A stretch of DNA of 45,523 bases, taken from the NCBI GenBank assembly GCA_002269645.1, contig NIVC01001710.1, positions 201,632 through 247,154 on the forward strand, given 5' to 3'. Position numbers and translations under genes: made by a program. The stretch comes from Macrostomum lignano. Its lineage: Eukaryota. Shown one piece after another: positions 1-45,523 of the stretch (position 1 is the first letter of the stretch; each line of letters opens with the position of its first letter). A model generated the notes under the pieces. It worked only from the letters and a program-made list of their open reading frames with translations. It did not search any database and was not told the origin of the DNA.

Positions 1-1615
1 ATTTGAATTTTTTTGCTTTTAATCAGGTGAATTTACCTTTATCATAAGATATTGCTATCTTGATAGTGGGACATAGAATTTGACAGTTTTATGATAAATT
101 ATTTCTTGTAATTCTTGGTCGGTCGCTACCTTAAGGCTAAGTTCTTAGCTTTTTTAAGAGTTTGAGTGCCCCTATAGTAAAGCTAGTTAAACACATAGTC
201 TTGGTATTAAAAACTGACATGAATAATTATTGCTTTAAGTAAAAAACAAAATAAAAAACAGTCAATCGACAACGCAATTTTACTTTTATGAACGTTGATG
301 AAAGCACTTGCAAGCTGAAGCTATATACATGTATAACATGAGACTAAATTTTTCCCATATCGAATGATTGTTATATATTATAACTATGTTAGTAAGATTA
401 TATATATTCATTTAATGAATTCCACAGTCACAGTTGTAATGTAAAAAGCAAAGCGCCTCCTCACCGCTCAATCGTTAATCGATACAAAAAACTATTTTGC
501 TAAAAAAGAATTTAAAGGTTGACCGATGCAAAGTTTCTAGTGTAAACTTGGCTTCAGAAACAGACTTTTTAACTTAAACTATTTTTTAACAGCGAAAATA
601 GCTTTGAGACGTTTTGGAAGAGCTTTTATCTTAAAATTATATATTTCCAACACATGAATATGCAGTATTTGTTTTAACGTTAAAAGTAAACTCAAGCCGC
701 TATTAGAGAACACAAGATCTTTTTTACCTCGAACTCACCTTATCTAAAAACATACATGACTGGATTTTTAAAATATGTGATGAGAAAAATTAACTCGAGT
801 TATGAACGGCTATGCACACGTCAGGGTGGCTATATTTCAAGGGTATGCAATTTTGAAACGTTATATAAAGCCTGGCCTCTATAGTCATCTTGCCTTTTAG
901 AATGAATGGAATTTAAGCAAAAATTCCTGAAATAAAAATAACGCAATAAAATATACATATACAATGGTGGAACTTTAATTTTCTATTGAAATTGATATTG
1001 TTCTGAAATTGTCCAATAAACTAGTGGACAAAATGAGTGATTGTATGGACCCACATACATGTGTTATTAATATAATGTGGTTTTTAAGCTATTTTAAGTT
1101 ACATGTATACTGTACATGCACAGTCACTAAAGTTACATCTGTGTCTTGTTTAAAAATCGAAATTTAATACTTTATCTACAATTCTATTGCTAGAGCAGTT
1201 TCTTTTTTCAGCACACGTGTAAACTATTGAAAGCAAACTTAATTCGTACCAGAAATCATGCACAAACTTCAATAAGTGCCAAGTTTTCGTCCCATACCTT
1301 TCTCTATATGGGCTGAGAATCTGAGATACACACGAATTGCAGCAAATACTCATTTTGATCTTCCCTCCTGGCTCCAGGCAGCTGCATGCAGCAAACAGCT
1401 TCAGTAGTGAGCATGCACTTTATTTACCATCTGTGCATTTATTTCCCTAGACGGCGCGGCAGCTTTCATTTGCTATTTGTTTGCGGCTCCTAGAAATTAG
1501 TCTGTGTGCGAACCTGCAAAATGGCATTAGAAGTTAAGCAACGCTAGTGCTTCAACTTATAGCCGCTCCTCTGAATAGTGGAATTGTGAAACAGCCCCCG
1601 GAGCGCAGAGAAGCC

Positions 1616-2539
1616 ATGGTCTCCGTTGCTTACGACTGTGTCAACCTCAACCACACGATCGACAAGGTGGCCAAGTGGATGGCCACGTCCGACTCGCAGG
1701 TCTGCCTGTTTGCAGACGACAATTCTGTCTCCATTCTGTCATCGCCGTCAACTACAAACTCGGCGGGCGAGCAGGGCCGACAGGTGCTAATAGACCGGCT
1801 GAAGAGCGACGCGGTGAGCCGCATGAAGTCGCTGCTCCGGAGCACGGCCAGCCAGGAAAACAACCATAACGAGTTCAAGAGGAAGTCCAGCGACAGGCGC
1901 GCCGCCGCTATGGACGCGTGCAGCTCTAACAGCTCCGGCGCGACACCGAACCGGAACCAGAACAACCGAGGCCACGGCACCGAGGCGGAGCACCGGCGCA
2001 AGACGCACTCGGACAGCCGGCACAGGCGCCAGTCGCAGCCGTCCAACAGCCACTCGGTTGCCATGCAGCGCAAGGACAGCGGCGACGGCAGCGGCGACTT
2101 CAAGGAGGACAAGTACCTCGAGCGCATCATCGAGCGGGCCACGCAGGAGATTCGAGTCGCAATCTACAAGCTCAGCGCCGAGAACAAGCTGCCGGAGAAG
2201 TGCCACCTCAAGATGAAGCTATCCATCAAGCCACAGCGGGCAGCCAGCGAAGCCAACAGCCCAAAGGAGCAACACGGCCGGCATCGAGGCGGCGCCCGCG
2301 GCAGCCGGGGCGAGGACGAAGGACGCCAACGCGTCTCAAACTCGAGCGTCACAGGACCTCAGGGAGAGACGGCGAGGGCAGGTCGGACCGGGAGAAGCGG
2401 GCCAGCTCGACGTCAAACAAGCGGGAGCACCGCCAGCAGCGGAAGGACAAGCGGAAGCACTGAGCCGCCAACTCGCGAGCCATCAAGACGCCATTGGAGC
2501 CTAATAAAACCTTTTGAAGTCTTGAAGCCGTGCCTCTGA
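1616..2539 (+). CDS. Hypothetical protein (~307 aa), Ser/Arg/Gly-rich and probably largely disordered; no recognisable domain
   Basis: The supplied ORF 1547-2539 starts at a non-ATG codon. The first ATG is at 1616 in good context (gaagccATGG). The region is GC-rich with G/C-ending codons against AT-rich flanks. A possible acceptor (gaaacag|CCCCC) lies at ~1594. An intron in the 3' third cannot be excluded. Confidence 0.65.
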   Translation: MVSVAYDCVNLNHTIDKVAKWMATSDSQVCLFADDNSVSILSSPSTTNSAGEQGRQVLIDRLKSDAVSRMKSLLRSTASQENNHNEFKRKSSDRRAAAMDACSSNSSGATPNRNQNNRGHGTEAEHRRKTHSDSRHRRQSQPSNSHSVAMQRKDSGDGSGDFKEDKYLERIIERATQEIRVAIYKLSAENKLPEKCHLKMKLSIKPQRAASEANSPKEQHGRHRGGARGSRGEDEGRQRVSNSSVTGPQGETARAGRTGRSGPARRQTSGSTASSGRTSGSTEPPTREPSRRHWSLIKPFEVLKPCL

Positions 2540-3029
2540 ACATGGTTTATTTACCAATCAGAATATACCTACAGCTCTTTGAAAAATTGAAACATAAAAT
2601 ACGTTTAGCGCTGACCTACCCTTCAGACCTCCCTTGGAAAAGTTCTACGAGCCAATATTAACTATCCAACGCTTTGCCCAACCACCGGGTTCGCACCCTT
2701 GCTTTATAGCTGTATTCAGCGCCAACCTTGTATCTAAGCTGTTAAGCATTAGTTTGTTGTGCACTATGAAACACTTGACCTTCCACGAAACCCTCTTTAA
2801 TAGCTTTTTTAGCTTTTCAATTAGTGCCATTTCGCATTAGGTAACGCATGCTGAGAGCAATGACAGCTATTTTCGTTATTCACATCTGTAAGAAAGGTGA
2901 CTTGCCTGTTTTTTCAGCTTAAAATACACAATATGCAAAGTGCCTTTTTTACAACATGCCAACTACAGCATAGCGCTCCACTGACTTATTTTTCATAAAG
3001 ACAGCAGCGATTGATTGCTTGCCGACACA

Positions 3030-3700
3030 ATGGCGCCCGACTCCCAGTGGCGCCCCGACTCCCAAAGTAGCGCCCCGACTGCAAGAGTAGCTCCCTGGCT
3101 GCAAGAGTAGTGCTCTGACTGCAAGAGTAGCGCCCCGACTCCCAGAGCAGCGCCCCGACTCCCAGAGCAGCGCCCCGACTCCCAGAGTAGCGCCCCGACT
3201 GCCACAGTGGCGCCCCGACTGCCACAGTGACGCCCCGACTGCAACAGTGGCGCCCCGACTGCCACAGTGACGCCCCGATGGCCACAGTGGCGCCCCGACT
3301 GCCAGAGTGGCTCCCCGACTGCCAGAGTGGTTCCCCGACTGCCAGAGTGGTTCCCGACTGCCACAGTGACGCTCCGACTTGTAGAGCGGCGCCCCGACTG
3401 CCAGAGTGGTTCCCCGACTGCCACAGTGACGCTCCGACTTGTAGAGCGGCGCCCCGACTGCCAGAGTGGTTCCCCGACTGCCACAGTGACGCTCCGACTT
3501 GTAGAGCGGCGCCCCGACTGCCAGAGTGGTTCCCCGACTGTCAGAGTGACGCCCCAACTGCCAGAGTGGCACCCCAACTCCCAGAGTGGCGCCCGACTGC
3601 CAGAGTGGCGCCCCGACTTGTGAAGTGGCGCCCCAACTCCCAGAGTGGCGCCCGATTGCCAGAGTGGCGCCCCGACTTGTGAAGTGGCGCCCCGACTTGC
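3030..3700. repeat. Minisatellite, 20-bp unit (ccagagtggcgccccgactg), with three identical 60-bp trimers at 3361-3540
   Basis: Tandem periodicity is directly visible; lines 3361, 3421 and 3481 are identical. It lies between the convergent 3' ends of the orphan gene and the kinase. Confidence 0.95.
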
Positions 3701-3993
3701 AAAAAATCGCAACTTAGAACATAAATCTGTTTTTTGTCATTTTTTCAGAAAGCAAAAAGGACCACTCGGTCTGAAAGCGATCGAATGGTTAAATAAAACT
3801 TTTCTCGTCAGCATCATCCGCTTGTTTATTTGTCGATTTTTAATTAAAACTAAAAAACTCTCGCCAGTGAGCACAGCCAGCGGTATTGTTCAGCAAGGAT
3901 CGAATGCATCTTGGCTTGGCTCGGGGAAAAGAAGAGATTGGAAGCAATATTTTTTTGTGAAAAAAACTGTCGATGGTACAACAACAGCGCGGG

Positions 3994-6900
3994 TCAGCCG
4001 TCGGGCTTGTAGTCCGGGTACAGGGTGCGCACGTGCAGGCTGTCCGGCGGCGACTCGGACTCGAGCAGGCGCCAGTTGACGTCCTCAAAGTAGGAATAGC
4101 GGATAACCTCGCGGACCAGAGGCCGGCTCGATGGGTCCTGGCGCAGCAGGGACTTCAACAGTTTGGCCAGGGCCTCGTCCTGGGACCCGGGGTGGCAGGC
4201 GTCGCACAGGTGGAATCGCCATTCGGGCTTGGCGGAGTTGAGAAACTTGCTCCACATGTGCGAGTTCGATGAAATGTAGATCTCGGCGATGAAGAAGCCG
4301 AATAGCCAGGCGTCAATTCTTATGAAGGAAATAGCACGGGGCCTTATGAGTATCTGGGATGCAGATTTCTGTCTGCGCCCACCTAAGAGACAGGGCAACC
4401 AAGAGACAGGGGCAACCAAGAGACAGGGGCAACCAAGAGACAGGGGCAACCAAGAGACAGGGGCAACCAAGAGACAGGGGCAACCAAGAGACAGGGGCAA
4501 CCAAGAGACAGGGGCAACCAAGAGACAGGGGCAACCAGGAGAATTGGGCAACCAAGAGACATGGACAACCACCAAGAGGACAAATTTCTGCAAGCGTCAC
4601 GGCAAAGCTGCAACTAGCGCCAGCAGTCTCACTTGTAATCGTTGACCTTCCCGCCAAGCACCAGGCACTCGGGCGGATAGTACTGCATGGTAGTGACCCG
4701 CCGGTTAGGCACATATTCATCTTTATTCGACTTGCACTCGACAGCCAGGCCGAAGTCGGCCAGCTGAGGGACGCCTCGATGATCGATGAGTACATTGTCA
4801 GCCTTGATGTCCTTGTGGCAGATGCTGATCTTGTGCAATCTGAACACGGCGTCGATGATGCAGGAGATGTAATATTTGATGAAGCGCGATGGCAGTATGC
4901 CCACCTCGCGTTTGATCACCTGCCAGAAAGGCGGAATTAGTCGTTTAATAATGTCACATGAGCTGTCAGCAATGGTCGAAATTAAATAGATTATTATATA
5001 AATAAACAATGTAATGTAATAACAGTCTTCATCAAAAGACACAACATAAATTCTTCATGCAGTCTTCATCATAAGACATGACGACCCTAAGGTCTCACAC
5101 AAGACACGACCTTAAGGCGTTACCCCAAGGCACGACCTCAAGGCCTCACCCCAAGACACGACCTCAAGGTCTCACCCCAAGACACGACCTCAAGGTCTCA
5201 CCCTCAAGACACGACCTCGACCTCAATGTCTCACCCCAAGACGCGACCTCAAGGCCTCACCCCAAGACACGACCTCAAGGCCTCACCCCAAGATACGACC
5301 TCAAGGTCTCACCCCAAGACACGACCTCAAGGTCTCACCCTCAAGACACGACCTCGACCTCAATGTCTCACCCCAAGACGCGACCTCAAGGCCTCACCCC
5401 AAGACACGACCTCAAGGCCTCACCCCAAGATACGACCTCAAGGCCTCACACCAAGACACGACCTCAAGGCCTCACCCCAAGACACGACCTCAAGGCCTCA
5501 CCCCAAGATACGACCTCAAGGCCTCACACCAAGACACGACCTCAAGGTCTCACCCCAAGACACGACCTCAAGGTCTCACCCTCAAGACACGACCTCGACC
5601 TCAATGTCTCACCCCAAGACGCGACCTCAAGGCCTCAACCCAAGACACGACCTCAAGGCCTCACCCCAAGGCACGACCTCAAGGCCTCACCCCAAGACAC
5701 GACCTCAAGGCCTCACCCCAAGGCACGACCTCAAGGCCTCACCCCAAGGCACGACCTCAAGGCCTCACCCCAAGACACGACCTCAAGGTCTCACCCCAAG
5801 ATACGACCTCAAGGCCTCACACCAAGACACGACCTCAAGGCCTCACCCCAAGACACGACCTCAAGGCCTCACCCCAAGATACGACCTCAAGGGCTCACAC
5901 CAAGACACGACCTCAAGGTCTCACCCCAAGACACGACCTCAAGGTCTCACCCTCAAGACACGACCTCGACCTCAATGTCTCACCCCAAGACGCGACCTCA
6001 AGGCCTCAACCCAAGACACGACCTCAAGGCCTCACCCCAAGGCACGACCTCAAGGCCTCACCCCAAGACACGACCTCAAGGCCTCACCCCAAGGCACGAC
6101 CTCAAGGCCTCACCCCAAGGCACGACCTCAAGGCCTCACCCCAAGACACGACCTCAAGGTCTCACCCCAAGACACGACCTCAAGGTCTCACCCTCAAGAC
6201 ACGACCTCGACCTCAATGTCTCACCCCAAGACGCGACTTCAAGGCCTCAACCCAAGACACGACCTCAAGGCCTCACCCCAAGACACAACCTCAAGGCCTC
6301 ACCCCAAGGCACGACCTCAAGGCCTCACCCCAAGACACGACCTCAAGGCCTCACCCCAAGGCACGACCTCAAGGCCTCACCCCAAGGCACGACCTCAAGG
6401 CCTCACCCCAAGACACGACCTCAAGGCCTCACCCCAAGACACGACCTCAAGGCCTCACACCAAGACACGACCTCAAGGCCTCACACCAAGACACGACCCC
6501 AACTGTCCACACAGTCCTCACCTTAAGAGACGAATGCTTGGCCTTGTACATGACTGAAATGAAGAACTTATCAGTCATATAATAGACTAGAAGGTGCGAT
6601 ATAAAACGCGATTCGCGTTGCGCAATGACTTGCAGATCAGCTTTAAGTTGGTAACGCTCCATTCGGGCCTTGCAGGAGCTGTGCATGCACACTTTCATAG
6701 CCAGACTGGACGAGTGCTGGCGTCGGCGAACAAATAGAACGAAACCCTGGCCTGAAGTGTCAGTTTTTATAGCATTATCAATTTAATCTTCTCCACAGAC
6801 TGCTATAACACTCGTGCTCGTAACTGATTGAAGCCTACTGGTAAATAATAGCAATTAAAAATTCACAATTGCCTGGATCAGTCACTTTGGCCGAAGCCAG

Positions 6901-7397
6901 TGCAATGAGCTTTTATTCCCTCATTAGGCCTTACCACCAACGAATATCCGACGATCCTTCCGCTGCAGCACGTACTCGGGCATCTGCCATTTCTTAGCCC
7001 CGTCGGCGTACCTAACCGAGTCGGACACGACCTCGGCAAACAGATCGTTGATATTAAGCGTGCTGACAACCTTCATGAACTCCTTCTTGTCCATGTTGGC
7101 CCAGTCTATTTTCAGGTTGTGATTATTGGCGTCGCTGTTCTTAACGCAGCCGATTCCACGCGACGGCCCCTGATCGAGGTCCGACGCGGCCAAGTCGTGG
7201 GAGAAGCTGAAGCAGATGCCTCGGGCGGAGCTACGGTTTGTGTAGACCAGGGCGGGGCCCGCCGACGCCTCCCTGTGCAGGACGACAGCGCTGGCGGCGG
7301 TGCTGGCATCGTCGTTGCAGCAATCTTCTGCAGGCTGATTGTTCAGCTCCACTAGGGGGGCAGCTTCCTTTGTCGGTGAGCCCGTCTCGCATTTCAA
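3994..7397 (-). CDS. Divergent AGC-like Ser/Thr protein kinase, 4 exons; start codon uncertain
   Basis: Exons are ~7397-6935, 6751-6522, 4919-4633 and 4318-3994, with GT-AG introns of phase 1, 0 and 2 (1305 nt, in frame). Motifs in order: RIFVGGQGFV (Gly loop), AMK, SRFISHLL..FISVMYK (hinge), HKDIKADN, DFG, YYPPE, KIDAWLFG, and YFEDVNWRLLE (AGC-type tail). The ORF begins at TTG with an in-frame TGA five codons upstream. Confidence 0.9.
4385..4560. repeat. Minisatellite, 17-bp unit (caagagacaggggcaac), ~10 copies, in kinase intron 3
   Basis: Direct periodicity; lies within intron 4319-4632. Confidence 0.95.
5078..6500. repeat. Minisatellite, 26-bp unit (acacgacctcaaggcctcaccccaag), ~50 copies with a recurring longer variant, in kinase intron 2
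   Basis: Direct periodicity and a 26-aa translation period. The variant containing ctcgacctcaatg recurs about five times. Confidence 0.95.
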
Positions 7398-8249
7398 TGC
7401 TCCTCCTTTTCATGTCGGGGATTGAAGGGGGAGCCAATTTTTGGCGATTGAGAAACAAATAGAGGACTTCGGTCAGCGGTCCGTCAGCATGCTCAGCTAT
7501 TAGCGCTAATTGGCAAGTCAGCTGCAGCCCCGAATCGTACGCTTAATAAGCTAAACTGAAATAGGGGAAATATCTTCTTATGCTCCTAATAACGCATATA
7601 TTTAATAAGTAGATACGTGAGGAAGCTTATTTGCGGGCGTCGGAATCGAATCCTGCCATAGACACTAGCGAGTCTTGCGAACAGACAGTGGCGCTTCTTT
7701 AGAAGTGAGTTTTATAATTTATGTCAATTGAGAAAAGTCTTGAATTGGTATACAGTAATTTCTTTAATCGAACAGCCCCCCAAAACACATGCATTCCATA
7801 CGTGCCAACACCAGAATCCAGAAGTCTACATGATCGAACACACGTGCACGCAAGACAGCAATCGACCAAAAAAACTAAAAAATAAGGCGATGCCAATTTA
7901 GGAAGAATCCTTGTTTTTCCTCTTAGCGTAAAAATTCAATGATTATTCCATCTAAAAAATAAATAAAATAATTCTAATTATTTTACTGACAGCAGTTGAC
8001 AGCAGGTTCCAAAATAATTCATTTTTTTAGCATGCGCTGAAATTAATTTGAAAACATGCTCACCGATATGTATCGAAAAATATGTAAGTGCGTACACATC
8101 GTAGGTGTTTATGAAGCACTGCTGATTCTTTTTACATACGCAACACTGATATACGATCATTGATTTTTTCTGTGCAAAAACTTACAAAGATAAGGTAAAC
8201 CGTAACAAAATGGGGCGAATGCGTCAAACTTATTTTGTGGCAAAAAGTG

Positions 8250-8322
8250 AGCCGCTAGGGAGGATCGAACTCCCGACCCCCGGTTTACTAGACCAGTGCT
8301 CTAGCCACTGAGCTATAGAGGC
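8250..8322 (-). tRNA. tRNA-Thr (anticodon AGT)
   Basis: Minus strand reads GCCTCTA-TA-GCTC-AGTGGCTA-GAGC-A-CTGGT-CTAGTAA-ACCGG-GGGTC-GGGAG-TTCGATC-CTCCC-TAGCGGC-T. This is a full 73-nt cloverleaf with one U4:C69 mismatch in the acceptor stem. A T5 Pol III terminator follows 4 nt downstream (8242-8246). Confidence 0.9.
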
Positions 8323-10065
8323 GGTGTTGAGGGACAGCAAAATTATACTTTTTATACATACATTTCCTGTGAACTATTTTAACCTGAAAGTTCCAAGAAA
8401 TCGCCAATTTCACGTGCTGACACGTGCAAAGCCAAAGCTTATTAAGAGAGTGGAACTTAATTCTGACAAACTCCACAAGGCATCATAGGCCTAAGCATAC
8501 GAGTAGTCGGGTACTAGCGCTCGTAACTGCTTTGGTTTCTAATTTTACTCATATTAAGTTGATAACCGTAATCGCATCATGCCGATCATGGTCATGCTAT
8601 GCTACATGCTAGGGTAGCTGAGCTGGTAATTCTAAACACCAGCGGGCTCCTAGCCTAGCCCAAGCCCTGTTGGGCGGGCGTCGGCGACCCCTAGGATGTA
8701 ATTTTAATGCACTGTCTTATTATGGTATAGTATAGGCGTATAGTATAGCCAGTTTTTTTAAATAGGATAAGAGTAATTATTTTAAGATAGGCCTACACCT
8801 ATTTAGGCCAATGTCTAGAGGGTAGAGATCTATTTAATTTCTTAGGACTTAGGCCTACCTACAGTACATTAGCTATAGTATACAAAGGCTATGGTTTGTA
8901 TACTATAGCTAATCAGTGCTAGCTAGTCAGTGCTAGTGCTAACTATACTCTATAGACTATAGTATAATAATAGCATAACCAGGGCAGCAATTGTCAAGTT
9001 CCAATTGTTAAATTATTTTGACTCTAGAAAATTTTTAAAGCTTTCCTAATATAAGACTAGAGTGCAAATAGAACTTAATACTCGTAATATATTATATATG
9101 GAAAATTTATACTTATAGAAGCCTAGGGCCTAGTCTTACACTCTTAGACATACTTGCAAATTGCTTTTGCTAACTAGTGCCTATATGGCTATGCCTATGC
9201 TATAACAAATCTATGAATTAGACTTAGACTAGGGGGCCTAAGTCTTAGACTAGGCCTAGGGCCTAGACCTAACTATTATTTGCCTTTTGCAATTAGAAAC
9301 CTAAGTATTAATATTAGTCCAACTAGAAGGGTAAGGAAACAGTTGCCCTCCTCTTAAAGCAGAGACTTAAAAAATCAAAGGAAGACCAAGCAAATAGAGC
9401 CACCTCCTTCCCCTTGGCTTGGGTCCTTACCTTCTAGAATCCCCCCTCCTTAACAAATTTCTATTTGTGCTACTAGGCCTAAGGCTAATGAATTAATCAT
9501 GTTTAAAATTAGAAATTTGAATTTTGCACTCGGTAGGCCTATGTATAGATTTGATCATTTTTAAAGATAAAGTCAATCATATATATATATAATACAGTGC
9601 AGCCCCATATATATATTAGATAAATATATTAGATATATTATATAATATAGGCCTAGACTGATAAAAACAATATATAGGCTCAAGCCAATAAGCCATATAA
9701 TTTTTATATGCACTTAGGATAGTATAAGTAGGGGCCTATGCATTTTGGTTGGCTAATTTAATTAAATTAATATTATAATATCCATTTCAGAAATGATAAA
9801 ATATTTTGGCAACAAAATGAATTTTTATTTGCATTAATAAATTTTTAAACTAAGTATATTACTATTAGTAATAAGCCAAAGGAACCATTACCTATAGCTT
9901 GAGCACTATGGCTATGGATAAGCCTAATACAATGAAAGATATTGTGGAAGATATTAATGTAAGTTGAAACTTTTTATCAAATATTTTTATCCTTCATAGT
10001 TAATCTAGGTACATGTATTTAGCCAAATATATAAGTCCTTAAGCTCAACTGTGATTATGTTTTAG

Positions 10066-13000
10066 GCCCAGTCTGCAGTCATTGCAAGAAATTACCAAGG
10101 TTTGCAAGACTCTAACACATTGGAACTAAGTGATATTGCTTTGTAAGTGATACTTGTTTATATATTTAATCAGTTTTAAAATATTAGTTTGAGTTGAGAT
10201 TATCTTTTAATTATCTGTTTGAGATCTCTCTCTCTCTTTTTCTATGATCATCAGTATGGGATCTCTTGTCATTGTCAGTGTGGGATCTCTTGTCATCCTC
10301 AGTATGGGATCTCTTGTCATCTTCAGTGTGGGATCTCTTGTCATCCTTAGTGTGGGATCTCTTGTCATCCTCAGTGTGGTATCTCTTGTCATCCTCAGTA
10401 TGGGATCTCTTGTCATCTTCAGTGTGGGATCTCTTGTTATCCTCAGTATGGGATCTCTTGTCATCTTCAGTGTGGGATCTCTTGTCATCCTCAGTATGGG
10501 ATCTCTTGTCATTGTCAGTGTGGGATCTCTTGTCATCCTCAGTATGGGATCTCTTGTCATCTTCAGTGTGGGATCTCTTGTTATCCTCAGTATGGGATCT
10601 CTTGTCATCTTCAGTGTGGGATCTCTTGTCATCATCAGTATGGGATCTCTTGTCATTGTCAGTGTGGGATCTCTTGTCATCCTCAGTATGGGATCTCTTG
10701 TCATCTTCAGTGTGGGATCTCTTGTCATCTTCAGTGTGGGATCTCTTGTCATCCTCAGTGTGGGATCTCTTCTCTTGTCATCTTCAGTGTGGGATCTCTT
10801 GTCATCCTCAGTATGGGATCTCTTGTCATCTTCAGTGTGGGATCTCTTGTCATCCTCAGTGTGGGATCTCTTGTCATTCTCAGTGTGGGATCTCTTGTCA
10901 TCCTCAGTGTGGGATCTCTTGTCATCCTCAGTATAGGATCTCTTGTCATCCTCAGTGTGGGATCTCTTGTCATCCTTAGTGTGGGATCTCTTGTCATCCT
11001 CAGTGTGGGATCTCTTGTCATCCTTAGTGTGGGATCTCTTGTCATCCTCAGTGTGGGATCTCTTGTCATTGTCAGTGTGGGATCTCTTGTCATTCTCAGT
11101 GTGGGATCTCTTGTCATCTTCAGTATGGGATCTCTTGTCATCCTCAGTGTGGGATCTCTTGTCATCTTCAGTGTGGGATCTCTTGTCATCCTCAGTGTGG
11201 GATCTCTTGTCATCCTTAGTGTGGGATCTCTTGTCATCCTCAGTGTGGGATCTCTTGTCATCCTCAGTGTGGGATCTCTTGTCATCCTCAGTGTGGGATC
11301 TCTTGTCATCCTCAGTGTGGGATCTCTTGTCATCCTCAGTGTGGGATCTCTTGTCATCCTTAGTGTGGGATCTCTTGTCATCCTCAGTGTGGGATCTCTT
11401 GTCATTGTCAGTGTGGGATCTCTTGTCATCCTCAGTGTGGGATCTCTTGTCATCCTTAGTGTGGGATCTCTTGTCATCCTCAGTGTGGGATCTCTTGTCA
11501 TCCTCAGTGTGGGATCTCTTGTCATCCTCAGTGTGGGATCTCTTGTCATCCTCAGTGTGGGATCTCTTGTCATCCTTAGTGTGGGATCTCTTGTCATCCT
11601 CAGTGTGGGATCTCTTGTCATCCTCAGTATGGGATCTCTTGTCATCCTCAGTATGGGATCTCTTGTCATCCTCAGTATGGGATCTCTTGTCATCCTCAGT
11701 GTGGGATCTCTTGTTATCCTCAGTGTGGGATCTCTTGTCATCCTCAGTATAGGATCCCTTGTCATCCTCAGTATGGGATCTCTTGTCATCCTCAGTGTGG
11801 GATCTCTTGTTATCCTCAGTGTGGGATCTCTTGTCATCCTCAGTATAGGATCCCTTGTCATCCTCAGTATGGGATCTCTTGTCATCCTCAGTATGGGATC
11901 TCTTGTCATCCTCAGTGTGGGATCTCTTGTTATCCTCAGTGTGGGATCTCTTGTCATCCTCAGTGTGGGATCTCTTGTCATTGTCAGTGTGGGATCTCTT
12001 GTCATCCTCAGTATAGGATCCCTTGTCATCCTCAGTATGGGATCTCTTGTCATCCTCAGTATGGGATCTCTTGTCATCCTCAGTGTGGGATCTCTTGTCA
12101 TCCTCAGTGTGGGATCTCTTGTCATCCTCAGTATGGGATCTCTTGTCATCCTCAGTGTGGGATCTCTTGTCATCCTCAGTGTGGGATCTCTTGTTATCCT
12201 CAGTGTGGGATCTCTTGTCATCCTCAGTATGGGATCTCTTGTCATCCTCAGTATGGGATCTCTTGTCATCCTCAGTGTGGGATCTCTTGTCATCCTCAGT
12301 GTGGGATCTCTTGTCATTCTCAGTGTGGGATCTCTTGTCATCCTCAGTATGGGATCTCTTGTCATCCTCAGTGTGGGATCTCTTGTCATTCTCAGTGTGG
12401 GATCTCATGTCCTTATTCTCAGATCCTCAGTGTGGATGTCTTGTCACGATTCTCTAGAAATAGAAATCAGTATCACTAACACCCACCCCACCTCCGGCAG
12501 TGCTCCATCAGGTGCAGCTGTGACAGGCCTCTCTCCCGGCACCTCGAACAGCGGCAGTCCTGCCAACAGTTGGGGCAGCCAAAAGCCTCAGGGCAGTTCC
12601 AGCGGCAGCAATAATTGTTGCACGGCTGTCACAGCCTACCTACTGCACATTAGACCGAGGTACGAGTATGATACCTGTGACTGATAACTGTTTATAATTT
12701 TTCATGCCATTGCTCCCTTGCGCCAAATTTTCAGCTGTCTTGTGCACCCCGAAGTTCAGCGGCACAGCAGGTTGATTCTGGTAGCCACACTTTTCTGCCT
12801 AGTTGGTGCAGGTTAGTTAAGCTAGTGCAAGAGTGACAGGGTTCACATGCTGTAGGTAGCTATAGAAGTGGCGCCCCTGACTCCCAAAGTGGCGCCCTTG
12901 ACTCCACCCGAAAGTGGCGCCCCCGACTCCGAAAGTGGCGCCCCTGACTCCACCCGAAAGTGGTGCCCCTGACTCCATCCGAAAGTGGCGCCCCCGACTC

Positions 13001-15341
13001 CCAAAGTGGCGCCACTGACTCCATCCGAAAGTGGCGCCCCCGACTCCGAAAGTGGCGCCCCTGACTCCACCCGAAAGTGGTGCCCCTGACTCCATCCAAA
13101 AGTGGCGCCCCCGACTCCCAAAGTGGCGCCACTGACTCCATCCGAAAGTGGCGCCCCCGACTCCGAAAGTGGCGCCCCTGACTCCACCCGAAAGTGGTGC
13201 CCCTGACTCCATCCGAAAGTAGCGCCCCCGACTCCCAAAGTGGCGCCACTGACTCCATCCGAAAGTGGCGCCCCGACTCCCAAAGTGGCGCCCCTGACTC
13301 CACCCGAAAGTGGTGCCCCTGACTCCATTCGAAAGTGGCGCCCCTGACTCCCAAAGTGGCGCCACTGACTCCATCCGAAAGTGGCGCCCCCGACTTTCAA
13401 AGTGGCGCCACTGACTCCATCCGAAAGTAGCGCCCCCGACTCCCAAAGTGGCGCCCCTGACTCCATCCGAAAGTGGCGCCCCTGACTCCATCTGAAAGTG
13501 GCGCCCCTGACTCCCGAAGTGGCGCCTTTGACTCCACCCGAAAGTGGCGCCCCCGACTCCGAAAGTGGCGCCCCTGACTCCACCCGAAAGTGGTGCCCCT
13601 GACTCCATCCGAAAGTGGCGCCCCCGACTCCCAAAGTGGCGCCACTGACTCCATCCGAAAGTGGCGCCCCCGACTCCGAAAGTGGCGCCCCTGACTCCAC
13701 CCGAAAGTGGTGCCCCTGACTCCATCCAAAAGTGGCGCCCCCGACTCCCAAAGTGGCGCCACTGACTCCATCCGAAAGTGGCGCCCCCGACTCCGAAAGT
13801 GGCGCCCCTGACTCCACCCGAAAGTGGTGCCCCTGACTCCATCCGAAAGTAGCGCCCCCGACTCCCAAAGTGGCGCCACTGACTCCATCCGAAAGTGGCG
13901 CCCCCGACTCCCAAAGTGGCGCCCCTGACTCCACCCGAAAGTGGTGCCCCTGACTCCATTCGAAAGTGGCGCCCCCGACTCCCAAAGTGGCGCCACTGAC
14001 TCCATCCGAAAGTGGCGCCCCCGACTTTCAAAGTGGCGCCACTGACTCCATCCGAAAGTGGCGCCCCCGACTCCCAAAGTGGCGCCCCTGACTCCATCCG
14101 AAAGTGGCGCCCCTGACTCCATCTGAAAGTGGCGCCCCTGACTCCCGAAGTGGCGCCTTTGACTCCACCCAAAAGTGGCGCCCCTGACTCCATCCGAAAG
14201 TGGCGCCCCTGACTCCATCTGAAAGTAGCGCCCCTGACTCCCAAATTGGCGCTTTTGACTCCATCCGAAAGTGGCGCCCCTGACTCCATCTGAAAGTGGC
14301 GCCCCTGACTCCATCCGAAAGTGGCGCCCCTGACTCCATCTAAAAGTGGCGCCCCTGACTCCCGAAGTGGCGCCTTTGACTCCATCCGAAAGTGGCGCCC
14401 CTGGCTCCATCTGAAAGTGGTGCCCCTGACTCCCAAAGTGGCGCCCCTGACTCCATCTGAAAGTGGCGCCCCTGGTTCCATCTGAAAGTGGTGCCCCTGA
14501 CTCCCAAAGTGGCGCCCCTGACTCCATCCGAAAGTGGTGCCCCTGACTCCAAAAGTGCACTGGTGACTCCCAGAGTCACTTTGGATGTCATAATAGCAAA
14601 GCAACAGCCGCTATCGGCAGTGTTTTCAATCCGTATTTCCGCAGTTCTGATAGCCTCAGGTCTGCTAAGCATAGTGCCGAAGCCGCACCCTCTGTTTGGC
14701 ATCGTGTTCGTTGCCGGCGGATTCGTTATCTTCATCCCGGGAAGTGAGTTCGGCAACATTGATTATTGTCTTTGATTAACATATATTATAGCAATAATTG
14801 CAACGGCACCCTGGCCCAACCATTCGGCGTCATCGTCTCACAACCAGCGCTGACGGCAATTCTGCGCATTCCGCTGGCTCCTGAGCACACACAAGCGCGC
14901 CAATACTGTACGCAGGCACAGCACTCATGCACACGCTCTCACAGGGTGTACAGCGGCCCTGACTGTCTAATCGTCAGGCATGTACACTCTCTGTGCCATG
15001 GGGGTTGGCCCTCCTGGCTTGTGAATCGCACGACAACCTTCCGGCTAAACTTCGTGCCCAAGCCTCAGATGAATGCGTTTCAGCACGGAATCGAACCAGG
15101 GGTCGCGAGAGCCAGATGGCGTTTACCGCTGAGCTGCCCTGCCCCTGAATGTGCTTTACTTAAAGCTTTCAATCCAGTAACTGCTCCCGACTTATGTTAG
15201 AGTTAAGGTAGTGCTTTTGACCAAATATTGATAATTCCAACCGCCCTCTCACCGCCCGCAGTCTACTATGTGACCTACGTCATTCGGGCCTATCTTGGTC
15301 ACGACGGCTATTTGTTCGATCATTTGCCTTCCATGGACTGA
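10066..15341 (+). CDS. TMEM134: TMEM134-like (DUF872 family) two-transmembrane protein; N-terminus uncertain
   Basis: Exons are 10066-10142 (tentative), 12423-12659 (acceptor uncertain), 12735-12811, 14645-14743 and 15262-15341, all phase-consistent. The spliced C-terminus is SCLVHPEVQRHSRLILVATLFCLVGAVLIASGLLSIVPKPHPLFGIVFVAGGFVIFIPGIYYVTYVIRAYLGHDGYLFDHLPSMD*. This matches the family pattern HP...-TM1-TM2(PG)-Y...A..G..G...LP. The pre-TM1 HPxxQ motif favours TMEM134 over TMEM230. The symbol rests on recalled motifs, not a search. Confidence 0.75.
10250..12430. repeat. Minisatellite, 24-bp unit (gtgggatctcttgtcatcctcagt), ~90 copies, in a TMEM134-like intron
   Basis: Direct periodicity. A small insertion near 10770 shifts the register. 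Confidence 0.97.
12865..14555. repeat. Composite minisatellite of 21- and 25-bp units (gaaagtggcgcccctgactccatcc) with a 117-bp higher-order repeat
   Basis: Units of 21+25+25+21+25 = 117 bp are readable from ~12910, matching the 39-aa translation period. It lies in intron 12812-14644. Confidence 0.95.
14790..15145 (-). mobile_element. Putative tRNA-derived SINE, near-full-length copy (family A)
   Basis: The minus-strand head has an A-box-like AGCTCAGCGGTA (15135-15124) and a B-box GGTTCGATTCC (15097-15087). The body is homologous to ~42036-42295 and ~34420-34520, and the 3' end is AT-rich. Confidence 0.65.
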
Positions 15342-16129
15342 TCTACCTCACGCCGACATCAGTGTGATTAGAAAGAGCGATCTTTATGTACTCTGGACGA
15401 TTCGTGCTTTTGAAAGGTTTTGTCAGCTAATAAGCTGACGAGGTAATATGCAATTTATACTCATGCCGTTTACCCTTAAATCGCAGAAATATCCCAGGAA
15501 TTATTTCTAAACATCGGCATTCTAGTTTTTCATCACTTTTCATTCAACGCGATACGAGTTTTATTCACGTGCATTTTTTGTTAAAAAATAATTCCAATAA
15601 TTTACATCCCTGAAAATATGCAATAGCCCTCGCATTTTGTTGGAAAAGCTTTTCTATATTTTTATCCTGCTTTTTTGCTTTTTTATCCAGCCTTTCCTGT
15701 ATGTATCTTAATAGTACAGAAATTTTGTACTCTCGATTTATGCTACTGTAAGTAGCGCAGTGCATTAATTCTGGCTCTAGGCGTTTGACCGCAGGCCAGA
15801 ATGCAACAATTAATCGTATTACGAAACTATTTTAAGTTTGCAATCGACTTAAGCCGCTCAGTTTTACAAACTTTTCCAAACTCTATACTTTGTCCATTTT
15901 AGTTAAGAAAGGTTTTAGTAAAAAGTAAATTTTTGTTACAGAAACCGAGCCTTTCGCTTTGGCATTGTATAATAATTGTATTAACAAGCAAGCAGTGTTT
16001 TCCAGAATCTAAAAAACTATTGAATTTCATAATTTCAACTGACATACATGTACTGACACTGACATAAATTACCCTTATCCAGACCATCTGTTAGCTGCCA
16101 GCTCCTGCACCAGTACATGGGGGGTTGTC

Positions 16130-19100
16130 CCAGTCTCCCAGTCCACCTGCCACCCTCTCCAGTCCACCTGGGGCTGTCACCCCTCCCCCCAATCCATCTG
16201 TGGGCTGTCATCTCTCCCCCAATCCATCATTGGGCTGTCATCTCCCCCCTAGAGGAATGGGCGGCACTCGCCTCCCCGCTGCGTCTGCGGACTGCCTTGC
16301 AGTTGTCATCTCTCCCTCAATCCATCTGTGGGCTGTCGCCTCTCCTTCAGTCGATCTGTGGGCTGTCACTTCTCCTTCAGTCGATCTGTGGGCTGTCACC
16401 CCTCCTTCAGTCCATCTGTGGGCTGTCACCCCTCCTTCAGTCGATCTGTGGGCTATCACCCCTCCTTCAGTCGATCTGTGGGCTGTCACCCCTCCTTCAG
16501 TCGATCTGTGGGCTGTCACCCCTCCTTCAGTCCATCTGTGGGCTGTCACCCCTCCTTCAGTCGATCTGTGGGCTGTCACCCCTCCTTCAGTCGATCTGTG
16601 GGCTATCACCCCTCCTTCAGTCGATCTGTGGGCTGTCGCCTCTCCTTCAGTCGATCTGTGGGCTGTCACCTCTCCTTCAGTCGATCTGTGGGCTGTCACC
16701 TCTCCTTCAGTCGATCTGTGGGCTGTCACCCCTCCTTCAGTCGATCTGTGGGCTGTCACCCCTCCTTCAGTCGATCTGTGGGCTGTCGCCTCTCCTTCAG
16801 TCGATCTGTGGGCTGTCACTTCTCCTTCAGTCGATCTGTGGGCTGTCACCCCTCCTTCAGTCGATCTGTGGGCTGTTACCCCTCCTTCAGTCGATCTGTG
16901 GGCTATCACCCCTCCTTCAGTCGATCTGTGGGCTGTCGCCTCTCCTTCAGTCGATCTGTGGGCTGTCGCCTCTCCTTCAGTCGATCTGTGGGCTGTCGCC
17001 TCTCCTTCAGTCGATCTGTGGGCTGTCGCCTCTCCTTCAGTCGATCTGTGGGCTGTCACCTCTCCTTCAGTCGATCTGTGGGCTGTCACCCCTCCTTCAG
17101 TCGATCTGTGGGCTGTCACCTCTCCTTCAGTCGATCTGTGGGCTGTCACCCCTCCTTCAGTCGATCTGTGGGCTGTCACCTCTCCTTCAGTCGATCTGTG
17201 GGCTGTCGCCTCTCCTTCAGTCGATCTGTGGGCTGTCACTTCTCCTTCAGTCGATCTGTGGGCTGTCACCCCTCCTTCAGTCGATCTGTGGGCTGTCACC
17301 TCTCCTTCAGTCGATCTGTGGGCTGTCGCCTCTCCTTCAGTCGATCTGTGGGCTGTCGCCTCTCCTTCAGTCGATCTGTGGGCTGTCACCCCTCCTTCAG
17401 TCGATCTGTGGGCTGTCACCTCTCCTTCAGTCGATCTGTGGGCTGTCACCCCTCCTTCAGTCGATCTGTGGGCTGTCACCTCTCCTTCAGTCGATCTGTG
17501 GGCTGTCGCCTCTCCTTCAGTCGATCTGTGGGCTGTCACTTCTCCTTCAGTCGATCTGTGGGCTGTCGCCTCTCCTTCAGTCGATCTGTGGGCTGTCACC
17601 TCTCCTTCAGTCGATCTGTGGGCTGTCGCCTCTCCTTCAGTCGATCTGTGGGCTGTCGCCTCTCCTTCAGTCGATCTGTGGGCTGTCGCCTCTCCTTCAG
17701 TCGATCTGTGGGCTGTCACTTCTCCTTCAGTCGATCTGTGGGCTGTCACCCCTCCTTCAGTCCATCTGTGGGCTGTCACCCCTCCTTCAGTCGATCTGTG
17801 GGCTATCACCCCTCCTTCAGTCGATCTGTGGGCTGTCGCCTCTCCTTCAGTCGATCTGTGGGCTGTCACCTCTCCTTCAGTCGATCTGTGGGCTGTCACC
17901 TCTCCTTCAGTCGATCTGTGGGCTGTCACCCCTCCTTCAGTCGATCTGTGGGCTGTCACCCCTCCTTCAGTCGATCTGTGGGCTGTCGCCTCTCCTTCAG
18001 TCGATCTGTGGGCTGTCACTTCTCCTTCAGTCGATCTGTGGGCTGTCACCCCTCCTTCAGTCGATCTGTGGGCTGTCACCCCTCCTTCAGTCGATCTGTG
18101 GGCTGTTACCCCTCCTTCAGTCGATCTGTGGGCTATCACCCCTCCTTCAGTCGATCTGTGGGCTGTCGCCTCTCCTTCAGTCGATCTGTGGGCTGTCGCC
18201 TCTCCTTCAGTCGATCTGTGGGCTGTCGCCTCTCCTTCAGTCGATCTGTGGGCTGTCACTTCTCCTTCAGTCGATCTGTGGGCTGTCACCCCTCCTTCAG
18301 TCGATCTGTGGGCTGTCACCCTCCTTCAGTCGATCTGTGGGCTATCACCCCTCCTTCAGTCGATCTGTGGGCTGTCGCCTCTCCTTCAGTCGATCTGTGG
18401 GCTGTCACCCCTCCTTCAGTCGATCTGTGGGCTGTCACCCCTCCTTCAGTCGATCTGTGGGCTGTCACCTCTCCTTCAGTCGATCTGTGGGCTGTCACCT
18501 CTCCTTCAGTCGATCTGTGGGCTGTCACCTCTCCTTCAGTCGATCTGTGGGCTGTCACCTCTCCTTCAGTCGATCTGTGGGCTGTCACCCCTCCTTCAGT
18601 CGATCTGTGGGCTGTCACCTCTCCTTCAGTCGATCTGTGGGCTGTCGCCTCTCCTTCAGTCGATCTGTGGGCTGTCACCCCTCCTTCAGTCGATCTGTGG
18701 GCTGTCACCCCTCCTTCAGTCGATCTGTGGGCTGTCGCCTCTCCTTCAGTCGATCTGTGGGCTGTCGCCTCTCCTTCAGTCGATCTGTGGGCTGTCGCCT
18801 CTCCTTCAGTCGATCTGTGGGCTGTCGCCTCTCCTTCAGTCGATCTGTGGGCTGTCACTTCTCCTTCAGTCGATCTGTGGGCTGTCACCCCTCCTTCAGT
18901 CGATCTGTGGGCTGTCACCCCTCCTTCAGTCGATCTGTGGGCTGTCGCCTCTCCTTCAGTCGATCTGTGGGCTGTCGCCTCTCCTTCAGTCGATCTGTGG
19001 GCTGTCGCCTCTCCTTCAGTCGATCTGTGGGCTGTCACTTCTCCTTCAGTCGATCTGTGGGCTGTCACCCCTCCTTCAGTCGATCTGTGGGCTGTCACCC

Positions 19101-20000
19101 CTCCTTCAGTCGATCTGTGGGCTATCACCCCTCCTTCAGTCGATCTGTGGGCTGTCGCCTCTCCTTCAGTCGATCTGTGGGCTGTCACCCCTCCTTCAGT
19201 CGATCTGTGGGCTGTCACCCCTCCTTCAGTCGATCTGTGGGCTGTCACCTCTCCTTCAGTCGATCTGTGGGCTGTCACCTCTCCTTCAGTCGATCTGTGG
19301 GCTGTCACCCCTCCTTCAGTCGATCTGTGGGCTGTCACCTCTCCTTCAGTCGATCTGTGGGCTGTCACCCCTCCTTCAGTCGATCTGTGGGCTGTCACCT
19401 CTCCTTCAGTCGATCTGTGGGCTGTCGCCTCTCCTTCAGTCGATCTGTGGGCTGTCACTTCTCCTTCAGTCGATCTGTGGGCTGTCACCCCTCCTTCAGT
19501 CGATCTGTGGGCTGTCACCTCTCCTTCAGTCGATCTGTGGGCTGTCGCCTCTCCTTCAGTCGATCTGTGGGCTGTCGCCTCTCCTTCAGTCGATCTGTGG
19601 GCTGTCGCCTCTCCTTCAGTCGATCTGTGGGCTGTCACTTCTCCTTCAGTCGATCTGTGGGCTGTCACCCCTCCTTCAGTCGATCTGTGGGCTGTCACCC
19701 CTCCTTCAGTCGATCTGTGGGCTATCACCCCTCCTTCAGTCGATCTGTGGGCTGTCGCCTCTCCTTCAGTCGATCTGTGGGCTGTCACCTCTCCTTCAGT
19801 CGATCTGTGGGCTGTCACCCCTCCTTCAGTCGATCTGTGGGCTGTCACCTCTCCTTCAGTCGATCTGTGGGCTGTCACCTCTCCTTCAGTCGATCTGTGG
19901 GCTGTCACCCCTCCTTCAGTCGATCTGTGGGCTGTCACCTCTCCTTCAGTCGATCTGTGGGCTGTCACCCCTCCTTCAGTCGATCTGTGGGCTGTCACCA
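16130..20000. repeat. Large 30-bp minisatellite (tcgatctgtgggctgtcacccctccttcag), ~123 core copies plus a degenerate left edge; intergenic
   Basis: Near-perfect 30-bp periodicity from 16321 to ~19998, with one 29-bp unit at ~18301-18329. It lies between the convergent TMEM134-like and FERM genes. Confidence 0.98.
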
Positions 20001-21127
20001 CCAGTCCATCTGGCTACCCTTTGATGGGCACTGGTTATATGATACAAGGTGCCGAGGCGCTTTTGTTGTGAAAAATCGTCATAGCAACTCAAGCTGTTTA
20101 CCTATGCATCGGGCGATAAATAAATGAGTTCTTGTCGAAAAAATAAACTCTTATTACGTAATGCATAGTTATTAAAGACCATGATGAACAGAGAAAATTA
20201 GGGATTAATAAATAGCCACTGCCATAGATGTGCCGATACGATTATATTGTCATTCAGCGCACAGGCAGTGACAGAGGTCTCAGTTGAGCAAACAGCCAGC
20301 CGCTAAAATGGCCGGAATTCGATACAAAAAAACTGAGTAAAAACTTTTGCAGTTATAAAAAACTGCTCACAGCAAAAGCCTCAATTAAGGAAGAAGGATT
20401 TGAGAAGTAAATCTTAATAAAATACTTAACTAAGTTTGCAATTTTTCTGTCATGATTGTAGCGTACGTGTAAATATATTCAGGATGGCGACCCAGCATCT
20501 CTCAAAACTAAATTTGGCATTAAATTGCGTAAAAAAGCAGAAAAGTATGGCAATGAAAAAACGCGAAGCGAAGAACAATGTAACATGACAGAAACTAAAG
20601 GTTTAAATCACGGAATCGGCACCCGCTGTTGAATATTTATAAATAGAAAATCTCTTTAAACAGTAGTAATTTCGGTCGCGCTCAAAAATGGGTCACAATT
20701 TTCTAAAGCCGTCTACTCACAGTAGAGTTATTAGGATGAAATTGTGAGATTATGTATGTGAATAAAAATTCTACGTAATTCACGTTTTAAAAATGGGAAT
20801 TCCGTACTGTATTTGTACTAGTTCGACACCCCGCCCTTTGTGACGGATGTGACGCGGAAATGCCAGAAAATAAAGCAAATATTTGGCGGATTTAAACAAG
20901 TGATAAGCTAACAGTCTAAAGCTTGTAAGCAGTCAGCAGGCCTGTAAATAAACTTACGGAAGCACAGCAGCCATATAAAGTAGTAGCTGTTTCAAACAGA
21001 CTACAATAGCTGATAAACATAAATAAAATAAAATTGCATTAGTACAAAGGAATATCGAAAGTTAATAAAGAATAGCGAATAGCAATGCCGTATTGCAGTA
21101 TAGTGCAGCTTCATACGGGTAGCAAAT

Positions 21128-24100
21128 TCACACGAGTGTCTGGTGAGTGGAAAACCGACTGTGGGGCTGTCTTGGAGGCGGAACCGGAGGCTGCCAATGC
21201 TGCTGCTGCAGTCGGTGCTGGTTTTGGTACAGGGGCTGCTGCGGCTGATGCTGTGGGACATGCGGCTGAGGACCTCTCTGAAAGATAGAAAGTAAAACGC
21301 TGCTTAACCTGCAGTGCGGTATTAAGGGCGTTTTCGGCTGGTGGGTGCTGGCCGTGGGGTGGTGGGTGCTGGCTGTGGGGTGGTGGGTGCTGGCTGTAGG
21401 GTGGTGGGTGCTGGCTGTGGGGCGGTGGGTGCTGGCTGTGGGGTGGTGGGTGCTGGCTGTAGGGTGGTGGGTGCTGGCTGTGGGGCGGTGGGTGCTGGCT
21501 GTGGGGCGGTGGGTGCTGGCTGTGGGGTGGTGGGTGCTGGCTATGGGTTTCTGGGTGCTGTCTATGGGTTTCTGGGTGCTGGCTATGGGTTGCTGGGTGC
21601 TGGCTACGGGTTGCTGGGTGCTGGCTATGGGTTGCTACGAGCGTAGATGCTGGCTATGGGTTGCTGGGTGCTGTCTATGGGTTGCTGGGTGCTGGCTATG
21701 GGTTGCTGGGTGCTGGCTATGGGTTGCTGGGTGCTGTCTATGGGTTGCTGGGTGCTGGTCATGGGTTGCTGGGTGCTGTCTATGGGTTGCCGGATGCTGA
21801 TCATGGGTTGCTGGGTGCTGGCTATGGGTTTCTGGGTGCTGGTCATGGGTTGCTGGGTGCTGGCTATGGGTTGCTAGTGCTGGCTATGGGTTGCTAGGTG
21901 CTGTCTATGGGTTGCTGGGTGCTATGGGCTGCTGGCTGTGGGGTGGGTGTTAGCTGCGGTCAAGGTTTCCGAATAAGTGTAAAATATGCAACAGGTAACC
22001 TGCTATATGTAAACATAAAAAGCTCATTCAGCAAAATTGATAAAATTAATAAAATCTTAAGACTTCTACAACTTTGCTTAACTTGAGGCTTACGAAAATT
22101 CAACAAAATCTAATAGGCTTTAAAATGTCTAAAAACTGCTACACACTAACTTGATAGTCGCATAAAAATCATAGAGAAATCTCAAATTAGTAAGTCAGCA
22201 ATGATCTCGAACAATTCCTTCGTTTTTTAGAAACGAGAGCGAGCAATGTAGGAATGCTGCTATGATGCAGTGCATACTGCAGGCTCTGGTAACTCAATTA
22301 CCATTAAAATCAGTCCTGAAAAAGTTTCAGAGTAAGGTTTAGGAGATTTCACTTTTCTTCTTCTGACAGATGCCTCATCTTTCTGACACCCAACATGCAA
22401 CAGTGGGTTGCTGACAGAAGTTGCTGGGTTGTCAGATTATTCTGACAACCACCGTAGTCTAATAACACCCAGATTAGTCTCATAACAACCATATTAGTCT
22501 AATGACACACATATTAGTCTAATGACACTAAGATTAGTCTAATGACACCCATATTAGTCTAATGAATCAAATAGTAGTCTAATTACACTATAAGATTAGC
22601 CTAATGACACCCATATTAGTCTAACAGTACCTATATTAGTCTAAAAACACTTACATTACTCTAATGACACCCAGATTGGTCTAATGACACTATAAGATTA
22701 GTCTAATGACACCCAGATTAGTCTAATGACACCTATATTAGTCTAAAAATACCCATATTATTCTAACGATACCAAGATAAGTCTAATGAGACAGCTAGAT
22801 TAGTCTAATGACATCCAACATTGGTTTAATGACAGCCACATAAGTTATCCTGACTCCCGCGTGGACCAACAGACACGGGAACAGGTATATAGTATTTGAG
22901 AGCACGCATGTCAGACTTTCTGGGTTGTTAAAAAATGAGCCAGCCTCACCAGCGGCTGGTAGCGCCTGTTGGGGTCGGTTTCCGTGTCTGACACGGCCGC
23001 CTGGTAGCTGTTGTTGTGCGAGTGCCTGTAGTTGCCGCCGCTGGGTGGCCTGCGGAATTAACAAAGAATTCCCCATTGGATTGTGAACTTGAAACTGTGA
23101 ACAGCCAGGATCACAGTGTGAAATCGGCAATGTGAACAGCCAGGATCACAGTGTGAAATCAGCAACGTGAACAGCCAGGATCACAGTGTGAAATCGGCAA
23201 TGTGAACAGCCAGGATCACAGTGTGAAATCGGCAATGTGAACAGCCAGGATCAAAGTGTGAACTCAGTAATGTGAACAGCCAGGATCACAGTGTGAAATC
23301 GGCAATGTGAACAGCCAGGATCACAGTGTGAAATCGGCAATGTGAACAGCTAGGATCAAAGTGTGAAAACGGCAATGTGAACAGCCAGGATCACAGTGTG
23401 AAATCGGCAATGTGAACAGCCAGGATCACAGTGTGAAATCGGCAATGTGAACAGCCAGGATCACAGTGTGAAATCGGCAATGTGAACAGCTAGGATCAAA
23501 GTGTGAAAACGGCAATGTGAACAGCCAGGATCACAGTGTGAAATCGGCAATGTGAACAGCCAGGATCACAGTGTGAAATCGGCAATGTGAACAGCCAGGA
23601 TCACAGTGTGAAATCGGCAATTCACAGAACACAGGATGCGCACCCTTCGCTCAGGTAGTCGCCATACAGGGACCAGCCGGGAGCCGCTACCCCATGGTCA
23701 ACTTGGCGCGGCTGCAGTTGCTGGCGGTGGCTCATCGGACTGCGGCCTGCAGCAGCGGCGGCGGCGGCGGCGGCTGCGGCAACAGCGGCGGCGTCGGCAT
23801 CAGCGACAGGCCCGGTGCTGTCCTGCGGCACCGGCCCGGAGCTGCGCGGGATGATCTCGGCGCGCGGCGCCGTCAGTCGCAGCCGGCCCCGACCGGTCTG
23901 GGCGTCGTAGTTGACGCGAAGTCCCCGATCAGCTGGTAGCTGGGTGAACTCAATCTGGCGCAGTTGCTCCTGGCTGAGGCCGCACGAGTCCACCCGGTCG
24001 TGCCGGATGTGGCTGAGCAGGCCGGAGGAGGCCTCGGCCAGGATCGGCCGCCGACTGCGACCCCCGCCGCTGGCCGCCGCGGAGGAGGCGGAGGCAGCGG

Positions 24101-27100
24101 GGGCGATGGGGTGGCGACGCCGGGAGCCAGCCTCGCTATTGGGGGAGGGGGAGCGAGGGGGGCGGATTATCGATTATCGGCATTAATCCTTGTCCATTCC
24201 CACTAATCCCTGCCATAGTTATCCCCGGTAATCCCTGCCATAGTTATCCCCAGTAATCCCTGCCATAGTTATCCTCATTAATCCCTGCCATAGTTGTCCC
24301 CATTAATCCCTGCCCTAGTTATCCCCATTAATCCCTGCCATAGTTATCCCATTAATCCCTGCCACAGTTATCCCCATTAATCCCTGCCATAGTTATCCCA
24401 TTAATCCCTGCCATAGTTATCCCCGGTAATCCCCGCCATAGTTATCCCCATTAATCCCTGCCATAGTTATCCCCAATTATCCCTGCCATAGTTATCCCCA
24501 CTAATCTCTGTCATAGTTATCCCCGGTAATCCCTGCCATAGTTATCCCCACTAATCTCTGTCATAGTTATCCCCACTAGTCATAGTTATCCCTATTAATC
24601 CTCAGTTCCAAATACCAACAATGCATTTCCCAAAGGCACGAAACCTACTTTAAGTAGTATCAATGAGACTGGGATTGTACTAAAAGAGTAAATTTAAATT
24701 GCAAGTTCACAGCAAACATTAATATTGAAGATTAGACATGAAACTTTTGAAACGACTAGTACTGACTCAACAAGAGTAAAGCGCATGGGCTGTACTAATA
24801 TACCCAAATGAATTCGTATGGGGAGCATAGTGGCCAAGGTTTAGAAGCCAGCTTCTGGGCACAGCACACACGGGAAGATCAATACCTCGCCCATGCCAGG
24901 CTGGTCAAACAACAGTTACTTAGCAAAATGGAAGCGGCAATGCTGAACTGCTATTTGAATGGGGTGGTGAATGGCTGTGAAATTTATGGCATTGGCAATT
25001 GTTGAGTTCAGACTGAACTGTAGGGGACAGAGGGGAGCAAGAGATACAAGACTGTAGATGTGTTTGTCTGGTAGATAAAGATGAAAAGAGGAGACAAGAT
25101 GAGAGAGGAGTGAAAAAGAGACCAGATGAGAGAAGATGCGGAGAAAAGATTGAGACTTAAAAAAAGAGAGAGATAAGACGGAGAAGACAGTGAGATGAGA
25201 CGGAGAAGACAGTGAGATGAGACGGAGAAGACGGGGAGATGAGACGGAGAAGACAATGAGATGAGACGGAGAAGACAGGGAGATGAGACGGAGAAGACAG
25301 GGAGATGAGACGGAGAAGACAGTGAGATGAGACGGAGAAGACAGTGAGATGAGACGGAGAGGACAGGGAGATGAGACGGAGAAGACAGGGAGATGAGACG
25401 GAGAAGACAGGGAGATGAGACGGAGAAGACAGTGAGATGAGACGGAGAAGACAGGGAGATGAGACGGAGAAGACAGGGAGATGAGACGGAGAAGACAGGG
25501 AGATGAGACGGAGAAGACAGGGAGATGAGACGGAGAAGACAGTGAGATGAGACGGAGAAGACAGTGAGATGAGACGGAGAAGACGGGGAGATGAGACGGA
25601 GAAGACAATGAGATGAGACGGAGAAGACAGGGAGATGAGACGGAGAAGACAGGGAGATGAGACGGAGAAGACAGGGAGATGAGACGGAGAAGACAGGGAG
25701 ATGAGACGGAGAAGACAGGGAGATGAGACGGAGAAGACAGGGAGATGAGACGGAGAAGACAGGGAGATGAGACGGAGAAGACAGGGAGATGAGACGGAGA
25801 AGACAGGGAGATGAGACGGAGAAGACAGGGAGATGAGACGGAGAAGACAGGGAGATGAGACGGAGAAGACAGGGAGATGAGACGGAGAAGACAGGGAGAT
25901 AAACGGAGAAGACAGGGAGATAAACGGAGAAGACAGGGAGCAGAGACGGAGAAGACAATGGGATGAGATGGAGAAGACAGGGAGATGGAGAATACAGTGA
26001 GATGGAGAATACAGTGAGATGGAGAATACAGTGAGATGAGATGGAGAAGACGGGGAGATGAGATGGAGAAGAGGGAGATGTGACAGACAAAAAGGACAAG
26101 GCAGGTTGCATAACTTGATGCTTAATATAACAACATGTGATTGGAAATGATTTATTAGCTGAATAACGATTGCAACAAAAAGCAAGAGAAGTTAAACACA
26201 CGTCAGTATATTTCAATCAATTGTGACAAAAGCACTCTAGTGCAGATATAGTTAAAACAAAAACAAGTGGATGAGAATAAGCATGAATTTCGTGTGTAAA
26301 GAGCTACCTGGAATCGTAGAGTTCATCCGAGGTCAGGTGCCGTTTCGAGCGCTGATAATAGCGCTCCCTGACCATGTTGAATCTGGGCGCGGGGGGCAAT
26401 CGTGCAACGGAGGGGGTAGCGGAATGCGTCAGGATTGCTGCACTGCCACCTGTGCTACCGTGCGAAAACCGTGCAGGTACAAGAGAGAAAATGGAAAAAG
26501 AAATGACGACGGAAGAATGATAGAGGAATTGATAGAAAGAAGAAGGTGATGAGGACGGGAAAGACGGAGGGGAGAGGCGGTGAGTAGAGGCAGAGGGGAG
26601 AAGCGGTGGGGAGAGGCGGAGGGGAGAGGCGGAGGGGAGAGGCGGAGGGGAGAGGCGGTGGGGAGAGGCGGTGGGTAGAGGCAGAAGGGAGAGACGGAGG
26701 GAGAGGCAGAAGGGAGAGACGGTGGGTAGAGGCAGAAGGGAGAGACGGAGGGAGAGGCAGAAGGGAGAGACGGTGGGGAGAGGCAGAAGGGAGAGACGGT
26801 GGGGAGAGGCAGAAGGGAGAGACGGAGGGAGAGGCAGAAGGGAGAGACGGAGGGAGAGGCAGAAGGGAGAGACGGAGGGAGAGGCAGAAGGGAGAGACGG
26901 TGGGTAGAGGCAGAAGGGAGAGACGGTGGGTAGAGGCAGAAGGGAGAGACGGTGGGTAGAGGCAGAAGGGAGAGACGGTGGGTAGAGGCAGAAGGGAGAG
27001 ACGGAGGGAGAGGCAGAAGGGAGAGACGGTGGGTAGAGGCAGAAGGGAGAGACGGAGGGAGAGGCAGAAGGGAGAGACGGAGGGAGAGGCAGAAGGGAGA

Positions 27101-30100
27101 GACGGAGGGAGAGGCAGAAGGGAGAGACGGTGGGTAGAGGCAGAAGGGAGAGACGGTGGGTAGAGGCAGAAGGGAGAGACGGTGGGTAGAGGCAGAAGGG
27201 AGAGACGGAGGGAGAGGCAGAAGGGAGAGACGGTGGGGAGAGGCAGAAGGGAGAGACGGTGGGGAGAGGCAGAAGGGAGAGGCGGTGGGTAGAGGCAGAA
27301 GGGAGAGACGGTGGGTAGAGGCAGAAGGGAGAGACGGAGGGAGAGGCAGAAGGGAGAGACGGTGGGTAGAGGCAGAAGGGAGAGACGGAGGGAGAGGCAG
27401 AAGGGAGAGACGGTGGGGAGAGGCAGAAGGGAGAGACGGTGGGGAGAGGCAGAAGGGAGAGACGGAGGGAGAGGCAGAAGGGAGAGACGGTGGGTAGAGG
27501 CAGAAGGGAGAGACGGAGGGAGAGGCAGAAGGGAGAGACGGTGGGTAGAGGCAGAAGGGAGAGACGGTGGGTAGAGGCAGAAGGGAGAGACGGTGGGTAG
27601 AGGCAGAAGGGAGAGGCGGTGGGTAGAGGCAGAAGGGAGAGACGGAGGGAGAGGCAGAAGGGAGAGACGGTGGGTAGAGGCAGAAGGAAGAGACGGTGGG
27701 TAGAGGCAGAAGGGAGAGACGGTGGGTAGAGGCAGAAGGAAGAGACGGTGGGTAGAGGCAGAAGGGAGAGACGGAGGGAGAGGCAGAAGGGAGAGACGGT
27801 GGGTAGAGGCAGAAGGAAGAGACGGTGGGTAGAGGCAGAAGGGAGAGACGGTGGGTAGAGGCAGAAGGAAGAGACGGAGGGAGAGGCAGAAGGGAGAGAC
27901 GGTGGGGAGAGGCAGAAGGGAGAGACGGTGGGGAGAGGCAGAAGGGAGAGACGGAGGGAGAGGCAGAAGGGAGAGACGGAGGGAGAGGCAGAAGGGAGAG
28001 ACGGAGGGAGAGGCAGAAGGGAGAGACGGAGGGAGAGGCAGAAGGGAGAGACGGTGGGTAGAGGCAGAAGGGAGAGACGGTGGGTAGAGGCAGAAGGAAG
28101 AGACGGTGGGTAGAGGCAGAAGGGAGAGACGGTGGGTAGAGGCAGAAGGGAGAGACGGTGGGTAGAGGCAGAAGGAAGAGACGGTGGGTAGAGGCAGAAG
28201 GGAGAGACGGTGGGTAGAGGCAGAAGGGAGAGACGGTGGGTAGAGGCAGAAGGGAGAGGCGGTGGGTAGAGGCAGAAGGGAGAGACGGTGGGTAGAGGCA
28301 GAGTAAAGAGGCGGACGTGACAGGCGGAGGGGAGAGACTGAGACAGGACTGTCCGCTAACCATGCGGGCAGGCACATGTGTCCCATTCCCACTCACTTGT
28401 TAGTTTTGGTCACGGCCTCCGAGTCTGACATGAACGGGCGGTACGGATCGCTGGAAAGAAAAAAACGGGGCGGTGCTGCTAAATAATTGAAGGGCAAACC
28501 CATCGAATATCCAAGCGGGGCAGATAAAAATTATTTCGGGCTCCCTGCCTGCCTGCACTCACTCGCCATACACCGATGAGGTACTGGCCACGGGAGCTCT
28601 GATGTCACGCATGCTGCGAGTGTCAATGGCCGGTCTGAAGTGCGAGGGGGCGGGCAATGCGTATCCACACTCATCACTGAGGCACTGATGCTACTCATCA
28701 CTGAGGCACTGATCCTGCAATACTCATCACTGAGGCACTGATGCTACTCATCACTGAGGCACTGATCCTGCAATACTCATCACTGAGGCACTGATGCTAC
28801 TCATCACTGAGGCACTGATGCTACTCATCACTGAGGCACTGATCCTGCAATACTCATCACTGAGGCACTGATGCTACTCATCACTGAGGCACTGATGCTA
28901 CTCATCACTGAGGCACTGATGCTACTCATCACTGAGGCACTGATGCTACTCATCACTGAGGCACTGATGCTACTCATCACTGAGGCACTGATGCTACTCA
29001 TCACTGAGGCACTGATCCTGCAATACTCATCACTGAGGCACTGATGCTACTCATCACTGAGGCACTGATCCTGCAATACTCATCACTGAGGCACTGATGC
29101 TACTCATCACTGAGGCACTGATCCTGCAATACTCATCACTGAGGCACTGATCCTGCAATACTCATCACTGAGGCACTGATGCTACTCATCACTGAGGCAC
29201 TGATCCTGCAATACTCATCACTGAGGCACTGATCCTGCAATACTCATCACTGAGGCACTGATGCTACTCATCACTGAGGCAGTGATGCTACTCATCACTG
29301 AGGCACTGATGCTACTCATCACTGAGGCACTGATGCTACTCATCACTGAGGCACTGATGCTACTCATCACTGAGGCACTGATGCTACTCATCACTGAGGC
29401 ACTGATGCTACTCATCACTGAGGCACTGATGCTACTCATCACTGAGGCACTGATGCTACTCATCACTGAGGCACTGATGCTACTCATCACTGAGGCACTG
29501 ATGCTACTCATCACTGAGGCACTGATGCTACTCATCACTGAGGCACTGATGCTACTCATCACTGAGGCACTGATGCTACTCATCACTGAGGCACTGATGC
29601 TACTCATCACTGAGGCACTGATGCTACTCATCACTGAGGCACTGATGCTACTCATCACTGAGGCACTGATGCTACTCATCACTGAGGCACTGATGCTACT
29701 CATCACTGAGGCACTGATGCTACTCATCACTGAGGCACTGATGCTACTCATCACTGAGGCACTGATGCTACTCATCACTGAGGCACTGATGCTACTCATC
29801 ACTGAGGCACTGATGCTACTCATCACTGAGGCACTGATGCTACTCATCACTGAGGCACTGATGCTACTCATCACTGAGGCACTGATGCTACTCATCACTG
29901 AGGCACTGATGCTACAATGCTACAAAGGTAGCAGACAAAAGTGCGAATACACCTGAATCAATAGCAATCTTCAAGCCAATGCCAAGTCAGAATTGTTACT
30001 CACCTGTTGCGCATTCTCCGCTGCTGCTGCTGCAGGTGCAGTTGGTGCTGCGAAGCCTCCTGCTGCCGAGGATCGTGCAGCCACTGGTCTGAGTGTTCGA

Positions 30101-33100
30101 ACTCGCGACGTCTGGGCCGCCGGTAAGCCGCCGTCTCGGCCGCTTCCGAGCTGGCGGCGTTGCCAGACGCCTGTCGGAATGACGGATCGATGCCCGAGCT
30201 GCGGTGGGTGGGGCCGAGTTGCAGATTTTTGTGTCTATTTTTTTCTTCTTTGGTCACTGGGGTCTCTACTTCTCTGTGCTTTTCAAGCATCTTTTGCAAG
30301 CCTGGTCCTTCAGGGTGTTGCAGCCCCCCTTTCCCCCGGCTCTAGAGGGTGTTGCAGCCCCCTTTCTTGTGGAACTTCAGGGTGTTGCAGCCCCTTTCCC
30401 CGGCTTTTGAGGGTGTTGCAGCCCCCTTTCCCTCAGCCCTTCAGGGTGTTGCAGCCCCCTTTCCCCCGCTTCAGGGCGTTTCGGCCCCCTTTTCCCGACA
30501 CTATAGGGCACTGTCTACCCATTTGACGATCTCAAAATTTTAATTCTCTTAGCAGACTCACCGGAAAAACTCCAAGTGCTCGCAGCAGGTCTCCCACAGC
30601 TCCTGCAGTTGGTGCTTGTCGTCGGTGCGAAACTCGTGAATGCCGCCCTCCTCCTGGGCGGGAGGGGGGGTTGAAATTCAGTGATGATTTTTGTCAATTA
30701 TGCCTGCAGAAAATGCCGCTTTTTAGCATTGAATTTCCTCTAGCGGTTGAGAACATTTAGAAAGTAAAATATCCCAGTCTACACAGGTACTATACTCAAC
30801 CCCAGTCTACTCCACCACTGTCTACTCCATCAGTCTACTCCACCTGTCTACTCTACCACTGTCTACTCCATTAGTCTACTCCACCCATCTACTCCACCCA
30901 GTCTACTCTACCACAAGCTACTCCACCCCAGTCTACTCTACCACAAGCTACTCCACCCCAGTCTACTCTACCACAAGCTACTCCACCCCAGTCTACTCTA
31001 CCACAAGCTACTCCACCCCAGTCTACTCTACCACAAGCTACTCCACCCCAGTCTACTCTACCACAAGCTACTCCACCCCAGTCTACTAGCATTGTGAGCA
31101 CTAGCAATCAGCTAGTACCCTAGCAAGCCGCTAACAGTTAATGGCGAAAGCGAAAATGGAAAATAGTTCATTAATTGCAGCTCAAGAGGACTCGCAATTT
31201 ATTTCGCTCGTTCGTTTTTACAGCTAAAAAGCTTTTTAAAGCAACGTTACAGACAGAATTGCAGACCCAGTAGGGCTTATTGATGCATGGCAGAGCAGCA
31301 AAAAGCGGGCCTGATTAAATTGCAATATTTTTAATTGCCAATGCCTAGCAGTTGATATTCGATTTGCAAATGGGAAATACTCGTTTTTGTAATGAGAAAT
31401 ACTTCTGTCGGAGTGGATGGGAATGGGATGATGGATCGGCTGATATGGTAGTCTCCGCATCTATGAGCTGCTCCTTCAGTGAGTCCCCGCCCCCATACCT
31501 TCAGTGAGTCTCCGCCCCCATACCTTCAAGAGTCCCCGCCCCCATACCTTCAGTGAGTCCCCGCCCCCATACCTTCAGTGAGTCCCCGCCCCCATACCTT
31601 CAGTGAGTCCCCGCCCCCATACCTTCAGTGAGTCCCCGCCCCATACCTTCAGTGAGTCCCCGCCCTCATACCTTCAGTGAGTCCCCGCCCCCATACCTTC
31701 AGTGAGTCCCCGCCCCCATACCTTCAGTGAGTCCCCGCCCCCATACCTTCAGTGAGTCCCCGCCCCATACCTTCAGTGAGTCCCCGCCCCATACCTTCAG
31801 TGAGTCCCCGCCCCCATACCTTCAGTGAGTCCCCGCCCCCATACCTTCAGTGAGTCCCCGCCCCCATACCCTCCGTGAGTCCCGCCCCCATACCCTCCGT
31901 GAGTCCCCGCCCCCTTACCTTCAGTGAGTCCCCGCCCCCATACCTTCAGTGAGTCCCCGCCCCCATACCTTCAGTGAGTCCCCGCCCCATACCTTCAGTG
32001 AGTCCCCGCCCCCATACCTTCAGTGAGTCCCCGCCCCCATACCTTCAGTGAGTCCCCGCCCCCATACCTTCAGTGAGTCCCCGCCCCCATACCTTCAGTG
32101 AGTCCCCGCCCCCATACCTTCAGTGAGTCCCCGCCCCCATACCTTCAGTGAGTCCCCGCCCCCATACCTTCAGTGAGTCCCCGCCCCCATACCTTCAGTG
32201 AGTCCCCGCCCCCATACCTTCAGTGAGTCCCCGCACCCATACCTTCAGTGAGCCCGCGAGTTTGAGTTGTTCTGCATCCAAACGGCCACACGCTTAAACA
32301 CAATAAAGTCAATCCTGACTGTGTGGTTTTCTGACAGATCTGTCAGTCAAAAACGATCTGTTATTCTGTCTGGCGCCTGTCTGCAGCTTCGAGCATTGGT
32401 TTGTAAAATTTCATGGCTCTATTGCAGAATGTTCACATTTTAATTTGATTGCTTTGATAAGTTTTAATTAACAGAGGGAATCAAGATGACTAGCGAATAT
32501 CTATAGCAGGATTAAAGCTAAGGATTAGCGATAACTCAACTTACCGCCTTGGACCGAACTTTCATCACCATGCGATGCTTCTTAAGCTGAAACTTCTTAA
32601 TCCTTGGCCTGAAAAGCAGCGTTTGTTTTGGTTGCATCGTTTAACCAAGGCAATGCTTGTGTTTAAGCTAAGGTATTGCTTGTGTTTGAGCTAGGCAATG
32701 CTTGTGTTTAAGCTAAGGTATTGCTTGTGTTTGAGCTAGGCAATGCTTGTGTTTAAGCTAAGGTATTGCTTGTGTTTGAGCTAGGCAATGCTTGTGTTTA
32801 AGCTAAGGTATTGCTTGTGTTTGAGCTAGGCAATGCTTGTGTTTAAGCTAAGGTAATGCTTGTGTTTGAGCTAGGCAATGCTTGTGTTTAAGCTAAGGTA
32901 ATGCTTGTGTTTGAGCTAGGCAATGCTTGTGTTTAAGCTAAGGTATTGCTTGTGTTTGAGCTAGGCAATGCTTGTGTTTAAGCTAAGGTATTGCTTGTGT
33001 TTGAGCTAGGCAATGCTTGTGTTTAAGCTAAGGTATTGCTTGTGTTTGAGCTAGGCAATGCTTGTGTTTAAGCTAAGGTATTGCTTGTGTTTGAGCTAGG

Positions 33101-36100
33101 CAATGCTTGTGTTTAAGCTAAGGTATTGCTTGTGTTTGAGCTAGGCAATGCTTGTGTTTAAGCTAAGGTATTGCTTGTGTTTGAGCTAGGCAATGCTTGT
33201 GTTTAAGCTAAGGTAATGCTTGTGTTTGAGCTAGGCAATACTTGTGTTTAACCAAGGCAATGCTTTTGTTTAACCAAGGCAATGCTTGTGTTTAACCAAG
33301 GCAATGCTTGTGTTTAAGCTAGGCAATGCTTGTAGGCAATGCTTGTGTTTAACCAAGGCAATGCTTGTGTTTAAGCTAGGCAAAGCTTGTTTTTAAGCTA
33401 GGCAATGCTTGTGTTTAAGCTAGGCAATGCTTGTGCTTAACCAAGGCAATGCTTGTGTTTAAGCTAGGCAATGCTTGTGTTTAAGCTAGGCAATGCTTGT
33501 GTTTAAGCTAGGCAATGCTTGTGTTTAAGCTAGGCAATGCTTGTGTTTAAGCTAGGCAATGCTTGTGTTTAAGCTAGGCAATGCTTGTGTTTAAGCTAGG
33601 CAATGCTTGTGTTTAAGCTAGGCAATGCTTGTGTTTAACCAAGGCAATGCTTGTGTTTAAGCTAGGCAATGCTTGTAGGCAATGCTTGTGTTTAACCAAG
33701 GCAATGCTCGTGTTTAAGCTAGGCAATGCTTGTAGGCAATGCTTGTGTTTAACCAAGGCAATGCTCGTGTTTAAGCTAGGCAATGCTTGTAGGCAATGCT
33801 TGTGTTTAACCAAGGCAATGCTTGTGTTTAACCAAGGCAATGCTTGTGTTTAAGCTAGGCAATGCTTGTAGGCAATGCTTGTGTTTAACCAAGGCAATGC
33901 TCGTGTTTAAGCTAGGCAATGCTTGTAGGCAATGCTTGTGTTTAACCAAGGCAATGCTTGTGTTTAAGCTAGGCAAAGCTTGTGTTTAAGCTAGGCAATG
34001 CTTGTGTTTAAGCTAGGCAAAGCTTGTGTTTAAGCTAGGCAAAGCTTGTAGGCAAAGCTTGTGTTTAAGCTAAGGCTACCAGAGCAATATAAACCCAACA
34101 CACTACGGAAAGGCAGAAATGCCGCTCACCAGAAGAAGCAGGCCTGGCTGCCGGAAGCAGACTGGCTGCGCAGCACAATGCCAGTTGTCTCAATGCACAG
34201 AGTGGACCGGCTGCCGTCATCAAGCTGGAAATTTCCGATTCAGATTGACAATTTTTCAGCACAAATAAAAGCACTTTAATTTTAGCAGGATCTGCAACTT
34301 ACTAGGACGCGGAAATTCACTCTGCCGTAGCCTTCCAACCATTTCACGTGACTGAGGAACTGGTACTCCGCCCTGCTGGCTGGCAGACCCCTTGATTAAG
34401 GGAGGAGGAGGTGAGGTATGAGTATAACAGCGCTGTCGGCAATTCTGGCCATCCGTTGACTACTGAGCACATGCGGTACTGTAAGCAGACACGCATTGAA
34501 CCAGGGGTCGTGGCGCGACATCGAAGCGCAGGCGAAGGGGGGGGACAGACGCAGACTCACTTGAACATGCGGTACATGTTAGCCACCTCGGAATCGATGC
34601 CGGGCCGCAGGTCGGCAAACAGGCTGTAGTTGTTCAACGGGAAACCCATCTGGTGGTCGAAGTCGCCGTGGTAAGCTAAAATATTTTTGTTTTAAATTAC
34701 GAGCTCGTAATCACTTTGGTAGGCAATACTGATTACCTGAGCTACATCTAGATGAGATCCTGAACTCACAACTACATCTAGGGGGAGATCCTGAACTCAC
34801 AGCTACATCTAGGGGGAGATCCTGAACTCACAGCTACATCTAGGGGGAGATCCTGAACTCACAGCTACATCTAGGGGGAGATCCTGAACTCACAGCTACA
34901 TCTAGGGGGAGATCCTGAACTCACAGCTACATCTAGGGGGAGATCCTGAACTCACAGCTACATCTAGGGGGAGATCCTGAACTCACAGCTACATCTAGGG
35001 GGAGATCCTGAACTCACAGCTACATCTAGGGGGAGATCCTGAACTCACAGCTACATCTAGGGGGAGATCCTGAACTCACAGCTACATCTAGGGGGAGATC
35101 CTGAACTCACAGCTACATCTAGGGGGAGATCCTGAACTCACAGCTACATCTAGGGGGAGATCCTGAACTCACAGCTACATCTAGGGGGAGATCCTGAACT
35201 CACAGCTACATCTAGGGGGAGATCCTGAACTCACAGCTACATCTAGATGAGATCCTGAACTCACAGCTACATCTAGATGAGATCCTGAACTCACAGCTAC
35301 ATCTAGGGGGGGATCCTGAACTCACAGCTACATCTAGGGGGAGATCCTGAACTCACAGCTACATCTAGGGGAGATCCTGAACTCACAGCTACATCTAGGG
35401 GGAGATCCTGAACTCACAGCTACATCTAGGGGGAGATCCTGAACTCACAGCTACATCTAGGGGGAGATCCTGAACTCACAGCTACATCTAGATGAGATCC
35501 TGAACTCACAGCTACATCTAGGGGGGGATCCTGAACTGACAGCTACATCTAGGGGGAGATCCTGAACTCACAGCTACATCTAGGGGGAGATCCTGAACTC
35601 ACAGCTACATCTAGATGAGATCCTGAACTCACAGCTACATCTAGGGGGGGATCCTGAACTCACAGCTACATCTAGGGGGAGATCCTGAACTCACAGCTAC
35701 ATCTAGGGGGAGATCCTGCACTCACAGCTACATCTAGGGGGAGATCCTGCACTCACAGCTACATCTAGGGGGAGATCCTGCACTCACAGCTACATCTAGG
35801 GGAAGATCCTGAACCTACAGCTTCACCCTACCGGAGATTTTGAAACCCAGCAACATCCCATGGGAAATTTCTAAAATCCAATTTCCAAAATTGGAAAGCC
35901 AGAGTGCACTGCGCGACTCACACTGCAGCATGAGGGCGGCAAGGCGTGGCGCTTTGTCCCGCGGCACAACCACCGCCCCAGATTGAATGTCCTGAATAGT
36001 CTGAAGGAACACCTGCAGTCTGCGTGACAGCGTCACGCAGTTGAGGAATTATTTAGGTTAATAAAAAAGCTGCGAAAATTATTCGTTCTTAATCGAAAGC

Positions 36101-39100
36101 CCGAGTTTTAAGCTGGTTAGACAGTTGAAACAGAAGGAAAGAAATATTGAGTGTAGCATCTGGACTAACTATCAGTCATGGACATCTAGGTAATAAAATT
36201 GGGATTGAACACCAATCATTCAAGGACATCTAGCAAACCAAATTCGGATTCGACACTAACCATTATTCAAGGACATCTGACAAATCATTTCGGACTGGAC
36301 ATAGACCTAAGTGAAATTCTTCTCTAGTCTCAAAGCCATCTGACAAATAAGAGCTGGACTGGAAAATGATCAACATTCATTAGAATTTGTTTCTCACTAT
36401 TCACAAGGACATCTATCTAGTAGAAACTTGGACTAGCGTCTGCAAAAAACCTTGAACAATATTAGTAATTATGTATAATTATGTAGGCAACAGAAATGCA
36501 TCTAGAAAATGCCACAGATATAGAAGCTCCACATGGCGCTATGAAAAGAAACTACTTCCGTATTAAAAAGGATATCCGCATATATTTAGCCGGCTAAACA
36601 GACAAATTTACCGTGTTGTCTCGGACAGCTCCCGGCAGGGGTCGTTGGGATAAAACCGGATCGCCAGGAACAGCTGACAGGACTTCTCCCCAACCAGGTC
36701 GGACAGACCGCCACCTGCAGGGGATCCGGCAGAGGGGGGGGGGTGGAGGCGATGAGCAAATTGAGACAACAGAATGGGAAGTCTGGCCCCATTCCAAATA
36801 ACGAATGCGGGAGGGTATAAGAAATCGATGCATGGAGAAGCGAGAAGGGCAGACAAACACCGGGGCGAGAGAGTCCCTCCATTAAACTGGGACTCTTTGG
36901 GATTTTAAACTGGTTTTAAGCAATAAGCATGGAACCATGCATCGTTGTTGGACGATGTCGCCGAAGGCGCTACGGCATGGTGGCCGCAGCCCTCATGAAA
37001 TCATTATTTAATGAGATACTCCCAAGAGGTGACGTCGGAGAAACACCCAGAAACACAGAAATGCGGCATCAAGGAAGCCAAGAAGCTGGCCGCATCAGAC
37101 CGGTTGCTACAGTCAAAAGCCCGCACAGTTTAGCTAAAAAATCATTGCCTCGCTTTTTTAAAACGAAAAAGCCGCGCGGAACTTCTTCTATTAGAAGAGG
37201 AAATTTAAGGAAATTGGACCAAAGTGATCGGAACAAGCAGAAAACGGATGGCCAGAAGAGTGAGTGTTTCCATTCTTAGACAGCTAACGCAGGAATTCGA
37301 GCTCAATTCTCTTCAAATAAGCGCGCAGATTGCTCCTCGCCGCTGCAAAAACCAATTTCCAAGTCTTGGCGCAAAAGCAGCCCAAAACTGGCTGCTGAAA
37401 GCTTCTGACTGAGAATAGGAAACAAATCTATTTCCCCTAGACAGGCCAGAGTCTGGCTATATTTGGGAACCCGTCTTTTTTATCTCAAAGCTAAGAAGCT
37501 TTCAATAACTATAAAAGCAAAAGATAAAAAGCCGCAACACGGATGCTAACGATGTTGCTTTTAGAAGAGCCAAAAATGACGTGGAAATTAATGTCGTCTC
37601 CCACCTCCACCGAAAAGCAGAGACACCTAAGAGAAACAACCATTCTAAAAGTAATTAACTCTCTTACTGAACTGCATTGACCCCTGTCTGTACTACCCGA
37701 AGCCTTGCATTGACCCCTGTCTGTACTACCCGAAGCCTTGCATTGACCCCTGTCTGTACTACCCGAAGCCTTGCATTGACCCCTGTCTGTACTACCCCAA
37801 GCCTTGCATTGACCCCTGTCTGTACTAGGTGAAGCCTTGCATTGACCCCTGTCTGTACTAGGTGAAGCCTTGCATTGACTCCTGTCTGTACTGAACGAAG
37901 CCTTGCATTGATCCCTGTCTGTACTGAACGAAGCCTTGCATTGACCCCTGTCTGTACTGAACGAAGCCTTGCATTGATCCCTGTCTGTACTGAACGAAGC
38001 CTTGCATTGACCCCTGTCTGTACTGAACGAAGCCTTTCATTGACCCCTGTCTGTACTGAACGAAGCCTTGCATTGACCCCTGTCTGTACTGGGCGAAGCC
38101 TTGCATTGACCCCTGTCTGTACTGGGCCAAGCGTAGCCATGACCTCCCTAGAAGTGGCTCGTACCAATTTCCTTTACCCTAACTATGAAGCAATAAATTC
38201 AGGAAATGAACGTTTCCGAAAAGCCAGCCAAACGTGGCGGAACTGCAACACCCGATAGAGTTGCCAAATCGCAAATAGACGGATGTTCAGAAAAACACCG
38301 TGAGAGAAAGAACCCAATGTACGTTGCTGAAAACGACACAATAGACGGAAAACTTACGACAGCATTTAACTAAAGAGTGGACACTCTTGCGAACGTTGAC
38401 CCATTGCTGAAATTGGGGAAAGGGTTTAAACAGAGTTTACACGAGATTCTAGAGACACAGCAGAGTTTCAGGTGCAAAAACTCACCAGAGTCTTCCTCGA
38501 GTCCTGGTATCTCAGGCCAAAGAACTGCTGCTCGGGCACGCCGATGGAGTTCAGTACAGCGCGGAGCAGATCCTGGCCCTTGTGGTTGCCCTGCGGGACG
38601 GGGAAGGCAGCGGGAACCACAAAAGTTGACTGCCAGCCCAACCCTTACACTAACCCTAACCTAATCTTCGGCAGTCCAATGTCAGGTGCACGAGTCAGCG
38701 ATGGTTAAATTAGTAAAAGCGATACTTATAGTTATAATAGACTGTATGGTCATCGCGGATGAAGGAATAGAATGGATTGCTAATCTATAGCCATCATTAT
38801 TGAAGGAATAGAATGGATTGCTAATCTATAGTCATCGCGGATGAAGGAATAGAATGGATTGCTAATCTATAGTCATCGCGGATGAAGGAATAGAATGGAT
38901 TGCTAATCTATAGCCATCATTATTGAAGGAATAGAATGGATTGCTAATCTATAGCCATCATTATTGAAGGAATAGAATGGATTGCTAATCTATAGCCATC
39001 GCGGATGAAGGAATAGAATGGATTGCTAATCTATAGCCATCATTATTGAAGGAATAGAATGGATTGCTAATCTATAGTCCCATCACAGATGAAGGAATAG

Positions 39101-42100
39101 AATGGATTGCTAATCTATAGCCATCGCGGATGAAGGAATAGAATGGATTGCTAATCTATAGCCATCGCGGATGAAGGAATAGAATGGATTGCTAATCTAT
39201 AGTCATCGCGGATGAAAGAATAGAATGGATTGCTAATCTATAGTCCCATCACAGATGAAGGAATAGAATGGATTGCTAATCTATAGCCATCGCGGATGAA
39301 GGAATAGAATGGATTGCTAATCTATAGCCATCGCGGATGAAGGAATAGAACGGATTGCTAATCTATAGCCATCACTGATGAAGGAATAGAATGGATTGCT
39401 AATCTATAGCCATCGCGGATGAAGGAATAGAATGGATTGCTAATCTAGATAGTCCCATCACGGATGAAGGAATAGAATGGGTTGCTAATCTATGGTCCCA
39501 TCACGGATGAAGGAATAGAATGGATTGCTAATCTATAGCCATCAATGATGAAGGAACAGAATGGATTGCAGACAGGCCCAAGCTCAATCAGAAAGTACAC
39601 CAGCTATCAGTAATGACGTGAAGCGACACCTGGCGGAGGGGGCTGAAAATTCAATCACTCTCAGGCAGGCTGACAGACCTAAGTGACACGGATGATTTTT
39701 GCTCCGTAAACGCGGGGTTTAAAAATGCAGCCAGCCCAGGCGGCTCACGGATGCGGCAGGTGACAGGCGGATCAACGCCGCGCACATCCGCGATCCGCGA
39801 CAGTTCAGTTGCTATGCGGGAATGAGATGCAGCTAGCGGGGAGGCTGGGAGTTCCAGCTCAAGCCGCCCGTGACCAGCTGCGATAGGGGCGCTACAATTC
39901 CATGTGCGCGGTAACATTCCTTTTTGGGACTCGTGCATGGAGATTGGTTTCGGTTTTGCTGAGCAATTCTTGCCTGAGTGCCAACGCCAAAGGCACAAAT
40001 CAAGCCAGATTGTACAGAACTCACCAACAATACCATTAGCAATTTCAGTCTTCGCATTAAGGGACCGTCTTTACAGGTTGTAGGCTAGTGAGGGGGTTTT
40101 AGCTTAGTTATGGGTGGTAGCCTAATTATGGGTGGTAGCCTAATTATGGGTGGTAGCCTAATTATGGGTGGTAGCCTAATTATGGGTGGTAGCCTAATTA
40201 TGGGTGGTAGCCTAGTGATGGTGTTGTAGCCTATTGGTCAGAGCGTCGGACTCACGACCTAAAGGTGGTTAGGGGTTCGATTCCCGATCCACTCGGAAAA
40301 AATTTTGTCCTTGAGCAAGACACTGAGCTCTACATTGCTTCAGTTCACCCAGCCGTAAAATGGGTGCCAGCATTAGCTGGGGTAATTGAGGCTGTGTGTG
40401 GCGACCCTGCCTGTGTAATTGGGGCAGCTGTAATTAATTATTATTATTATTATTATTACAGCTCGTACGAGTAGGAACTGGCCCAGATCGTACAGAAATT
40501 TATAAAAATCTAGTTTGCATTAGGACAGCACAATGTCGATCCCGCTAAAAGTGCATCATTTTAGTTTAGACAGAAGAATGAAGCCACCGTGGATAAAATA
40601 ATTAAATGAACAAGTCGCAAACAATGGCTTCATCACAACCAGGGGAACAGGCAATTCAGCAAGTGTAAAATTAGCATTATTCATATGAAAACAGAAAAAT
40701 GCATGACAGGGTTGAAGAGTGGAGAGAAAGGAAAGAGTGGAAACCAATTGATTCTTAATTCAACTGCTGTAGACATGCAGTTGCAGTCTATTTTATATTT
40801 TTCTTCTTTGCTTACACAAGCCACTGCTATGCTCGCACTGTCTATGGGAACATAAACCATGGGAAGAGACGAGGGGGAGTCAAGACTAACGCCTGGTGAT
40901 ATCTTATTAAAATGATATCTAGACCTTGTACATTGCACACACAGTGCTGAGCATTGCTGGGCCAGCCTCCCAGATCCTCAGTTGCTGGGCCAGCCTCCCA
41001 GATCCTCAGTTGCTGGGCCAGCCTCCCAGATCCTCAGTTGCTGGGCCACTACCTCCCAGATCCTCAGTTTCTGGGCCAGCCTCCCAGATCCTCAGTTGCT
41101 GGGCAAGCCTCCCAGATCCTCAGTTGCTGGGCCAGCCTCCCAGAGTGTCAGTTGCTGGGCCAGCCTCCCAGAGTGTCAGTTGCTGGGCCAGCCTCCCAGA
41201 GTGTCAGTTGCTGGGCCAGCCTCCCAGAGTGTCAGTTGCTGGGCCAGCCTCCCAGATCCTCAGTTTCTGGGCCAGCCTCCCAGATCCTCAGTTTCTGGGC
41301 CAGCCTCCCAGATGCTCATTTTCTGGGCCAGCCTCCCAGATCCTCAGTTTCTGGGCCAGCCAGCCTACCAGATCCTCAGTTGCTGGGCCAGCCTCCCAGA
41401 TCCTCGCCCGTAAAGCCTTCATTCTCTCAGCCTTTTTAACGCTTCATGGGCTTTCCCCAAAGCCAAATTATGCACCAGTGTAGCCATATAATCTATTTAA
41501 TAAGCGCTTACTTTCTTCGATGCGAGCTGCAAACAGGATCTCCAGGCCTGTATTCGCAGCACACAATAGCCGTTGCATCCACTGTGAAATTATTCTATTA
41601 TTCTATTTTTCGCCTTTACGAATTTCTGCCATTCAGCTCGCAGTGAATTGAATAATGGCTTTTATGTAGCTTTAAGAATAACTGCGAGGATTCGGCAGCT
41701 ATCTGCCCAGAAATGCGCGTTTCTTCTCTGCAGGCGGCGGCTTGTCTTTTTTGATTAGACTGCTACTGTCTGAATTGGCGATTAGTTAACATAAACCATG
41801 GAAGAGAGGAGGAGGGAGTCAAGACTAACGCCTGGTGATATTAATCGTTATTATAATAATATCTATAGACCTTGTACATTGCACACACAGTGCTGGATCC
41901 AGATCTTCACTTGCTGGGGCAGCAATTTCTCGTAAAAGTGAAAAGCCTCGGGTCTTGCCGTTTGCCGGGAAAGGCACTGCTGCCCTGGTCCTGATACTAA
42001 ATAAATATTATAAAATAATATTTGAAGGAGGGCTGCGGGCACCATGGCAACGCCTTCGGCGATATCGTCGCACTACCAACGCTGAATCAGTTCTGTCCAC

Positions 42101-43197
42101 TCAGCTGGCTCCTGAGCACACACAAGAGCGCCAATACTGTACTCAGGCACAGCACTCACACACAGGCTCTCACAGGGTGTACATCGGCCCTTGTGACTTC
42201 TGATCTTCAGGCGTGTGCACTCTCTGTGCCTTGGGGCTTGGCCATCACGGGTGTGACTCGCACGAACAAAATGAATGTGTTTGCGCACGGAATCTGCTCT
42301 GCCGCCCCATCCTTCCCAACGCAAATTAAGCAACGGCAGGCGAGACCGCACGGTCTCAAAGTCGGCGACACAGTGCTACGGCGCCGACTAAATCCGCTCA
42401 AGGGCGAGACTCCGTTCGAGTGGGCACCCTGGCTGGTCGAGAAGGTCAAGGGCGACTCGATGACCATTCGGCAGGGCGCCAGAGTTTGCAGGCGGCACTG
42501 CACTGACCTGAAGCGGGCAGCGCCGGATACTGAGCCCGATTTTCCTGCCGGGGAGCCCGCACCTCCGATCCTACAAGCTGCAGGGAGCGAACCCGCGACC
42601 TCTCCAATTGCGCTGCGACCACACCCCCGAGAGGCCAAGGTGAGAGTGAACTATAGGGTTTAACTATAACTCGCGCTTGGCAGACTGACGCTAATATCTT
42701 TGGGTGCACTTTGATTTTGCTTTTGCATCGCGAGCTTGCGAAAAGATTGTCACTCTCTGGCTAATGCACTATAATCAGTAAAATTTTGTTGAATAATGTT
42801 GCTTCTTTGCAATATTTATTTGTGGTAGCTTTCATTTTTTAAAAAACCTTTTGCAGTTGCACTTTTAATCCGATATGAGGAGAGATGTAGTGTACGCTCT
42901 GCGCGGTAATAATGTACGGCTGGCTTGGTCGATGAATTCGTAGCAATATTCTTATTACGCAATACTCTCGTGCCTATAAATATATTGAATTGAGCAGTCG
43001 GCTCAGTTAAGTACATCGTTTTTCTCTCGCCAAAACTAAATAGCTAGTCTGAGTCATTACAATCCCATCCCGATCCTAACTAAAACTTTTTCCCACACTC
43101 TACTCACGGGCAGGGAGAAGGCCTTCTTATTCCCGTCCAACAGTTGGACGTAGAAGTCCACCTCTCGGGTGGAGGCGGCGCTAAATATGCTGCACAT
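21128..43197 (-). CDS. FERM-domain (band 4.1 superfamily) protein, 17 coding exons, ~702 aa, with a disordered tail and C-terminal class I PDZ-binding motif (-QTLV*)
   Basis: Exons: 43197-43108, 38590-38486, 38406-38358, 36714-36612, 36019-35922, 34675-34561, 34390-34303, 34224-34130, 32608-32545, 30653-30562, 30198-30004, 28634-28563, 28450-28397, 26454-26308, 24135-23644, 23049-22950, 21277-21128. All introns are GT-AG and phase-consistent; the total is 2109 nt. FERM motifs: VQLLDG, FFGLRY, QWV, RFYPNDP..TR, LQ..GDFD, AEYQFL..LEGYG, FWPRIKK, LWETCCEHLEFFR. The tail exons (11-17) are less certain than the FERM exons. Confidence 0.9.
21341..21950. repeat. Two-block 21-bp minisatellite (gctggctgtggggtggtgggt, then gctggctatgggttgctgggt) in the last FERM intron
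   Basis: Direct periodicity; the unit switches at ~21540. Confidence 0.92.
22457..22815. repeat. Degenerate AT-rich ~20-22-bp tandem repeat (attagtctaatgacaccc..)
   Basis: A recurrent attagtctaatgacac core is visible. Confidence 0.85.
23095..23622. repeat. 35-bp minisatellite (aatgtgaacagccaggatcacagtgtgaaatcggc), ~15 copies, filling FERM intron 15
   Basis: Direct periodicity; it occupies most of intron 23050-23643. Confidence 0.95.
24200..24600. repeat. 24/25-bp minisatellite (taatccctgccatagttatccccat)
   Basis: Direct periodicity. Confidence 0.92.
25100..26090. repeat. Purine-rich 22-bp minisatellite (gagatgagacggagaagacagg)
   Basis: Direct periodicity with degenerate edges; pyrimidine-rich on the FERM sense strand. 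Confidence 0.95.
26555..28310. repeat. Purine/G-rich 26-bp minisatellite (gggagagacggtgggtagaggcagaa)
   Basis: Direct periodicity with three interspersed variants. Confidence 0.95.
28669..29915. repeat. 24-bp minisatellite (tactcatcactgaggcactgatgc) with a 29-bp variant confined to the left half
   Basis: Essentially pure 24-mers from ~29290 to 29910. The variant ending ...gatcctgcaa occurs only at 28670-29250. Confidence 0.97.
30310..30500. repeat. Short degenerate repeat (agggtgttgcagccccctttc..), ~6 copies
   Basis: The core recurs in FERM intron 10. Confidence 0.8.
30795..31088. repeat. 30-bp repeat (ctactccaccccagtctactctaccacaag), a dimer of related ~15-mers
   Basis: About 7 near-perfect copies at 30880-31088 with a degenerate left flank. 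Confidence 0.9.
31474..32252. repeat. 25-bp minisatellite (ttcagtgagtccccgcccccatacc), ~31 copies
   Basis: Direct periodicity; G-rich on the FERM sense strand. Confidence 0.96.
32640..34075. repeat. 22-bp minisatellite (gcttgtgtttaagctaggcaat) with a 45-bp dimeric higher-order block at ~32655-33235
   Basis: Alternating 23-bp (..aagctaaggtatt) and 22-bp (..gagctaggcaat) units in the left part; it fills FERM intron 8. Confidence 0.95.
34420..34520 (-). mobile_element. Internally deleted, degenerate copy of SINE family A in FERM intron 6
   Basis: Minus strand carries cgacccctggttc (B-box region) joined to gtgctcag...cagaattgccg.cagcgctg, both shared with the 14790-15145 copy. Confidence 0.5.
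34735..35815. repeat. 31-bp minisatellite (gggggagatcctgaactcacagctacatcta), ~35 copies, in FERM intron 5
   Basis: Direct periodicity. Confidence 0.97.
37668..38125. repeat. 33-bp minisatellite (gcattgacccctgtctgtactgaacgaagcctt), ~14 copies with a polar variant gradient
   Basis: The variable segment changes in blocks along the array: accc, then aggtg, gaac, gggc. Confidence 0.95.
38745..39570. repeat. ~41-bp minisatellite (gatgaaggaatagaatggattgctaatctatagccatcgcg), ~20 copies
   Basis: A constant ~30-bp core plus a few recurring short linker variants. Confidence 0.95.
39978..40079 (-). ncRNA. Candidate spliced-leader (SL) RNA gene or SL pseudogene, flatworm type
   Basis: Minus strand reads AACCTGTAAAGACGGTCCCTTAATGCGAAGACTGAAATTGCTAATG|GT. 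It has a 5' hairpin ACC(T)GT/ACGGT and an exon ending in ATG directly before GT. An Sm-like GATTTG and a terminal GTGCC/GGCAC hairpin follow; total ~102 nt. It closely matches my recollection of the Macrostomum lignano SL exon, which was not verified by a search. Confidence 0.65.
40108..40215. repeat. 18-bp tandem repeat (ttatgggtggtagcctaa) x6 abutting the SINE head
   Basis: Six near-perfect copies. Confidence 0.92.
40219..40458 (+). mobile_element. tRNA-derived SINE with a CORE-like central domain and (TTA)n tail (family B)
   Basis: The head is tRNA-like (GTAGCCTATTGGTCAGAGCG...GGGTTCGATTCCC). The centre GTCCTTGAGCAAGACACT...CACCCAGCCGTAAAATGGG resembles the CORE-SINE motif CCTTGGGCAAG.CACTT...TGTAAAATGGG. 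The tail is ttattattatt. Confidence 0.8.
40955..41405. repeat. 28-bp minisatellite (cccagatcctcagttgctgggccagcct), ~16 copies
   Basis: Direct periodicity. Confidence 0.95.
42000..42295 (-). mobile_element. 5'-truncated copy of SINE family A
   Basis: Colinear with 14805-15092 (for example gctggctcctgagcacacacaag.gcgccaatactgtac). Similarity ends inside the B-box at cacggaatc, and an AT-rich tail lies near 42000-42025. Confidence 0.6.
42300..42663 (+). mobile_element. Ty3/Gypsy-type retrotransposon remnant: C-terminal end of integrase
   Basis: The translation LKVGDTVLRRRLNPLKGETPFEWAPWLVEKVKGDSMTIRQGARVCRRHCTDLKR fits the post-catalytic SH3-like end of Gypsy Pol. It is followed by a Pro-rich linker and LRPHPR...VNY*. 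No RT, DDE core or LTR is seen. Confidence 0.7.
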
Positions 43198-44096
43198 TGT
43201 GACTTCCGCTGCCGATCAAGTTTACAAGCTTTTTTAATTGCGGCGCAGTAGCACCTGAAATTAATAAGTTAACAAACAGATAAATCTAAAATTCTATAAC
43301 AGATTCTTTTCTACAGATAATTCTAATAACTGGAAAGGTTCCAGTTAAAACAAATTCAAATTTGAAATTAATCAGAACCTATGGAAAGTCTCAGCTTAAA
43401 AAAGGCCAGCTTCAAGGCGACAACCGCATTTGAATCATATTCAACGATAGTTAGATCACGGGAGATTGATGCCCGCAGTTTTATAGTTGAACAGGACAAT
43501 GAACTGGTATGCCACAACAATGCTAACGGGATGCAGAAGTCACAGTCATCATATGTGAACTCTCGCTAATCTCTCACCATAAGATAGGACACACAAGATT
43601 TATATTCTAATTAACATTTTTACTTTCTTGTAACAAAATTCAACGCCAATTAATGTAATTTAGGCGTGTCGGCTTGCTGCAATTGGTGATTACAGGCACT
43701 GAAACAGTCACGGGGCAAGAGGCTCTGGCCTGTAATAAGGCCAGACTTATGCCCAGTAGCACATGGACGCGACGTGGTCCATTCTTCTAATTAACGGAGT
43801 CACGCAAAATAAGATAAGGGAGAAAGAGGAGGACGAGTTGTCAGGAATGCCTCGTGATGAGGCATAATAATGCGGCTAGTTTGTCATTTTCATTGCAGTG
43901 GGAAAATTCCTGCTCGCATCCCCATAATCAGCAGAATTTTCCGAGATTGGCGGGGCTTCAGAGACAAAAAACACAGCATTGATTGAATGAGCACAATGCA
44001 CACTGCACTGTGAATGCGATAGCTTGAAGATGTCTAACTCTGGTTATTGAATTTTGTGAGACAATGAAATTTCTGGTATTCTATAGAAGATTACTA

Positions 44097-45195
44097 TGCG
44101 GGCACAGTGTGTGGGCACAGTGAATAGGGTAATGCGCGGGTACAGTGTGTAGGGGAATGCGGGCACAGTGAATAGGGTAATGCGCGGGTACAGTGTGCAG
44201 GGGAATGCGGGTACAGTGTGTAGGGGAATGCGGGCACAGTATGCAGGGGAATGCGGGCACAGTGTGTAGGGAATTCGGACACAGTGTGTAGGAGAATGCG
44301 GGCACAGTGTGCAGGGGAATGCGGACACAGTGTGCAGGGGAATTCGGACACAGTGTGTAGGGGAATGCGGGCACAGTGTGTAGGGGAATGCGGGCACAGT
44401 GCGTAGGGGAATTCGGACACAGTGTGTAGGGGAATGCGGACACAGTGTGCAGGGGAATGCGGGTACAGTGCGTAGGGGAATTCGGACACAGTGTGTAGGG
44501 GAATGCGGACACAGTGTGCAGGGGAATGCGGGTACAGTGCGTAGGGGAATTCGGACACAGTGTGTAGGAGAATGCGGGCACAGTGTGCAGGGGAATGCGG
44601 GTACAGTGCGTAGGGGAATTCGGACACAGTGTGTAGGGGAATGCGGGTACAGTGTGCAGGGGAATGCGGGTACAGTGCGTAGGGGAATTCGGACACAGTG
44701 TGTAGGGGAATGCGGACACAGTGTGCAGGGGAATGCGGGTACAGTGCGTAGGGGAATTCGGACACAGTGTGTAGGGGAATGCGGACACAGTGTGCAGGGG
44801 AATGCAGGTACAGTGCGTAGGGGAATTCGGACACAGTGTGCAGGGGAATTCGGACACAGTGTGCAGGGGAATTCGGGCACAGTGTGCAGGGGAATTAGGG
44901 CACAGTGTGCAGCGGAATTCGGGCACAGTGTGTAGGGGAATTCGGACACAGTGTGCAGGGGAATTCGGGCACAGTGTGCAGGGGAATTCGGGTACAGTGT
45001 GCAGGGGAATTCGGACACAGTGTGCAGGGGAATTCGGACACAGTGTGCAGGGGAATTCGGACACAGTGTGCAGGGGAATTCGGACACAGTGTGCAGGGGA
45101 ATTCGGACAGTGTGCAGGGGAATTCGGACACAGTGTGCAGGGGAATGCGGGCACAGTGTGCAGGGGAATTCGGGCACAGTGTGTAGGGGAATGTT
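44097..45195. repeat. 23-bp minisatellite (gggcacagtgtgcaggggaattc) with a 69-bp trimeric higher-order block at ~44400-44820
   Basis: Direct periodicity; the trimer is seen as recurring variant triplets. Confidence 0.95.
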
Positions 45196-45523
45196 TAATC
45201 CATGACACCAAAAGGGGATCAATCCCGTTTTATATTATCACAATTTCGCCCACCCTCTATGACGCCGAAGAACTGATTTTGTCTAAAACACGTTTTCTTG
45301 ATCATTTTAATAGCAAGGGTCACAAATCATAAATATAAATACGTATTTAGCTTGCAGCCGAAGCTACTACCTTTTATTTCTGAAAAAAACAATGTAAAAA
45401 AGATGAAACACAGGATAATCTGTGGTGAAGTTAACTGTTACATCATTTGCGATCTGCTAGTATAGCGGCCATGCCATCTGCTTCAGTTGTCCATGGCTTC
45501 AATCACTCCCAGTATCAAAAAGT

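Follow-up and report, generated by a model that had tools for sequence, protein, structure and literature searches.

The first intron of a FERM gene in the flatworm Macrostomum lignano contains a minus-strand segment that resembles the gene for a spliced-leader (SL) RNA, and we asked what this element is. The initial annotation of the stretch analyzed here (the window, 45,523 nucleotides of contig NIVC01001710.1, positions 201,632 to 247,154) had proposed either a second SL variant or an SL orphon. The SL exon that it gave agrees with the published 35-nt leader of M. lignano, CGGTCTCTTACTGCGAAGACTCAATTTATTGCATG (PMC8629364); the leader listed for M. cliftonense and for M. hystrix is (G)CCGTAAAGACGGTCTCTTACTGCGAAGACTCAATTTATTGCATG (Table S3 of PMC10468722). 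The canonical M. lignano SL RNA gene is 109 nt long (Ustyantsev & Berezikov 2021, PMC8629364) and occurs in eight exact copies when the genome is deduplicated (PMC8629364), and studies of transcript 5' ends report a single SL only (PMC8629364; PMC12582326). The search for these genes took 100% leader matches only (PMC8629364), so diverged copies such as the FERM-intron element were not catalogued. For comparison we used a pair of canonical SL RNA genes from other samples, L001 (615-724) and L004 (1589-1698), which come from other Macrostomum-like species and are not the canonical gene of M. lignano itself. Both carry the leader, GTAAGA, stem-loop II, AUUUUUAG and stem III. They are identical at 50/57 positions 3' of the donor (88%), which gives a first view of conservation outside the leader within the genus.

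The leader-homologous block lies at 40034-40077 on the minus strand (CCTGTAAAGACGGTCCCTTAATGCGAAGACTGAAATTGCTAATG), and the minus-strand letters from 40079 to 39970 read AACCTGTAAAGACGGTCCCTTAATGCGAAGACTGAAATTGCTAATG|GTATTGTTGGTGAGTTCTGTACAATCTGGCTTGATTTGTGCCTTTGGCGTTGGCACTCAGGCAA. An exon-wide alignment of 40077-40034 with the canonical leader gave 38/44 identities with 2 indels (z = 15 against shuffles). As had been described, 28/30 of the first leader positions are identical to the published SL, ignoring one extra T, and the block then diverges but keeps its terminal ATG (40036-40034) and the following GT (40033-40032). The similarity to the real SL sequence was also significant by BLAST, with 30/34 identities to a canonical SL RNA gene at E ~1e-6 and a significant core at 40074-40041, and a 28-nt leader pattern matched once in the window and not at all in 100 shuffles. 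Judged by these alignments, 40077-40034 is truly homologous to the Macrostomum spliced leader, with a similarity far beyond chance. The 3' tag of the element leader, GACTGAAATTGCTAATG, differs from the canonical GACTCAATTTATTGCATG, and the element leader is not identical to the SL borne by mRNAs. A C-to-A change creates an extra ATG at 40055-40057 (minus strand) that is not in the canonical leader and shares the frame of the terminal ATG (ATG CGA AGA CTG AAA TTG CTA ATG). The 5' hairpin claimed for a leader starting with AACC is present, though weak (-1.6 kcal/mol versus -4.9 for the canonical leader); the AACC is mostly the antisense 5' end of a short interspersed element (SINE; GGTTGTAG...), so the leader homology begins at (C)TGTAAAG. 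A leader scan of viral contigs gave no match, and a full-text literature search with leader substrings returned unrelated primers only. The element was called solitary, and it is the only one of its kind in ~101 kb of M. lignano sequence comprising the window, an older paralogous region (L002) and a second genomic copy of the locus (L003), where its occurrence represents the same locus.

The element lies in sense orientation within FERM intron 1 (38591-43107, minus strand), as the initial annotation had it. A tblastn search with the gene model P0004 placed FERM exon 1 at 43197-43108, with 100% identity and the donor GTGAGT, whereas exon 2 starts at 38590 in phase 0 behind the acceptor CCCGCAG|GGC; both exons match the M. 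lignano protein A0A1I8FRF2, and the gene product matches Pfam FERM_N (E = 1.8e-6). A protein search with exons 2-4 gave no match, and a wider set of exons later matched FERM proteins. The NCBI model BOX15_Mlig000943g3 is labeled 'partial' and begins at the first base past the AG of the exon-2 acceptor. The window's kinase exons share 100% identity with an M. lignano protein, which marks the window as M. lignano DNA. The older paralogous region contains the kinase, with neither a FERM gene nor an SL-like element. The exact products of the window's open reading frames, including one that starts inside the leader, are not on record, and neither are those of the UniRef-only models P0001 and P0004.

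The sequence 3' of the leader gave a different picture. The block is followed by the donor-like GTATTG (40028-40033, minus strand) in the context AATG|GTATTG (40037-40028). The AUG and GU of an SL exon end are thus present in a weaker donor context than the GTAAGA of the canonical genes, without the canonical AAG at +3 to +5; the M. lignano SL donor is given as GTAAG (PMC8629364). Further downstream on the same strand are a putative Sm-like heptad, AUUUGUG (39994-40000), and a flatworm-style CCUUUGG (39993-39987), both of motif types found in PMC12582326. The fold contains a 5-bp 3' hairpin, GUGCC-UUUGGCGUU-GGCAC (39978-39996), which the covariance model described below aligns to stem III. The Sm site had been doubted for its count of just three U residues, but the real weakness does not lie there. 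AUUUGUG is the heptad of the Sm site of U1 snRNA. Of random 64-nt pieces cut from the window, just 0.2% contain such a heptad followed by a perfect 5-bp hairpin, by a criterion chosen post hoc. The post-donor half resembles canonical SL RNA at chance level, like shuffled sequence (z <=1.2 in eight scoring schemes). Folding, suggested earlier as a check, did not help the case for a gene, since the element fold is no more stable than shuffles (z = -0.18, compared with -3.43 for a canonical gene). The donor-bearing stem I retains 4/7 core pairs in the canonical register by manual count; the minimum-energy fold offers an alternative donor-leader pairing of 6 bp with two G-U pairs. Stem-loop II, which precedes the Sm motif, is not in the element fold, and the covariance model R1, built from the canonical Macrostomum SL RNA genes, retains only 3/6 of its modeled pairs. 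With this model the window element scored 12.0 bits (E ~0.7) and the canonical genes 126-129 bits, and the copy of the element in L003 gave no match. Rfam scans of the locus gave no match at the gathering threshold or at E up to 10; these negatives are uninformative, because a canonical SL RNA gene gave no Rfam match either.

On its 5' side the element abuts repeats. A tRNA-derived SINE with an (ATT)n tail lies head-to-head with the leader at 40223-40455 (plus strand) and is also present in L003; it belongs to a dispersed family with two more copies in L002 (82-84% identity). Between it and the leader, and abutting the latter, is an 18-bp minisatellite of amplified SINE 5' ends (40080-40233; 40100-40233 according to TRF), whose units match the SINE 5' end GGTTRTAGCC. 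In both locus copies the SINE or the derived array reaches leader base 1-3. The published flatworm SL RNA gene set excludes loci at <=500 bp from mobile elements or without a hairpin before the Sm site (PMC12582326), and in the window the array comes to within 1-3 nt of the leader, with the SINE proper 146 bp off, distances at which the element would be excluded. The hexamer TTACAG (plus strand) at 40071-40076 recurs after the SINE tail at 40456-40461 (40456-40462 with the preceding G) and may be a target-site duplication, a weakly supported assignment because the hexamer is short and TTA is also the tail unit. Removal of the SINE would restore a leader start GCTGTAAAGACGG, compared with the canonical GCCGTAAAGACGG. 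The flank upstream of the SINE, which would have adjoined the element before the SINE arrived, showed no significant similarity to the region upstream of the canonical gene in L001. A second pair of direct repeats is 15 nt long, with the upstream copy TTCTGTACGATCTGG at 40483-40497, beyond the SINE, and the downstream copy TTCTGTACAATCTGG at 40005-40019 (both minus strand). The copies match at 14/15 positions and are also found in L003; by our own arithmetic a 14/15 repeat so near the element has a chance expectation of ~0.002.

We aligned the second genomic copy (L003, contig NIVC01001928.1) to the window with MAFFT. The flanks differ at 2.2%. The leader is identical in both copies, and the leader with 50 further nt has no substitutions in 96 aligned nt versus 2.1 expected, a difference that is not significant (P = 0.12). 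L003 lacks 14 nt (TTTGTGCCTTTGGC; 39986-39999, minus strand) spanning the AUUUGUG/CCUUUGG motifs and the 5' arm of the 3' hairpin. The Sm-like site and 3' stem-loop described at the outset are present in the window copy, whereas the motif and the hairpin's 5' arm are missing from its counterpart. This indel may reflect relaxed constraint on the Sm-like motif and the hairpin arm.

Hence, we favor, with some reservation, the reading of the element as an inactive relic of an SL RNA gene, that is, an SL orphon or pseudogene; the evidence leans toward the hedge in the initial annotation, a possibly non-functional orphon. The locus combines significant SL homology with the loss of features related to function, the combination by which a pseudogene or orphon is recognized. 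An SL RNA gene copy, whole or partial, would have arrived in sense orientation in FERM intron 1. The tRNA-derived SINE inserted at the leader's very first bases, and its 5' end then expanded into the minisatellite. The donor consensus has drifted from GUAAGA to GUAUUG, the donor-bearing stem appears weakened and no stem-loop remains before the Sm site. The SINE would have cut the element off from its upstream region, including any promoter and the original start site, and for that reason the element would be transcribed only passively, in the intron of the FERM pre-mRNA, and removed with that intron, giving no leader to other mRNAs. Against an inactive relic stand the parts that were kept: the 5' leader, terminal AUG, GU, U-rich Sm-like heptad and adjoining hairpin survive around a diverged middle, a pattern expected of a working paralogue under selection. 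The 0.2% frequency of heptad plus hairpin in random pieces, with its post hoc criterion, and the lack of substitutions in the leader and the 50 nt beyond it, which is not significant, point the same way. Nor does uniform decay of a canonical gene explain an 86% leader beside a 3' half at chance level; the element would be either an old, diverged paralogue or a locus to which the leader part alone was ever copied.

The latter possibility, that only the leader and a few flanking bases entered the intron, is tentative and, in our view, rather unlikely; the element would still be inactive. The inserted piece could derive from the cDNA of a transcript trans-spliced to the SL, or could be a short fragment of filler, and the Sm-like motif and hairpin would be host-intron sequence that resembles SL RNA by chance. 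Such an insertion would fit the limitation of significant similarity to the leader, given that canonical 3' halves are 88% conserved between species. It would also fit the 15-nt repeat (40497-40483 and 40019-40005), which resembles a target-site duplication and brackets ~81 nt, made up of 20 nt, the leader sequence and 14 nt past the donor; the Sm-like motif and the hairpin would then lie beyond the insert. From flatworms and other taxa, both re-integrated transcripts that had been trans-spliced and loci with a leader alone near mobile elements have been described (PMC12582326). Several observations speak against this origin. Next to the leader stands GTA, which the gene has there too, and no obvious mRNA body, and neither a poly(A) nor an A-rich tail was found. 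In a search of 5.8 billion proteins that covered the M. lignano proteome, the frames after the leader had no homologue and no parent protein, and the 20 non-leader nt on the 5' side of the leader, which make the bracketed 81-nt piece an odd one, are unexpected for cDNA of a capped RNA. A chance Sm-like motif and hairpin in the right place is improbable too (~0.2%, by the post hoc criterion). We also considered the post-leader sequence as a retrocopied mRNA body: its first residues, MVLLVSSVQSGLICAFG, resemble a signal peptide, but no frame has a homologue, and the candidate was rejected. The 74-aa length of the post-leader open reading frame is within chance.

A functional second SL RNA gene, which would have its own start, bind Sm proteins at AUUUGUG and supply some mRNAs with a variant leader of 44-46 nt that has an additional in-frame AUG, is very improbable on this evidence. 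In its favor, the window copy has leader homology, AUG, GU, the Sm-like heptad and the 3' hairpin in the correct order, donor and leader could pair in the alternative register (6 bp, two G-U), and the leader is unchanged between both locus copies; nematode SL2-type variants are likewise little like SL1 in the 3' half. These points are outweighed by the SINE and minisatellite, which fill positions -1 to about -380 of the element with a repeat number that differs between the two copies, by the missing stem-loop before the Sm motif and a fold equal to that of shuffles, by the covariance-model score of 12 bits versus 126-129, by the donor without AAG at +3 to +5, and by the loss of the Sm-like motif in L003. 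The 3' half at chance level, the one SL reported in 5'-end studies of M. lignano (PMC8629364; PMC12582326) and the single locus at which the variant was found, compared with eight exact canonical copies, add to this, and the proposal of a second SL gene was not borne out. Least credible of all is use of the element as an alternative 5' exon spliced in cis to FERM exon 2, mimicking a trans-spliced isoform (...GCTAATG|GGCAACCAC, in frame, M-G-N-H-K): although the leader lies 1.4 kb upstream of exon 2 in the sense direction, that exon begins in phase 0 and the partial BOX15_Mlig000943g3 model looks as expected for an isoform with an SL-borne AUG, we found no evidence for a start site or acceptor upstream of the leader, the donor GTATTG is weak, and canonical SL trans-splicing explains the partial model more simply. 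Even taken together, a second, low-abundance SL RNA from the FERM intron and a cis leader exon on FERM exon 2 would be a marked surprise.

As a relic, the element would indicate that SL RNA-derived sequence has been scattered into introns of a free-living flatworm, that such copies are reshaped by SINEs and minisatellites, and that AUG-GU and Sm-like mimics can persist in them, which calls for caution in SL gene annotation and in pipelines that trim reads. Expression of the variant would give M. lignano a second leader, one with an upstream in-frame start codon, with consequences for translation from an SL-borne AUG. The extra AUG would prepend MRRLKLL to proteins starting at the leader AUG, and the variant leader would tag mRNA junctions with ...GCGAAGACTGAAATTGCTAATG. 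A second leader of this kind would have been missed by earlier surveys because these searched for exact matches to the canonical SL.

Among known systems, nematode SL2 genes have promoters, are expressed and conserved, and are used at operon-internal genes. The element shares with SL2-type variants a leader related to the main SL, a dissimilar 3' half, a putative Sm site and a kept hairpin, but several of its features argue against an SL2-like promoter, expression, conservation and use in operons. For genomic re-integration of SL-trans-spliced transcripts, PMC12582326 cites Slamovits & Keeling (2008) among others. The element resembles such loci in that what comes after the leader bears no relation to the 3' half of the SL RNA and in that a direct repeat brackets the leader, and differs from them in lacking poly(A) and an identifiable parent mRNA, in the GT after the leader and in the 20 non-leader nt on the 5' side inside the bracket. 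With the canonical Macrostomum SL RNA gene it has in common the leader (38/44, 28/30 at the 5' end), AUG followed by GU and, in the window copy, a U-rich motif and short hairpin near the 3' end. It differs from that gene in the leader's final 12-13 nt, which tag trans-spliced mRNAs and are altered by substitutions and two indels, in GUAUUG instead of GUAAGA, in the absent stem-loop II, in post-donor similarity that is not significant, in the SINE at its 5' end and in the single locus at which it was found, compared with eight exact copies. SL pseudogenes and leader-only loci by mobile elements have been reported in cestodes and trematodes (PMC12582326). Unlike the SL pseudogenes of these parasitic flatworms, the element resides in a free-living macrostomid, keeps AUG-GU and is not fused to a retrotransposon in the same orientation; like them, it shows no sign of use and combines lost motifs and structures with partial SL homology and an adjoining mobile element.

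The element is a spliced-leader (SL)-like minus-strand segment, similar to the published M. lignano leader. The minus strand at 40079-39970 reads AACCTGTAAAGACGGTCCCTTAATGCGAAGACTGAAATTGCTAATG|GTATTGTTGGTGAGTTCTGTACAATCTGGCTTGATTTGTGCCTTTGGCGTTGGCACTCAGGCAA, with the leader block at 40077-40034. The initial annotation gave the SL sequence correctly, and its count of 28 identities among the first 30 also holds. A 28-nt degenerate pattern matched once in the window and never in 100 shuffles, BLAST against a canonical gene gave 30/34 identities (E about 1e-6), and alignment of the whole leader gave 38/44 with two indels (z = 15). On these alignments, the SL-like observation is real and beyond chance. 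A C-to-A change creates an additional AUG (40057-40055) that shares its reading frame with the terminal AUG; the splice donor is GUAUUG in the element versus the canonical GUAAGA, and the 5' hairpin is less stable than the canonical one (-1.6 versus -4.9 kcal/mol).

On alignment with the M. lignano protein P0004 (A0A1I8FRF2), FERM exon 1 spans 43197-43108 at 100% identity and is followed by the donor GTGAGT, while exon 2 begins at 38590 after the acceptor CCCGCAG|GGC. Intron 1 is hence 43107-38591, in agreement with the sense-orientation placement proposed earlier. The FERM exons are also confirmed by Pfam (FERM_N, E = 1.8e-6) and by the M. lignano proteins P0003-P0006. The element within this intron is genuinely SL-derived and the only one of its kind in about 101 kb of M. 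lignano sequence, and the initial description of a solitary element holds.

For comparison, pattern scans of other samples yielded two canonical Macrostomum-type SL RNA genes. One is at 615-724 of L001 (JGI metagenome contig Ga0302322_100095745) and folds into the expected three stem-loops (z = -3.43). A 391-aa Na/K-ATPase-beta-like animal ORF (1747-2919) follows about 1 kb downstream, and a partial leader-start duplicate, cGCCGTAAAc, sits just upstream of the gene. The other, at 1589-1698 of L004 (JAGQZA010000190.1), is a perfect Macrostomum SL RNA gene on a contig assigned to a Flavobacteriaceae MAG, probably as flatworm contamination in a bacterial bin. The two genes have identical leaders and GTAAGACACCG, are 88% identical (50/57) after the donor, and have stem-loop II, AUUUUUAG and stem III in common. 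Similarity of the element to the canonical 3' half after the donor stayed at shuffle level in eight scoring schemes (z -1.2 to 1.2). A covariance model trained on the two canonical genes only scored these, its own training set, at 126-129 bits and the element at 12.0 bits (E about 0.7 in 109 kb), about the score of a canonical gene's antisense strand. The fold of the element was no more stable than shuffles (z = -0.18) and lacked a stem-loop before the Sm motif. The element fails the majority of tests for a functional SL RNA gene. The second SL gene of the initial annotation is not supported, and the evidence favors its other option: an inactive orphon or pseudogene is the best reading and somewhat the likelier one.

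The main rival, also inactive, is an insertion of the leader alone, which we consider possible though clearly less probable. A 15-nt direct repeat (14/15), TTCTGTAC[G/A]ATCTGG, at 40497-40483 and 40019-40005 flanks the leader when the SINE at the 5' end is set aside; it brackets about 81 nt, made up of the leader with 20 nt before it and 14 nt of sequence beyond the donor. It is present in the window and in L003 (NIVC01001928.1), a second genomic copy of the FERM locus that differs from the window by 2.2% substitutions in unique flanks, and our own calculation puts the number of such matches expected by chance so near the element at about 0.002. The repeat may be a target-site duplication; if so, the insert would comprise the leader part only, and the Sm-like motif and hairpin would be host-intron sequence. 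Against this, only 0.2% of 64-nt pieces drawn at random from the window have an Sm-like heptad with a perfect 5-bp hairpin immediately after it, by a criterion chosen post hoc that overstates the case. L003 shares the SINE and the leader with the window, and also the minisatellite array between them, which differs in repeat number. Missing from L003 are 14 nt (TTTGTGCCTTTGGC, window 39999-39986) that contain the Sm-like heptad AUUUGUG, the flatworm-style motif CCUUUGG and the 5' arm of the hairpin at the 3' end. No matter which of the two states came first, the SL RNA-like features of the 3' half are not constant between the two copies. The other 96 nt carry no substitutions, which is not significant (P = 0.12), and the L003 copy had no match to the covariance model.

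A functional variant SL is improbable on the test results, even with the hairpin and U-rich tract of the element placed at the correct positions of the covariance model. Use of the leader copy as an exon in cis would be more improbable still. A simple retrocopy of a trans-spliced mRNA is unsupported: GT directly follows the leader, no poly(A) tail was found after it, and no frame downstream of the leader had a homologue among 5.8 billion proteins, the M. lignano proteome included.

The 5' side of the element is occupied by a tRNA-derived SINE (40223-40455, plus strand) of a dispersed family with two further copies in L002 (NIVC01002267.1), an older paralogous region. Its core, TGAGCAAGACAC...CACCCAGC.GTAAAATGGGT, is reminiscent of the SINE core domains that are widely conserved in metazoans. 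The first 18 nt of the SINE (GGTTGTAGCCTA...) expanded into the neighboring 18-bp minisatellite (40080-40233), whose final and most degenerate unit abuts the leader. The AACC start noted initially is therefore present but is largely SINE sequence, not leader. TTACAG on the plus strand at 40071-40076 and 40456-40461 is a short putative target-site duplication of the SINE, overlapping its tail repeat; SINE removal would restore ...CGTACGAG|CTGTAAAGACGG, with the start GCTGTAAAG versus the canonical GCCGTAAAG. Whatever the target-site reading, positions -1 to about -380 relative to the leader are mobile-element sequence, and proximity to mobile elements has been a ground for excluding loci from true flatworm SL RNA genes (PMC12582326). 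A dispersed repeat is found at 14806-15033 and about 41835-42200 (FERM intron 1) of the window and at 1859-2057 and 9501-9732 of L002, and its ORFs have ...APEHTQ(E/A)RQYCTQAQHS... in common; a long ORF beside the intron-1 copy (42022-42663) had no Pfam match. Minisatellites make up about 49% of the window (23 arrays, 3031-45193, periods of 13-241 bp), mainly within FERM introns, with repeat numbers unequal between the window and L003.

A protein kinase gene occupies 3997-7409 (minus strand), and its exons match an M. lignano UniRef protein, named 'greatwall', at 100% identity, which identifies the window as M. lignano DNA. The element is therefore a diverged SL copy inside the genome of M. 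lignano, whose own SL is canonical. An older kinase paralogue (L002 10001-13643; 68% amino-acid identity) adjoins a BBL5-domain gene and has no FERM gene upstream. A tRNA-Thr(AGT) gene (8249-8322, minus strand) sits between the kinase gene and the FERM gene. The NCBI model BOX15_Mlig000943g3 is 'partial', and its first base directly follows the exon-2 acceptor AG (L003 6451, equal to window 38590). Canonical SL joined here would give ATG|GGC AAC CAC, in frame. Because the partial model starts at exon 2 and this junction is in frame, the data suggest a trans-spliced FERM isoform that would start at the SL AUG and lack the 30 residues of exon 1.

Overall, the element is of modest interest as a further example of an already known kind of SL-derived sequence. 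Flatworm SL RNAs conserve the 5' part of the leader, AUG-GU, an Sm-like motif and a hairpin around a variable middle (PMC12582326). The element has the same conservation pattern as these real SL RNAs, which would suit an old, once-functional paralogue.
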